The position numbers were made by a program, and so were the translations under genes. 64,000 nucleotides of DNA, taken from contig CAWGRW010000009.1 in assembly GCA_963825135.1 (NCBI GenBank), positions 1,824,001 through 1,888,000 of the forward strand, given 5' to 3'. This DNA comes from an uncultured bacterium. GTDB lineage: Bacteria; Desulfobacterota_D; UBA1144; Nemesobacterales; UBA2774. Shown in pieces: positions 1-64,000 of the stretch. The notes under the pieces are model-generated. The model saw only the letters and a program-made list of their open reading frames with translations. It searched no databases and was not told the origin of the DNA. The stretch's first letter is position 1; every line of letters begins with the position of its first letter.

Positions 1-108
1 GCTGTGGTAGTTCCCGATTTGGCAGCTCCCACCAAGAAAAAATTCGGCAGTTTCAACACCGTAACCCCGGTTATCCTTATCTCCGTGGATCGTTTGATCG
101 ATTATTGC

Positions 109-945
109 TCAGGAACGGCGCAGATAGGGGATTGCAGTCCTTTCACCCACAAACCACCCTTTGAACTCGTTCTCGAACGTCAATTCAGGGCCTTCGTCGG
201 ATTTTTTTCTCACGACCGTCATTCCCGGGCATCTCGAATTCGCCAGGTGGCTTTTCCTCGGAGTGTCAAGTGTAAGGACCTCAAAGCGCGGATTGTCGTA
301 TAGCTGCTTTACCGCTGCCCCAACTCCGTCGAAAAACAGGCTGTCGTGCATTAGAATATGACCGCCCTCATTCAGTAATTTCTCGAAGTTAATCAATTCC
401 CACATGGCTGTGTCGTAACTGTGATCGGAATCCAGCACCAGCAGGTCTAATTTCTTATCTTTCAGCAGATCAAGAGATTCTTGAGATATTTTAGGGATCC
501 AGCTGATAAGATGTGCGATTTCTGTGTTTTCCCATAGATGGTAAGTCTGCATGGGATCTATGCAGTATATGTGACCGTTGTTATTGAGGAGTTTTAGCGC
601 GCTTGCCATGTTGCATGTCGAGTACCCCTTGTAAACGCCGGTTTCCAATATAGTTTTGGGTTGAGTCAGAAGCACAAAGGCATAAAAAAATCTACCCACT
701 TCCAGCTCGACGCTCGCATAATCGTATTGATCAGCGGAATCCGGCGTATGCCACCCGCCCGTATTCCAATCGTACAGAGTTTCGTAACCCAGAACTGGTG
801 TTGGCTCCCATCCGTAGTCCGAGGCTTTGAATTCCTTGTGGAGAGTCGATGAAATCAGGCTTATTGCGGCCAATTTCCTTTCATCGTCTGGGAACCTCAT
901 TAGAAAGCTTAAGCATTTCTTTGCTATCCTGTCTATGAGCGTCAT
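109..945 (-). CDS. Class I SAM-dependent methyltransferase (Methyltransf_24-like)
   Basis: ILETGVYKGYS motif I, YCIDP, LVLDSDHSYD and ILMHDS motifs. Confidence 0.85.
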   Translation of the reverse strand: MTLIDRIAKKCLSFLMRFPDDERKLAAISLISSTLHKEFKASDYGWEPTPVLGYETLYDWNTGGWHTPDSADQYDYASVELEVGRFFYAFVLLTQPKTILETGVYKGYSTCNMASALKLLNNNGHIYCIDPMQTYHLWENTEIAHLISWIPKISQESLDLLKDKKLDLLVLDSDHSYDTAMWELINFEKLLNEGGHILMHDSLFFDGVGAAVKQLYDNPRFEVLTLDTPRKSHLANSRCPGMTVVRKKSDEGPELTFENEFKGWFVGERTAIPYLRRS

Positions 946-1362
946 ATCGGTCTCTACTCCTTATTGCGTAATTCTCTCTCGCCTCATATCGATATGATAC
1001 ATATTGTCGGGTATACGATCGGCATGAGTTGATATGCGAGCAATTACCATTTGGAAAAGAGCTTAAAGCTAGCCGCAAAGCATATTAATTCCAGCTTCTT
1101 TCGGTGAGTTATCTCTAGTCCGGCCGTAAAGATAACATTTTTTAAGCTCGTAAGAAAACGGCGGCGCCGGGAGACTCGGGCTGATGAAAAGATTGTAATC
1201 GGAATTCAGCCTATTTATTAGAAATCTCTTTGATAAGATTATTGATTATCAGGGGACTTCTATTTCTAATGAAAGACTGTCAGGAGATATTTCAAAGGCT
1301 CGCCGTTACAGTTATCAAGATATATCTTGCGGTCCGTAACGCAGGGTAAATCCGGGTAGGCA

Positions 1363-2151
1363 TCAGTTTAGCAGCCTGAAAGACCCTATCCCGTCGATGT
1401 GTACTCCAAAAGATTTGAATATTGCCCTATCGATGTTTCCGTAAATATTTACTTCCGCCTCGTCATGATACTTGACCTTTATTTCCTTGACCGCTCGGTT
1501 CACCCCCATCCAGCTCAGGGCATCATGGAAGGCTATGGTGCCCCTGTTGTTTAGTATCCCGATCGCTGTCTCGAAGTTATTCATCACCGATTCGTATGCA
1601 TGGTTGCCGTCGATGAAGATGAAATCAAATTTCCTGTTCCAGGCCTCGTCAATAATAACCCTTCTGTTTATCAGCTCATCCACCGCTTTGCGCTCTATCT
1701 TCGGCTCGTAATGCTCGTAGTCGTGGTACACACTGTCGTCATAAGTACCGAAAAACCCGGTAACAATTTCAAGCCGTTCCGGATAGAACTGCGAATTCAG
1801 TCTTTCAACAACGGAACGCGGCTCGTCGAAGACCCTATGGCGCAAATTTGGGTCTATTGCGGTTATTTTAGGGGTCCAGCCTTTTGTAATTTCCAGAAGC
1901 CAGCGTGTGGAGAATCCCAAAAAGCTGCCGACTTCGAGTATCGTAGCCGGTTTGTATTTGTGGAGTATCTGTTTCATCACATATGCGTCCGTGAATTTTA
2001 TGCTCCCCTCCCTCGCATCGCTCCATCTGAGTTCGAAGGGGTACTTGCTATCGGTATGGGAGACTAAATCGTAGAGGTGTTGCTTTAATTCGTTGAACAA
2101 TCGGTAATGCCTGTACACGTCTAAGGGGTTGAAAGAAGTAACAAGATCCAA
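1363..2151 (-). CDS. Class I SAM-dependent methyltransferase (Methyltransf_24-like)
   Basis: ILEVGSFLGFS, AIDP, FDFIFIDGNHAYE and IAFHD motifs; TTG start uncertain. Confidence 0.85.
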   Translation of the reverse strand: MDLVTSFNPLDVYRHYRLFNELKQHLYDLVSHTDSKYPFELRWSDAREGSIKFTDAYVMKQILHKYKPATILEVGSFLGFSTRWLLEITKGWTPKITAIDPNLRHRVFDEPRSVVERLNSQFYPERLEIVTGFFGTYDDSVYHDYEHYEPKIERKAVDELINRRVIIDEAWNRKFDFIFIDGNHAYESVMNNFETAIGILNNRGTIAFHDALSWMGVNRAVKEIKVKYHDEAEVNIYGNIDRAIFKSFGVHIDGIGSFRLLN

Positions 2152-2217
2152 TGATATAAAACCTCGGAAAGGACTCTACAAAAAAAACCGCCGGGTTACA
2201 CTTGTATTATTATACCA

Positions 2218-3636
2218 TTATGTCCTTTGGTATTTTAGGCTCGATGCCCACAATATAGGCAATAAAAGTATGCTCATCATCTCACCTAATATCGTGGACA
2301 GAATAAGCTTCCAGACATTGTGGAAATTGCTGTCAATTTCGTTAAAGTTTCTTGTGTTGAGCTGAAAACTATAGCTCTTCACAGCCGCGTATGAAAACGG
2401 GGAGCTGTTCTTAAAACTTACGGCTATATCAAATTTCTTGAAAAGCATTTTTATGAATATCGGAATCAAGTAAATCAGGCTATACGGCTTTGTTGTTTTG
2501 ATTGTTATTAGATTCTGGAAACCCTTATCGAAAAAGTCGGTTCTGTCGTCCGTAATCAGGAGTGTAAAATTGGCGTTGGGGTATGCGCTTGATAAAAAAT
2601 TGTACGCATTATAAATTTCATCCTTATCTCCGTCGTTTAAAATCAAAACATTCTTCACGCTTTTTGGAAAATCGGTCGACTTGTTTAGCGCCTCGTTGGT
2701 TGTATTGTTGTTAATTTTTTTTCCCCATCTACCGACCACGAAATCCAGGATGCCCTCGAAGCCTAGCTTCATCGTGTCTTCTCTGCCGTTCAGTCCCAAA
2801 AATACGAGTGAAGTGCATTTGTGCCTAAGGTATCTGTAAAATATCGATATCCTGTTGCTCAAGCCTATGTGTTTTGTATAAGTTAACAGGGAATTCCTGT
2901 TTCCATAATAATAATCGGCCATTATCCCTCTCTTCTCGGTAAAAGCGGGATGATACACTATCGAGCTCAGAACTGAAACTACTTTGAACCCGTTCTCCTT
3001 AAATCGCAGTCCCCAGTCCATGTCGTCCCAGAAAAAGAAATACCTTTCGTCCATCAGGCCCACGTCTTCCAACGCGCTCGCCCGGGCCAGAGCCGAGCAA
3101 ATTGCGACGTAATCAACCTCCATGATCCTGGCTTCGATATTTAGATTCCTGATGTTCCTGTATAACGGCTGGACGCCGATAGAGTCCCGTTTGAGAAAAG
3201 CCCCTGCTTCGACCGTGATGTCTCTTCTGTCGGAGTCGATGATCCTTGAACCCGCGATTCCGATCGTCTCGTCCTGTTCGAGCGCATCCACTAGTTCTCT
3301 AAGCGTGTTTGATTTGACTTCCGCATCGTTATCCAGGAGCCAGATATATTTGTAATGCCGATTTCTCAGTGCGTGCCTCATGCCGGAATTAAAGCCGCCC
3401 GTGCCGCCGAGGTTATCTGTGTTTATTACGAGTTCGATATCTGGGAACTGCTTTCTTATGGTTTCTGCCGAGTCGTCGGTGGAGGCGTTATCGACGACGA
3501 CTATATCATGATTGTGGTAGTCCAGGCTTTCGAGCGACCTCAACAGCTTCAGGGTGTCTTCCCTCTTGTTCCAATTGAGGATGATTACTGCAACTTTGGG
3601 ATTGGTGCCCGCATGCTCGCGTTCCAATTCGTTCAT
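2218..3636 (-). CDS. GT2 glycosyltransferase with C-terminal extra domain
   Basis: VIILNWN, VVDNASTD, NLGGTGGFN, LLDND and DERYF..WDDMDW motifs; paralog of 8145-9554. Confidence 0.9.
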   Translation of the reverse strand: MNELEREHAGTNPKVAVIILNWNKREDTLKLLRSLESLDYHNHDIVVVDNASTDDSAETIRKQFPDIELVINTDNLGGTGGFNSGMRHALRNRHYKYIWLLDNDAEVKSNTLRELVDALEQDETIGIAGSRIIDSDRRDITVEAGAFLKRDSIGVQPLYRNIRNLNIEARIMEVDYVAICSALARASALEDVGLMDERYFFFWDDMDWGLRFKENGFKVVSVLSSIVYHPAFTEKRGIMADYYYGNRNSLLTYTKHIGLSNRISIFYRYLRHKCTSLVFLGLNGREDTMKLGFEGILDFVVGRWGKKINNNTTNEALNKSTDFPKSVKNVLILNDGDKDEIYNAYNFLSSAYPNANFTLLITDDRTDFFDKGFQNLITIKTTKPYSLIYLIPIFIKMLFKKFDIAVSFKNSSPFSYAAVKSYSFQLNTRNFNEIDSNFHNVWKLILSTILGEMMSILLLPILWASSLKYQRT

Positions 3637-3832
3637 CTTGAACTCCTGTATGGATGTTATAATTATACACCCGTTATTAAAAAAATATCCGCGCCTGTTA
3701 TATTAAATAAGCGTGAGATTATGGGGAGTTAGCCGCATGAATGATTTCGTTCGCTTATTTTAGTATTCGGGAGCTTGGTCGTATCGAACCGTGCTTACAA
3801 CCTTTAGTATGATTGTTCTTTAAGTTGTTGGT

Positions 3833-4882
3833 TTAATTCTCAAATTCAGCTATGTCTATTATTTTCTTCATCCTGTCAATTAGTGTGTGGTCTTTTTTAA
3901 CTCGGTTACAACCTGCTTGGGCAATCTGTTCTCTTTTCTCGGGATTCTCAAGATAATATTCGACCTTTCTTCTTAAGTCGTCTTTATCTTTGAATGTAAC
4001 GACTTCTTTTTCGACTTCGAAGTATTTACCAATATCCCGCTTCTCATCGACGATCTGAAACGCGCTACAGGCGGGTATCTCGAAAAGCCTGTAATTCCCC
4101 CCGCTAACTTCGAAATCCCTGTGTAGGTTGAGGACAATTTTCGAAGATTTGAAAACCTTTATTAAGCTTTCACCATAGGCTATTCCCCGGTGAAAATCTT
4201 TTAAGTTTGTATCATATTCTCCCATATTCCAGCTCCAGATTCCCAGGTTAAAATCGGAGAGCGCTTGTAAGTACTCTTCTCTGTACTCATCGAATAGACC
4301 CACGAAAGCTATGTCCGCGCTGTTTTCCTCGATGAAGCGCTGATCCGGGACAATGCTTTCGTAGTAGTCCGTATCGCATCCGAGCGGGACTATGCGGAGG
4401 TTATGGATCCCCAGTTCCTGGTTATAGAACTCAATGTAAGAAGGATCATAAATCAGGGTAAAGTCCGAGGCGCGTAAGAGCTTATGTATCCCCGGGGATA
4501 CCTGAGAGGGATGAATCCCTAACCATACTAAAACACGCGTGCCCCTTTGTCTGATTTTCTTGATTATTAACGGGAGATAGTATGTATCAAGCGGGTGTAT
4601 AAATAATAAATCGGGTTTGTAATCCCTGACCTCCTGATATAGTTGATTGATCAACAGTAAATCGTGTGGTATGTCTGCAAGCCACTTTCGCCGTCTTCTG
4701 AATTCAAGAAATATATTTTCTACAAACCTCCACATTATAGGGTTATAGATGCTTTCTGTCGTTTGTACCAGTCGAACTTCGTGGCCGAGGGTTTTTGCGG
4801 CTTTGGCTAAACCGGAAACGTACTGGCTTATAAAAAATGAGTATTTATGGAATGTAACTGGCGCTGCAAAGAGAATTTTCAT
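3833..4882 (-). CDS. CgeB-like glycosyltransferase (Glyco_trans_1_2)
   Basis: DIAFVG, SKIVLNLH, NYRLFEIPAC and C-terminal HTLIDRM motifs. Confidence 0.85.
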   Translation of the reverse strand: MKILFAAPVTFHKYSFFISQYVSGLAKAAKTLGHEVRLVQTTESIYNPIMWRFVENIFLEFRRRRKWLADIPHDLLLINQLYQEVRDYKPDLLFIHPLDTYYLPLIIKKIRQRGTRVLVWLGIHPSQVSPGIHKLLRASDFTLIYDPSYIEFYNQELGIHNLRIVPLGCDTDYYESIVPDQRFIEENSADIAFVGLFDEYREEYLQALSDFNLGIWSWNMGEYDTNLKDFHRGIAYGESLIKVFKSSKIVLNLHRDFEVSGGNYRLFEIPACSAFQIVDEKRDIGKYFEVEKEVVTFKDKDDLRRKVEYYLENPEKREQIAQAGCNRVKKDHTLIDRMKKIIDIAEFEN

Positions 4883-5214
4883 TTTATATCGATCTTCTTA
4901 AGCCTTTTTCCGTTTATGATGGAAAATACGGAATAAAAAGTATGATATAAAAGAAAAATCAGGAGAGAAATATATAGGAAGATGAATTTAAGTTTTTCAG
5001 TGATGCAGTCGACAATACGTTTGATGTTCATGTTGATAATTAGTTATCTGTTTGAGTTGTTAGATATTCTTACTGCATTTATATTTACTATTATTTATAA
5101 AGATTTTCAAGTTAATTGCTTGAAATGGTTTGACTCGGGGCGGCACGAGGCCGAATCATTTTTGCATACATTTTTGGGATGTACACACAATGGGTTATTG
5201 AATTACGCTATATC

Positions 5215-6153
5215 TCAAAAATAAACTGTAATATTGTTTGCTTCCCTTATGCTTGTGCGTTTCATCCTTTTCATATGTCGATCCTTTGATATTACTGCTG
5301 TTAATAGAGTGATATAGTTGTCGTTATCTTTCGGATTTGCTGCAATTGATTGTAGGTAATACTTTAGGCTCGTGAGCATATCATTATTCAGATAATACAG
5401 GAAACCCAATCGTTGAAGCAAATAACTCGCCGTCTTGGGATTCTTGCATATTAACTTCCTGTACTTCTTGAATAATAATTCCCTAACTTTAATCGTGCTA
5501 TTGATATTGGTAGAGGTTTGCTCCCCATGAGTATAAACTTTTGCGAGTGGTTCGTCGACGTAATCAAATTTAAATTTATCCGAAATTCGAATCCACATAT
5601 CCCAGTCATCGTAACTGGGCAGAGAATCGTCGAAGAGTCCGCAGGTATCGAAACACTCCTTTCTTATCAGGGCAGTCGGGCTTCCAATGCAATTGTGCAT
5701 TAATAAGGTTTCAAAAAGATCTCCTTTTAATTTGGGCTGAACCTGACCATGGATCGTATCCGGCTCATATACTATCAAATACCCACAATAAACGACGCCA
5801 ACTTCTTTAGGCAATTCTCGGACTTTATTAATTTGCAGTTCCAGTTTATTTGGCAGATATTCGTCATCGGAATCGAGTAATGAAATGTATAATCCTTTGG
5901 CAGCATCTATTCCTATGTTTCTTGCTCCTGCCGGGCCTCTGTTGGATTCTAGTTTGATATATTTGATTCTATTATCATCGATGCTCTTAACAACTTGTTC
6001 GGTATTATCTTTTGAGCAGTCATCCACTATAATCATTTCAAAGTTTGTAAATGTTTGGTTGAGCACGCTGGATATCGCTCTTTTCAAAAACGAGGCTCTG
6101 TTATAAGTAGGCGTAATAATAGTGATGTCCGGTCTCGTGTTTTTGTTGATCAT
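5215..6153 (-). CDS. GT2 glycosyltransferase
   Basis: IITPTYNR, IVDDCSKD, GPAGARN, LLDSDD and DDWDMWIR motifs. Confidence 0.92.
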   Translation of the reverse strand: MINKNTRPDITIITPTYNRASFLKRAISSVLNQTFTNFEMIIVDDCSKDNTEQVVKSIDDNRIKYIKLESNRGPAGARNIGIDAAKGLYISLLDSDDEYLPNKLELQINKVRELPKEVGVVYCGYLIVYEPDTIHGQVQPKLKGDLFETLLMHNCIGSPTALIRKECFDTCGLFDDSLPSYDDWDMWIRISDKFKFDYVDEPLAKVYTHGEQTSTNINSTIKVRELLFKKYRKLICKNPKTASYLLQRLGFLYYLNNDMLTSLKYYLQSIAANPKDNDNYITLLTAVISKDRHMKRMKRTSIREANNITVYF

Positions 6154-6160
6154 TTCAATA

Positions 6161-7096
6161 TCAATTGTTTGGTTTTAGTCGTTTATTGTAACATCGAAAA
6201 GTCTGGAAATGAGTATGCAACCTTAATACCAATCTGCATAACGCTCTGATTGATACAATCTTCGTTTTCGTTAAACAGTCAAGGTCTCTGTAGCTTCTAG
6301 AAATGTTATGACTATATGATTGGTAGAATTCAATTAGATCGAGATGGTCTTTGCTGATGTACTTCCAATGATTTCTATGTCTGATTTCTTTATTTAGGAA
6401 ATGGAGTAATGATTTTGAATAATCATGATAAATAATCGCCTTTGGATAATATATAATTGAATTTGGATTCATGGTTTTGGCTATAATTCTCTTTGATATT
6501 TCTAATCCCTCGTGACCTCCTGCACCCTCTAATGCGGTACTGAATCCACCGACCTCGAGTAAAATATTTTTATTAAACGAGGAATTGCCCTCGAGGTTGA
6601 CAAGGTAAGGAATGGTATCATTCCCCAAATCATAATGTAATGCAAAATGATTAAAAATCGATTTTGTTCTTGGGAGGCATTTACCTCGTAAAGCTGAGAT
6701 GTTATTAATTTGGTGTGCATTGATGTGTTCATCAATAAAATTCTCCCCTGGTATTGCATCATCATCCAGGAAAATCAGAATTTTACCTTTTGAATAACTG
6801 ATACCAACGTTTCTTCCAACAGTTAAACCGCAGTTGTGTTTAAGTTTGATATAATTTATATATGTACCAGAAATGAGTTGCTGTAAATGATAGGATTCTC
6901 CGCCATTGTCGATTATGAGTATTTCGTAAGAACTTAAGGTTTTATCTACCAAAGATTCGATGGTTTGTTTGAATAATGTGATGTTTGGATTATAAGTGAC
7001 AATAATTACCGATGCTGTGGGAATCTTTGTTTTGTTATGAATTATTGTTTTTTCGATTAAATTGCCAATAGCATGTTTATCTAATAAATCTTTCAT
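6161..7096 (-). CDS. GT2 glycosyltransferase
   Basis: SVIIVTYN, IIDN, GRNVG and IFLDDD motifs. Confidence 0.88.
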   Translation of the reverse strand: MKDLLDKHAIGNLIEKTIIHNKTKIPTASVIIVTYNPNITLFKQTIESLVDKTLSSYEILIIDNGGESYHLQQLISGTYINYIKLKHNCGLTVGRNVGISYSKGKILIFLDDDAIPGENFIDEHINAHQINNISALRGKCLPRTKSIFNHFALHYDLGNDTIPYLVNLEGNSSFNKNILLEVGGFSTALEGAGGHEGLEISKRIIAKTMNPNSIIYYPKAIIYHDYSKSLLHFLNKEIRHRNHWKYISKDHLDLIEFYQSYSHNISRSYRDLDCLTKTKIVSIRALCRLVLRLHTHFQTFRCYNKRLKPNN

Positions 7097-7339
7097 CTTC
7101 TTTTAACTGAATCCTCAACATTATTTACAGATATGGCTTGGATACGATCATTTGTGAATAATTTCAAGAAATCTGTCTAAAACATATAAAACGTTCACGA
7201 TCTATGTTGTTCCATCGCCTTCCAGGTTTGCGAAACATCCGAAATTAGAATTCGTTGCGGATGCGCGTAAGAACATTTAGATCGTTGACTTGAGGGGTGG
7301 TATGTCATCGGCGGTTTTAGTTTATTGAAAGTTAAAATT

Positions 7340-8117
7340 TTAGCTCTGTTTTCTCCCAATCAATAATTTGATATTGTTTCCCTTCAGCCATTTCTGTTTG
7401 GTAAGTATATAATCAAAAATGAATAATAAAGGTGAGCTGAGATTATTGATTGTATAGGGTAAGACGCGGAGTCTCCTGTTCATAAGGAAATAGATCGGTA
7501 TTATCTCTAAAATTTGTATTCCATTATCGTCCAGAGTCTTATATCTGTTGAGTCCCCTCAGTTTTGTGTTGGAAGCGGGAAAGATGTCTTTATCGCCAAA
7601 ATAATCTGAAATAAGCAGGTATCCGCCTACTTTCAAACAAACGGCCAGATTATAAAGCGCTCTTTCGAATTTTACATCATCGACGATATGAAATACTACG
7701 TTCAGCATATTGATTATATCGAATTGGTTCTCTAAATATGTCTTGTTTGCGGCAAGGTCCGCGGATATATCCATGGTAATGAATTTTCCGTCAGGCATTG
7801 ACCGCCGGAGGGACTCAATCGAAGTCGTAGTGATGTCGATACCCGTGACTTGAGCTGAGTTGTTGAGATAAAATTTGGAAAAAAATCCTGTGCCGCAGCC
7901 TACATCGAGGACCCTTTTCCCATTTAAGCGATATGTCGTGTCTTCTCAGAGCATCTTTTAAAACAAGCAGCTGCAGTTTGTACAAGTATTCGTTGTACAT
8001 ATGGTTGAACGTAGGGTGTCCCACGGCAACGATATCGAATCCTGATTTGAACCTGTTTTCCCAATACTTCCGGGGATCGTACGGGTTCAGATATTCCGGA
8101 TTATTTTTATCGCTCAT
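7340..8117 (-). pseudogene. Class I SAM-dependent methyltransferase interrupted by a 1-nt insertion (pseudogene or sequencing error)
   Basis: ATG at 8117 follows an AAAGGA RBS. Removing one base at about 7922-7925 gives ...DISL(N/K)GKRVLDVGCGTGFFS...VTGIDI continuing into ORF 7340-7798. Confidence 0.85.
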
Positions 8118-8144
8118 AACTAATCCTTTATACGGCTGCATCCA

Positions 8145-9554
8145 TTATTGGTGGGCCAGGCTCTTCAGATAAACAAAGGGCATTAGGATTAAGGCGAGCA
8201 GTTCGCCCCCGAAGAACGAGACGAATAATTTCCAGGAAGCGTATATGTCCTCATTGCTCTTAACGAAGTAATTTCTTTTGTGGTCGTAAAGATAGTATTT
8301 TTTTACCGCATATGAGAATGGAAGCAGGGAGCGGCTCGGACTGATGCAGATATCGTAGTTGGATTCGAGTATCTCTTTTAAGACAGAAAGCGTTTGGATC
8401 GTCGATTGTCTGTACCCCTCGAATACGATAAAACGGTCGATTTCGAGGTCTTTAAAAAGCTCATATCTGTCGGCCTGAATCAGGAGTGTAATATGGCAAT
8501 TCTGACTCACTTCCGTCAGCCTCTCCGCCATACTCTTTATTACTGAATAGCTTGCGTTAGGCAAAATGATCACTTTGGATTCCTTGCCGATTCTAAGGCC
8601 CTCAAAAGGAATGATCAACGATACGGGATCGGGAGTTTCGTCCGTCTTTACCGACAGGCTCGATTTATAGAATTTGCCGCGTATAAAATCCAGCGGTCCA
8701 TAAATAAGCAGTTTCGAGGTTGTATGCAGACCGCTTAATAATGTGTATACGACACCTTTCCCCGTGCCGCGCAGCATATTGAGTATGTATAGAAATCTTT
8801 TTGCTCCGCTCTGGTGCTTTGTGATCGTCAGGAGCCCGTTTCTGATATCGTAATATGAAATGAGCGGGTTGACGGGTTTGTCTTCCAGCCCGTGATAAGC
8901 TTTGGACCTTGGGGATGCCATCACCTTATAACCCGCCTGCTTTGCCCTAAGCGCGAGGTCGATGTCGTCCCAGTGTATGAAGTACCTCTCGTCCATTACG
9001 CCGATTTTGTAAAGCGCCTCGTTTCTGACAAGGGACGAACAAGCAGCCACGTAATCCACTTCTGTAGGTCCGACGTCCTTCATTGCGCTTAGTCTGTTAT
9101 TCCTGTAATTAGGTTTCCACGTCCCTATTGACCACGACACAAATGCGCCGAGCTCGACTATCATGTCCATATCGGGTTCCATTATAACGGACCCCGTTAT
9201 ACCCACTTTATCGTCCTGCTCCATTACCTTTACGAGCTCAATAAGTGTTTCACTCTCGACTACGGCGTCATTATCCAGGAGCCATGTGTATTTATAACCG
9301 CCTTTCTGAAGCACGTATCTGAGCCCCGTGTTGAACCCTCCTGTGCCGCCGAGATTCTCGGAATTCTCTATCAGGTTCACATTGGGGAACTGTTCCCTGA
9401 TTGCCTGGGACGTGTCGTCGGTAGAAGCGTTGTCGACCACTATGATTTCGTGGTTATCGTAATCGATATTGCTGAGCGACGTCAGAAGCTCCATGACGTA
9501 GCTTTTTTTGTTCCATGTCACTATAACTATTGCAACTTTCGGATTTTCACTCAT
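8145..9554 (-). CDS. GT2 glycosyltransferase with C-terminal extra domain
   Basis: IVIVTWN, VVDNASTD, NLGGTGGFN, LLDND and DERYFIHWDD motifs; paralog of 2218-3636. Confidence 0.9.
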   Translation of the reverse strand: MSENPKVAIVIVTWNKKSYVMELLTSLSNIDYDNHEIIVVDNASTDDTSQAIREQFPNVNLIENSENLGGTGGFNTGLRYVLQKGGYKYTWLLDNDAVVESETLIELVKVMEQDDKVGITGSVIMEPDMDMIVELGAFVSWSIGTWKPNYRNNRLSAMKDVGPTEVDYVAACSSLVRNEALYKIGVMDERYFIHWDDIDLALRAKQAGYKVMASPRSKAYHGLEDKPVNPLISYYDIRNGLLTITKHQSGAKRFLYILNMLRGTGKGVVYTLLSGLHTTSKLLIYGPLDFIRGKFYKSSLSVKTDETPDPVSLIIPFEGLRIGKESKVIILPNASYSVIKSMAERLTEVSQNCHITLLIQADRYELFKDLEIDRFIVFEGYRQSTIQTLSVLKEILESNYDICISPSRSLLPFSYAVKKYYLYDHKRNYFVKSNEDIYASWKLFVSFFGGELLALILMPFVYLKSLAHQ

Positions 9555-9612
9555 TAGATTTCAATTTGTACGTTGCCGACTCCGATTTCTATTATAGCCT
9601 AAAATCTGATGT

Positions 9613-10323
9613 TTACGAATTAATTATCTCGCCGCTTTTTATCAACAATATTCTGTCCGTCAGCTCTTCCATCTTTTTCCTGTTGTGGGAGACGATCAAT
9701 ACGGTCTTATCATTTTTTTTGAGATCCTTGATTTTGTGGATGCACTTCTCCTGGAATGATTCGTCCCCCACGGCCAGTATCTCGTCTATCAATATTATAT
9801 CCGCGCTGCTGTGAACGGCTATCGAAAAGCCGAGCCTTGCATTCATTCCATTGGAATATTTCTTGACGGGCATGTCCATAAATTTTTGTTCTATTTCCGA
9901 AAAGTCGATTATGCTACTGATTTTCTCCCTGATTTCTCTGATTGACATGCCGATTATCGTGCCGTTGGTGTAGATGTTCTCCCTCCCGGTCAGGTCCGGG
10001 TGAAACCCGGCGCCGACCGATATCAACGGCGCCACCCTGCCGCAGACCGCGACCCCGCCCAGGTTGGGGTATGTAACGGAGGCTATCAGCTTCAGCACGG
10101 TCGTCTTGCCGGCTCCGTTCGGACCGAATAGTCCCACGCACTCCCCTTTTTGCACGCGGATATTTATCCCCTTTAATGCCCAGAACTCCCCCTCCGAAAG
10201 ATTCCCCCGCGGGCCTTTCCTGAAAAGATCGGAGATCTCTTCCCTGAGGGACTTATGGAATATGTCCCTGGTCGAATATTTCTTCCATACATCGTTGAAT
10301 ACTATGATTCCGTCAGATGACAT
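9613..10323 (-). CDS. wzt: Polysaccharide ABC transporter ATP-binding subunit
   Basis: FWALK, Walker A GPNGAGKT, LTGREN, YSNGM signature and LIDEILAVGD. Confidence 0.93.
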   Translation of the reverse strand: MSSDGIIVFNDVWKKYSTRDIFHKSLREEISDLFRKGPRGNLSEGEFWALKGINIRVQKGECVGLFGPNGAGKTTVLKLIASVTYPNLGGVAVCGRVAPLISVGAGFHPDLTGRENIYTNGTIIGMSIREIREKISSIIDFSEIEQKFMDMPVKKYSNGMNARLGFSIAVHSSADIILIDEILAVGDESFQEKCIHKIKDLKKNDKTVLIVSHNRKKMEELTDRILLIKSGEIINS

Positions 10324-11086
10324 CCGCGAAGTCCCGTTCGGTTTTTATAAAAAACCTGTGACAGAGATAATAAAAGACCGACACTATCACGCTCACGAAG
10401 ATAAACTGCCACAATACTACTCCCCGCCCCTCGATGAGACACCTCCTCATGTTCTCGATAATAAAAGTCAGAGGATTGAAAAAAAGTATGAGCTTGAATT
10501 TCAGGCTCAGGTCGTCAATGGAGTAAAGTACGGGCGAGGCGAAGAAGAGAAGCTGTATTAGGAACCCGGTCGCGAGCTTGACGTCCCTGTAATAGACGTT
10601 AAGGCTCGAAAGAAGAAGGCTCACCGAAATGGTAAACGCGAACAGGAGCACGAGGAGCGGCAGCATCCATAGTATGTAATATGTGACGTGTATATGATAG
10701 ATAAACAGCATTGGTATAAAAATCACCGATGCGATTACATAGTCGAGAAACGCCAGGACTATCCCCGAGAGGGGGAGTATCTCCCTCGGAAAGTATATCT
10801 TGGTGATGAGGTAGTAATTCCCGGTCAGGCTCGTGAGGGAATAGTTCACCGATGACGCGAAAAAGGTCCACGGCAGGAGGCCCGAGTAAAAAAATATGGT
10901 CTTCGGGTAATCCGATACCGCCGCCTTGATGAGATACGTAAAAACGAACGTAAAGAGAAGCATCATGCTCAAGGGCTGAATCACGGCCCATAGAGCCCCG
11001 ATATAGGATTGGCGGTACCTTATACTGAGCTCCCGCCACACATAGACGAAAAAAAGGTCTCTATATGGTAATAGTCTTTTAAGCAT
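10313..11086 (-). CDS. wzm: Polysaccharide ABC transporter permease
   Basis: RYRQSYIG..W...QP, KIYFPRE, YYRD, FFASPVLY and NP motifs; multiple TM helices; overlaps wzt. Confidence 0.92.
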   Translation of the reverse strand: MLKRLLPYRDLFFVYVWRELSIRYRQSYIGALWAVIQPLSMMLLFTFVFTYLIKAAVSDYPKTIFFYSGLLPWTFFASSVNYSLTSLTGNYYLITKIYFPREILPLSGIVLAFLDYVIASVIFIPMLFIYHIHVTYYILWMLPLLVLLFAFTISVSLLLSSLNVYYRDVKLATGFLIQLLFFASPVLYSIDDLSLKFKLILFFNPLTFIIENMRRCLIEGRGVVLWQFIFVSVIVSVFYYLCHRFFIKTERDFADVI

Positions 11087-11121
11087 GGATTATCTAAACC
11101 CTCATAGGGTCAGGCCGGGTC

Positions 11122-12027
11122 TTAATTATACTCTAATTTTCTGCCCGTTACCGAATACAGGATGCCCAATACGAAGCCGAGGCCGAATTTTCCCTGCATC
11201 CTGTATTTTGTGCTGAAGGGGAATAAGAGCTTCGGAAGATGCCTCGACCCGTTAAGTAACAGCATGAGCCATATTATGAAGGGGTACCTCTTTTTAAGCT
11301 TCGCGAAGGACGCCCCGACGGCGGCCGCTTTATTCATGCTGCCCATAAGCAGAGGAGGGTGCATATAGCTTACGACATTCGAGCGCCTGAGCGTTTTTTT
11401 CGCGGCCGTCAGCCTCACTGCGAATTCGACATCCTCCTGACCGATCATCTCATCCACGAATCCGCCGAGCTCCCGCAAGGTCTCCCTCCTGTAAGCCATA
11501 CACCTGTTGGTGGGAAAATACGGCTCGTGGTAGCTGTATCTGTTCTTGATCAGACAATAGCTGGCGTTGCCGCGGGGAATAACCGCGTCCGCGTCCCAGT
11601 TCCCGAACTCGCCCGCCAATTTAGCGATGAATTCCCTGTCCGTTATGACCGTATCGTCATCCAGAAAGAGCAAGTACTTCCCGTTGGACTTGCCGAGACC
11701 GAAGTTTCTCGCGTAACCCATTACCCCGAAATTCTTGTCGATAGTGAAATATTGTAAATTTAGTAAGGGTTTGTATTCTCTGAATATAGCTCCTCCGTCC
11801 GCAGTCCCCCCTCTATCCTCAACCAGGACGACCTCGAACCTGCTTTTGTCATAATTCTGCTCGGCCAGGCTCGTAAGAATTCCCCTCAGGAGGTTGACTC
11901 TCCCGTAGAAGTTAATGATGCAGGAAACCTCACAGTACGGATCTCCGTCCCCGACAACGGCGTCGCCCTTCAGCGGGAAAGGGAATTTGTTGAAAGCGGC
12001 GGATAGTATCCTTGATCTAATATCCAT
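11122..12027 (-). CDS. GT2 glycosyltransferase
   Basis: ARNFG, LFLDDD, LGGF and QEDVEF motifs; start moved to ATG 12027 (MDIRS) to avoid overlap with the divergent macro gene. Confidence 0.85.
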   Translation of the reverse strand: MDIRSRILSAAFNKFPFPLKGDAVVGDGDPYCEVSCIINFYGRVNLLRGILTSLAEQNYDKSRFEVVLVEDRGGTADGGAIFREYKPLLNLQYFTIDKNFGVMGYARNFGLGKSNGKYLLFLDDDTVITDREFIAKLAGEFGNWDADAVIPRGNASYCLIKNRYSYHEPYFPTNRCMAYRRETLRELGGFVDEMIGQEDVEFAVRLTAAKKTLRRSNVVSYMHPPLLMGSMNKAAAVGASFAKLKKRYPFIIWLMLLLNGSRHLPKLLFPFSTKYRMQGKFGLGFVLGILYSVTGRKLEYN

Positions 12028-12103
12028 TCGATTGTTGAGGCATTCGAGGTTATAGATTAAATTAGTAATTTTATCGATACAAAAGTCAAGGGTTATATCT
12101 AGC

Positions 12104-12631
12104 ATGGGTAAGTGCGGGAAGATAGAGGTCATAATGGGCGATATTACCGATATGGACGCAGGCGCAATAGTGAACGCCGCCAACACAGAGTTGATATTGG
12201 GGAGCGGCGTTGCCGGGGCCATAAGGAATAAAGGGGGGCCCGTGATTCAGGAAGAGTGTTATCGTATCGGACCGATACCGCTGGGCGAGGCTGCGGTTAC
12301 AGGCGGCGGGGCGCTTAAAGCCCGTTACGTCATACACGCGGCAGGCATGCGCCCGGGCGGCGGAGTCGGCAGGGAATCGCTGGTTAACGCGACCAGGAAC
12401 AGTCTGCGCAGGGCTGACGAGAGACGGATCGCGACGGTTGCGTTTCCCGCCATAGGAACGGGCGCAGGCGGCTTTCCGGTCAAAGAGTGCGCCCGGATAA
12501 TGACTGAAACCGTTTCGGACTATCTGGAACGGGAAAACAGTTCGATTGAAAAAGTATTCTTCGTCCTGTTCGACGAGTCTGCATTCAGGGTCTTCGAAAA
12601 GGTGTTATCTGGCAAACAGGTCGTTTCATAA
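12104..12631 (+). CDS. Macro domain protein (O-acetyl-ADP-ribose deacetylase / ADP-ribosylhydrolase-like)
   Basis: GDIT, AIVNAAN, GSGVAGAI, VIHA and AFPAIGTG motifs. Confidence 0.93.
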   Translation: MGKCGKIEVIMGDITDMDAGAIVNAANTELILGSGVAGAIRNKGGPVIQEECYRIGPIPLGEAAVTGGGALKARYVIHAAGMRPGGGVGRESLVNATRNSLRRADERRIATVAFPAIGTGAGGFPVKECARIMTETVSDYLERENSSIEKVFFVLFDESAFRVFEKVLSGKQVVS

Positions 12632-12634
12632 CGC

Positions 12635-13240
12635 ATGCAAATTCAATCGCTGGACAATACTGTTAGTGAGCTAGAGCGGCTCTTACAATCCGAGCGTCCC
12701 GTAAAGATAACCGGAGAGGGAGATCTTGTGCACGCCGCCGTCATGATAATTCTGAGTGAAAGCCCGGATGGCCTCTCTATGCTCTTCATCAAAAGGCCTG
12801 AGAGTGAAATTGATGCCTTCTCCGGCCACATGGCGTTCCCGGGAGGGAAGATGAAGGAGGGGGATGAAAACAAGCTCGCTACGGCTATGCGGGAGACCCT
12901 GGAGGAGATAGGGATCGATCTCTATACGAGCGGCCGGGTAATAGGGGAGCTCGATGACGTTAATCCGAATAACCCGAGGGCGAGCAACTTTATAGTTACC
13001 CCCTATATCTCCTTGCTTGAGGAAGAGGTTCCGTTGAGGCTTAACCTCCTCGAGGTGGAAGCCGCTGTCTGGGTGCCCATGAAGCATCTGACCGATGACA
13101 GGTTTTTTAAAGTGCGGTTCAGGGAGAAGAACGGAATATTGGTCGAAGACTATGTATACAGCTTTGAGCGCTACGTGATATGGGGGATGACGGGCAGGAT
13201 ACTACACAGGTTCCTTTCATTTTCTGCGCATCTTTTCTGA
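12635..13240 (+). CDS. Nudix hydrolase, CoA pyrophosphatase-like
   Basis: [20 protein letters not shown] Nudix box and IWGMTG. Confidence 0.9.
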
Positions 13241-13310
13241 ATTCTGGATTTTAACAGCCGCAAATGATAGAATTCCGGATAAGATATATAATATATACAG
13301 GGAGATAATA

Positions 13311-13742
13311 ATGCGGGGAGTAAATAAAGTAATTTTAATCGGCAACTTGGGGCGGGATCCCGAAATAAGATATACGACGAGCGGCCAGGCGGTTGCGAAT
13401 TTCACGATAGCGACGACAGAAGGGCGTTCGAACAAGGAAGGGGAGAAGCAGGAATATACCGAATGGCACCGCATAGTTGCCTGGGGGAGACTCGCCGAGA
13501 TTTGCGGCGAGTACCTGTCAAAGGGAAAAATGATTTACGTCGAAGGCTCAATAAGGACGCGCTCCTGGGAGGACAAGGAAGGCAAAACCAGGTGGACAAC
13601 AGAGATTGTGGCAAAGAGTATGCAGATGCTGAGTCCGGCCGGCGGTAAGGCGGAGCCTGCTTCGGGGCGCGAAGACCGTGTGCCGGATGACTTCGATATC
13701 GACGAGGATTCATTCAGCTCCGAGGATGATATCCCGTTTTAA
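13311..13742 (+). CDS. ssb: Single-stranded DNA-binding protein
   Basis: [18 protein letters not shown] and acidic C-terminal DDIPF. Confidence 0.98.
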
Positions 13743-13835
13743 TTTCGCTACTCAAGTCGGCTGGTTGATAACACTGTCCGTCTCAATTCTCACAGCCGTT
13801 CGAATTCGGTCTCTATATCGGAATCTGAGAATCCA

Positions 13836-14192
13836 ATGAAGAACACAAATATAAAAAGAGTTGAAAAACCGTGGGGTTATGAGTTATGGTGGGCCCAAAC
13901 GGACAAATACGTCGGGAAGATACTCCACATAAATAAGGGGGAGAGCCTGAGTTACCAGTATCACAAAATAAAAGACGAATCCCTTTATGTCAACAGTGGG
14001 AAAATGGAGCTGGAATATCAGGAAGAGGGTGGGGAGAAGGAAACCCTGACGCTCTCGGCCGGGAGTTCCGTCAGAATCAGGCCATATACCAAACACAGGA
14101 TGACCGCACTTGAGGACTGTGATGTGTTCGAAGTCTCAACCCCCGAAATCGATGATATAGTTAGGATCGAGGACAGATACGGGAGGTCATGA
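13836..14192 (+). CDS. Cupin domain protein (resembles the PMI type II C-terminal domain)
   Basis: KPWG, LSYQYH..K.E, HR, EVSTP and RIEDRYGR motifs. Confidence 0.85.
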   Translation: MKNTNIKRVEKPWGYELWWAQTDKYVGKILHINKGESLSYQYHKIKDESLYVNSGKMELEYQEEGGEKETLTLSAGSSVRIRPYTKHRMTALEDCDVFEVSTPEIDDIVRIEDRYGRS

Positions 14193-15586
14193 CCCAGGAT
14201 ATGAGTGTAGCGGCGGTCGTTCTTGCAGCCGGTAACGGAAAGAGAATGAAATCGAGGGTTCCCAAGGTGCTGCACCCGGTCTTGGGAAGGCCCATGCTGA
14301 GCTATGTCATAAACGCGGTCAGGGGCATTTCACCGAAAAAAATAATCGTGGTCGTGGGTCAAGACGGGGGTGACGTAAGAGAATCGGTCAGCGCAAAGGA
14401 TGTTCGCTTTGCCGAGCAGAAGGTTCAGCTCGGGACCGGTCATGCCGCGAGCTGCGCCCGAAAAGAGCTCGAAGGGTTTAGAGGGAATATTATAATTTTG
14501 AACGGTGATTTCCCGCTTATAACTACTAAATCCCTTAAACACCTAATCAGGAGACACGAAAACGAAAGGGCCGATGTCTCGTTTCTAACCGCCGAAATTG
14601 ATAGCCCTTCGGGATACGGAAGGGTCTTCAGGAACCGGAAGGGAGAAGTAGAGAGAATTATCGAGGAAAAGGATGCTTCGCCCGCCGATAAGAAAATAAC
14701 GGAGATTAACTCGGGGACTTATTGTGTTAAATCCGGTTTTCTCTGGGAAGCGCTGAACGGCGTACGTCCGGGGAACAGACAAAAGGAATTTTATCTGACC
14801 GATATAATCGAAATAGCGAAAAAAGGCTCCCGCAAAATTCAGGGAGTGCTGTCGCGTGACGGAAGCGAGGCCTTGGGGGTAAACGACCGGGTCCAGTTGT
14901 CGGAGGTCGAGGCTTTGCTCAAGAAGAGGGTCAACGATTCTCTTATGCGCGCGGGAGTGTCGCTGGTCGATCCCGGGACGACGTTTATCTCGCCTGACGT
15001 CGAAATCGGCGCTGACTCCGTGATATACCCGAATACATATATTTACGGGAAAACCGTCATAGGCAGGGGTTCCAGCATCGGTCCCGGCGTGTGGATCGAA
15101 GACTCGATTCTCGGAAACGGCGTAACCGTAAGGATGTCAACTTACATTTCGAAAGCCCTCATCAGGGACAAGGTAACCATAGGCCCATTCGCCCACATTC
15201 GCCCCGAGGCCGAACTCATGGACGGCGCGAAGATAGGGAATTTCGTAGAGATTAAGAAGTCCAGGATCGGCAGCGGCTCTAAGGTCCCGCATCTCTCCTA
15301 TGTGGGGGACGCGGTCATCGGGAAGGACGTAAATATAGGGGCAGGGTCCATTACCTGCAACTACGACGGGTTCCTCAAGCACGAGACCGTCATCGACGAC
15401 GATGTATTCATCGGAAGCGACACGATGCTTGTCGCGCCGGTCAGGATCGGCAAAGGCGCTACGACCGGGGCGGGCTCTACGATTACAAAGGACGTCCCCG
15501 AAGGGGCTCTCGCTATCGGCAGAGCCAAACAGACTGTAATAGAGAGCTGGAACAGAAAACCCAGGGAAGAGAAGGCTAAGAAATAA
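14189..15586 (+). CDS. glmU: Bifunctional UDP-GlcNAc pyrophosphorylase / glucosamine-1-P acetyltransferase
   Basis: LAAGNGKRMKS..PKVLH, QLGTGHA, GNFVE, HLSYVGD and CNYDG. Confidence 0.97.
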   Translation: MTQDMSVAAVVLAAGNGKRMKSRVPKVLHPVLGRPMLSYVINAVRGISPKKIIVVVGQDGGDVRESVSAKDVRFAEQKVQLGTGHAASCARKELEGFRGNIIILNGDFPLITTKSLKHLIRRHENERADVSFLTAEIDSPSGYGRVFRNRKGEVERIIEEKDASPADKKITEINSGTYCVKSGFLWEALNGVRPGNRQKEFYLTDIIEIAKKGSRKIQGVLSRDGSEALGVNDRVQLSEVEALLKKRVNDSLMRAGVSLVDPGTTFISPDVEIGADSVIYPNTYIYGKTVIGRGSSIGPGVWIEDSILGNGVTVRMSTYISKALIRDKVTIGPFAHIRPEAELMDGAKIGNFVEIKKSRIGSGSKVPHLSYVGDAVIGKDVNIGAGSITCNYDGFLKHETVIDDDVFIGSDTMLVAPVRIGKGATTGAGSTITKDVPEGALAIGRAKQTVIESWNRKPREEKAKK

Positions 15587-17419
15587 ATGTGCGGAATAGT
15601 AGGCTACGTCGGTAATCAGCAAAAAACGGTCAATGTCTTATTAGAAGGCCTCACACGGCTCGAATACAGGGGGTACGATTCGTCCGGGATCGCGCTCATG
15701 GAAGGGGGCCATCCCAAGGTATTCAAATGCACCGGAAAGCTCGCCAACCTTAAAAAAAAGATCGGGAAGCAGCACCTTCAGGGGTTACTCGGGATAGGGC
15801 ATACGAGGTGGGCGACTCACGGTGAAGCGACCGAGAAGAACGCGCATCCTCATGTTTCCGGGGGGACCTCGGTAGTACATAACGGAATCATAGAAAATTA
15901 TTCGGAGCTTAAAACGGAGCTCCTGAAAAAGGGTTATAAATTTTATTCCGACACTGATACCGAAGTCCTGGCGCATCTCATCGAGAGCTATTGTGATCTC
16001 GATATCTCGTTTGAAGACGCCGTCAGGGCGGCGTTCAGAAGGGTGGAAGGCTCGTATGCGGTGGCGGTCATTTCTGACAGGGCCCCCGATAAAGTTATCG
16101 CGACTAGGAAATTCTCGCCGCTTATCGTAGCTGTCGGTGATCACGAGAATTATCTGGCGTCCGACGTTCCGGCGATTCTGCCTTATTGCAGGAACGTTAT
16201 ATATCTGGAGGACGGGGACGTCGCCGTGCTCGAAAGGGACTCCGTCATTATTACTGACCTTTACGGCAACAAGATCGAGAGGAGCCAGCAGACCATTAAC
16301 TGGGACCCTGTTTCTGCCGAAAAGTGCGGGTACCGCCATTTCATGATTAAGGAAATCCATGAGCAGCCCCAGGCGGTGCTCGATACGCTCAGGGGCAGAT
16401 TCTCCGAAGAGACCGGCGAGGTATTCTTCGAGGGGTTCGAGGACCATCTCTATAAAGATATAAACCGGATTATCGCCCTTGCCTGCGGTACGTCCTATCA
16501 CGCGTCCCTTATCGGCAAGTATATGATCGAGGCCGTATCCAGGGTCCCCGTTCAGGTCGATATCGCGTCAGAATTTCGTTACCGGGATCCGATTCTGGAC
16601 GAGAACACCCTGGCAATTGCCGTCTCCCAATCGGGTGAGACTGCGGATACATCGGAGGCTCTCACAGAAGCCAGATCGGGCGGGGCAAAGACCCTCGGTA
16701 TAACGAATGTACATATGAGCAAGATTGCCCGGGACGCCGAAAATGTCATCTATACTCACGCGGGTCCCGAGATCGGAGTCGCGTCCACAAAGGCCTTTAC
16801 GACTCAGCTCATCGCCTTTTACCTGTTATCGATTTATCTCGGCAGGATAAAAAAGCGGATAGACGCGAAAAGGTCGTTGGAGCTTATCAGAGACGCTATC
16901 AGGATACCTCAGCTCATTGAAATGACGCTCAGGCTGGATGACGAAATAAAGGACCTCGCGAAGGAATTTTTTCAATACCGGAACTTCCTCTACCTGGGGC
17001 GCGGAATCAACTACCCGGTCGCGTTCGAAGGTGCGTTAAAACTCAAGGAAGTTTCGTATATACACGCGGAAGGCTATGCGGCGGGCGAGATGAAGCACGG
17101 GCCTATAGCCCTGATCGACGATGAAATGCCCGTGGTCCTTATAGCCCCGAACGACGGTATCACGTACAGGAAGATACTCGGGAACTTGCAGGAGGTGAGG
17201 GCCCGGAACGGCAAGGTGATATTCCTCACCTCCGAGACCTCTCTGGACGATGTAAGGGGCAACGTCGACCGTATTATAGAAATCCCTCCGTGTAACTATC
17301 TCTTAAGTCCCGTAATCTCCGTAATCCCGCTTCAGCTCCTCGCCTACCATATAGCCGTGTTGAAGGGGACCGATGTGGATCAGCCGAGGAACCTGGCGAA
17401 GGTCGTCACTGTCGAGTAG
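15587..17419 (+). CDS. glmS: Glutamine--fructose-6-phosphate aminotransferase
   Basis: MCGIVG, GHTRWATHG, SQSGETAD and PRNLAKVVTVE. Confidence 0.98.
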   Translation: MCGIVGYVGNQQKTVNVLLEGLTRLEYRGYDSSGIALMEGGHPKVFKCTGKLANLKKKIGKQHLQGLLGIGHTRWATHGEATEKNAHPHVSGGTSVVHNGIIENYSELKTELLKKGYKFYSDTDTEVLAHLIESYCDLDISFEDAVRAAFRRVEGSYAVAVISDRAPDKVIATRKFSPLIVAVGDHENYLASDVPAILPYCRNVIYLEDGDVAVLERDSVIITDLYGNKIERSQQTINWDPVSAEKCGYRHFMIKEIHEQPQAVLDTLRGRFSEETGEVFFEGFEDHLYKDINRIIALACGTSYHASLIGKYMIEAVSRVPVQVDIASEFRYRDPILDENTLAIAVSQSGETADTSEALTEARSGGAKTLGITNVHMSKIARDAENVIYTHAGPEIGVASTKAFTTQLIAFYLLSIYLGRIKKRIDAKRSLELIRDAIRIPQLIEMTLRLDDEIKDLAKEFFQYRNFLYLGRGINYPVAFEGALKLKEVSYIHAEGYAAGEMKHGPIALIDDEMPVVLIAPNDGITYRKILGNLQEVRARNGKVIFLTSETSLDDVRGNVDRIIEIPPCNYLLSPVISVIPLQLLAYHIAVLKGTDVDQPRNLAKVVTVE

Positions 17420-17580
17420 CGGGTCTTATGTGCGATACTTCTGTGTAAATCTAAATAATCATCGATACACCCTCACGCCCGGATCCGATTAAACACTCCT
17501 CATTTCCAAACGCTATAATATCTGGTAAATTTACGGGCTTCTCGCAGTATTAAACCGAAAATTAAGGGGTTACCATTACA

Positions 17581-18897
17581 ATGAAAGTGCTTGTTGTCGG
17601 GTCCGGCGGCAGGGAACATGCCCTGTGCTGGAAAATAAGGCAGAGCCCGTTAGTGAAGACTCTTTACTGCGCCCCGGGCAATCCCGGGATTTCCAGGAGC
17701 GCCAAGTGTGTGGACATCAAGGTCTCCGATATCGAGGGTCTTCTCAGGTTTGCAAGGGCCGAAGAAGTCGATCTCACGGTGGTCGGGCCCGAGTTCCCGC
17801 TCTCTCTAGGTATCGCCGACAGGTTCAACGAAGAGGGACTCGCGGTTTTTGGTCCGACGAAAGCCGCTTCCGAGATCGAGACGAGCAAGGTCTACTCAAA
17901 GAACCTGATGAGGAAATACGGCATACCGACCGCCTTTTTCTCCACGTTCGAGGATTTTGAGATGGCGGTGGAGTGGGTAAAAGAGGTAAAACCCCCACTC
18001 GTAATTAAGGCCGACGGCCTGGCCTCGGGTAAAGGCGTATTCATTTGCCGGACGGAGAAGGACGCATACGAGGTTCTGGACGATATAATGAGGCGGAAAA
18101 TCTTCGGCGATTCGGGCGACAGGGTGGTCATCGAGGAATTCCTTTCAGGCGAGGAAGCTTCGTTTTTCGCTGTCACGGACGGGACGAATGTATTGCCTCT
18201 CGAATCGTGCCAGGACCATAAAGCCCTCCTCGACGGAGACCAGGGGCCCAATACCGGGGGCATGGGCGCGTATTCGCCCGCTCCCATTATCACTCCCGGG
18301 ATGTCGGAAGTGATTATGAGCAGGATAATAATCCCGACCGTTAGAGCGCTAAAAGAAGAAGGCAGGGAATATAAGGGGGTTCTGTACGCGGGCCTTATGA
18401 TCGAGGGTACGGAGTCAAGAGTCCTGGAATATAACTGCAGATTCGGAGACCCGGAGACCCAGCCCCTCATGATGAGGATGGTTTCGGACATTATACCGCT
18501 GCTGAGCGCGGTTGCGGGGCGGGGTCTTTCGGATGAAAAGGTCGAATGGAAGGACGAGGCTTCCGTGTGCGTGGTCATGGCTTCGAAGGGGTACCCCGGG
18601 GATTACAAGAAGGGGGCCCTGATAACCGGTCTCGACAGGGTGGAGGGTATGGAAAACGTAGTTGCATTCCATTCCGGCACCTCCGCGAGTAACGGAAATA
18701 TACTGACCGACGGCGGGAGAGTCCTCGGTATTACGGCCCTCGGGCGGACGATTCCCGACGCCATAAACCTTGCATACCAAGCGGTTGGGAAGGTAAACTG
18801 TGATTCTCTCTGCTACAGAACCGACATAGGAGAAAAAGCGCTTCGGCACGTTTTGTTTACGGATCAAGAAGGCGACATGAAGAGGAAGGAGTCATAA
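17581..18897 (+). CDS. purD: Phosphoribosylamine--glycine ligase
   Basis: VGSGGREHAL, KADGLASGKGV, GPNTGGMG and RFGDPE. Confidence 0.98.
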   Translation: MKVLVVGSGGREHALCWKIRQSPLVKTLYCAPGNPGISRSAKCVDIKVSDIEGLLRFARAEEVDLTVVGPEFPLSLGIADRFNEEGLAVFGPTKAASEIETSKVYSKNLMRKYGIPTAFFSTFEDFEMAVEWVKEVKPPLVIKADGLASGKGVFICRTEKDAYEVLDDIMRRKIFGDSGDRVVIEEFLSGEEASFFAVTDGTNVLPLESCQDHKALLDGDQGPNTGGMGAYSPAPIITPGMSEVIMSRIIIPTVRALKEEGREYKGVLYAGLMIEGTESRVLEYNCRFGDPETQPLMMRMVSDIIPLLSAVAGRGLSDEKVEWKDEASVCVVMASKGYPGDYKKGALITGLDRVEGMENVVAFHSGTSASNGNILTDGGRVLGITALGRTIPDAINLAYQAVGKVNCDSLCYRTDIGEKALRHVLFTDQEGDMKRKES

Positions 18898-18898
18898 C

Positions 18899-19213
18899 AT
18901 GGCTGAAATCTGGTATTTACCTATTGATACTGAATCACTCGAGGGCCTGGAGGCCCAGTACGAGCGGGATTTTCGCGACGGTATTGAGCTCCTTGAGCTC
19001 ACGCCCGCAAAATGGCAGTGCGAGCCCGAGGGATTCCCCAAGCTCAAGACCGGGGATCCGCTTGTGGACGACAGCGGGTACGTTCATGTGATGATGAGAG
19101 TGACCGGGGAAGAGGTCGACAAGTACGAGGATAAGAGGTGGAAGCCAGGATGGTATAAGTCCTCTCTCACCTTAGTCGGGTTTGAAAAAAATCTAAGGAA
19201 AAAACCTAAATAA
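18899..19213 (+). CDS. Hypothetical protein (104 aa)
   Basis: AGGAAGGAG RBS, abuts purD, host-like codon usage; no recognised motif. Confidence 0.75.
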   Translation: MAEIWYLPIDTESLEGLEAQYERDFRDGIELLELTPAKWQCEPEGFPKLKTGDPLVDDSGYVHVMMRVTGEEVDKYEDKRWKPGWYKSSLTLVGFEKNLRKKPK

Positions 19214-19227
19214 TTGGTCTTTTTGTC

Positions 19228-19257
19228 TTGACAGCAGTTTTCTTTTCGGGATATATT
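19228..19257 (+). promoter_or_regulatory. Sigma70-like promoter of the str/ribosomal superoperon
   Basis: TTGACA (19228-33), 18-nt spacer, TATATT (19252-57), upstream of rpsL. Confidence 0.6.
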
Positions 19258-19290
19258 AATTGGATTACCTTTTTATGGAGATAAGTATTC

Positions 19291-19662
19291 GTGCCTACAA
19301 TCAGTCAGCTGGTAAAAGATGGGAGAAGAAGGGCTAAAAAGAAGAGTAAAGCCCCGGCTTTACAGAATTGTCCTCAGAGGAGAGGGGTCTGCGTCAGGGT
19401 TTACACCACCACCCCGAAAAAGCCTAATTCGGCGCTTAGAAAAGTAGCCCGTATCAGGCTGACAAACGGTATCGAAGTAACCGGTTACATACCGGGGGAA
19501 GGGCATACGCTTCAGGAACACTCCGTAATACTGGTAAGGGGCGGAAGGGTGAAGGACTTGCCGGGTGTGAGGTATCACATCGTAAGAGGCACACTCGACT
19601 CGACCGGAGTGGCTAACAGAAGGCAGAGCCGTTCTAAATACGGGGCTAAAAAACCCAAATAA
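19291..19662 (+). CDS. rpsL: 30S ribosomal protein S12
   Basis: [10 protein letters not shown] and [13 protein letters not shown] start. Confidence 0.99.
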
Positions 19663-19680
19663 TCAAAGGGAACAACAGAT

Positions 19681-20151
19681 ATGCCTAGAAAGGGATCAGT
19701 TTCTAAAAGAAAAGTGCCCGTCGATCCTAAATTTGTTGATTTGACGGTCGCGAAGTTCATCAACTCGCTTATGTACGACGGCAAAAAGAGCAAGGCGGAG
19801 AAGATATTCTACGGTTCGCTCAAGCTGATTGCCGAGAAGACCGGAAAGGACCCCCTGGAGGTCTTCCGCGCAGCCATGGACAACGTAAAACCGGGTATAG
19901 AGGTCAGGCCGCGCAGGGTCGGCGGTGCGACTTATCAGGTGCCTATGGAGGTAAGCTCCTTCAGGCGGCAGTCCCTGGCGGTTAGGTGGATACTGGTCGC
20001 GGCAAGGAAAAGAGACGGAAAGTCCCTGATCGACAAGCTTACGGGCGAGATACTGGATGCCTCGGAGGGCCGCGGCGGGGCCATAAAAAAGAGAGAAGAT
20101 ACGCATAAGATGGCGGATGCCAACAGGGCTTTCGCCCATTACAGGTGGTAA
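19681..20151 (+). CDS. rpsG: 30S ribosomal protein S7
   Basis: [11 protein letters not shown] and [10 protein letters not shown]. Confidence 0.99.
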
Positions 20152-20171
20152 TAGATCGAGGAGGAGTAATT

Positions 20172-22253
20172 TTGGAACGGGCAATACCTATTAGTCAAGT
20201 GCGGAATATTGGAATCGTGGCTCATATTGACGCTGGGAAGACCACTACCACGGAGCGCATCCTCTATTATACCGGCCTGACTTACAAGATCGGCGAAGTT
20301 CACGAAGGCACCGCGACAATGGACTGGATGGAGCAGGAAAGGGAAAGGGGCATTACCATAACCTCCGCTACAACGACCTGTTTCTGGAACGACCACAGGA
20401 TAAACATCATAGACACGCCCGGCCACGTCGACTTCACTATAGAGGTCGAGAGGTCGTTAAAGGTTCTTGACGGGGCGGTTGTCGTATTCGACTCCGTAGG
20501 CGGCGTAGAGCCCCAGTCCGAGACAGTCTGGCGTCAGGCTGACAGATACAGGGTCCCGAGGATGTGTTTTGTAAACAAGATGGATAAAGTCGGCGCCGAT
20601 TTCGCGAAAGTGGTAGCTCAGATAAAAGACAGGCTCAGCGCCAATCCCGTGCCTCTGCATGCTCCTTACTTCGAAGGCGACAATTTCAAAGGAATAATCG
20701 ATCTCATGAGAATGAAGCTTGCCCTTTGGGACGAGGATTCCCTCGGGCTTAAGTACGATTGGGTGGATATACCGCCGGACGCGCTGAAAGAGGCGGAAGC
20801 CGGAAGAGAGAAACTCATCGAATCGCTTGCGGATTTCGACGAAGCGATAATGGAAAAATACCTCAACGGAGAGCAGGTATCTCACGAGGAGATAGAGTCT
20901 TCGGTAAGAAAATCAGCGATCGGCTTGAAAATAGTGCCGGTCATTCTCGGCTCCGCGTTTAAGAACAAAGGGGTTCAGCTTCTTCTGGACGCGATAGTGA
21001 ATTACATGCCTTCTCCGCTCGATGTCCCTCCCATGGAGGGTATTAATACGGATACGGACCAGGCAGAGGTAAGGCGCCCTAGCGACGATGAGCCGTTCTC
21101 CGCTCTCGCCTTCAAGATCATGACCGACCCGTTTGTCGGTCAGCTCACGTACCTCAGGGTGTATTCGGGAAAGCTCGCTTCGGGCACTACCGTTTATAAC
21201 TCCACGAAGAACAAAAGGGAGAAGATCGGCAGGCTCCTCAGGATGCACTCGAACAAGAGGGAGGATATAAAGGAAATAGGCGCGGGCGGCATAGCCGCGG
21301 CGGGGGGGCTCAAGCTGACGACGACGGGCGATACGCTATGTGATGAGAATAAGCCGATACTCCTTGAAAGCCTCTATTTCGCCGAGCCTGTGATTTCGAT
21401 AGCCATAGAGCCCAAAACCAAATCAGACCAGGAAAGACTCGGTATATCCCTTAATAAAATATCTCTCGAAGACCCCACGTTTAAAGTTAAATATGACGAC
21501 GAAACCGGCCAGACCCTCATATCGGGCATGGGCGAATTACACCTCGAAATAATAGTCGACCGCTTGAGGCGAGAATTCAATGTGGACGCCAATGTAGGCA
21601 AGCCTGAGGTGGCGTACCGGGAAACTGTGACCAAGAGCTCCGACGTGGAGGCCAAATTTATCAGGCAGACGGGCGGCAGGGGCCAGTACGGCCATGTGAA
21701 AATTAAAATGGAGCGCGGCGAGGCGGGGTCGGGCGTGACGTTCATTGATGAAGTCAAGGGCGGCACCATACCGAAGGAATATATCCCGGCTGTGGAAAAG
21801 GGGATTAAAGAAGCGTCGGAAACGGGAGTCGTGGCCGGGTATCCGGTCATAGACGTGGTCGTGAAGCTCTACGACGGGTCATACCATGACGTGGACAGTT
21901 CAGAAATCGCATTTAAAATAGCAGGTTCTATGGCTTTCAAGGATGCCGTGATGAGAGCAAAACCCATAATACTCGAGCCCCAGATGAATGTGGAAGTGGT
22001 GGTGCCCGAGGATTTTATGGGACCGGTGATGGGTAATTTGAGTTCCAGGAGAGGAAAGATCATGGGGACCGAGCTCCGGGGGAACCTTCAGGCCATAAGG
22101 GCTGAAGTGCCGCTTTCGGAGATGTTCGGGTACGCGACCGAGCTCAGGTCCATGACGGAGGGCAGGGGCTCATTCACTATGGAATTTTCGCATTATTCTG
22201 CTTTACCCGAATTACTTTCGGAAAATCTTAAAACTAACGTAAGGGCTGTTTAA
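20172..22253 (+). CDS. fusA: Elongation factor G
   Basis: [15 protein letters not shown] and [11 protein letters not shown] start at 20172 after GAGGAG. Confidence 0.98.
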
Positions 22254-22290
22254 TTAAACAGGCCGCGAACTTCACGTTAAGGAGGTCAAA

Positions 22291-23475
22291 ATGTCTAAGG
22301 AGAAATTTGCGCGGGGAAAGCCGCACCTGAACATAGGGACGATAGGTCACGTGGACCACGGGAAGACGACGCTAACGGCTGCGATAACGAAGGTATTGAG
22401 CAAGGCCGGAGGGGCGAAGTACGTGGAGTTTTCGGAGATAGACAAGGCGCCTGAGGAGAGGGAGCGGGGGATAACGATCAACATAGCGCACGTGGAGTAC
22501 GAGACCGCAAAGAGGCACTATGCGCACGTGGACTGTCCCGGGCACGCGGACTATGTAAAGAACATGATAACCGGGGCGGCGCAGATGGACGGGGCGATAT
22601 TGGTAGTGAGCGCTCCTGACGGGCCGATGCCTCAGACGAGGGAGCACATACTGCTTGCGAGACAGGTGGGGGTTCCTTACATAGTGGTAGCGCTCAACAA
22701 AGTAGACATGATGGACGACGAGGAGCTGCTGGACCTGGTGGAGCTGGAGGTAAGGGACTTGCTTACGCAGTACGGGTTCCCCGGGGAGGACGTGCCGGTG
22801 GTGAGGGTGAGCGCGTTAAAGGCGCTTGAGGAAGACGCTGCGGCGATGAACCAGATAATGGATTTGATGAAAGCGATAGACGAGTATATACCTGTGCCCG
22901 TGAGGGAGATGGACAAGCCGTTCCTGATGGCGATAGAGGACGTGTTCACGATATCGGGAAGGGGTACTGTAGTGACGGGGAGAGTGGAGAGGGGGAAGGT
23001 ATTGGCCGGGGACGAGGTGGAGATAGTGGGGTTCGGGGACACGCGGAAGACTGTGGCGACGAGCCTGGAGATGTTCCGGAAGATTCTCGACGACGCGCAT
23101 GCCGGGGACAACGTAGGGGTGCTGCTGAGGGGGACCGGGAAGGACGAGGTGGAGAGGGGGCAGGTTCTGGCGAAGCCCGGGAGCATAACGCCGCATAAGA
23201 AGTTCAAGGCGGAGGTATATGTGCTTAAGAAGGAAGAGGGCGGGAGGCATACGCCGTTTTTCCCTGGGTACAGACCGCAGTTTTATTTAAGGACGACTGA
23301 CGTGACGGGGTCGATAGTGCTGCCCGAGGGAGTGGAGATGGTAATGCCCGGGGACAACATAAACATGGACGTGGAGCTGATAGCGCCTGTGGCGCTGGAG
23401 GACCAGCTCCGGTTCGCTATAAGGGAAGGCGGAAGGACCGTAGGTGCTGGCGTAGTTACTAAAATCGTGGAGTGA
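22291..23475 (+). CDS. tuf: Elongation factor Tu
   Basis: [17 protein letters not shown] and REGGRTVG. Confidence 0.99.
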
Positions 23476-23496
23476 GAGGATTAAGGTAAGTAATTT

Positions 23497-23817
23497 ATGA
23501 ATCGTGCAGCTAAAATTCGTATCAAACTGAAATCGTTCGATCACAGGCTACTTGACAGGTCTTCTGTGGAGATTGTGGATACAGCCAAGAGAACGGGGGC
23601 GAAGGTCGCGGGACCTGTCCCTCTTCCCACACACATAAGCCGCTATTGCGTGCTCAGGTCTCCTCATGTCGATAAAAATTCGCGAGAGCACTTTGAGATA
23701 AGAACTCACAAGAGGATCGTCGATATACTCGAGCCTACACAACAGACAATCGATGCGCTCATGAAGCTGGACCTGGCTTCGGGTGTTGAGGTTGAGATAA
23801 AGCTAACGGGATCTTGA
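23497..23817 (+). CDS. rpsJ: 30S ribosomal protein S10
   Basis: [17 protein letters not shown] and RSPHV. Confidence 0.99.
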
Positions 23818-23822
23818 TAGAT

Positions 23823-24467
23823 ATGATTGAAGGAATATTAGGTAAAAAACTTGGAATGACTGAATTTTTTCTCGAGAACGGCACCGCGGTGATCGCGACC
23901 GTGATCGAAGCCGGTCCGTGCTTCGTGGTGCAGAAGAAGACCAAGGAAAAGGACGGGTATGAGGCGGTACAGCTGGGCTTTCAAGAGGCTAAACCCCAGA
24001 GAACCACAAAACCGATGCTCGGGCATTTCAAAAAGGCCGGAGTGTCTCCTTTGAAGCATGTCATGGAATTCAGCGCAACGGGTGATTACAATCCGGGCGA
24101 TGAGATAAAGGCCGATGTCTTTAAAGAAGGGGAGACGGTGGACATCGTGGGGACCAGCAAAGGCAAGGGGTTTGCCGGAGTCATGAAGAGGCACAATTTC
24201 AGGGGACAGCCCGCTTCCCACGGAGGCATGGCCCACAGAAGACCCGGCGGCATAGGTTCTAATACCTACCCGGCGAGGGTCTGGAAAGGGCAGAAGATGC
24301 CGGGACATATGGGTCACGAAAAGGTGACCATGCAGGGTCTAACCGTGTTCAGGGTGGATACCGACAAAAATATAATAATTATAAAAGGATCGGTCCCCGG
24401 CCCCAAAGGTGGTTTGGTGATTATAAAGAGAACTTCTAAAGGGAGCAGAGAAAGTGCCGCAGCTTGA
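23823..24467 (+). CDS. rplC: 50S ribosomal protein L3
   Basis: GKKLGMT, SKGKGFAG and KMPGHMG. Confidence 0.98.
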   Translation: MIEGILGKKLGMTEFFLENGTAVIATVIEAGPCFVVQKKTKEKDGYEAVQLGFQEAKPQRTTKPMLGHFKKAGVSPLKHVMEFSATGDYNPGDEIKADVFKEGETVDIVGTSKGKGFAGVMKRHNFRGQPASHGGMAHRRPGGIGSNTYPARVWKGQKMPGHMGHEKVTMQGLTVFRVDTDKNIIIIKGSVPGPKGGLVIIKRTSKGSRESAAA

Positions 24468-25077
24468 CGTTTATAATCTGGAAAAAAATAAGGTGGGCAG
24501 TATAGATCTCGATCCCGCAATATTTGAAGCGCCTGTAAGGCAGCACCTGCTCCATACGGTCGTGAGCTGGCAGCTTACGAAAAAGCGCGCGGGGACCTCT
24601 TCGACGAAGGAGAGAGGCGAAGTCAGCGGCGGCGGAAAAAAGCCCTGGAAGCAAAAACACCTCGGGCGAGCCCGTCAGGGCAGCATCAGGGCCCCTCAAT
24701 GGAGAAAGGGAGCGATAATATTCGGTCCAAAACCCAAAGACTGGTCTTACAACGTAAACAAGAAAACGAAGCGCGCAGCTCTTATAAGCTCGCTGTCCCT
24801 GAAATTCAGCGAAGGCAGGATGCTCGCTTTGAACGAAATAAGCCTGCCCGCGATCAAGACTAAGCAGGTCGGAGAATTTATTAAGAAATTCGAACTCAAA
24901 TCCGCCCTGATAATTGTCAGCGGCGAGAACGAAAACCTCCTCAAATCATCGAGAAACATGCCTAACGTGAAGGTGATTAAAATAGAGGGTCTCAATGTTT
25001 ACGATATTCTCAGGTTCGATACGCTCGTAATGACTGAGGAATCCCTTACGCGTGCGCAGGAGGTTCTTGTAAATTGA
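24454..25077 (+). CDS. rplD: 50S ribosomal protein L4
   Basis: RGEVSGGGKKPW.QK..GRARQGS; GTG start. Confidence 0.98.
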   Translation: MPQLDVYNLEKNKVGSIDLDPAIFEAPVRQHLLHTVVSWQLTKKRAGTSSTKERGEVSGGGKKPWKQKHLGRARQGSIRAPQWRKGAIIFGPKPKDWSYNVNKKTKRAALISSLSLKFSEGRMLALNEISLPAIKTKQVGEFIKKFELKSALIIVSGENENLLKSSRNMPNVKVIKIEGLNVYDILRFDTLVMTEESLTRAQEVLVN

Positions 25078-25361
25078 AAGACCCCAGGCAGATAATCAAG
25101 CGCCCGCTCGTAACCGAGAAATCGTCAGACGTGAGAGAGAAGAACTGGTACGTCTTTTCCGTCGACAAGCGATCGAACAAGCTGGAAATCAAAGACGCTG
25201 TGGAAAAGATTTTCAAGGTCAAGGTGGGTAAAGTCAGGACGCTCGTTACCACGGGCAAGAAGGTAAAGAGGTCGGGACGGGTTGTGGGCAAGAGGCAGTC
25301 GATTAAAAAGGCTTATGTCGAGCTTAAAGAAGGAATAATAGAGTTATTTGAGGGAGTTTAA
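25074..25361 (+). CDS. rplW: 50S ribosomal protein L23
   Basis: P.VTEKS and KKAYV; TTG start. Confidence 0.97.
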
Positions 25362-25363
25362 TA

Positions 25364-26206
25364 ATGGGTATTAAAAAGTTCCGCCCCACAAGCGCGGGTA
25401 CCAGATTCAGATCGGGGTCGGATTATTCCGACATTACCGCTGACAAGCCTCACAAACCCCTGACGTCGCCGCTTAAGAAAAGGGGCGGCAGGAATTTCCA
25501 GGGAAGGATCACGAGCTTTCAGAGGGGCGGGGGCAACAAACATCTCTACAGAGAAATTGATTTTAAACGTGACAAATTCGACATTCCCGGCAAGGTGGTA
25601 TCGATCGAGTACGATCCGAACCGCTCTTCGAGGATCGCGCTTCTTTTTTATACGGACGGAGAGAAGAGATACATTCTCGCTCCGGAAGGGCTCAAGGTCG
25701 GCGATACGGTATATTCCGGGGAGAATGTGGAAGTTTCATTGGGCAACGCCCTCCCGCTCAGGAGCATACCGGTCGGCACGATCGTCCATAACGTGGAAAT
25801 GAAACCGAAGGGGGGAGGCAAGCTCGCCAGGGCGGCAGGGGCTTCCGTCCAGATAGTCGCGAGGGAAGGCGGATATGCCCAGATAAAAATGACATCGGGC
25901 GAAATACGCCTCATCAGCGTCGAATGCATGGCGACCGTGGGTAAGATAGGGAATTCCGAGCACGAATTGATTTCGATTGGAAAGGCCGGAAGGCAGAGGC
26001 ACAGGGGCAAGCGCCCTCACGTAAGAGGGGTCGCTATGAACCCCGTTGATCATCCGCACGGAGGCGGAGAAGGTAAAGCCAGCAAGGGCAACCCGCATCC
26101 GGTATCGCCGTGGGGATGGATTACGATCGGCTACAAAACGAGAAAAAACAAGAGGACTGATAATTTCATAGTTAAACGCAGAAGAATCGGTTACGGAATG
26201 GATTAA
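25364..26206 (+). CDS. rplB: 50S ribosomal protein L2
   Basis: EYDPNRS and [17 protein letters not shown]. Confidence 0.99.
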
Positions 26207-26215
26207 GGAGAAGTT

Positions 26216-26509
26216 ATGCCAAGATCAAGCAAAAAAGGCCCGTACGTCAGTGAGAGACTGCAGGAGAGGGTCGAAGCCGAAAGGTCATCCGGGAGTTCGC
26301 GTATTATCAGAACGTGGTCCAGAAGATCGATGGTCACCCCCGATATGATAGGTCTCACGTTTGCGGTCTACAACGGGAGGAAGTTTATTCCCGTGTACGT
26401 GACCGAGCACATGGTGGGTCATAAGCTCGGGGAATTTTCTCCTACGAGGACGTATACAGGCCATACCGGTGATAAAAAGGCAAAGATAACAAAAGCAAAA
26501 TCTGAATAA
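26216..26509 (+). CDS. rpsS: 30S ribosomal protein S19
   Basis: TWSRRS and [11 protein letters not shown]. Confidence 0.99.
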
Positions 26510-26521
26510 AAAGGGAATATA

Positions 26522-26860
26522 ATGGTTTCGCAAGCCGTAAGAAAATACTACAGGTCGTCTCCGAAAAAGCTGGGCCCGGTTCTGGAATTAATCAGGGGGA
26601 ACGGAGTTGAAAACGCGTTCACCATTCTTTCCGCAGTCCGCAGAAGATCGGCCCCCGATATCGCAAAGCTTCTCAAATCGGCCGTTGCGAATGCGGCGGA
26701 GAAGGGCCACGGCGACACGGAGACTCTTTACGTAAAAGAAGCGTATGCCTCGAAGGGGCCCACGCTCAAGAGGATCCGAGCGAGAGCGATGGGAAGAGCG
26801 TCGTCGAGGAAAAAGAGGATGAGCCACATCACGATAGTACTTGAAGAAAGGGGGCTATAA
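26522..26860 (+). CDS. rplV: 50S ribosomal protein L22
   Basis: SAVANA, GPTLKR..RAMGRA and SHIT. Confidence 0.97.
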
Positions 26861-26861
26861 A

Positions 26862-27515
26862 TTGGGTCAGAAAGTTTGCCCGATAGGGCTTAGGCTTGGT
26901 ATAACAAAGACTTGGGATTCCAAATGGTTCGCGGAGAAGAAGAAGTACACGGACCTTCTGCACGAGGACCTGAAGATAAGGAAGCTTATCAAGAAGGAGT
27001 TCTACCAGGCTGCAATTTCCAAGATCGAGCTTGAACGCGCCGCCTCCGAGAGGGTGAGGATAATCATTAATTCCGCGCGCCCGGGAATGATAATCGGAAG
27101 GAAGGGGCAGGAGATAGAGTCCCTCCGGCAGCGGCTCTCGAAAATGACCGGAAAGGACATCTACCTTGATATACGCGAGGTCAAGAGACCGGAAATCGAC
27201 TCCCAGCTCGTGGCTGAGAACGTTGCGCTTCAGATCGAAAGGCGCGTTGCGTACAGACGGGCCATGAAAAGGGGAATCGCGTCCGCTCTCAGGCTCGGAG
27301 CCCTTGGTATAAAGGTGATGGTGTCGGGAAGGCTTGGAGGCGCAGAGATAGCGAGGCAGGAGTGGTACAGAGAGGGAAGAGTACCTCTCGCGACACTCAG
27401 GGCCGATATTGACTACGGCTTTACTCAGGCTAAAACGACTTACGGAATCATAGGCATAAAGGTTTGGATTTTTAAAGGTGAGGTGCTCGAAAGGAAGCAT
27501 AAACATTCGATTTGA
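26862..27515 (+). CDS. rpsC: 30S ribosomal protein S3
   Basis: GQKV.P.GLRLG and [13 protein letters not shown] start at 26862. Confidence 0.98.
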
Positions 27516-27527
27516 CGGTGATAAATA

Positions 27528-27953
27528 ATGTTACAGCCAGCGCGTACTAAATATAGAAAGCTTCACAAAGGCAGGATAAGGGGAAAGGCCACGAAAGGGG
27601 CCTCAATGGCCTATGGCGAGTTCGGACTTCAGTCGCTCGAAGGGGGGAAGCTGACCTCAAGGCAGATAGAGGCCGCGCGTATCGCTATAACCCGCCATGT
27701 GAAGAGGGGAGCTAAGCTCTGGATCAGGGTTTTCCCTCATAAGTCGATAACCAAGAAACCCGCCGAGACGAGGATGGGAAAAGGGAAGGGAGATGTGGAC
27801 GGCTATGTGGCCCCGGTAAGGAGGGGGACGATGATTTATGAAATAAGCGGACTACCGCTCGACCTGGCAAAGGAAGCGTTCAGGCTGGCGTCTCATAAGC
27901 TGCCGGTTAAAACACGTCTCGTATCGCGCCACGAGGGGGACATACTGGGATGA
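27528..27953 (+). CDS. rplP: 50S ribosomal protein L16
   Basis: RQIEAAR and [12 protein letters not shown]. Confidence 0.99.
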
Positions 27954-28153
27954 AAGCGAGCGAAATAAGAGAATTGACCGAGGCTGAGCTAAACAAGAAG
28001 AAAACGGAACTAACGGAAGAAATCTTTAATCTCAGGATTCAGGTGAGCACTCAGCAAACTACGAATTTTGCGAGGATCGGCAAATTGAAAAAGGATCTCG
28101 CCCGGCTCCTGACCGTAATTCACGAAAAGGAAATTTCTACAGGGAGAAGCTAG
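27950..28153 (+). CDS. rpmC: 50S ribosomal protein L29
   Basis: MKASEIR and KKDLARLLT; canonical position. Confidence 0.95.
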
Positions 28154-28156
28154 TTA

Positions 28157-28459
28157 ATGCCGAGAGGGAAATATAAGACTAAAATCGGGACTGTGGTAAG
28201 CGACAAAATGGATAAGACCGTCGTAGTGGATGTGGTGCAGATCAAGAAAGACGCTACATATAAAAAAGCCGTAAAAAGGAACATCAAATTCAAGGCTCAC
28301 GACGAAAAAGAAGAGTGCAAGGTCGGAGACAAGGTCCTGATACTCGAAACGAGGCCCTTCAGCAAGACAAAGAGATGGAGGGTCAGCAAGATTCTCGAGC
28401 GCGGCATTCAACTGGAGATTGAGGTCGATGCAGAAAGTCTGGGAGGGAAACCCGAGTGA
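28157..28459 (+). CDS. rpsQ: 30S ribosomal protein S17
   Basis: [13 protein letters not shown] and ETRPFSKTK. Confidence 0.98.
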
Positions 28460-28824
28460 TTAGCTCGACAACGTTTTTGGATTCAGCCGACAATACGGGG
28501 GCAAAGAGGCTTTACTGTATCAAGGTTCTCGGAGGCACACGCAGAAAATACGCGAGGCTCGGCGACATCGTGGTTGTTTCTATAAAAGAAGCCATCCCCA
28601 ACTCGAAGGTTGAAAAGGGGACGGTGCAAAGGGCGGTGATCGTGAGGACGAGGAAAGAGCAGAGGAGGACCGACGGCTCTTACGTCAGGTTCGACAATAA
28701 CGCAGCCGTGCTTATTACGAAAGACAACGAGCCTATGGGCACACGCGTTTTTGGCCCTATAGCCAGAGAGCTCCGCACCAAAGGGTTTATGAAAATAATT
28801 TCTCTCGCGCCGGAGGTAGTATAA
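28456..28824 (+). CDS. rplN: 50S ribosomal protein L14
   Basis: ADNTGAK, GTRVFGP and SLAPEV; GTG start. Confidence 0.99.
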
Positions 28825-28825
28825 C

Positions 28826-29182
28826 GTGGGTGCAAAGGCATTGAAGAATTCACAAAAAGCTAAGAAGCTGAATATCAGGTCGGGAGACACGGTTTATGTG
28901 ATCGCCGGAAAGGAAAAGGGCAAGACCGGCAAGGTAATAAAAATGCTGCATAAGAAAGAAGGCGCCCTTGTGGAGAAGCTCAACATCGTGAAGCGCCATC
29001 AGAAGCAGTCGCAGAAGAACCCCACGGGCGGAATAGTTGAGAAGGAGTCCCCGATACACATATCGAATCTGATGATCTACGACACGTCGGAGAGAAAACC
29101 GGTCCGTATAGGGCGTAAAGTCCTCGGTAATGGGGAGAAGATCAGATACAGCAAAAAGAGCGGAGAGGAGATTAAGAAATAA
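28826..29182 (+). CDS. rplX: 50S ribosomal protein L24
   Basis: [17 protein letters not shown] motif and PIHISN. Confidence 0.97.
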
Positions 29183-29736
29183 TGGCTCCCAGGCTTAAGG
29201 AATATTATAAAAGCAAAGTAGTCCCCTCGTTAAGCACGAGGTTTTCCTATAAGAACTCCATGGAGATACCCAGGATAGAAAAGATCGTCATCAACATGGG
29301 TCTCGGGAAGCTGAGCGACGGAGGGAAGGATAAAAAGGTTATGGAAGAGGCCGTGGAAGAGATATCCCAGATTACGGGACAAAGGCCCGTCATCAGAATG
29401 GCTAAGAAATCCATAGCCGGTTTTAAATTGAGAGAGGGGGTGCCGGTCGGTTGTTCGGTCACGCTCCGTGGTGACAAGATGTACGAGTTTCTTGACAGGC
29501 TCGTTAACCTTACGCTTCCGAGGGTCAGAGACTTTCGCGGAGTGTCCGCGAAGGCGTTTGACGGGAGCGGAAACTATACTCTGGGTATAAAGGAACAGAT
29601 TATTTTTCCGGAGATCGACTACAGCAAGGTGCAGCATGTCAAAGGAATGAATATCAGCATTGTCACGACAGCGCGAACCGACGAAGAGGCCAAGGGGTTG
29701 CTGCAGGAATTCGGTATGCCGTTTATTGCTAATTAA
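29182..29736 (+). CDS. rplE: 50S ribosomal protein L5
   Basis: [15 protein letters not shown] and EQIIFPEI. Confidence 0.99.
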
Positions 29737-29750
29737 GGGAGAAGGTCGTA

Positions 29751-29936
29751 ATGACACGAAAAGCACTGATGGAGAAATCGATTAAGCCGCCAAAGTTCAA
29801 AGTGAGGTCGAACAATCGCTGCCCTTTGTGCGGCAGGCCCAGGGCGTTCCTGAGGAAGTTCAATATGTGCAGATTGTGTTTCAGGGATCTTGCCAGCTTC
29901 GGAAAGATTCCGGGTGTGAGGAAATCGAGCTGGTAA
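29751..29936 (+). CDS. rpsN: 30S ribosomal protein S14, zinc-binding short form (type Z)
   Basis: RCPLCGRPR and MCRLCFR; 61 aa. Confidence 0.97.
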
Positions 29937-29986
29937 CTCAACGTTTGAATGCTTTTAGTGATACTAATAAAGGGGCGAATAATTAA

Positions 29987-30379
29987 ATGACAGACCCAAT
30001 AGCCGATATGTTAACGAGGATCAGAAACGCTATTATCGCGGGGCATAAATCCACTGTGCTGCCTTCTTCTAAAATAAAGGTCGAATTGGCAAGAATTTTA
30101 AAGGAACAGGGTTATATGGCCGACTACAAATTGGAAGATAAGAGCGGGAGAAAGGTGATTAACGTCACGCTTGCGTACACCCCTGCCAGGGAAAGCGTAA
30201 TAAAAGAGATTCGCAGGGTCAGCAAGCCGAGTAGAAGGGTATACGTAAATAAAGGTGAAATACCCCGTGTAAGGGGCGGCTTGGGCATTTGTATAATTTC
30301 GACATCCAAGGGGATTATGACAGGCGCTCAGGCGCGCCGGCAGGGATTAGGCGGCGAACTTATTTGTTCAATACTGTGA
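29987..30379 (+). CDS. rpsH: 30S ribosomal protein S8
   Basis: DPIADMLTRIRN and STSKG. Confidence 0.99.
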   Translation: MTDPIADMLTRIRNAIIAGHKSTVLPSSKIKVELARILKEQGYMADYKLEDKSGRKVINVTLAYTPARESVIKEIRRVSKPSRRVYVNKGEIPRVRGGLGICIISTSKGIMTGAQARRQGLGGELICSIL

Positions 30380-30389
30380 GGGAGCATTA

Positions 30390-30938
30390 ATGTCTCGAAT
30401 TGGCAGAAAACCGATAAAAGTTCCGAGCGGGGTCAAGGTTAGCCTCGGGAAAAACAAAGTGGAGATAGAGGGCTCGAAAGGGAAGCTTTCCTGGGACCTT
30501 CATGACGGCATAAATGCGGTATTGGAAGACGAGAAGATCGTCATTGACCGCAGGAACGATGAAAAGAGGTTTAAAGCCCTCCACGGCCTTACCCGCGCCG
30601 TCCTCTCGAACATGGTTACGGGCGTGAGCGAGGGTTTTTCGCGGACCCTTGAGATTGTCGGCGTCGGTTATAAGGCGGAGGCGCTTGGGAAGGACCTTAT
30701 TAAATTCAATCTCGGGTACTCGAACCCCGTCGAATTTTCCTTGCCGTCCGGGATTTCCGCGGCGGTCGAAGATAGGGGAACCAAGCTGATCCTTCAGGGA
30801 ATAGACAAGCAGGTGGTCGGACAGACTGCGGCCAGGATCAGGGAGTTGAGGCCGCCCGATTCCTATAAGGGCAAGGGGATCAGGTATGCGTTTGAGAAGA
30901 TGAAACTGAAACCGGGCAAGGCTGGTGCAAAGGGATAA
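30390..30938 (+). CDS. rplF: 50S ribosomal protein L6
   Basis: MSRIG and RPPDSYKGKGIRY. Confidence 0.99.
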   Translation: MSRIGRKPIKVPSGVKVSLGKNKVEIEGSKGKLSWDLHDGINAVLEDEKIVIDRRNDEKRFKALHGLTRAVLSNMVTGVSEGFSRTLEIVGVGYKAEALGKDLIKFNLGYSNPVEFSLPSGISAAVEDRGTKLILQGIDKQVVGQTAARIRELRPPDSYKGKGIRYAFEKMKLKPGKAGAKG

Positions 30939-30939
30939 A

Positions 30940-31311
30940 ATGAAAAGAGTCAGCAGAAAGAGCAAGAGAGATCTAAGACACGTCAGAGTAAGAAGGAAAT
31001 TGACGGGAACGATAGACAGGCCGAGACTGGCGGTCTATAAGTCGGCAAAGCACTTCTATGCTCAGATTATAGACGATTTGAACGCCAACACTATCGTGTC
31101 CGCGTCATCGCTCACCCCGCAAGTCAGGGAGATGCTGGGTAAGGAAGGCATGAAGAAGACGGATGAGGCGACGATTATCGGTAAGTATCTCGCGGAGATT
31201 TCGGTCTCTAAGGGGATAAAGCGGGTTGCTTTCGACCGCGGCGGCTCTCCCTATCACGGCAGGATCAAGGCTTTTGCCGATGCGGCGAGGGAAGCCGGTC
31301 TTGAGTTTTAA
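30940..31311 (+). CDS. rplR: 50S ribosomal protein L18
   Basis: RPRL, FDRGG.YHGR and AREAGLEF. Confidence 0.97.
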
Positions 31312-31334
31312 CAACTTTATCAACAGGTCTTTCG

Positions 31335-31871
31335 ATGGAGGTGTCTTTGCAAAAAGAAAAAATTGACCCGAGCGAATTTGAGTTAAAAGAAAAGGTCGTT
31401 CACATAAGGCGTGTGGCCAAAGTAACCAAGGGCGGAAAAAGGTTTCATTTCACCGCTCTTGCGGTGGTAGGTAACGCCAGAGGCATTATCGGCGTAGGCC
31501 TGGGCAAATCGAACGAGGTGCCGGACGCTATTCGCAAGGCTATAGAGAAAGCCAAGAAGGGCCTTATACGGGTTCCCATTCAGGGAAGCACGATACCGCA
31601 CGAGGTACTCGGCGAGCACGTATCGAGCAGAGTTATGTTAAGACCTGCCGCACCCGGAACGGGAGTAATAGCCGGAGGGGCTGTGAGGGCGGTTGTCGAG
31701 CTTGCCGGAATTCATGACATACTCTCAAAGGTGGTGGGATCCACCAACCCTCTTAACGTAGTCAAGGCGGCGATCAACGGACTCTCCACGCTGAGGATGC
31801 CGGAAGAAGTCGCGCGGGTCAGGGGGAAAGACATTAGAGAATTGGATCTGCCGAAATCTTTTTTATACTGA
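31335..31871 (+). CDS. rpsE: 30S ribosomal protein S5
   Basis: [10 protein letters not shown] and PGTGVIAGG. Confidence 0.98.
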
Positions 31872-31960
31872 AGTTGTCAATTGGTAACAACCCCCCACGC
31901 AGCGGAATAATCGCCGAGGGGGAATTTGAAAAATTTTTGTAATTCAGAGGGTCAACAATA

Positions 31961-32392
31961 ATGCTTAATAAGTTATCTCCCCAACCGGGTTCGAAAAAAC
32001 AGAAAAAGAGAGTAGGCAGGGGTACGGGGAGCACTGGAAAGACGAGCGGAAAAGGGCACAAAGGTCAGAAGGCGAGGTCCGGAGGCAAGGTTTCTCCCTG
32101 GTTCGAGGGCGGACAAACCCCACTTAAGTCAAGGTCTCCCAAAAGGGGGTTTACAAGCCGGAAAACCCTGAAATTCGACATTATCAACGTGTCTGATCTG
32201 AACAGGTTCGGTGCTGGTGATGTCGTTACGCTCGAACAATTTGTGGGCGCCGGTCTGGTTAGGGGTAAAAACCCCGTAAAGGTGCTCGGGAACGGTGATC
32301 TGGACAGGGCACTCACTGTAAAAGCGGATGCTTTCAGCAAGAGCGCAGTTTCGAAAATTGAGGAAAAGGGCGGAAAGGCAGATATTATATGA
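31961..32392 (+). CDS. rplO: 50S ribosomal protein L15
   Basis: RVGRG.GS.GKTSGKGHKGQ.AR and FEGGQTP. Confidence 0.98.
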   Translation: MLNKLSPQPGSKKQKKRVGRGTGSTGKTSGKGHKGQKARSGGKVSPWFEGGQTPLKSRSPKRGFTSRKTLKFDIINVSDLNRFGAGDVVTLEQFVGAGLVRGKNPVKVLGNGDLDRALTVKADAFSKSAVSKIEEKGGKADII

Positions 32393-33708
32393 ATAGAAAT
32401 ATAGGCGCTATTCCTAGAATACCTGAGCTCAATAAACGTCTTCTTTTTACCGCTCTTATGCTTGTTGTGTACAGGCTTGGTGTATTCGTGCCGATACCGG
32501 GTATTGACCCTGATCAGATACTCAAGCTTTTCGAACAGACTAAAGGAACGATCTTTGACATCTTGAATATGTTTTCAGGCGGAGCGCTCCAGAGGGCTTC
32601 CGTATTCGCTCTCGGGGTGATGCCCTATATTACTTCCTCGATTATTATGTCGCTTCTGGTAAAGGCTTTCCCCACGCTGGAAGCCATGCAGAAAGAGGGT
32701 GAAGCCGGTAGAAGGAAAATCAATCAGTATTCCCGTTACGGAACTGTCCTCATATGTCTCGTCCAGGGCTTTATGCTTGCGATTACGCTCGAGGGCGGTA
32801 TAGGATCGGGCGCGACTGTTGTAAAAGAGGCGGGATGGACGTTTCGAATCATGACCGTGCTCACACTCACGGCCGGTTCACTTTTCGTGATGTGGATTGG
32901 AGAGCAGATAACCGAAAGGGGTATAGGTAACGGAATATCCCTCATCATTGCGGCCTCAATCGTAGTCGGTCTCCCCGGAGGTATTTGGAATATAGTAAGA
33001 CTGATCGGCACGGGCGAAATGACGGTATTCGGCGTTGTGCTGATTTTAATCCTGCTTATACTAATAGTGGGCTTTATAGTTTTTGTAGAGAGGTCTTACC
33101 GAAAGATTCCGGTTCAGTACCCGAGAAGGGTCGTGGGAAGGAAGGTGTTTGGCGGACAGTCTTCGCACCTCCCGCTCAAAACGAATACCGCGGGAGTCAT
33201 ACCCCCTATTTTCGCATCCTCGCTCTTGATATTTCCGGCGACCATACTCACGTTTATCAACGTTCCGTTCCTGAGAGACATGTCGGATTTATTATTTCAT
33301 AATGCAGTTGTGTATAATATAATATTCGCTGCATTAATTATATTTTTCGCATATTTTTATACGGCAATCATATACAACCCGGATGATTTGGCTGACAATC
33401 TGAGGAAAAACGGGGGGTTTGTTCCCGGGATCAGACCAGGCAAGAAAACGTCCGAATACATCGACCGCATCCTGGGGAGAATTACTTTTATAGGAGCTGT
33501 TTACGTAGCCTTTATTTGTATTATTCCCTCGTTCCTCCAGAGAGAGCCTTTTAATTTGCCTTTCCGTTTCGGCGGCACGTCTCTCCTGATCGTGGTGGGA
33601 GTGACTCTCGACTTCGTACAGCAGGTCGAGTCTTTCCTTATCACCCACAGTTATGAGGGGTTTGTGAGGAAGAAGGGTATGAAGGGGCCGAGGAGATACA
33701 ACGTTTGA
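32389..33708 (+). CDS. secY: Preprotein translocase subunit SecY
   Basis: ALGVMPYITSSI, GIGNGISL, PGIRPG and GGTSLLIVVGV. Confidence 0.99.
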   Translation: MNRNIGAIPRIPELNKRLLFTALMLVVYRLGVFVPIPGIDPDQILKLFEQTKGTIFDILNMFSGGALQRASVFALGVMPYITSSIIMSLLVKAFPTLEAMQKEGEAGRRKINQYSRYGTVLICLVQGFMLAITLEGGIGSGATVVKEAGWTFRIMTVLTLTAGSLFVMWIGEQITERGIGNGISLIIAASIVVGLPGGIWNIVRLIGTGEMTVFGVVLILILLILIVGFIVFVERSYRKIPVQYPRRVVGRKVFGGQSSHLPLKTNTAGVIPPIFASSLLIFPATILTFINVPFLRDMSDLLFHNAVVYNIIFAALIIFFAYFYTAIIYNPDDLADNLRKNGGFVPGIRPGKKTSEYIDRILGRITFIGAVYVAFICIIPSFLQREPFNLPFRFGGTSLLIVVGVTLDFVQQVESFLITHSYEGFVRKKGMKGPRRYNV

Positions 33709-33723
33709 AGCCGGAGTCATTAA

Positions 33724-34296
33724 ATGCGATTGATTTTATTTGGCCCGCCCGGTGCCGGAAAGGGCACGCAGGCGAAGAAGATAACGGATAAATACATGAC
33801 TGCTCACATCTCGACGGGTGATATGCTGAGGGCCGCCGTGAAAAACGGTACGGAGTTGGGCGCTTTGGCGAAGTCCTACATGGACAAGGGTGAGCTCGTG
33901 CCCGACGGTGTTGTTATAGGCATCATTAAAGACAGAATTGCGGAAAGAGACACACAAAACGGATTCATGCTGGACGGCTTCCCTCGCACCGTTCCGCAGG
34001 CGGAGGCTCTCTCCGAAATGCTGAATTCGGAGGGACAGACCATCGATGCGGTTATATCGATAGAGGTTGTCGATGAGGAAATCGTAAAAAGGATCCTCGA
34101 GCGTCAGAAGATAGAAGGGAGACGGGACGATTCGGAGGAAGTGGTAAGGAATAGACTCAGGGTCTATCGTAACCAGACGGAGCCGCTGAAATCCTATTAC
34201 GCTGAAGAAGGCGTTTTGTTTGAAGTTGACGGGATAGGGTCTGTAGACGATGTGTTTGGGAGGATTGACAGGGTATTAGCGGGCTTGAATGTATGA
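33724..34296 (+). CDS. adk: Adenylate kinase (short, LID-truncated type)
   Basis: GPPGAGKGT, LDGFPRT and short GRRDD lid. Confidence 0.97.
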   Translation: MRLILFGPPGAGKGTQAKKITDKYMTAHISTGDMLRAAVKNGTELGALAKSYMDKGELVPDGVVIGIIKDRIAERDTQNGFMLDGFPRTVPQAEALSEMLNSEGQTIDAVISIEVVDEEIVKRILERQKIEGRRDDSEEVVRNRLRVYRNQTEPLKSYYAEEGVLFEVDGIGSVDDVFGRIDRVLAGLNV

Positions 34297-35051
34297 TTTA
34301 TTTAAAAAGCAAAGAAGAGATAGATAAGATGCGGAGCGCCGCACAGGTGGTCGTAGAGGCACTCATTAGGCTTAAAGAGAGCGTCCTTCCCGGAGTTTCC
34401 ACATGGGACCTCGACCGCATGGCGGAGGAGATCGCATTAAAAAACGGAGCGAAGCCCGCATTCAAGGGTTATTCGAATTACCCTGCATCGGTTTGTTTTG
34501 CGGTAAACGACGAAGTGGTGCACGGAATTCCGTCTAAGAAAAAGATACTCAACGAAGGCGACATAGTGGGCCTCGATTTCGGGGTCAGCCTCGAGGGTTA
34601 TTACGGCGATTCCGCGATTACGGTCCCGGTGGGAGAAGTGTCGGCGACGGCGCTGAAGCTCATTAGGGTCACCGAAGAGTCTCTCAAGCGAGGGATTGGC
34701 GAAGCCCGTGCGGGCAACAGGCTTTTCGATATATCGGGGGCGATACAAACTTACGTTGAAGAGGAAGGGTTTTCGATAGTGAGGTCTTTTGTCGGACACG
34801 GGATAGGGAAGAAACTTCATGAGGACCCTCAGGTCCCGAATTTCGTTCCCGAAAACGGGAGTCACGGAAAAGGCGTAAGGTTAAAGCCCGGCATGGTGAT
34901 CGCTATCGAACCTATGGTAAATATAGGGAGACCCGACGTGAAGATACTGAGCGACGGTTGGACCGCGGTGACTGTTGACGGCACTTTGTCGGCGCATTTC
35001 GAGCATACCGTAGCGGTTACGGACGAAGGGCCGGTTGTACTGACACAATAA
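34293..35051 (+). CDS. map: Methionine aminopeptidase type I
   Basis: HGIP, GHGIG..LHEDP, IEPM and SAHFEHT. Confidence 0.98.
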   Translation: MIYLKSKEEIDKMRSAAQVVVEALIRLKESVLPGVSTWDLDRMAEEIALKNGAKPAFKGYSNYPASVCFAVNDEVVHGIPSKKKILNEGDIVGLDFGVSLEGYYGDSAITVPVGEVSATALKLIRVTEESLKRGIGEARAGNRLFDISGAIQTYVEEEGFSIVRSFVGHGIGKKLHEDPQVPNFVPENGSHGKGVRLKPGMVIAIEPMVNIGRPDVKILSDGWTAVTVDGTLSAHFEHTVAVTDEGPVVLTQ

Positions 35052-35060
35052 AAAAAATAT

Positions 35061-35282
35061 ATGGTAAAAGAAGAAAGAATAGAGTTTGAGGGTACTGTGA
35101 TTGAGGCGTTGCCTAATGCAATGTTCAGAGTGGAGATAGAAGGCGGGCATGAGGTGCTCGCATATGTTTCCGGAAAAATGAGGACTCGGTTTATCCGTAT
35201 TCTCACGGGGGATAAGGTAAAGCTTGAGCTTTCGCCTTATGATCTTACGAAGGGAAGAATAACGTACAGGCTAAAAAAATGA
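35061..35282 (+). CDS. infA: Translation initiation factor IF-1
   Basis: LPNAMF, SGKMR and SPYDL.KGRI. Confidence 0.99.
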
Positions 35283-35301
35283 TTCTAGCGGGGTGACTGT
35301 T

Positions 35302-35415
35302 GTGAAGGTCAGAGCGTCTGTTAAAAAGATATGCGAGAAGTGCAGAATTATTAAGAGAAAGGGCGTAGTAAGAATAATATGCTCGAATAAGAGACATAAA
35401 CAAAAGCAAGGGTAG
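35302..35415 (+). CDS. rpmJ: 50S ribosomal protein L36 (absent from the ORF track)
   Basis: Manual translation from [40 protein letters not shown]. Confidence 0.98.
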
Positions 35416-35427
35416 GAGGGAAGCAGC

Positions 35428-35808
35428 ATGCCCAGGATCGCAGGTGTCGATATACCGCTTAACAAAAGGATCGAAGTAGGCCTGACCTATATTTACGGCA
35501 TTGGAAGGGTTATATCAAGGGAAATACTCAAAGAAGCCCGCGTGGATGTTAACACTCAGGCGAAAGACCTCACGGACCATGAGGTGGCTGCTATCAGGGA
35601 GTTGATCGAGAGCAAATATACGGTCGAAGGCGATCTCAGGAAGGAAGTCCAGTCCAATATCAAAAGGCTGATTGAAATAGGCTGTTACAGGGGAGTAAGG
35701 CACAGACTGGGGCTCCCGGTGCGGGGCCAGAAGACGAAATCGAACGCGCGTACGAGGAAAGGACCCCGCGGGACCGCGATTGCCAAGAAGAAAAAAACGA
35801 CTAAATAA
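35428..35808 (+). CDS. rpsM: 30S ribosomal protein S13
   Basis: RIAGVD, YRG.RH..GLPVRGQ and NARTRKG. Confidence 0.99.
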
Positions 35809-35827
35809 TATTATCCGGAGATAATGG

Positions 35828-36214
35828 ATGGCGATTAAAAAGGGCGGAAAAAAGAAGGCCAGGAAATTCGTAGAACAGGGAATAGTGAATATCCAGGCTA
35901 CGTTCAACAATACGATCATTACCATCAGCGACAACAGCGGAAACGTTATTGCCTGGTCGAGCGGCGGTATGAAGGGGTTCAAGGGTACTCGTAAAGGCAC
36001 GCCTTTCGCGGCCCAGATCGCGGCTGAGGACGCGGCGAAGAAAGCTGCGACTGCGGGCATGAAAAGCGTCTCCGTATATGTCAAAGGGCCGGGTCCCGGC
36101 AGAGAGCCCGCCATCAGGTCTCTTCAAGCTTCGGGCCTCAAAATAACATTTATCAGGGACGTGACTCCTATACCGCACAACGGCTGCAGGCCGCCCGGCA
36201 GGAGAAGAGTTTAG
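35828..36214 (+). CDS. rpsK: 30S ribosomal protein S11
   Basis: TFNNT, TPFAAQ and [12 protein letters not shown]. Confidence 0.99.
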
Positions 36215-36272
36215 TTTGGCGGATTATTTATACAAAACCACGGTTAAGTATTTCAAGGAGGTTAAGCAGTAA

Positions 36273-36905
36273 ATGGGAAGATATACCGGGCCTACTGACA
36301 GACTCTCGAGAAGAGAAGGCGTGAACCTTTTCCTGAAAGGCGAGCGGAGTTATAACGGTAAAACTGCCGTGGAAAAAAGACCGGACCAGGTTCCGGGCGA
36401 ACACGGCAAATTTCACAGTAAATTCTCCGAATTCGGTCTAAGGTTAAGAGAAAAGCAGAAAGTAAAGAGGATGTACGGGATCAGGGAGAAGCAGTTCAGG
36501 GGATATTTCGAAAAGGCTTCACGGGTAAAGGGCGTTACAGGCACCATTCTTATCTCGATGCTTGAAAGAAGGCTTGATAATGTGGTCTATAGGCTCTGTT
36601 TCGGCAGCTCCCGGAATGACGCCAGACAGCTCGTAAGTCATGCGCACGTAATGGTAAACGGCGGTGTTGTAAACATACCTTCGTATCAGGTGAAGGAAGG
36701 CGATAAGATAGAAATCAGGGAAAAAAGCAAGAAACTTCAAAGAATTAATCAGGCCCTCGAATTCAATTCGAGAAGAGGGGTCCCTGAATGGCTTGAACTG
36801 GACGATGAAAACTACAAAGGATCCGTGCTCAGAGTGCCCATGAGGGACGATGTGACGTTTCCGATTGAGGAACAGCTAATTGTCGAATTTTATTCACGGG
36901 TATAG
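36273..36905 (+). CDS. rpsD: 30S ribosomal protein S4
   Basis: LREKQK, LERRLDNVVYR and IVEFYSR. Confidence 0.99.
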   Translation: MGRYTGPTDRLSRREGVNLFLKGERSYNGKTAVEKRPDQVPGEHGKFHSKFSEFGLRLREKQKVKRMYGIREKQFRGYFEKASRVKGVTGTILISMLERRLDNVVYRLCFGSSRNDARQLVSHAHVMVNGGVVNIPSYQVKEGDKIEIREKSKKLQRINQALEFNSRRGVPEWLELDDENYKGSVLRVPMRDDVTFPIEEQLIVEFYSRV

Positions 36906-36953
36906 CGTTTCAGCTGTAAAATTGTGTTCAGTTCCGAAAACGGAGGGAACAAG

Positions 36954-37985
36954 GTGAAGGATTTTCAAAAAAACTGGCAGGACCTAATTAAACCTAAAAG
37001 GATAGAGAAGGAAGAAAAAAGCGCCACTCCCTTTTACACGAAATTCGTGTGTGAGCCGTTGGAACGCGGATACGGAGTTACGCTCGGAAATGCATTAAGA
37101 AGGGTGCTGTTGTCCTCAATTCAGGGGCCGGCGGTTACGTCTATAAAGATCGACGGTGTTTTACATGAGTTTTCATCCATCCCCGGGGTTAAAGAGGACG
37201 TGACGGAGATTATTCTTAACCTGAAGGGCCTTGAGCTCAAGATGCACACGTACGAGCCCCAAACTATTCGCGTCAGCGGGCAGGGCGAGTGTGATATCAA
37301 GGCGGGGGACATTACCACCGGTCATAATGTAGAGATACTCAACCCTAATCACCACATAGCTACCCTTGCCGAGGGAGCGAAGCTCGAGATGGAAATGAGA
37401 GTCGAGATTGGAAGGGGATACGAGCCTGTCGAGAGACGCGGAGAGCTGCAGAGCAGCATAGGGGTTATTCCCATAGACGCCCTGTTCTCACCGCTAAGAA
37501 AGGTCAATTACGCGGTTACTAACTCCAGGGTAGGCAGGCGGACTGACTACCAGAGGCTCACGCTGGAGATATGGACGAACGGCACGATTTTGCCGGAAGA
37601 CGCCCTGGCCTACGCGTCTAAAATAATAAAGCATCAGCTTTCCGTGTTCATTAATTTTGACGAAGCGGAAGTAGACGAAGTACCGGAAAGCGAAGACAAG
37701 CAGGAGATAAAGGGAACAGAGGAAATTCTGTTCAATACGATAGAAGAAATGGACCTGTCTGCGAGGTCGCTCAATTGTTTGAGGAAAGCGGGTGTCGAAT
37801 ATACCGGAGATTTGATTCAGAAGACCGAGGAAGACCTCCTCAATCTGGAAAATTTCGGCAAGCGTTCTTTATACGAAATAAAGGAGAGGCTCGTCGAAAT
37901 GGGCCTGGGCCTGGGGCTCAAGATCGATCAGGAAGTATTTAACAACGAGAAGGTAAAGCGCAGCGAGAAGATAGTTTCTCAGTAA
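36954..37985 (+). CDS. rpoA: RNA polymerase alpha subunit
   Basis: PLERGYG.TLGNALRRVLLSS, LSARS.NCL and NFGKRS; GTG start at 36954 after GGAGG. Confidence 0.98.
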   Translation: MKDFQKNWQDLIKPKRIEKEEKSATPFYTKFVCEPLERGYGVTLGNALRRVLLSSIQGPAVTSIKIDGVLHEFSSIPGVKEDVTEIILNLKGLELKMHTYEPQTIRVSGQGECDIKAGDITTGHNVEILNPNHHIATLAEGAKLEMEMRVEIGRGYEPVERRGELQSSIGVIPIDALFSPLRKVNYAVTNSRVGRRTDYQRLTLEIWTNGTILPEDALAYASKIIKHQLSVFINFDEAEVDEVPESEDKQEIKGTEEILFNTIEEMDLSARSLNCLRKAGVEYTGDLIQKTEEDLLNLENFGKRSLYEIKERLVEMGLGLGLKIDQEVFNNEKVKRSEKIVSQ

Positions 37986-38015
37986 AGTTTTGCACGGAGA
38001 ATCGGAGACCGCGTT

Positions 38016-38699
38016 ATGAGACATAAAAGGGTTGGACGTAAGCTCGGAGTTACCACGAAGCATAGGAAAGCCATGTTCCGCAATATGGTTACGGATTTAT
38101 TCCGTTTCGACAGGATAAAAACGACCGATATGAAGGCTAAGGAGCTGAGAAGAATTGCGGAAAAATTAATAACCCTCGCGAAAGAAGGGTCGCTTCACAA
38201 AAGGAGGCAGGCCGCAGCTTACATCCGCGATAACGATGTTTTGAAAAAGCTCTTCGATGTGATAGCCGCCAAATTTAAAGAGCGTCCGGGCGGTTATACA
38301 AGGATTATCAAGCTCGGTTTCAGAAAAGGCGACAACACGCCGGTATCGATAATCGAGCTGGTTGAAGAGGATTATAAGCCGGCCAAGAAAAAGAAGACCA
38401 AGAGCGCGCCCAAAAAGCAGCCGAAGGCTTCGGATACCGCCGCTCAGGAGAAGCCAAAGGCCAGGAGTTCGAAAAAGGAATCGGCTGAGGAGCTGGGACT
38501 TATCGAAGAAGGAAAGACGCCTGCGGACAAGACATCCGCGGAGCCTGGGGCGAAGCAGGAAGAAATCGCTGAGGAGCTCAAGGCATCAGAGGCTCCTGAA
38601 GCCGAACAGGAGATAAAATCTGCGGGATCCGAAGAGGGAGGGGAGAGCAGCACCGAACCCGTCCAGGAACCGGCCGGCGCTGAGAAAAAGGATGAGTAG
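38016..38699 (+). CDS. rplQ: 50S ribosomal protein L17 with long charged C-terminal extension
   Basis: [11 protein letters not shown] and [10 protein letters not shown]; roughly 105-aa K/E/A/S/P-rich tail. Confidence 0.97.
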
Positions 38700-38782
38700 G
38701 GTAATCTCCTGAGCATCACGCTATCACGCTCGAACACCGGAATTGATGAATAGAAAAATCACAGAAAGAGTAAAACTAATGA

Positions 38783-38812
38783 GGGGCGGCCTTGGGGCCG
38801 CCTTTCTATTTT
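38783..38812 (+). terminator. Probable intrinsic terminator of the ribosomal superoperon
   Basis: GGGGCGGCC-TTGG-GGCCGCCTT stem followed by TCTATTTT. Confidence 0.75.
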
Positions 38813-38829
38813 AAGGCGGTTTCTCTCTC

Positions 38830-39843
38830 ATGAAGCCCGTCGGAATAATTCTGGACGCCGAGAGAATATCCGATATCGCCCCACTCGCGAAAAGGGCCGA
38901 AGAGGCCGGGTTCGATTCCGTATGGGCGACGGAGCTCTACCGGACTTCCTTCCAGCAGCTCGCGGCGGCAGCCCTGAGCACCTCCCGCATTAAGCTCGGA
39001 ACGGCGGTCGCCCTCGCGTTCGTGAGGAGCCCGCTCGTCACTTCGCTTACAGCTCTCGATCTCGACGAAATCTCGAACGGGAGACTGATACTGGGCCTCG
39101 GCACCGGCGCATTGCGGACAAACGAAATGTGGCACGGCATCGCCCACGGTAAACCCGTTACGCGGATCAGGGAATGCATAGAGACCATCAGGCTTCTCGT
39201 CGGGAAGGTACATTCCGGGGCACCGGTCGAATTTCATGGCGAATATTACACAATAGACACAAGAGGTTACAAGAGGCCGTTCAAGCCTGTCAGGGAGGAG
39301 ATACCGATCTACCTCGCCGGGGTGGGGAGCCGGATGTGCCGGACGGCCGGCGAGATAGCGGACGGCTACCTTGGCCACGTCGTATGCTCGCCCAGGTACC
39401 TGAGGGAAGTAGTTGTCAGGAACCTGAAAATAGGTTTGGAAAAGTCCCTGAGAAACCCTGATGTATTCAGGACTGCCTCCATCATTACGTGCGCGATATC
39501 AGACGACAGGAAGCGGGCGATGCACGCGGCAAGAGCCACGATTGCGTTCTACGCCACTGTGCGCACATACGAGCCCCCGTTCAAACTTCACGGTTTCGAG
39601 AATGAGACTAAACGGATAAGGGGTGCGTTTTTCAAAGGAGACGTGAAGTCGATGATAGAATATGTGACGGACGACATGGTCAGCACTTTCGCGGTCGTGG
39701 GGAGCGCGGAGGAGTGCAGGAAGAAGGTAAACGAATACAGGGAATCGGTCGATCTGCCGGTGTTGAGCGCGCCCCATTACTATCTCGACTTCGAAGAAGT
39801 AGGGGAGTACCAGAGCGCCATACTCGATGTTTTCGGGAGCTAG
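38830..39843 (+). CDS. LLM-class flavin/F420-dependent oxidoreductase
   Basis: AEEAGFDSVW, TSRIKLGT, SNGRLILGLG, PIYLAG and ADG motifs. Confidence 0.9.
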   Translation: MKPVGIILDAERISDIAPLAKRAEEAGFDSVWATELYRTSFQQLAAAALSTSRIKLGTAVALAFVRSPLVTSLTALDLDEISNGRLILGLGTGALRTNEMWHGIAHGKPVTRIRECIETIRLLVGKVHSGAPVEFHGEYYTIDTRGYKRPFKPVREEIPIYLAGVGSRMCRTAGEIADGYLGHVVCSPRYLREVVVRNLKIGLEKSLRNPDVFRTASIITCAISDDRKRAMHAARATIAFYATVRTYEPPFKLHGFENETKRIRGAFFKGDVKSMIEYVTDDMVSTFAVVGSAEECRKKVNEYRESVDLPVLSAPHYYLDFEEVGEYQSAILDVFGS

Positions 39844-39896
39844 AGTTTCCTGAAAACCGTGCGGGCATATGCTAACCTAAGGACTACAAACAAGCT

Positions 39897-40784
39897 ATGA
39901 AAATATTGGTCACAGGACCTTCCGGCCTTATAGGCTCCGGGCTAATCCCATTTCTCTCAGGCCGGGGTCATACCATCACCCCGCTTTCGAGGTCCCGGTT
40001 CTCTGCGGATTCCGCGTACTGGAATCCCGAGGGGGGAGAAATAGAATCGGAAAAGCTCGAGGGACACGACGCCGTTGTTCATCTCGCGGGCGAAAGCATT
40101 GCCGGCAGGTGGACCCGGAAAAAAAAGGCCGGGATAGAAGAGAGCCGGGTTAGAGGCACGGGTCTTCTCTCCAGGACACTCGCGGGTCTCGATTCAAAGC
40201 CCGCCGTTATCGCATCGGCCTCGGGTATAGGGTTTTACGGGGACAGAGGAGACGAGATCTTAACGGAGGAGAGCGGGCCCGGAAAGGGTTTCCTGGCCGA
40301 GCTCAGTATTAAATGGGAAAATGCGTTAATACCGGCAAAAGAGGCCGGAATCAGGGTCGTTAATATGCGCCTGGGTATGGTGCTGTCGCCCCGGGGCGGG
40401 GCGCTCGAGAAGATGCTCCCGCCTTTTAGACTAGGGCTTGGGGGCAGGATGGGGAGCGGTGAGCAGTACTGGAGCTGGATCACGATTGACGACGTATTAT
40501 CTGCGATTTATCATTCACTGGTATCGGACTCTCTCCGGGGTCCGGTGAATTTGACGGCGCCCGGACCGGTTACAAACAGGGAGTTTGCAAAGACGCTCGG
40601 GGACGCCTTGGGACGTCCGGCATTTTTTCCCGTGCCTGCGTTCGCTCTTCGTGCCTTGTTCGGGGAAATGGCGGATGAAACGCTGTTATCCGGGGCAAGG
40701 GCCGTGCCCGCCAGGCTCCTCGAAACGGGCTTTAATTTTAGATATCCGGACCTGAAAAGCGCGCTCGATAATTTATTATCTTGA
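39897..40784 (+). CDS. TIGR01777-family NAD-dependent epimerase-like protein
   Basis: VTGPSGLIG, HLAGE..RW, SRV, GSGEQYWSWI and GPVN..AP.PVTN. Confidence 0.92.
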   Translation: MKILVTGPSGLIGSGLIPFLSGRGHTITPLSRSRFSADSAYWNPEGGEIESEKLEGHDAVVHLAGESIAGRWTRKKKAGIEESRVRGTGLLSRTLAGLDSKPAVIASASGIGFYGDRGDEILTEESGPGKGFLAELSIKWENALIPAKEAGIRVVNMRLGMVLSPRGGALEKMLPPFRLGLGGRMGSGEQYWSWITIDDVLSAIYHSLVSDSLRGPVNLTAPGPVTNREFAKTLGDALGRPAFFPVPAFALRALFGEMADETLLSGARAVPARLLETGFNFRYPDLKSALDNLLS

Positions 40785-40803
40785 ATAGTCTTCCGCGACA
40801 GGG

Positions 40804-41445
40804 GTGAAATTGGAAAAATCCGAGCCAAAACAATACGGTGCGTTCATGCTTCTTGAGGGAGACCTCGACGCCGACCCTTTCAAGCAATTCGGGTACTGGT
40901 ATGACACCGCAACAGGCGCGGGGTTCGTGCACCCCGAGGCTTTTACGCTTGCGACCGTTTCCCCGGACGGAAGACCGTCTGCGAGGATGCTCCTGCTTAA
41001 GGGCTTCGATGAGAACGGGTTTGTTTTCTTTACGAACACCCGGAGCAGGAAAGGGGAGGAGCTCCGCGGAAACCCCCATTGCGCGATCTGTTTCTGGTGG
41101 GACAAGCTCGAACGCCAGGTGCGTATCGAGGGGCAGGTATATACGGTGTCCGCGGAGGAGGCGGATTTATACTACGCTACGAGGCCGAGGGGAAGCCGGC
41201 TGGGCGCCTGGGCGTCTCAGCAGAGCAGGGTGATTGAGAACAGGGAATACCTCGACAGGCTTTATCATGCGCTCGAGCTCGAATATGCCGACGAGGACAT
41301 ACCCCGCCCGCCTTACTGGAACGGATACAGACTCGTCCCTTCGTCTATTGAATTCTGGCAAGGGAGGCCGAACAGGCTTCACGACCGTCTCCGTTACAGG
41401 AAGCTCGGTAACGGCGGCTGGCTCATTGAGCGGCTCGCCCCCTGA
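40804..41445 (+). CDS. pdxH: Pyridoxamine 5'-phosphate oxidase
   Basis: RMLLLK, FFTN..SRK, ERQVRIEG, EFWQG..RLHDR and RLAP. Confidence 0.96.
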   Translation: MKLEKSEPKQYGAFMLLEGDLDADPFKQFGYWYDTATGAGFVHPEAFTLATVSPDGRPSARMLLLKGFDENGFVFFTNTRSRKGEELRGNPHCAICFWWDKLERQVRIEGQVYTVSAEEADLYYATRPRGSRLGAWASQQSRVIENREYLDRLYHALELEYADEDIPRPPYWNGYRLVPSSIEFWQGRPNRLHDRLRYRKLGNGGWLIERLAP

Positions 41446-41489
41446 ATATGAAGCTCACGTGATATCTTTCTCCTATCCGGGGAACCACG

Positions 41490-42167
41490 CTATTTGACCC
41501 CGGTATATACGATAGCGATTCCCATCATAAGCTCCATGGATTTCCCGTCCTTGAATCCGGCGTCCTCCATCAGCCTGAGAAAATTTTCACGCTGCGGGAA
41601 CGCTGAAGTGGACTCGGAAAGGTACTTATATTCGCCCCCCGTCCCGAACAGGGATCCGACAAAGGGAAGAAAGTGCCTGAAATAGAAAAGATAAAGCGGC
41701 GAGAAAACCTTATTCCGCGGGATCGCGAACTCGAGGACGCCTGCTTTCCCGCCCGGCTTTAATACCCTCCTCATCTCGGACAGTGACTTGAGAGGGTCTT
41801 CAGTGTTACGTATGCCGAATGCTATGGTCACGGCATCGAACGAGTCGCTTCTGAATGGGAGGTGTTCCGCATCACACCTGGCTAGCCTGATCCTGGCATT
41901 ATTTCCGGTCGATTCGATCTTGCCCCTGGCCACCTTCAGCATCTGGGCGCTCGGGTCGGCGGCTATCACTCTGCACCCTCTCAGGTTCCTGACGGTCTCT
42001 ATGGCCACCTCTCCCGTCCCGGTCGCTACATCGAGTATCGATACAGCGCCGCCTATCTCGTCCGAAAGACGCTTCCTCCACAGGCTGTCCATGCCCAGGC
42101 TGAAAAACGTGTTTAACGAGTCGTAGTGCTTTGCGACTTTATTGAAAAGTTTGACCGTGTCCGGCAT
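41490..42167 (-). CDS. ubiE: Ubiquinone/menaquinone C-methyltransferase (UbiE/MenG)
   Basis: F..VA..YD..N...S.G....W, LDVATGTG, TIAFGIRN and YLSES; ATG 42167 preferred as start. Confidence 0.9.
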   Translation of the reverse strand: MPDTVKLFNKVAKHYDSLNTFFSLGMDSLWRKRLSDEIGGAVSILDVATGTGEVAIETVRNLRGCRVIAADPSAQMLKVARGKIESTGNNARIRLARCDAEHLPFRSDSFDAVTIAFGIRNTEDPLKSLSEMRRVLKPGGKAGVLEFAIPRNKVFSPLYLFYFRHFLPFVGSLFGTGGEYKYLSESTSAFPQRENFLRLMEDAGFKDGKSMELMMGIAIVYTGVK

Positions 42168-42189
42168 TTGTTTATCGGGGTTCCGCCGT

Positions 42190-43125
42190 TTACCGGTTAT
42201 GTCCGGCAATCTTGTCGCACGTACATTTGTAGCGGTCGACCGGCAGAGCCTCTATGATCTCTTTCATGTGGTCGGATTTATTGAGCACGTAAAAATGAAT
42301 GCCGGGTACGCCGCGCGCGAGGAGATCTTTGGATTGCTCTATGCACTGCGCTATGCCGACTGCACGGGCCCTTTCATCATCATCCTTGCATGCGTCGAGC
42401 CTGTCCTTAAGACCCGCAGGGATTGAGGCGCCGCACATAGATGTGATCCTCTCTATCTGGTTCACGGAGAGTATGGGCATCAGTCCCGGAACTATCGGCG
42501 CGGTGATTCCGTGCGATTTCGCTTTTTCTACAAAGTCGAAATAATAGCGGTTATCGAAAAAGAGCTGTGTTATAACGACGTCTCCTCCGGAATCGATCTT
42601 CCGCTTGAGGTTAATGATGTCGGTGTCGATATCGGGGGCTTCAGTATGCTTCTCGGGGTAACCGCCCACGGCGATTCCGAAGTATCTGCAATTGAGCTTC
42701 CTTTCCTCGAACTGGCGTATATGCCGTACAAGCTCGTAGCCGTATTTATAGCCGTCGGCATGCTGTTCGAACCCCCCCGACGCCGAAGGGGTGTCGCCCC
42801 TGATTGCGACTATGTTTTCGATACCCGCTTCGTATATCCGTTCCAGCATCCGGTCGAGCTCGTCCCTGGAGGCCCCTACGCAAGTTAGGTGACAGGCGGT
42901 TTCCACGCCGAACCGGTTTTTTATTATGGACGCAATTTCAAGGGTCCTCTTCCGGGTTGAACCCATCGCCCCATAGGTCACTGTAATGAAATCCGGGCTT
43001 AGGACGACAAGCTCCTCAAGTACCTTCTCCAAGTTCACCATCCCCTTTTCCGTTTTGGGAGGGAAAATTTCGAAAGAGATTACGGGCTTTTTACCGCCAT
43101 ATTTAAAGTATTCCGGAAGACGCAT
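42190..43125 (-). CDS. metF: 5,10-methylenetetrahydrofolate reductase
   Basis: SFEIFPPK, VTYGA.GS, HLTC, RGD, ITQLFFD and HFYVLN. Confidence 0.96.
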   Translation of the reverse strand: MRLPEYFKYGGKKPVISFEIFPPKTEKGMVNLEKVLEELVVLSPDFITVTYGAMGSTRKRTLEIASIIKNRFGVETACHLTCVGASRDELDRMLERIYEAGIENIVAIRGDTPSASGGFEQHADGYKYGYELVRHIRQFEERKLNCRYFGIAVGGYPEKHTEAPDIDTDIINLKRKIDSGGDVVITQLFFDNRYYFDFVEKAKSHGITAPIVPGLMPILSVNQIERITSMCGASIPAGLKDRLDACKDDDERARAVGIAQCIEQSKDLLARGVPGIHFYVLNKSDHMKEIIEALPVDRYKCTCDKIAGHNR

Positions 43126-43155
43126 GATCGACCTGTTTCCGACTATAAACAGTTA

Positions 43156-43184
43156 ATTCTTTCACCTCCATGCATGTTTGTCAA
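43156..43184 (-). promoter_or_regulatory. Putative sigma70 promoter for metF-ubiE
   Basis: Minus strand TTGACA, 17-nt spacer, AAGAAT with an extended TG. Confidence 0.45.
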
Positions 43185-43221
43185 TAAAAGCCGATAGTGG
43201 TTATCAAATAAATTATACTTC

Positions 43222-43434
43222 TTGGAGCCAAACGCGTTCCGAGCTTTCGTAGACTCTTTTGTTTTGACATTGGTTCTGGTCGCCATGTGACCGTACGGCA
43301 TACGGTCCTCCGGTATTGCTGCCGGCCTCCCTTCGACGATCTCTATCCCGGGTCTTGTCTGTTCCTCCGATGTCCTTTGCTATCGTACTGAGTCGGTCTC
43401 ATAGCGTTTTCAACGGACGGGTCGGATAACAGCC
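43222..43434 (-). ncRNA. Candidate structured non-coding RNA (family unassigned; strand uncertain)
   Basis: Nested complementary segments and two hairpins; upstream minus-strand TTGAAG-N16-TAGAAT; no convincing ORF. Confidence 0.35.
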
Positions 43435-43543
43435 GTCAATTCTACTTTCGTATCTGCAGACTTCAACGGAAGTCGCATTGACAGTTGATTCTTAATTTAT
43501 ACCCTATTAGCAATATGTGTTTAGATGGAGGAAAATATACTAC

Positions 43544-44770
43544 ATGACAATTTGCTATGTGACGCATTCGGCTCCCTGCGGTAAGGGTGAGGCCTTCATT
43601 GTTCAGGAAATAATTGAAATGAAAAAATATTTTCAAGTCGTTATAGTACCGATAAGACCGATAGGTGCGCCACAATACGAAGATGCACAACTCCTGGTGA
43701 AGGATTCGATAATATTGCCGTTGCTCAATATCAAAATCATTGCTTGTTTCATCTTAACAATTCTTACAAACCCTTTTCTAGTCATCAGTAACTTAATTAG
43801 TCTTATATCTGAAAGCAAATCTATGAAAGTATTCCTAAGGAATCTATGCATATTACCGAAAGCATTTTATGTTACGCGAGTATTAAAAGACAAGAAAATA
43901 CGGCACATCCATGCACATTGGTCATCGATCCAGGCTACATTTGGATTGATTGTTGCAAAGAATTTAGGTATTGATTTCAGTTTTACCGCACATAGGTATG
44001 ATATTGAAGAAAACAATATGCTCGGAAAAAAAGTATTAGAATCTTCTTTTGTCAGGACGATTTCAGAAATGGGTAAAAATAAGATTATTCGTCTTGCCAA
44101 TCCGGTGCAAGCGGATAAAAAGATCCATGTGATTCATATGGGGGTCGAAATCCCGCGATTCCACAGCGTGCCGAACAGCGAGAACACCGTTCCGATTATT
44201 GCATGCCCGGCAAACCTGGAAGAAGTTAAGGGCCACAGGTACTTGGTTGAGGCTTGCGCTATATTAAAATCAGCAGGATTAAAATTTCAATGTTTAATTA
44301 TCGGCACCGGCTCTCAACATCGCAGCATACAGAATTTAATTGAGAATAAGGGGCTTGAGAACGAGGTTTCGTTAGTGGGCTATTACCCGCACAGCAAGTT
44401 AATGGAATTGATGAAAAATCATGTTGCGGATATTGTTGTCTTGCCCAGCATCACTACGAAAGACGGTGCTTGTGAAGGAATACCTGTAACTTTGATGGAG
44501 GCAATGAGTTTTGGGATACCGGTCCTGTCGACAAGAACAGGCGGGATACCGGAACTTCTTCGGGAAGGCGGAGGGATCATGGTCGAAGAAAAAGATTCCA
44601 ACGCAATTGCGCAAGGAGTGCTCAAAATTTTAAGTGATGAAAATTTGAGAAGCAAATTAGCGAAATCAGGTTATGAGACAGTCAGTAATCATTTTAATAT
44701 CACTAATACCTGCAAAGAACTTTCATCCTTGATACAAAAGTATTGTACGAATGGAAAGTACCAACATTAG
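43544..44770 (+). CDS. GT4 glycosyltransferase (WcaL-like)
   Basis: HIHAHW, SFTAH.YD, EVKGH and EGIPVTLMEAM; ATG 43544 after GGAGG. Confidence 0.9.
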   Translation: MTICYVTHSAPCGKGEAFIVQEIIEMKKYFQVVIVPIRPIGAPQYEDAQLLVKDSIILPLLNIKIIACFILTILTNPFLVISNLISLISESKSMKVFLRNLCILPKAFYVTRVLKDKKIRHIHAHWSSIQATFGLIVAKNLGIDFSFTAHRYDIEENNMLGKKVLESSFVRTISEMGKNKIIRLANPVQADKKIHVIHMGVEIPRFHSVPNSENTVPIIACPANLEEVKGHRYLVEACAILKSAGLKFQCLIIGTGSQHRSIQNLIENKGLENEVSLVGYYPHSKLMELMKNHVADIVVLPSITTKDGACEGIPVTLMEAMSFGIPVLSTRTGGIPELLREGGGIMVEEKDSNAIAQGVLKILSDENLRSKLAKSGYETVSNHFNITNTCKELSSLIQKYCTNGKYQH

Positions 44771-44787
44771 AGGCGGCACTGCTGATA

Positions 44788-45426
44788 TTGAGAAGAATAC
44801 GAATTAACAAGATCTTCTACCTGCTTGCCTCGGCAATCGTCATTCTCTTTTTTAGCTGCCAGCAGGTTAAGGAGATTCCCGACAAAATCCCCGACCAGCT
44901 CCCTAACCCCGTGAAGGACTTTACTGAAAAGGATGATTATATTGTCGGGCTCAACTGGTATAAGCAGTTGAACTATCAAATTGCCGCTAAGTTCTGGAAG
45001 CCCCTTGCAAAGGAGGGCGACTGCGACGCCCAGTATGCTCTCGGTTTATTGTATTTCGAAGGCCTGGGAGTCGGTCAAAGCTTTGACAAAGCGATATATC
45101 TATGGACCCGGTCCGCCGACCAGGGCCAGGCTCAGGCCCAGATCAGCCTGGGTATTGTATATTCGAGATTGAGTCTGCCCTATACCTCACTCGATTGTAG
45201 AAGAGGGTGCGGCCAGGAAAAAGACCCTTTAAAAGCATATAGATGGTTCGGTATCGCGGGTGAGATCGGCTCCCCTCACGAAATGCAGGTTGCTCAGGAT
45301 TCGCTAAAGAAAATAGTCGTGGAAATGACACCCGAGCAGATTAAGGAAGGGGATGCGCTGGTTGATTCCTGGAAACCGGACCCGACCCGCTGCGACACCC
45401 GAGGTATCTTCATTGTAGCCCCGTAA
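44788..45426 (+). CDS. Sel1-like repeat lipoprotein
   Basis: Signal with FFSC lipobox; AQYALGLLY..G.GV..S..KA, SADQG...AQ..LG and KAYRWF repeats; start codon uncertain (TTG 44788). Confidence 0.82.
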   Translation: MRRIRINKIFYLLASAIVILFFSCQQVKEIPDKIPDQLPNPVKDFTEKDDYIVGLNWYKQLNYQIAAKFWKPLAKEGDCDAQYALGLLYFEGLGVGQSFDKAIYLWTRSADQGQAQAQISLGIVYSRLSLPYTSLDCRRGCGQEKDPLKAYRWFGIAGEIGSPHEMQVAQDSLKKIVVEMTPEQIKEGDALVDSWKPDPTRCDTRGIFIVAP

Positions 45427-45513
45427 TATCTCTTAATCCGTCATTCTTGCGACAGACCCGCCGGTTGAAAACATAAGCCAAATGATCATTTACTCTCGAT
45501 TTCATTTACATAC

Positions 45514-45541
45514 TTGACAACCTGTTTGAGTCTGTTATTAT
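45514..45541 (+). promoter_or_regulatory. Sigma70 promoter
   Basis: TTGACA (45514-19), 16-nt spacer, TATTAT with an extended TG. Confidence 0.6.
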
Positions 45542-45544
45542 GAT

Positions 45545-45566
45545 ATTGAAAATGATAATCAATACG
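45545..45566. promoter_or_regulatory. Fur-type box 1
   Basis: ATTGAAAATGATAATCAAT imperfect palindrome; 45548-45566 matches 15/19 of GATAATGATAATCATTATC; overlaps the expected TSS. Confidence 0.75.
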
Positions 45567-45649
45567 TATAAAGCTTCTTCGTGCTGATTAGTCGAGGATG
45601 GGGGTTATTTCTAGATACGCCTTTATTAACAAATGCAGGGAGGTTATCT

Positions 45650-45877
45650 ATGGGTTTCATGTGCGATTCCGATAAACCAATGGTCCTTTCGTCGTCGAAT
45701 ATAGGCAATATATCAAAATGCGGATGCTGTAATTTTTATCATCTCAACATAGGGAACGTTACACTCAGACTGGAGCATAAATATCTACTGACCCTAACGC
45801 AGATGATAATTGATGCTCTCGAGATTAACTCTGGCATACAGCGTGAATTTAGAAGACAACTCCGGAATCAGGCTTGA
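45650..45877 (+). CDS. Small Cys-rich protein (75 aa; resembles DUF6686-type proteins)
   Basis: GGGAGG RBS; MC...KCGCCNFYHLNIGNVTL; lies directly behind a Fur-boxed promoter. Confidence 0.7.
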   Translation: MGFMCDSDKPMVLSSSNIGNISKCGCCNFYHLNIGNVTLRLEHKYLLTLTQMIIDALEINSGIQREFRRQLRNQA

Positions 45878-45906
45878 ATACATTTGATCCGGTCGGATTA
45901 CTCCCT

Positions 45907-45964
45907 GGAGAAGGGCGGCCCCATGAATTAATGGTCCTATTACCTTAGCTAGCCGCCCTTCTCC
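45907..45964. repeat. Perfect 13-bp inverted repeat (terminator or stabilising hairpin)
   Basis: GGAGAAGGGCGGC (45907-19) / GCCGCCCTTCTCC (45952-64). Confidence 0.8.
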
Positions 45965-46161
45965 TTCTAAAATAATATTGAGTCAGGCTGGATGTGGGAT
46001 CGAGCCTAAAGTGAGATATGAGCATGAATCCATAAACCTGCGGACTGTCAGGCGAGGCAAAATACTTGCCCGCATCTCTCTGACATCGCCCCAGGTCGAT
46101 TAAGGTTCTGCTCATCCGGATTCTCAGGGGTCTAAAAATAATGATTATGAAATTCATTGTC

Positions 46162-46189
46162 TTGACAAAATCCGTGTTCTGGGTATGTT
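46162..46189 (+). promoter_or_regulatory. Sigma70 promoter of the porin operon
   Basis: TTGACA (46162-67), 16-nt spacer, TATGTT (46184-89). Confidence 0.6.
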
Positions 46190-46193
46190 GAAT

Positions 46194-46214
46194 TTGATAA
46201 CGATTATCAATACT
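46194..46214. promoter_or_regulatory. Fur-type box 2
   Basis: TTGATAA-CGA-TTATCAA with perfect arms; 46196-46214 matches 14/19 of the Fur consensus; lies at the TSS. Confidence 0.8.
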
Positions 46215-46233
46215 AAACCAGGAGGTGTGAAGG

Positions 46234-47793
46234 ATGGGTGAATTATTCATATGTTTCAGCGTTCGTTCGTTACGTTTGACGTTACTTCCTCTCTTTATTG
46301 TTTTGGTCTTATTGGCGTCGTCCGATGTCTTCTCGGAAGAATCGACTCAAGATCAGCCGGGGACGTCCCAAGGTTCCGACGTTTACCAAAAAATCAGGGC
46401 TCCGAAATCAGAAGCCGGCAATAAAAATACCGTAGTAGCTCAGAACAAGAGCGGTGTTCAGAACCAATCCCAGGATCAGAGGATTCAGGACCTGGAAAAT
46501 AAATTAAAGGGCGTAAGCGACGAGCTCCAGCAGCTTAAAGCCCAGGGGATTCCCGATGACAGGCTAGAGGCTATAGAACAGAAGCTGAGCGTACTCGCTG
46601 AGGAAATCGACAATATCAAGCAGGTATCCGTTGTTCCCGAGCCCACATATGAAAAGATGTTCGGGGCGGGCCCGGCTGCGTCTAAGGTCTATCTCTCGAA
46701 CAAGGGCTTATCCATCGGGGGGTACGGCGAGTTGTTGACGGGTCAGGCCGTTTTCGACGGGGATAATACCGTAGATACGCAGAGGGTCGTGCTTTATTTC
46801 GGTTATAAATTTACCGACAGAATTATTTTCAATTCCGAAGTAGAATTCGAGCACGCCTCCACGGAACTTAACGTCGAAGGATCGGAGGGCTCCGTTTCTG
46901 TCGAATTCGCCCTCCTCGATTTCCTTCTGGCGAAGGAAATAAATCTCCGCGGCGGGCTCCTGCTCGCTCCTTTCGGGATAATCAACGAGGTTCATGAGCC
47001 CACGACATTCTTCGGGGTTTTCAGGCCGGGGACGGAGCTGTTCGTCATTCCCACTACATGGAGAGAGAACGGTTTAGGCATTTTCGGAGACATCGATCTT
47101 AACAAGGCGGGTAATCTCAGCTATAAGGCATATGTAATGAGCAGCTTCGACGCCAAGGGGTTCATAGCTTCAAGCAACAGAGGCATCAGGTTCAATGGGA
47201 CCGAGGCCTCGTTCAACGACGTTGCGTTCGTCAGCAGAGCGGAATATAACCCTGTCCCCTATCTGACGGTGTCGGGTTCCGTATTCCTGGGCAATACCGG
47301 GCAGGGAGCGACTGTGGACAATCCGACGTCCGAGTTTAACGGACAAAAGGTTAAGGGATTCTTCCAGATGTATGAAGGGGACATCCAGTTTCAGTACGCG
47401 GGGTTTGAGGGCAGGGCGCTCGCAGTATTTACAAGGCTCGATGAAGCCGCCCTCATAAACGCGTTAAACGGGTTTGTCGGGGATGAGTCCGTGGGCAGCC
47501 AGCAGTGGGGGTACTATGTTGAAGGAGGATACAACGTCCTCACGCTCGCGAACTTCACGAGTCAGTACTTACAGTACCTGTCTCCGTTCGTCAGATGGGA
47601 TGCCTTCGATACCCAGGCGCATGTTCCTTCCGGGTTCGAGCGCGACCCCGCCAACAACAGGAAAGACCTGACGATAGGAATAAACTATAAACCTATCCCC
47701 CAGGTCGTCGTGAAAGCGGAGTATCAGTGGCTCGACGACAATGCCGGAGAGTCTCAGAACCAAATTAATTTCGGCCTTGGATACGTATTCTAA
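46234..47793 (+). CDS. Outer-membrane beta-barrel porin with N-terminal coiled coil
   Basis: Signal peptide, heptad region, SIGGYGE, NSEVEFEH, HEPTTF, IPTTWRE and terminal beta-signal FGLGYVF. Confidence 0.82.
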   Translation: MGELFICFSVRSLRLTLLPLFIVLVLLASSDVFSEESTQDQPGTSQGSDVYQKIRAPKSEAGNKNTVVAQNKSGVQNQSQDQRIQDLENKLKGVSDELQQLKAQGIPDDRLEAIEQKLSVLAEEIDNIKQVSVVPEPTYEKMFGAGPAASKVYLSNKGLSIGGYGELLTGQAVFDGDNTVDTQRVVLYFGYKFTDRIIFNSEVEFEHASTELNVEGSEGSVSVEFALLDFLLAKEINLRGGLLLAPFGIINEVHEPTTFFGVFRPGTELFVIPTTWRENGLGIFGDIDLNKAGNLSYKAYVMSSFDAKGFIASSNRGIRFNGTEASFNDVAFVSRAEYNPVPYLTVSGSVFLGNTGQGATVDNPTSEFNGQKVKGFFQMYEGDIQFQYAGFEGRALAVFTRLDEAALINALNGFVGDESVGSQQWGYYVEGGYNVLTLANFTSQYLQYLSPFVRWDAFDTQAHVPSGFERDPANNRKDLTIGINYKPIPQVVVKAEYQWLDDNAGESQNQINFGLGYVF

Positions 47794-47876
47794 ATCTGGT
47801 TAAATATAGCTTCCGGTGGGGGCGCGGCAGCCGGGACTCTGCGCCCTCATTATATTCGGACCCTCATGTCAATGAT

Positions 47877-48434
47877 ATGAAAACCGTATTCATTATTTTT
47901 CTCTGCCTGTTTATTTTTTCCACAGGCGCTCAGTCGAAAGTATTTATGAAAAGGGATGAAGCTCTTAAGGTTGCGTTCCCGGACGCGGACAGGATAGAGA
48001 AAAAGGATATCTTCCTCACCGATAAACAGGCGGAAGAAATTGAGTCGCTTTCGAAATCCAGGCTCAGTACCAGGCTGTATATTGTCTACGAAGGTGTTAA
48101 GGGGGATAAGGTCCTCGGATATGCTATAATTGACACGCACACTTTGAGGACTAAAACGGAAACGGTCATGTTTGTAATTAACACGGACGGCACACTGAGG
48201 CAGGCTGAAATTCTGGCTTTCTTTGAACCCCCCGATTATATGCCCGTTGACAACTGGATTGCTCTATTTTACGGGAAAAGTATCGGGGACTCACTTAAAC
48301 CGGGTAAAGATATACCAAATATGACAGGCGCTACGATAACATCCAACTCGCTGGCCCAGGCAATCCGGCAGATTCTTGCGCTTGCCAGAGTTGCTGTGAT
48401 TGGCGATGGAGCGGGAAACCGTACAGAGGAATAA
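47877..48434 (+). CDS. Exported FMN-binding domain protein
   Basis: Signal peptide ending AQS; PNMTGATITS contains the [S/T]GA[S/T] flavinylation motif. Confidence 0.82.
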   Translation: MKTVFIIFLCLFIFSTGAQSKVFMKRDEALKVAFPDADRIEKKDIFLTDKQAEEIESLSKSRLSTRLYIVYEGVKGDKVLGYAIIDTHTLRTKTETVMFVINTDGTLRQAEILAFFEPPDYMPVDNWIALFYGKSIGDSLKPGKDIPNMTGATITSNSLAQAIRQILALARVAVIGDGAGNRTEE

Positions 48435-48924
48435 TTTGCGATTCTTTATTTCCCCGGATATAAGAAAAAATTCACTTTTAAGACTCATAGTGGTCTTCAC
48501 AGTTCTTTTCTTCGTTTTGTTATGGGTTACCGATCTCCTCTTGTATCTCCAGATCGGCTTCAGCTACGACTCCGTAGTCGAGTATTACAAGGGCTCGGAA
48601 GCTAATTTCAGGCCCCCGAAAAGCTATCTCGGCATGCTTGAAGAAGCTCATTTCCACTTCTTTTCGATGGCCGTAATACTAGTGACCCTCAATCATTTGA
48701 TGCTATTCACAGCCCTGGGGAATTTCTGGAAGCTCTTGCTAATCGTTTCTTCGTTTTTATCAGCCCTTGGCGATATTGCGGGAGGATGGCTTATTAGATA
48801 CGTGAGCCCGGATTTCGCCTACCTGAAGATCGCATCGGTCTTGGTCCTACAGGCTTCCCTGGCGGCCCTTATGATTATTGTTATCCTGTATCTATACAGT
48901 GCACGCAAGGATTCTAACCCGTAA
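48406..48924 (+). CDS. Four-TM inner-membrane protein, possible b-type heme binder
   Basis: Four hydrophobic segments; EEAHFHFFSMAVILVTLNH has His residues 13 apart within one helix. Confidence 0.7.
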   Translation: MERETVQRNNLRFFISPDIRKNSLLRLIVVFTVLFFVLLWVTDLLLYLQIGFSYDSVVEYYKGSEANFRPPKSYLGMLEEAHFHFFSMAVILVTLNHLMLFTALGNFWKLLLIVSSFLSALGDIAGGWLIRYVSPDFAYLKIASVLVLQASLAALMIIVILYLYSARKDSNP

Positions 48925-49196
48925 TTTATTTTCCCTCACCTTTCCCGTGGGTCATTCTGCATCTTCTCTCTAGCAATAATCAAATAATTAATAAATCATC
49001 GCAGACGCTTAAAATAATATTCATAGTTAGAAAACGCCCTGACTAATCTTGTCACGAATAAGCGATTGGTGACAAAATCTGACAATTTGGGTTCCAGGCT
49101 CGAATAATAGATGACATTTTATGGCATGTGAATGTCTATGTGATATTGGATACTTGTCTTCTAATATTTAAGACCATTATTTAAGTTTCAACCAAC

Positions 49197-49212
49197 TGGT
49201 ATGAAGATTGCA
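49197..49212 (+). promoter_or_regulatory. Sigma54 (-24/-12) promoter
   Basis: TGGTAT-GAAGA-TTGCA gives GG-N10-GC spacing, about 40 nt upstream of the riboswitch. Confidence 0.6.
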
Positions 49213-49250
49213 AGTAAGAGTTATATGTAAAAAGATTTAACTAGGCGAGT

Positions 49251-49349
49251 CCTAAACGATAATGGCAAACCATCCGAAAGGGTGGGACGCAAAGCCTTCG
49301 ACCTAAGTGCTGAGAAATCAGCATATGGTGGCCGGGTTACCGAAATAGG
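49251..49349 (+). ncRNA. c-di-GMP-I (GEMM) riboswitch
   Basis: GGCAAACCATCC-GAAA-GGGTGGGACGCAAAGCC...CCTAA...GGTGGCCGGGTTACCGA: GNRA loop, receptor and conserved GACGCAAAG core. Confidence 0.93.
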
Positions 49350-49467
49350 AAGATTGGTTCTAACCTGAGTATCTTTCCTATGTTGTTCTAACCTGCCTGC
49401 TGATAGCAGGGTCGAATGGAATGCTTCCCTCGAAAGGGTGGTCAAGCCTGAGAAAGGAGGCATTCAA

Positions 49468-51134
49468 ATGAGAGGTTCGACCAAATCCATCACATTTCAC
49501 GTTTTGCTTGCAGTGACTATTCTGTCCCTTTATAGTCCGATGAACTCCCATGCGTCACTCTTCTCCGGATCCTCCATGTCGTCGGGTGGTTCTTCCACTC
49601 CGTCCGGAAGCTCTAAATTACCTCCCGGCACTAAGTATTATTCGATTCAAGATACCTACGTTGATCAGCGAAAAACGAACCTGAGCTTCGGTTCAAATTC
49701 CACTATTCAGATTAAATCCAGAAGTAGCCAGGTGAAGCAGGGACTCGTTAAATTTAACATTTCCGGAATCCCCGCAGGCGCCAAGATTACAAAGGCGACG
49801 ATATCACTATATGTCGCAAAAAAGAGCGGATCCGGCAATTCGGTGGCTGTTTACGAGGCTCTCGGAAACTGGAACAGATCTACGACCTGGAACCAAAAAC
49901 CTCCGATTGCCTCTTCGAGTGAAGCGAGTATGTCCGTTAGTAAAACCGGAAGTTACTACAATATGAGTGTTACAGGCCTGGTTCAGGATTGGGTAAATGG
50001 AACTGAGGAAAACAATGGAATATATGTTGTTGCAAGAAACGGAGAAATGTACTTTTACAGCGGAGAAAGCAAGAAGAACAAACCGGTTTTGACCGTTGAG
50101 TATACAAAAGGTGGACCGTCCGCGACGCCCGCTCCGACACCGGTCCCGTCGCCCGCTCCGACGCCGGCCCCGACGCCCGCACCGTCCCCCGCTCCGACGC
50201 CCGCTCCAACGCCCGCCCGACGCCCGCTCCAACACCGGCCCCGGACACGATAAAAGTCGGGGATAAGGTTGTGGAACCCGGCCAGTCCATACAATCGGCC
50301 ATCGGCGCTGCGTCAAGCGGACAGACCGTCTGGGTTAAATCCGGTACCTGGACCCTAAACGCACAGCTTGTAATGAAATACGGGGTAAGCGTTAAAGCCT
50401 ATCCGGGAATGGAGGCATACGATTGGGATACCGACACCATTAATCCGTCCCACCCGTACATCATTCCGGGCACCTGTTCGCATTGTGGTATAAGATGGGA
50501 ACGAGGTCAGGGAAACAATGAGTTCTCGGGGTTTGAAGTTGCCGGCGGGTATTCCGGCATAGATATCCATGCCGACAACGTGATCGTGAGCGACAACTGG
50601 ATTCACGATACCGACTATACGAGTATATTCATAGCGAGCTCGAGTAATATTCTGGTCGAGCACAACAAAACGGAGCGTGACGGACAGCATTGTGAAGGAT
50701 GGACGAATCCAAATGACGGCACCCAGATAAGCCCGCGTCACTGCCATTCCGTTTACTTGAGCAACGTCGCCGGTTACTGCGGCATGACGAATGTTACGGT
50801 CAGGGAAAATTACCTGTCGGATTCAGGGGGCAGCGCGGTGAATTTTAACGGTGATGACTGCGCAAAAGCCGGCGATCAACTCATATCGAATACCCTGATC
50901 GAGCTCAATACGATAGTGGATGTGAAGGTAGGACCCGCTCTCTGGCACGGCACCACCGGGACTGTAATAAGGGATAACAGTATCACGATCCAGCATCCGT
51001 ACACACCTCCGGGCGCCACAAATGATTTGCCTAGCGGAATGATGTGCGGGATAGTGGCCTGGGATGAAGCGCCGACTAAGTCGGGTAATACCTTTGACCT
51101 CAGGGCTGATTATCAACAGTTTTGCCAATATTAG
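49468..51134 (+). pseudogene. Secreted DNRLRE/CBM96 + Pro/Thr linker + right-handed beta-helix protein, split by a 1-nt deletion (555 aa if restored)
   Basis: AAGGAGG RBS and signal peptide; DTYV..NLSFG, VKFNIS.IP..A.I..ATISLY, TWN..P, VTGLVQDWV..NNG and P.L.VEY motifs; one base missing at about 50216 joins ORF 49468-50253 to ORF 50271-51134. Confidence 0.85.
50124..50243 (+). repeat. Degenerate 12-bp tandem repeat encoding a (T/S)PAP linker
   Basis: About 10 copies of ACGCCCGCTCCG-like units, one of them only 11 nt. Confidence 0.9.
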
Positions 51135-51646
51135 CTGTTGTTCTTAAGGTGTAAGGGTAATGCCGAAAAGTGTGCGAGGATCGAGAAAGGCGGCGTATCG
51201 TATGGACCCGCCCCCTTTCTGATTGATGTGTCCGCTCTCGCGCTAACAACACATGAATGCATTTATGACGGTATTTTAGCCTCACCCGAGCAATCTCGAG
51301 GATTCTCTCCCCGAGATATAACACATCCGTCTCAATTGAGAACGTTGCCGTAGCATCGGCCCGCGGCGGATAAGATTCCAAACTGTTGTGTCATGAAATT
51401 CCTTCCTGCATCTCCGGCATTCCCCTCGGTTCCGGATCGGAATAGAGCCGCTTACTAGCTTGAGCGCAAGATTTTTCCCGTGGATGATCCGACTTCAGTA
51501 GTGTACTATATTCGGCGGATGGGGATTAAACAAAAGCACATCGCCGAACACCGGCACTTTAATGTGGTTCTTCCGTTGTCTGTCTGAGAGGTGCGATCTC
51601 GGTGTTTTGCCATGAAACTGTATTGATTTGACGGGGAGCGTTCACA

Positions 51647-52900
51647 ATGAAAGAGCTGTTCACTGTTTTATCGTTCTTTTTCTTATCTCTTACATTTATC
51701 ACGTGCAGCGGGGGGAGTCAGTCGGAAGACACTGGCACTAATACCCAGAATAACAGGGAATTCATCGTGGCCAAGGACGGCAGCGGCGATTATACGACGA
51801 TCCAGGCCGCGGTGGACAACTCCAGGCCGGGAGACACAATACAGGTAAAGGACGGGGTGTACAACGAAGGCGTGAGTTTCAGAACTAGCGGTACGAGCGA
51901 GCGGCCTATAACTCTTATGAATTATGCGGGTCACTCGCCTGTGATAGATCCGGGCGGCGGCGCATACCCCCCCGACTACTCACACAGGGTGGAATTATGG
52001 GCGGAGTGGATAATTATACAAGGGTTCGAGATTAGACACGACTGGGACGGGGTGAAGATTTTTATGCCTCACAACACGATACGCGGGAACTGGATACACC
52101 ATAACAAATATGATGGGATTCTGATTATTTCGACAAATGATGTGTTAATTGAGGGTAATACCATAGAATACAACGGGACAGACCCCAATACCTGCTTAAA
52201 TGGGGAGGGCGTGTCTGATCCGAAGCATTGCCACGCTGTGTATATAAGCGATTATTCGTGCACGGGAGCGTCGGATATTACGATCAGGGGTAACGTACTC
52301 AGTAATCAGGGCGGGAGCGGAGTGAATTTCAACGGGCATGGTTGCTCCAGCAGAATGAAAAACACGCTCATTGAGAACAATATCATTGAAAATACTCACT
52401 ATGGTGTGGGGATGTGGTATAGCGTTCAAGACAGCGTGGTCGTGAACAATACGTTTGTTGTAAAGCAGGTCCCGATCACGGATGCTTCAACTCATGCCTT
52501 TGTGGCGGTATGGGGCAGTACGGGCAATATATTCAAGAACAACATTTTCTATAGTGACAGGGGAGACGTTCAGGGGATTCAGATAAATGATTCAGAGTCC
52601 GCGCAGAATACGTTTGACTACAATTTGTGGAATGTAAACGATGAGACATGGGTCTGGCGCGATAGCTGGAGGTCGGACTTTAGTTCTAATTACAGGGCCG
52701 AGACGGGCTGGGACGGCAATGGTCTGTGTTGTAATGTGGACCCGGGTTTCTATGATCTGTCTTCCGGGATATACCAGCTGAGTTCGGACTCTCCCGCTCG
52801 CGACCAGGGAATAAAGAACATATGCGCACCGTCGGATTTTGACAACGAGAGCAGGACGGACCCTTTCTGCGACATAGGTATGGATGAATACACGGAGTAA
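51647..52900 (+). CDS. Lipoprotein with right-handed parallel beta-helix (pectin lyase fold)
   Basis: FITC lipobox-like signal, VAKDGSGDYTTIQAAVD cap, PbH1 Asn ladders, and C-terminal DP.F..YQL..SPARD.G..DIG..EY tail. Confidence 0.85.
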   Translation: MKELFTVLSFFFLSLTFITCSGGSQSEDTGTNTQNNREFIVAKDGSGDYTTIQAAVDNSRPGDTIQVKDGVYNEGVSFRTSGTSERPITLMNYAGHSPVIDPGGGAYPPDYSHRVELWAEWIIIQGFEIRHDWDGVKIFMPHNTIRGNWIHHNKYDGILIISTNDVLIEGNTIEYNGTDPNTCLNGEGVSDPKHCHAVYISDYSCTGASDITIRGNVLSNQGGSGVNFNGHGCSSRMKNTLIENNIIENTHYGVGMWYSVQDSVVVNNTFVVKQVPITDASTHAFVAVWGSTGNIFKNNIFYSDRGDVQGIQINDSESAQNTFDYNLWNVNDETWVWRDSWRSDFSSNYRAETGWDGNGLCCNVDPGFYDLSSGIYQLSSDSPARDQGIKNICAPSDFDNESRTDPFCDIGMDEYTE

Positions 52901-53287
52901 CATGGCATATAAGACCACAGTCCGGATAAAAGATCCCGACGAGCTGGCTGACACACCTTCTTCCCGCGGCTTCATACGTTATGCCTGGTTTCGAAAGGGA
53001 ACATAGTTGTTTCTGATTGTCATTCCGGCTGATAGGCATTTCTGTGTACCGCCGGTTAGTACGTTCCCCTGTTTTCTCTACCCTCGGGCGCCTTAGAAGC
53101 AGGGATTGGCACCTCCGGTATTTGCGGTGCCGTTGCATCCGACATTACATCAGGCTGTTGAGACCGGATTCTATTAGCCCGCTCCGCAATCCGCCCATAC
53201 CTTCTGTATCAAGGTCTCTTTAAGAACCGCGACTCCGGATTATAAGTACGTGATTCGGCCTGTCGCCTAGTAAACCGGATAAATAAT

Positions 53288-54310
53288 CTAGATTTTGACT
53301 GTGACATTCGCCGGATTATTCAGCTTCTGAATCACTTTTGCCGCTATCGCGCGCAGTTTATATAGAGGATTCTTTTGATAAAGGGACCATTTACGTGAAA
53401 CCGAGTTAAATGATTCTCTTCCTGTAATAAGGTACAAAGCGTCTAAAAGCGATATATGAAGCGAATGATAGAACGGACTGCTTATTGTTCCTAATTGATC
53501 GTAATAAGTCCAAAAACCCGTATCGTACAAATGAAGATTCTTCTCTAAAGTCGTCGAGCAGTCGAAGAAAAAACGCTTCACATCCTCTCCGCCGGTCACG
53601 AGCATAAAATCATACACTCCGAACAATGCGAATATGTAACCGTTAAGCACTGTGCTCCTTGGATACTCCGGATATTCTTCCAGGTATATTTGTTTATCTA
53701 TATAATATGTGCATCCGCCCTCTCCTACAGGTGATATCAGAAACTGATATGCCTTTTCAGACGATTCCATGAATGATTTGTCCTTGGTTATTCGATATGC
53801 CCTTATGAGGACCGATATTGCCTCACCCTGGGCCATTGCCGAGTAATTCGATAAAGAGGTAGGTCTCAGGAATTCCCAGGGGTTTTTCCAACCCCCGTTT
53901 TCATTAATGTTTTGATTGAGCCAGCCCGCCAGTCTTAGAAACGTCCTTTGTTGCTCTGCGTCACTCTTCTCCAGCCATAAATCGTAGGTTCCAAGAGCCA
54001 TCTGTGCTACATGAATGGGGAAATAAACAGTATGACCGTTGGAGAGTGTAACGGTCGGTACGCCGTCGCCGTCTGATTTTCCCTTCCAGTCGGCTTTCAT
54101 GCGGAGATCATTGTAATATCCGGATATGAGGTTTGGGCTAATATGTTTGCCCACTGTCTGGGGAACGTGATAGTAACTCCGTCCCAATAATATTCTAAAC
54201 GATCGAGATATTAGATTGATAAATTGTTGAGTTATATTACGGATCCCCTGCAGGTTATATGATGATGCAATATTATGGGAGAGAGCGTCCAAATCAGCGT
54301 TGGCTGACAT
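53288..54310 (-). CDS. D-glucuronyl C5-epimerase family protein
   Basis: SAMAQGEAISVL.RAY, EEYP..P...VLNG.IFAL.G.YD, YDTGFWTYYD and YH.LH motifs. Confidence 0.9.
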   Translation of the reverse strand: MSANADLDALSHNIASSYNLQGIRNITQQFINLISRSFRILLGRSYYHVPQTVGKHISPNLISGYYNDLRMKADWKGKSDGDGVPTVTLSNGHTVYFPIHVAQMALGTYDLWLEKSDAEQQRTFLRLAGWLNQNINENGGWKNPWEFLRPTSLSNYSAMAQGEAISVLIRAYRITKDKSFMESSEKAYQFLISPVGEGGCTYYIDKQIYLEEYPEYPRSTVLNGYIFALFGVYDFMLVTGGEDVKRFFFDCSTTLEKNLHLYDTGFWTYYDQLGTISSPFYHSLHISLLDALYLITGRESFNSVSRKWSLYQKNPLYKLRAIAAKVIQKLNNPANVTVKI

Positions 54311-54529
54311 CCCTGTTCTATCATAATAGAGTTCAATGTTAATTAGACCTGACTTATTTTCGCCTGTCGTTTTAGCTTATCATAAAACAAATATATTCTA
54401 TCGCATTTAAATGTCGATTGGAAGTGAAACGTGATATTTCATATGCTATATATCTGTCGTCTATGTTTAAGTATAGGGATTTGTCCAACCGGGGTTCGCT
54501 AAACATTCCACGGTAAATAGGCGCATTGT

Positions 54530-55777
54530 CTATTTCTTGTTTATCAGGCCATCCAGGACCCTAAGGTATTCGGCGGCTTTTGCCGCTCTGGAGAATTCGG
54601 CAGTAACGAATACCCTCCCGTTCTCTCCGAGACTTTTTCTTAACTCCGGATCGGAATACATCCTGTCTATACAATCGATAAGACCCTGAACATTCTCGGG
54701 TTCAAAATCGATACCCGCTTTCGCTTTTTCGATAACCAGGTTCCGGGTTTCTCCTGAAGCCCCTACAATTATTGGCTTCCCGCACGCCATAGGCTCGAAG
54801 ACCTTGGCAAATATGGTTTTTTCGAGGAGCGTTGCTTTGCTGGACAGGACAAGCGAAACGTCGGATGAGTTAATATAATAAGGAATCGTTTCTCTCGGCT
54901 GTTGACCCAGGAATACGACATTGCCGAGCTTTTCATCGCGGCTGATTTTCTCAAGCCTTTCCCTGTCGGAACCGTCCCCTATGAGCAGAAATACGAGATC
55001 CGGAAATCTGCGTTCTATCTCTCTCGCCGCTTCCAAAATAACTTTGACCCCATGCGTATAACCAACGGTCCCGATATATGAAACTATAAACTTATCTTTT
55101 AAACCCTCCATTCCCTTTAATGCGGTATTGACTTCAAAGGGTTTGAAAAAATCTGTATCAACGGCGTTTTCAATGATCTTTATTTTTTCAGACGGAATGT
55201 TTCGTCCCGCGACCAAATGCTGCTTGAATGATTCGGTAACGACCACTATCAAGTCGCTCTTATCGTATAGGATCGATGCCATCTTGTCGAATACCTTGTA
55301 AGATATTGAATTCTCGTCGGCTATGCCGACTGCCGGTATCACCTCGGGCCACAGGTCCCTTACCTCGAAGACGAAGAGCGATCGCTTCAGTCTTGCTGAA
55401 ATGAGACCGGCAAGCCCTACGAAAAGGGAAGGTGAAGTGCCGATAACGACGTCGAATCCTTTTAAAAAGCAGGACGAAATAACGGAAGAGAGAAAAAACG
55501 ATACGTAGCTTATGCTTCTTCTGAAAGCGCTCCTCATGTGTGTGGGAAATCCAATCGTTCTAATTACATTTATTCCATTCAGTTGTTCGCGGAAAATGAG
55601 GTACTTAAGTTTATCCCTGTACTCCGTATAAATAATCCCCTGAGGATAATTCGGGAAGGAGGTCAGAACACTTACGCTATGGCCCATGTTTGCCCAATAT
55701 CGTGAAAGCTCGTAGACCCTTGAAGCGCCAGCGCCCATTTCCGGATAGAAGTTTTGAGAGATATAGAGAATTTTCAT
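54530..55777 (-). CDS. GT4 glycosyltransferase (WbuB-like)
   Basis: SQNFYPE, PNYP.G, EVRDLWPE and KVFE.MACGKPI. Confidence 0.92.
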   Translation of the reverse strand: MKILYISQNFYPEMGAGASRVYELSRYWANMGHSVSVLTSFPNYPQGIIYTEYRDKLKYLIFREQLNGINVIRTIGFPTHMRSAFRRSISYVSFFLSSVISSCFLKGFDVVIGTSPSLFVGLAGLISARLKRSLFVFEVRDLWPEVIPAVGIADENSISYKVFDKMASILYDKSDLIVVVTESFKQHLVAGRNIPSEKIKIIENAVDTDFFKPFEVNTALKGMEGLKDKFIVSYIGTVGYTHGVKVILEAAREIERRFPDLVFLLIGDGSDRERLEKISRDEKLGNVVFLGQQPRETIPYYINSSDVSLVLSSKATLLEKTIFAKVFEPMACGKPIIVGASGETRNLVIEKAKAGIDFEPENVQGLIDCIDRMYSDPELRKSLGENGRVFVTAEFSRAAKAAEYLRVLDGLINKK

Positions 55778-56904
55778 TTGTGTGAGTGGTTTAATTCCTG
55801 ATGTATAAGGGTGGCGTATAGATTCTCTATTTTCTCTATCATCGACTCTTGAGTAAAATTCTGTTCGAGTATAGAGAAACCATTTCGACCCATCCGGCTT
55901 CTTAATTTACTATCTTTAAGAAGCGCGGATATTCCTTCCGCCATGGCTCTGTGGTCGCCTGGTTCAACAAGAAAACCGTTGATACCGTCTTTCACGACTT
56001 CGGGAATTCCACCGACATTAGTAGCTACAATGGGTATGGCAAAGGCCATATATTCCAATAGGACTATGCCCAGTCCCTCCTGAGTGGAAGACAAACACCC
56101 TATGTCCAATACCGAAATGACCTTTGAGGCATCTTCGACGAAACCTGTAAATATGATACTGTCCGAGATGCCGAGAGCTTCTGAGAAATCCTCCATCTCT
56201 TTTTTCGTGCTGCCTTCTCCTACCAGTAGAAAAGTCACGTGACTGTCGCTTTTTAATACTTCCCGGGCTGCAAGCAAAAAAGTTCCGTGATCTTTTTCTT
56301 TGCTGAAACGAGCGATCATGCCAACTATCGGTCCGGATTCTCTCATACCGTACCTTTTTCTGAAATCATCGATTGAATCAACCTTCGGCACGTGAATGTT
56401 TATACCATTATGGATTGTTATACATTTATCCGGGAAAGCTCCTATTTTATTCAGGAAAAGAGTACGTTCGTAATCGGACACAAAAATAATTTTATTAGAG
56501 AGCTTGCTGACGATCTTATCCATGAACAGGTGTATCCGGTTGGCATAGATCTGACCGTGTTTATGCGCTATTATAATGGACACACCCGCGATCCAGCCTA
56601 TCAATCCTCCCCAGAAATTTGATCCCAGCTTGTGTGAATGAATGATCTTGATATTATGTTTCTTGATTATTCTGAAGATTCGATAAAATTTGATTATGTC
56701 GTAAAAACGTTTCCTTTTAATCACATAGTACTCAATTCGACGATCTTTCAAGATATCTTCCATGCTTCCGCCGAGCCTGGTTGAACAGAAGATTGGTATG
56801 TATTTCCCGGATCTTTTCAATGAGATCGCTATATCCAACGCAATCTTTTCCGCTCCTCCACCGGGGGATAACGAATCTAAAAGAAATAGAACTTTTTCAG
56901 GCAT
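55774..56904 (-). CDS. GT4 glycosyltransferase
   Basis: GGAEK, IHNGI, EKDH and EGLGIVLLEYMA..P.VATNVGG. Confidence 0.92.
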   Translation of the reverse strand: MPEKVLFLLDSLSPGGGAEKIALDIAISLKRSGKYIPIFCSTRLGGSMEDILKDRRIEYYVIKRKRFYDIIKFYRIFRIIKKHNIKIIHSHKLGSNFWGGLIGWIAGVSIIIAHKHGQIYANRIHLFMDKIVSKLSNKIIFVSDYERTLFLNKIGAFPDKCITIHNGINIHVPKVDSIDDFRKRYGMRESGPIVGMIARFSKEKDHGTFLLAAREVLKSDSHVTFLLVGEGSTKKEMEDFSEALGISDSIIFTGFVEDASKVISVLDIGCLSSTQEGLGIVLLEYMAFAIPIVATNVGGIPEVVKDGINGFLVEPGDHRAMAEGISALLKDSKLRSRMGRNGFSILEQNFTQESMIEKIENLYATLIHQELNHSHK

Positions 56905-57106
56905 GATGAACTAGTCTTGATCAATGATTGTAAATATGGCACTTGGAGGTCGTCCTTGCGTTCATTTCTATAAATATTCCGAGGACGTACAACCCGTCAC
57001 CGCGTCATTGTATGGATATAGTCGATGGTGAAACGCATCATATTGCGGGTCGGGCTTTCTCCGCTATTGTGCTTACAACGTATACAAAAGCCGAATCTCA
57101 TGTCTT

Positions 57107-58549
57107 TTACCTATCGCTGATTAAGAAAGGGTACCCCCTTGACCCGCTTCTCGACGGTATATCGGTTTTCTTTACACTTGGGGTGATCTCACGAATAGCG
57201 GCCAAATTAACCAGTACTGAGGATAACGATATCAAAAGCCAGACGGTTTTGTTTATGTCCAGCGTGTAAAATTGACCCACTACGACATTTGCTATAAATC
57301 CCAACTCGAGTGCGTTTGAATAATATAATAGATACGTTCCATCTTCGTCGGTGTTCGAGATGTTCTGGACTCTTTTTAGATCTCTCCATGTGAGGAAGAT
57401 AATCAGCACAAATGGAATAAGCCCGACTATTCCGGTACCTGTTACGACCTCAAGGAACATATTATGAGAGATCTCTTTGTATGGATTATAAAATATAAAT
57501 CCCCTGAACCCCACTCCGAAAAGAGGGTGAGCTTTGAATATTTCCGGTCCTATTTTGAAATAATACTGGAACCTTTTGTTAAGAGAGCTTTCCGAACGCA
57601 CTGATTGTTCGCTTTTAACTATTCTTAAACTCTCGACTCTTGATAGAATGCTGTCGGCAACGGTTAAATAAATTGCTATGAAAGCTATAATAACGCAGGG
57701 TACTACTATTGCCAATATTTTACCTCTATTTTTTCCTCTGATTAATTTAAACATGGACAGTAATAAAATTACGGAGAACGCGATATAACCCGACCTCGAA
57801 TACGTGAATATAAAACCGACGAATAGAATTGCGCAGCAGACTATGGACGAAATCTTTATGATCTGTTTTTTGGCGGTAAAGATAACAGCTACGCAAATAG
57901 AAATTACAGCTAATAGAAGCGCGGCAAATTCGTTCTGGTCCCCCGAAAGACCTCCGTAGCGTACCAAATTATACGACTTCTCGATGTCCCCGTGTCCAAA
58001 GACGATCGGGCTCAGTACAGATATAACCGATCCAAGAATTATGGCATAAAATGTATAATTCAGGGTCTTAATGTTTCTTATCATCATTACAAGTACAAAA
58101 TATAATATTATCAACAGCCATAGTTTAGTCAGCCATTTAACAACATAAGTTAGGTCTTTGGAGTAAGTAATTGAAAACAAAGAGATTATTCCGAATAAAA
58201 GTATACAAAGCACTTTTTTGTTTCTAAAAACCTCGGATATGTATTTAAGAGAGCCACTGGTTACTGCTAGAAACACTAAGTAAATGCCAATGAGCTTATT
58301 CAATGTTGAAGGGGCGTTGCTGCCGCCAAGCAGGAACAGCTCTTCCATAGGAAGTAGAAAGAAAAATATGGATAATGCTATCCAAGGCCTATTAACGGTT
58401 ATTACAAGAAAAGGGACTCCAAGCGCCAAGACAATCAATTCCTTGGACAATCCGTTCATCCCGACATAAATTCCTAATGCTATTCCCAGGAATATTAAAG
58501 ACAGGAATATTATTTGGAACGTCCGGTCATGTAGTCTGAGACGATTCAT
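57107..58549 (-). CDS. O-antigen ligase / Wzy polymerase family membrane protein
   Basis: About 12 TM segments; D.N.FA, TYSRSG, HPLFGVG and HNMFLE...GIVG. Confidence 0.87.
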   Translation of the reverse strand: MNRLRLHDRTFQIIFLSLIFLGIALGIYVGMNGLSKELIVLALGVPFLVITVNRPWIALSIFFFLLPMEELFLLGGSNAPSTLNKLIGIYLVFLAVTSGSLKYISEVFRNKKVLCILLFGIISLFSITYSKDLTYVVKWLTKLWLLIILYFVLVMMIRNIKTLNYTFYAIILGSVISVLSPIVFGHGDIEKSYNLVRYGGLSGDQNEFAALLLAVISICVAVIFTAKKQIIKISSIVCCAILFVGFIFTYSRSGYIAFSVILLLSMFKLIRGKNRGKILAIVVPCVIIAFIAIYLTVADSILSRVESLRIVKSEQSVRSESSLNKRFQYYFKIGPEIFKAHPLFGVGFRGFIFYNPYKEISHNMFLEVVTGTGIVGLIPFVLIIFLTWRDLKRVQNISNTDEDGTYLLYYSNALELGFIANVVVGQFYTLDINKTVWLLISLSSVLVNLAAIREITPSVKKTDIPSRSGSRGYPFLISDR

Positions 58550-58598
58550 TGTTGCCTATTATTCACTTTCTATAAATTATACTTTATGTTTGATATAA

Positions 58599-59735
58599 TC
58601 ATATCTTACCTGTATCAATGAAATTTTCGTATATTTTTATTTCCTTTAATACCCTGCCGTTCAGATCGAAGTACGTTTCTATCCTTTTTCTCCCTTTGAT
58701 GCCCATCGAACGAGCTCTCTCTTCATTTTCCAGGAGCGAGACAATAGATACGGCTAGGGAATTTGGGTCTCTGGGGGCCGCCAGAAGCCCCGTGACCCCG
58801 TCTTGAAGTATCTCGGGTATCCCATCGACATTCGTTGCCACTACAGCTTTCGTCATTGCCATGGCTTCCAGAACAGCCAAACCAAACGGCTCCGCTAATG
58901 AAGGCAGTACAGATAGGTACGAGCAATTCAATAGGTCGGGAACGTCGTTTCTTATGCCCAAAAAATGAACGTGTCCCCCTACACCTAAGGCATTAGCCAT
59001 ATTAATTAATTCGCCTTCTAACGGTCCCCCCCCGCAGAAGATGAAATGAGTATCCTTATATTTGCTAATTATGCCGGGTATAGCGCGTAGTAAATATTCC
59101 AGGCCCTTTTCGGGACGAGCCGACGCCACTGTGATTATTATTTTGGCGCTTTCACTAAGCCCGATTTCTTTATGGAGTGAAAAATCGTTCTCCTTAGTAT
59201 TATATCTCTCCAGACTTACCCCGTTATGAAGTACCAGAATCTTGTTGGGGGACGTATGTAAATTGGACGTTAAATCTTTCATCACTGCATATGAAACAGC
59301 GAATACCTTTTGCGATAAAATAGAGCTGATATTGGCTTTCACCATGCTAAGTAGCCCTACCGGTCGGCTGTTCTGAGACGAAGTCGAGTGAATGGTAATA
59401 AATGCAGGTGTACGCGTCAGGAAACCGACGAGGGTTGCGTAATGTGATTGGGGATGGAATTGGCCCTGAATAATATCTGGTCTGTATTTGTGAACTAGTT
59501 GTATGAGAAAATAAAGAGAGCGGAGGAAAGCATAGATCCCCTTGAGTCGTTCATGGATAAAATATGGACAATCGTATTCGCTTAATTTCATCTTGATGTA
59601 TGGGTGCGGTTCTCCTTCAAAAACAAATACTGTACGGTGTCCTCGCTCCTTCATCATGTTCGCAAAAGTTAGAATATAATCCTCAAAGCCTCCGAGCTTC
59701 TTGGGATGGATTCCTAATATTTGAAGTACAGTCAT
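58599..59735 (-). CDS. GT4 glycosyltransferase
   Basis: HNGV, EKG, G.RNDV and EPFGLAVLEAMA. Confidence 0.92.
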   Translation of the reverse strand: MTVLQILGIHPKKLGGFEDYILTFANMMKERGHRTVFVFEGEPHPYIKMKLSEYDCPYFIHERLKGIYAFLRSLYFLIQLVHKYRPDIIQGQFHPQSHYATLVGFLTRTPAFITIHSTSSQNSRPVGLLSMVKANISSILSQKVFAVSYAVMKDLTSNLHTSPNKILVLHNGVSLERYNTKENDFSLHKEIGLSESAKIIITVASARPEKGLEYLLRAIPGIISKYKDTHFIFCGGGPLEGELINMANALGVGGHVHFLGIRNDVPDLLNCSYLSVLPSLAEPFGLAVLEAMAMTKAVVATNVDGIPEILQDGVTGLLAAPRDPNSLAVSIVSLLENEERARSMGIKGRKRIETYFDLNGRVLKEIKIYENFIDTGKI

Positions 59736-59753
59736 TGTCGGAGTTCTTACCCA

Positions 59754-60695
59754 TTAATTCGCTTTTCTATATGTTGAAATGTATTTTTTCGCAGATTGCA
59801 GCATCGACTTTTTGAAAGCGTTGATTTTAGTAAACGCTGAGTGCCCAAACAGCGAAATTATTAAATTATAGTAAATTCTGATATCGAGGGGATTGAGTTT
59901 GAAGGCACTCATTAACGCTTTCCTGCCTTCTTTTACGTTTCCGCTATTACAGTATGTGACCCCGATCTTAAACCAATGATTACTGAGAGTTTTGTTGTCT
60001 GAAGCATATATATCATAGTGTTGTGTCATCAATCTCTCTAATCCTTTTATTAGCCTCATATTATTTCTACTGATGGAATTCTCAGTAATATAATAGTTGA
60101 CGAGAGGTTCCCTTACATAATCGAATTCGAATCTCTGAGCGATTCTTATCCACATATCGTTATCGCTCGCACTTTGATATTCAGCATCGAAAAGCCCGAC
60201 CTCATCAAAACAATGCTTCTTTACAATTACGGACGAAGTAGTAATAAAGTTATTCAGAAGCAATTCCCGCAAGATATTTCCGCTATACCGGGGAATCTTT
60301 GTTTCGACGATGCGACCCAGCTTGTCATCGAGTGAGTTTATACCGGTATAGACGGCACCCAGTTTATCCGGGCTTCCTTCGAGTAACCTTATTTGCTTTT
60401 CAAGCTTTGAAGGTAGCCATTCATCATCATCATCGAGGAACGCGATATACTCTCCTTTCGAGCTCTTTACGGCATTATTCCTCAACACGGCTACACCATT
60501 GTTATTATCACACCGTGTAAATCTTATCCTGTCATCTGAAAAGTCCTCTACAGCCTGGGGGGTATTGTCCGTGGACGCGTCGTCGGATACGAGAATTTCA
60601 AAATCGCTATAGGTTTGATTGAGGACGCTCTTAATCGCTCTTTTCACCAGCTCGGCACGGTTACATGTAGGTATAATCACGCTCACTTTAGGCAT
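59754..60695 (-). CDS. GT2 glycosyltransferase
   Basis: VSVIIPT.NR, DDASTD, AFLDDDD and DNDMWIR; similar to 5215-6153. Confidence 0.92.
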   Translation of the reverse strand: MPKVSVIIPTCNRAELVKRAIKSVLNQTYSDFEILVSDDASTDNTPQAVEDFSDDRIRFTRCDNNNGVAVLRNNAVKSSKGEYIAFLDDDDEWLPSKLEKQIRLLEGSPDKLGAVYTGINSLDDKLGRIVETKIPRYSGNILRELLLNNFITTSSVIVKKHCFDEVGLFDAEYQSASDNDMWIRIAQRFEFDYVREPLVNYYITENSISRNNMRLIKGLERLMTQHYDIYASDNKTLSNHWFKIGVTYCNSGNVKEGRKALMSAFKLNPLDIRIYYNLIISLFGHSAFTKINAFKKSMLQSAKKYISTYRKAN

Positions 60696-60729
60696 CGTAG
60701 TAAATTATATAACCAAACGCGGCAGCTTG

Positions 60730-61968
60730 TCAGAGCTTATCGGACTGCGATATGCCCAAGATATGTCCCCTGATGCTTTTGATAACGCTTTGACGGTCGT
60801 ATATGCTTATTGCTTTCTCCCTGGCCGCCATACCCATTTTATCGCATAAATCAGCGTCACCGAGTAGTCTCACGCATGCTTCCGCAAACGTTTCAGGTTC
60901 GTCTCGTATGAATATCTCCGACCCCTCTGTGAACTCCAGTCCTTCCGCCCCTATCGTAGTGGCTACTGTCGGTTTGCCGTAAGCGGCTGCTTCCACGATT
61001 TTAAAACGGGTCCCTGCCCCCATTAGAATAGGCACGGCCGTAGCCCGCACCTTTCTATAAAGATCTGCCAGGTCATCGACGAAGCCGATCGTTTCAAGGC
61101 CGGGAATCGCGGTTGTATCAAGTCTAAGCTTATCCGCCGCCGTGCCGGCAATAATAAGCTTTGCATGCGGGAGCTTTTTCCTGACGAGAGGCCAGATATC
61201 TTTTAGGAGGTACTCTGCCGCATCGACGTTTGGCGGGTATTCGGAGCCGAGAAACAACAGGTTAGGGGCGGGCATAGAAGGCTCCATCCTCGGTATCTCG
61301 ACTGCATTGGGTATAGTGACAACCCCGGTGAGGCCGTATTTTTTGTTTAGGTAGCGGCGGTCGAAGTCCGAGCAAACCGCTGTCCTGGATGCGAGCCCAA
61401 TAGCATTATATTCTCCTCTCGTAAGCGCCGGGAGCAGAAAATAAAGGAGTTTGGTCTTAACGCTGTTCCGGGTCTGTATGTAGCGTTTCAAAGCTATATG
61501 TTCGATGTCGTCGAGATCGAAAAAGATGGGCGGGAGCGGTTTCTTGGTCAAGAGAAGGGGACACATCGAGGAGAGCCTGTGGGCAAATATAGCATCGGGC
61601 TTCAATTCAAGACAGTCCTCGACCGCGCGTACCTGCGCCTGATCGCTGAATTCGATGCGTCCCTTCTGTTTTGAAAAACTGAAGACGCCCTTCCCGAACG
61701 ATATCCACTTAATCAACTCATTGTCCATATCGAATTCGGACATCGGGTATAGGAAAAGCCTGATCTTGGTCTTCCACAGCTTGGAGATGGACTCTTCCAG
61801 CTCCGATGTCTGCGAAGGAGAATAATCGTAATCAGGGGGGGCGAAAAACAGCACGTCGAGCTCGGCAATGCCCTTCAATGCGTCTATGAACGTCGCAATA
61901 CGTTTATAAGTACCGTGCACCTTCTTTGGGTCGTCCGGAATATATCTCGATATGAATAGTATTTTCAT
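60730..61968 (-). CDS. GT4 glycosyltransferase
   Basis: IPNAV, N.DA, GFVDDL and GAGTRFKIVEA...G.P.V.T.IGAEG. Confidence 0.9.
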   Translation of the reverse strand: MKILFISRYIPDDPKKVHGTYKRIATFIDALKGIAELDVLFFAPPDYDYSPSQTSELEESISKLWKTKIRLFLYPMSEFDMDNELIKWISFGKGVFSFSKQKGRIEFSDQAQVRAVEDCLELKPDAIFAHRLSSMCPLLLTKKPLPPIFFDLDDIEHIALKRYIQTRNSVKTKLLYFLLPALTRGEYNAIGLASRTAVCSDFDRRYLNKKYGLTGVVTIPNAVEIPRMEPSMPAPNLLFLGSEYPPNVDAAEYLLKDIWPLVRKKLPHAKLIIAGTAADKLRLDTTAIPGLETIGFVDDLADLYRKVRATAVPILMGAGTRFKIVEAAAYGKPTVATTIGAEGLEFTEGSEIFIRDEPETFAEACVRLLGDADLCDKMGMAAREKAISIYDRQSVIKSIRGHILGISQSDKL

Positions 61969-62016
61969 GGAGTCTTTTATTTACTGAATGAACGGTTTCT
62001 TTGCCAGATCTATTCT

Positions 62017-63162
62017 CTAGTTTGCCGTGATTCGTTTTCTTTTGATTAATTCACAATAGATGTCGGTCACCCCTTTAACCATTTTTTCCGACGCGAAATT
62101 CTTAATTATAGTCTCTTTCCCCGAGGCCGCGAGTCTGCCGGCAAGCGATTTATCTGACAAAAGGAGTTTGATACTCTCTGCCAGGGCATTCGGATCTGCG
62201 GTCGGGACTAAAATACCGTTCTCTCGATCAGTAATTATTTCCTTGATTCCGTCAATGTCGGTGGCTATGACCGGTCTGGAAGCCGACATTGCTTCCAGTA
62301 CGGATAAAGGGAGGCCTTCTAGGAGCGAGGGCAAGACAAAGATATCGCAGGCATTCAACAGTTCCGGTATGTCGTCCCTCTGTCCAAGGAATACTACTCT
62401 GTCTGCAACCTTAAGGTCTCGGGCTTTCCTCTCCATCGCCGACCTTTCCGGACCGTCGCCGGCTAGCAGGAAGATTGCATCAGGGACCAGCTGAGCCGCT
62501 TCTATTAAATATTTATGCCCTTTAAGCTCGTCTATCCGGGCAACGGTCAATATTACTTTTTTATCTTCGTTATTTTTCAACTCCGATTTCAATAAATTTT
62601 CATCACCCTTGTGGCAGAAATCCTGAACATTCACTGCGTTCTGGACGACCTTCACCTTGTTTCCCGATATTACATTTTTTTTCAGACGCTCTGCCTGTTT
62701 GTATGATACTGCTATGTAATAGTCGACGAACATTGATATTAGCTTCTGGTAGAATATCAACGTGTATATCCGGGAAATTCTACGCGCCCGGATTTCCTGA
62801 TACGAATGCTGAGTGGCCACTATGGCTTTGATACCCGCGAGTTTCGCGCAAATAATGCCGCCTGTGCATTTTAAATTTGATACCAATTGCGCGTGGAATA
62901 TAGCCGGGTGAAGTTCTTTCAGATTCTGTATCATTTTCTTCATACCCCTTAGATCCCACAGCCCGTTTACTATAGACGCAGACAGCGTATTAATGCCCAG
63001 GCCTTCGACTCTCTCGACGAATTCAAGAATGCCCGGATTCTGCTGGTAAACCAAAACCGGTTCCCAAAGATCTCGATCCACTACCCTCAGGAGGTTAAAC
63101 AGCATCTGTTCCGCACCGCCGAAGCCCTTACTTTCTATGTAGTATACAATTCTGTGTTTCAT
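62017..63162 (-). CDS. GT4 glycosyltransferase
   Basis: GGAEQ, KGH, G.RDD and EGLPLSVLEAM. Confidence 0.92.
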   Translation of the reverse strand: MKHRIVYYIESKGFGGAEQMLFNLLRVVDRDLWEPVLVYQQNPGILEFVERVEGLGINTLSASIVNGLWDLRGMKKMIQNLKELHPAIFHAQLVSNLKCTGGIICAKLAGIKAIVATQHSYQEIRARRISRIYTLIFYQKLISMFVDYYIAVSYKQAERLKKNVISGNKVKVVQNAVNVQDFCHKGDENLLKSELKNNEDKKVILTVARIDELKGHKYLIEAAQLVPDAIFLLAGDGPERSAMERKARDLKVADRVVFLGQRDDIPELLNACDIFVLPSLLEGLPLSVLEAMSASRPVIATDIDGIKEIITDRENGILVPTADPNALAESIKLLLSDKSLAGRLAASGKETIIKNFASEKMVKGVTDIYCELIKRKRITAN

Positions 63163-63328
63163 GTGTTTATATTGTCTCTGCCCGGTCTCTGATTAGCTGG
63201 CTTAGGCCTTGTCAAGACGAGTTTTCTTTAAAAGAGCAATGCGAATCTGCTCCTCGAAACATTCCGGATACATTGGAGCGATTATTTGATAGAGCATCTA
63301 TTTGAAGTAATCATGACGTAAACTCCGG

Positions 63329-64000
63329 CTAGATATCCTTCGTGTATTTAGCTCTTACCTTTTTTATCAACCTTCCCACACCCCGCATTTTGCTATGAAC
63401 ATATTGCCACCACCGTAGCGTCGTCTTATATTTGCCTTCGTAATGCAGTATCAATACGAAGTCGACAATATTGTAGGAACCAAGGACATTGATACGAGGC
63501 AGCGCCAGGGGATCGTCCTCACGCCTCGCAAACCTTTCTATAACCGAGCAAACGGTATTGTAGCCTGCCTTGGCAGCCGATGATTTCACCGCATCGTTGA
63601 ATAAACCGTAGGGATAGGCCAGGTGCGCTACTTCATGGCCCAGATGTTCTTCAAGGACTTTTCGTGATTCCGCCAACTCCTTGTAGCAGTCCTCCGGGGT
63701 TAACTCGGTCAGGTCCGGGTGTGTCTTGCTATGGCTGCCGACTTGGAATCCATTCGTTTCGAGAAATTTGACTGTGTCCCAACCAATGACAGGAAATTCG
63801 CATCCTATTTCAGGCATGAGCCAGTGACTTTGACCTCCGACACAATCGGTAGGGACGAAAAACACCGCTTTGAATCCGTTTGATTTGAGGATCGGTATTG
63901 CATAATCGATGGACTCCTGATAACAGTCATCGAATGTTATAAGAACAGTTTTAGGCGGCAGATCGATATTCCCCTTTTTGTAATTCTCCAGTTGATCGAG
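63329..64000 (-). CDS. Polysaccharide deacetylase (NodB/CE4), 5'-truncated by the window edge
   Basis: The frame stays open to 64000: PKTVLITFDDCY, GSHSKTH, AYPYG and LPRI. Confidence 0.9.
   Translation of the reverse strand, partial: LDQLENYKKGNIDLPPKTVLITFDDCYQESIDYAIPILKSNGFKAVFFVPTDCVGGQSHWLMPEIGCEFPVIGWDTVKFLETNGFQVGSHSKTHPDLTELTPEDCYKELAESRKVLEEHLGHEVAHLAYPYGLFNDAVKSSAAKAGYNTVCSVIERFARREDDPLALPRINVLGSYNIVDFVLILHYEGKYKTTLRWWQYVHSKMRGVGRLIKKVRAKYTKDI

Follow-up and report, generated by a model that had tools for sequence, protein, structure and literature searches.

A Fur-boxed porin, flavoprotein and PF27139 membrane-protein module as a candidate reductive iron-uptake system

What is gained by encoding a porin, an exported flavoprotein and a four-helix membrane protein side by side, behind promoters that each carry a Fur-type palindrome? 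The original prediction, made for a 64-kb window (the whole stretch of DNA analysed, 64,000 nucleotides), was that a porin and a flavin chain together take up iron reductively. Our analysis supports this in part: co-conservation of the genes, ApbE and FeoAB encoded in the genome and Fur-type boxes shared with iron genes are in its favour, while the lack of nearby iron genes in the gammaproteobacterial loci is against it. On balance we lean towards the view that the module is an iron-starvation-induced periplasmic ferric reductase, with electrons going from quinol via haem and FMN to Fe(III), and that it supplies Fe(II) to importers in trans. The porin would admit Fe(III) species; menaquinol electrons would pass to the membrane protein, in which haem is predicted between subunits, and from there to FMN, which ApbE has likely attached to the exported protein; and the FMN would reduce Fe(III) to Fe(II), for uptake by a permease whose gene lies outside the module, here FeoAB. 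Quinol as the donor and Fe(III) as the acceptor are what we infer. The gene-level view of iron reduction and import in siderophore-free Gram-negatives is poorly defined, and the module names three testable parts.

Features of the module and its upstream region (positions in the window)
Feature	Position	Strand	Basis
Promoter P1, sigma-70-like TTGACA-N16-TATTAT, extended TG -10	45514..45541	+	consensus match, 11/12
Fur-type palindrome 1, over inferred P1 start site	45546..45562	.	leave-out matrix, rank 5 genome-wide
75-aa Cys/His protein, CxCCxxYH	45650..45877	+	weak DUF6686 match (PF20391), E=1.3e-4, below cut-off
13-bp GC-rich stem 3' of small gene	45907..45964	+	RNA fold; not picked by terminator scan
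Weaker third Fur-like site, adjoins 5' side of P2 -35	46143..46161	.	15/19
Promoter P2, TTGACA-N16-TATGTT	46162..46189	+	consensus match, 10/12
Fur-type palindrome 2, over inferred P2 start site	46194..46210	.	15/16; leave-out matrix, rank 2 genome-wide
Outer-membrane porin, 519 aa, N-terminal coiled coil	46234..47793	+	signal peptide, C-terminal Phe
GC-rich hairpin between porin and flavoprotein genes	47816..47850	+	RNA fold
Exported FMN_bind (PF04205) protein, 185 aa	47877..48434	+	28.4 bits vs cut-off 22
T150-G-A-T153 flavinylation motif	48324..48335	+	read in sequence
Four-helix inner-membrane protein, PF27139 (Aq_1264_TM)	48406..48924	+	family match; model pLDDT 76
Codons of H82, H84, H97, second transmembrane helix	48649..48696	+	homologue alignment

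Three genes kept together

The open reading frame of the outer-membrane barrel predicted downstream of P2 is confirmed, with a signal peptide and a C-terminal Phe. The window porin itself has no Pfam match, and no solved structure is related to it by sequence. Its Atlas clusters are named porin, with PF07396 on 19-47% of members, and 5 of 26 homologues match PF07396; it may be a distant member of an OprO/OprP-like family, remotely related to the anion-selective OprO/OprP. In the homologue alignment a set of Glu and His residues is conserved (E202, E204, E206, H207, E224, H254, E255 and E278), and iron would be the substrate.

The second gene encodes, as predicted, an exported protein with a TGAT motif, and its FMN_bind domain scores over the cut-off. 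T153 is presumably the flavin acceptor, at what we take to be the NqrC/RnfG position; this position is Ser or Thr in 114 of 118 homologues, and 77 of the 118 have a strict [ST]GA[ST]. Although the domain and motif are shared with RnfG/NqrC, the protein scores 23.8 against a cut-off of 102 bits for TIGR01947, its N-terminal hydrophobic segment looks like a cleavable signal, there is no complex-subunit context, and its neighbours are the porin and PF27139 rather than rnf/nqr subunits. No sequence relative was found among solved structures. No second FMN_bind gene was found in the genome, in which a search for apbE, predicted to act in trans, recovered a single ApbE (C9:1571800-1572792) directly upstream of riboflavin-synthesis-like genes (gene names read from the sequences). 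The flavoprotein is likely, as judged from sequence, to be an ApbE substrate with FMN on T153. At the loci described below apbE is present in 25 of 40 from the same phylum and 44 of the best 80 from other phyla, and PF27139-ApbE fusions account for four proteins among 24 scanned.

The third gene was predicted to overlap the second and to encode four transmembrane helices. Four long helices are seen in the model, but the overlap probably does not stand: most homologues begin at an RFFIS motif. Here that start corresponds to a TTG at 48436, preceded at a distance of 6 nt by AGAGG, and the gene probably abuts the flavoprotein gene.

A lack of co-conservation and a genome devoid of ApbE were two of the four refuting outcomes named beforehand, and neither was observed: an ApbE is encoded, and the three genes were found together both within the phylum and beyond it. 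The membrane gene is present in 93 of 120 genomes of its own uncultured phylum, and is thus near core there. We compared 120 loci, 40 from this phylum and 80 from others, the latter being the best 80 of at least 564 genome matches, with gene labels from single-seed searches. The flavoprotein gene is beside the membrane gene in 118 of the 120 (39/40 and 79/80 of the best 80), and the porin gene in 38/40 and 68/80 of the best 80. Where the membrane protein has two repeats, the flavoprotein gene is beside it in 13 of 15 loci, and four such loci have an extra gene of ~550 aa, with a possible haem-c motif, between the porin and flavoprotein genes. Cultured carriers include Methylobacter tundripaludum SV96 and Methylobacter svalbardensis.

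Iron genes and the direction of electron flow

The search for permeases in trans succeeded for FeoAB, encoded outside the module, but not for FTR1, which has no match in the 94%-complete, Dadabacteria-like genome. Menaquinone (futalosine) genes are present. As two TonB-dependent receptors and an exbBD-tonB operon with a box are encoded too, the module does not have to work independently of TonB routes. Elsewhere, fur, feoB, FTR1, bacterioferritin, imelysin or DHOR genes lie by the module in 27 of the best 80 other-phylum loci. These iron neighbours are spread over several clades, and a quick tree gives 15 changes, at least 6 of them forced by well-supported branches. FTR1 is within 11 kb of the module in 31/32 genomes of a first Dadabacteria family and 8/14 of a second. 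In one family, FTR1 occurs without a module match in six genomes. Three small genomes that have the module (G101, G103 and G109, 90-94% complete) have no FTR1 or FeoB match; ZIP was found in two of them. Of 119 loci, 82 have no iron gene within ~6 kb, among them the entire gammaproteobacterial clade (33/33).

In the gammaproteobacterial loci the neighbours are haem-enzyme genes (CCP_MauG, SoxA-like) in place of iron genes, and these, with the possible haem-c gene of the four two-repeat loci, would fit a route that spares iron: the flavin carrier would replace periplasmic c-type cytochromes or feed extracellular electron transfer, uptake not being its purpose. Fur-type boxes would indicate only low-iron induction, and flavin/cytochrome interchange is proposed in PMC8238504. 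We nevertheless think this quite unlikely, as it leaves unexplained both the near-constant porin and the repeated arrival of varied iron importers and storage genes, and a haem membrane protein would save little iron.

The commonest adjoining permease is a cytochrome c-FTR1 fusion, found in the first Dadabacteria family and in one further locus (L103). Permeases of the FTR1 type usually work together with Fe(II) oxidation, taking iron from an oxidase partner. Flow could thus be reversed, the flavoprotein and membrane protein draining electrons from Fe(II) oxidised at cytochrome c-FTR1 into the quinone pool. This is an improbable reading of a genome that has FeoAB and lacks an FTR1 match, feoB is found at other loci, and covalent FMN carriers of the FMN_bind family are of low potential. 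The transfer from menaquinol to covalent FMN that the ferric-reductase reading calls for may be uphill.

There is precedent for flavinylation gene clusters that include haem membrane proteins and iron transporters (PMC8238504, PMC11334425). In PepSY-like and MsrQ-like systems, some of which are Fur-repressed and located by Fe(II) transporters, assimilatory iron reduction has been proposed (Meheust et al. 2021, PMC8238504; Huang et al. 2024, PMC11334425). The module likewise pairs ApbE and a predicted exported flavinylation substrate with a His-bearing membrane protein, but this component is PF27139, the constant partner is a porin and not a TonB receptor, and no NAD(P)H-binding domain is seen. 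P19/FTR1 clusters can likewise contain an FMN-binding protein (PMC8238504), and in some module lineages such a protein is linked to FTR1; the present genome, however, has no FTR1 match, and the module further includes a porin that is conserved and a membrane protein of its own. We found no published description of the module in the literature on flavinylation/ApbE, porins, iron and Aq_1264-region genes. The words 'porin' and 'barrel' are absent from the available text of PMC8238504, whose large cluster table may still list these loci.

Histidines of the membrane protein

PF27139 is an uncharacterised family. In place of the His pair that was predicted, the homologue alignment gives three conserved histidines: among single-unit homologues H82 is kept in 101/113, H84 in 105/111 and H97 in 103/113, and E79, adjoining H82/H84, in 103/113. 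In the two-repeat forms of Aquificota the first repeat keeps H82 only and the second H84 and H97 only (23/23 each). This complementary loss suggests a bis-His site shared between subunits, which probably holds haem b. As two-repeat forms have no third unit nearby, a dimer fits better than a trimer. We envisage an oligomer in which the H82/H84 haem would lie near the periplasmic face, with a second site at H97. A 13-residue spacing of histidines on one helix, as between H84 and H97, is typical of dihaem b proteins. If the ferric-reductase reading is true, it would give PF27139 a function and lengthen by one the list of membrane electron-transfer families associated with ApbE flavinylation; the histidine partition gives the exact residues to mutate.

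Conversely, the histidines might bind a metal ion without haem, the protein itself being an Fe(II) permease or a metal-handling subunit. In favour of this are the lack of a match to cytochrome families, the conserved Glu next to H82/H84, the genomes that have the module without an FTR1 or FeoB match, and a single fusion of PF27139 with DtxR-type metal-binding and FeoA domains (P0206). We give it little credence, since it leaves the flavoprotein without an electron source, a dedicated permease has been added at many loci, the split of H82 and H84 between repeats fits two axial ligands, and the spacing of H84 and H97 is that of dihaem proteins.

Two kinds of small membrane protein that are linked to flavinylation and bear conserved His, DUF4405 and FezC, have been shown to bind haem b (Huang et al. 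2024, PMC11334425), and the haem sites of FezC were modelled via homodimerisation (PMC11334425). PF27139 proteins are also small, flavinylation-associated and with conserved His, their haem being predicted only, but they have no DUF4405 Pfam match, carry HxH...H on one helix and in two-repeat forms split the His asymmetrically. No PepSY-like, MsrQ-like, NapH-like, DsbD or DUF4405 family is among the matches of 58 homologues at E<=1, and 58 PF27139 members gave no match to PF03929, PF16357 or PF01794. There is no sequence link to known cytochrome families, and no sequence relative was found among solved structures, in viral contigs and plasmids, or in a metagenome scan with one two-repeat protein. 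In a second homologue search the top matches were all members of the phylum.

The two-repeat form was modelled confidently (pLDDT 90.5, pTM 0.86). Neither the single-unit nor the two-repeat model had a significant match in fold searches, which says nothing on fold novelty: Foldseek E values of 0.097-0.9 (oxidase subunit I, NOR, MAPEG proteins, styrene oxide isomerase) are within noise, as are Z scores of 7.0-7.8 (rmsd 3.2-4.9) among many helical bundles. Pei et al. 2014 reportedly described single-unit proteins with haem-copper-oxidase homology. These are cited in PMC4602095, and MAPEG-fold haem trimers include styrene oxide isomerase (PMC11374702). PF27139 resembles such proteins in its four helices, with HxH on the second (helix X in COX1) according to model and alignment, and in a predicted inter-subunit cofactor site. 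It differs in profile similarity, and the test for homology to haem-copper oxidase repeats did not show any: hhalign probabilities were at most 1.6%, equal to reversed controls, against 95% for the repeat 1 versus repeat 3 positive control. A helix-window scan ranked the HxH register joint first with z=3.1 only, and hhalign placed the COX1 helix II His on the second His of the helix X HxH, whereas the first was expected.

We speculate, tentatively and with considerable doubt that it holds in full, that PF27139 proteins are unrecognised minimal membrane cytochromes, haem being clamped by H82 of one subunit and H84 of the next, and possibly a free-living single HCO/MAPEG repeat. Together with a Glu/His-lined porin and a covalently flavinylated shuttle they would form a siderophore- and TonB-independent reductive iron-uptake machine whose carriers include Aquificota, Dadabacteria, Binatota, Myxococcota and gammaproteobacterial methanotrophs, and which even streamlined genomes of 1 Mb have retained.

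Promoters, Fur-type boxes and minor features

Both of the predicted TTGACA-N16 promoters are present, although promoter-like matches alone are not above chance (12 in 44000-50500 against 8.7+/-3.1 in shuffles). The palindrome predicted at each start site is also there, and above chance: the two are the only 7-1-7 matches at >=13/15 in the window, and of 29 genome-wide matches to the 17-bp palindrome the porin box is the single best and the box upstream of the small gene one of the four next-best. Since both begin 5 nt past the -10 hexamer, they span the inferred start sites. The third site was scored against a 19-bp sequence that we take to be the Fur consensus. When 3.13 Mb were scanned with a leave-out matrix trained only on the boxes at fur, exbBD-tonB and imelysin-DHOR, these and the two module boxes made up the five best sites; a weaker site lies at feoA. 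In relatives, boxes upstream of the porin gene score above all 30 shuffles in 23/37 own-phylum loci and 28/63 others, and by the same comparison the Methylobacter loci have no clear box. A fur gene, sought to complete the prediction, was found (C9:2434578-2435042); it carries the same box type, and of the genome's four Fur-family genes it alone has iron Fur as its best NCBIfam match. The Fur reading gains strength from the presence of this box both before the module in other phyla and at three iron loci here (fur, exbBD-tonB, imelysin-DHOR), and Fur would bind and repress at the module boxes. That the module instead handles another metal or solute (Mn, Ni, Zn, or flavin for ApbE) and answers to some other Fur-family regulator is very unlikely despite the four Fur-family genes and the porin's remote relation to anion-selective channels, since classical iron genes and the iron-type fur have the same box as the module, and the Fur-family gene beside a cbiM-like transporter has a different palindrome (score 12.8 against 18.6-23.5).

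P1 has a gene of its own, for the small Cys/His protein, with a ribosome-binding site at 45638-45643. This gene is kept in 13/40 own-phylum loci and 4 of the best 80 from other phyla, and its product is possibly metal-binding. An antisense ORF of 101 aa (45945-46250) has no Pfam match and was taken as spurious. The stem 3' of the small gene is a possible terminator or RNA-stabilising hairpin, and the hairpin that follows the porin gene may set transcript stoichiometry.

Conservation of the module

The membrane-protein gene occurs in 93 of the 120 genomes of the host's phylum, and 40 of these loci were retrieved, roughly one for each genus with some additional ones. The flavoprotein gene accompanies it in 39 and the porin gene in 38; apbE is found in 25, the small Cys/His gene in 13 and FTR1 in nine. 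A genome-collection scan gave at least 564 confirmed loci among at least 600 pattern matches. Its best 80 loci span Binatota, Myxococcota, Tectomicrobia, Bdellovibrionota, Methylococcales and other groups and hold the flavoprotein gene in 79 cases, the porin gene in 68 (45 of the 47 full-length loci), apbE in 44 and some iron gene in 27. The three genes are co-conserved, as the original reading required.

Features of the region in window coordinates
Feature	Position	Strand	Basis
Sel1-repeat lipoprotein-like gene	44743-45426	+	
Promoter-like site, first	45514-45541	+	hexamer match
Palindrome, first (upstream box)	45546-45562	n/a	sequence scan
75-aa Cys/His protein gene	45650-45877	+	ORF
Promoter-like site, second	46162-46189	+	hexamer match
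Palindrome, second (porin box)	46194-46210	n/a	sequence scan
Porin gene (519 aa)	46234-47793	+	ORF
Flavoprotein gene (185 aa)	47877-48434	+	ORF
TGAT motif	48324-48335		
Membrane-protein gene (172 aa)	48406-48924	+	ORF
c-di-GMP-I riboswitch	49254-49344	+	RF01051, 77.8 bits

The Sel1-repeat gene immediately 5' of the module region is syntenic in nine of the 40 phylum loci. In one Dadabacteria genus (loci L042 and L067, genomes G002 and G004) a divergent module on a very long branch, whose porin and flavoprotein show about 26% identity, has the order porin-flavoprotein-apbE-membrane gene and is possibly a replacement from another lineage. The porin gene of locus L069 (G052) is inverted relative to the other two. 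Beside the module in small marine-type genomes (family f9, L058-L066), and often between membrane gene and FTR1, lies a conserved exported helical protein of 116-137 aa with no Pfam match.

Membrane protein and flavoprotein

The membrane protein belongs to PF27139 (Aq_1264_TM) and is modelled as four long helices; neither it nor its homologues, in a Pfam scan, matched any cytochrome family. Pei et al. reportedly noted in 2014 a likeness of MAPEG trimers to the oxidase core. The weak fold matches include oxidase subunit I, NOR, several MAPEG proteins and styrene oxide isomerase. MAPEG trimers are similar to the oxidase core (PMC4602095), and styrene oxide isomerase is a trimer with haem b held at the subunit interface via one histidine (PMC11374702). 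The protein was not assigned to the oxidase/MAPEG fold family, as fold scores lay within helical-bundle noise and the profile comparison failed; a kinship may be kept as a lead from the model. A scan of 24 longer homologues found four ApbE fusions, one protein (P0148) with a PilZ domain and one, the single sequence P0206, with DtxR metal-binding (DtxR-C) and FeoA domains.

A representative search returned 532 proteins at E<=0.001, and histidines were counted in 150 listed matches. Rather than the histidine pair first proposed, three histidines are conserved: among single-unit proteins covering the column in these matches, H82 in 101/113, H84 in 105/111 and H97 in 103/113. In the 23 two-repeat proteins among them, repeat 1 always keeps H82 and has lost H84 and H97, and repeat 2 has H84 and H97 in all 23 and H82 in just three. 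Such complementary loss would be expected if a single site is built from H82 of one unit plus H84 of the other: a symmetric oligomer would hold several such sites, whereas the fused form needs just one. Judged by the positive-inside rule, in our own reading of the sequence, the site would lie near the periplasmic face, beside the flavoprotein, and most likely holds haem b. H97 sits deeper, opposite a small residue of repeat 1. Modelling of the two-repeat protein is confident (pLDDT 90.5), and named members of two clusters of such proteins are Aquificota. The flavoprotein gene lies immediately 5' in 13 of the 15 two-repeat loci examined, and the remaining two begin at a contig edge; seven of the 15 have a porin. 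No additional single-unit gene was seen in the 15, which suits a self-contained pseudo-dimer. Four Aquificota-type loci (L199, L203, L205 and L206) carry a further gene between porin and flavoprotein; its 513-583-aa product has a possible haem-c motif and only a weak cytochrome P460 match.

The flavoprotein is the only PF04205 protein found in the genome, and its TGAT motif (T150-T153) is encoded as claimed; 114 of 118 homologues have Ser or Thr as the acceptor residue. ApbE was expected to act in trans, and the genome's single ApbE gene indeed lies about 300 kb away (G000:C9:1571800-1575174 region), directly 5' of ribBA-, ribH- and nusB-like genes, named from their sequences. ApbE is likewise encoded elsewhere in all five gammaproteobacterial and related genomes without apbE at the locus.

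Probable iron regulation

Both proposed promoters are present as sequences; their hexamers by themselves are within chance (12 against 8.7+/-3.1 in shuffles). A genome scan for a 17-bp consensus palindrome gave 29 matches at >=13/16. The porin box is the sole 15/16 match, and the four 14/16 matches are the upstream module box and sites before fur, exbB-exbD-tonB and imelysin-DHOR. With a matrix trained on the latter three sites, module boxes left out, the module boxes ranked second (23.5) and fifth (18.6) genome-wide; the best site below the top five scored 15.8 and that before feoA 12.8. The search for fur was also borne out: of four Fur-family genes, the one sharing the box fits the iron Fur model best and the remaining three PerR models, all below cut-off. 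In relatives, the best site 5' of the porin exceeded all 30 shuffles in 23/37 phylum loci and 28/63 loci elsewhere, mostly not in Methylobacter, and operons led by apbE frequently have a similar site before apbE. From the box ranks, the iron-gene company and these upstream sites we infer, with good support, that the module is under iron regulation. Another near-perfect palindrome (G000:C9:1148100), 5' of a Fur-family gene and then cbiM/cbiQ/cbiO-like genes, probably serves a nickel or cobalt regulator. The 75-aa Cys/His protein, possibly metal- or Fe-S-binding, has its own Fur-type box; some members of the phylum keep its gene 5' of the module, and in Binatota it lies near bacterioferritin/imelysin genes.

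Proposed function

On balance we lean towards periplasmic Fe(III) reduction, induced by low iron and feeding Fe(II) import. Low iron would relieve Fur repression, the porin would admit Fe(III) species, menaquinol would reduce the haem of the membrane protein, and covalent FMN would take electrons across the periplasm for Fe(II) import via FeoB in the host and FTR1 or ZIP elsewhere. The host genome (3.13 Mb, 94% complete) has futalosine-pathway menaquinone genes, two TonB-dependent receptors and, of the importers predicted in trans, FeoAB; it has no FTR1 or ZIP match. The names of homologues suggest an affiliation with Candidatus Dadabacteria / Thermodesulfobacteriota. Three small module-carrying genomes had no FTR1 or FeoB match, and two of them have ZIP.

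A quick tree was built from 119 of the 120 membrane proteins, the other being too short. On it, iron-gene neighbours change 15 times, at least six forced by well-supported branches; 82 of the 119 loci, including 33/33 of the gammaproteobacterial clade, have none. FTR1 lies within 11 kb of the module in 31/32 and 8/14 genomes of two Dadabacteria families. The porin falls in clusters remotely related to OprO/OprP, with no solved structural relative found, and conserves Glu and His at several positions of its first strands. That pattern is compatible with a cation or metal-chelate channel but does not demonstrate one. Among rival readings of the module, iron-sparing electron transfer, electrons running in reverse with a cytochrome c-FTR1 system and a haem-free metal permease each seem unlikely, and a role for another metal or solute very unlikely.

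Periplasmic Fe(III) reduction resembles what has been proposed for flavinylation-associated PepSY-like and MsrQ-like systems (PMC8238504; PMC11334425). The module would work alike, but it was not assigned to them, as its membrane family (PF27139) differs and its constant partner is a porin. We found no description of it in the openly accessible papers searched. Downstream, the riboswitch precedes genes for an exported CBM96 protein, its tail rich in Pro and Thr, and for beta-helix proteins; the ORFs ending at 50253 and starting at 50271 may be a single frameshifted gene.
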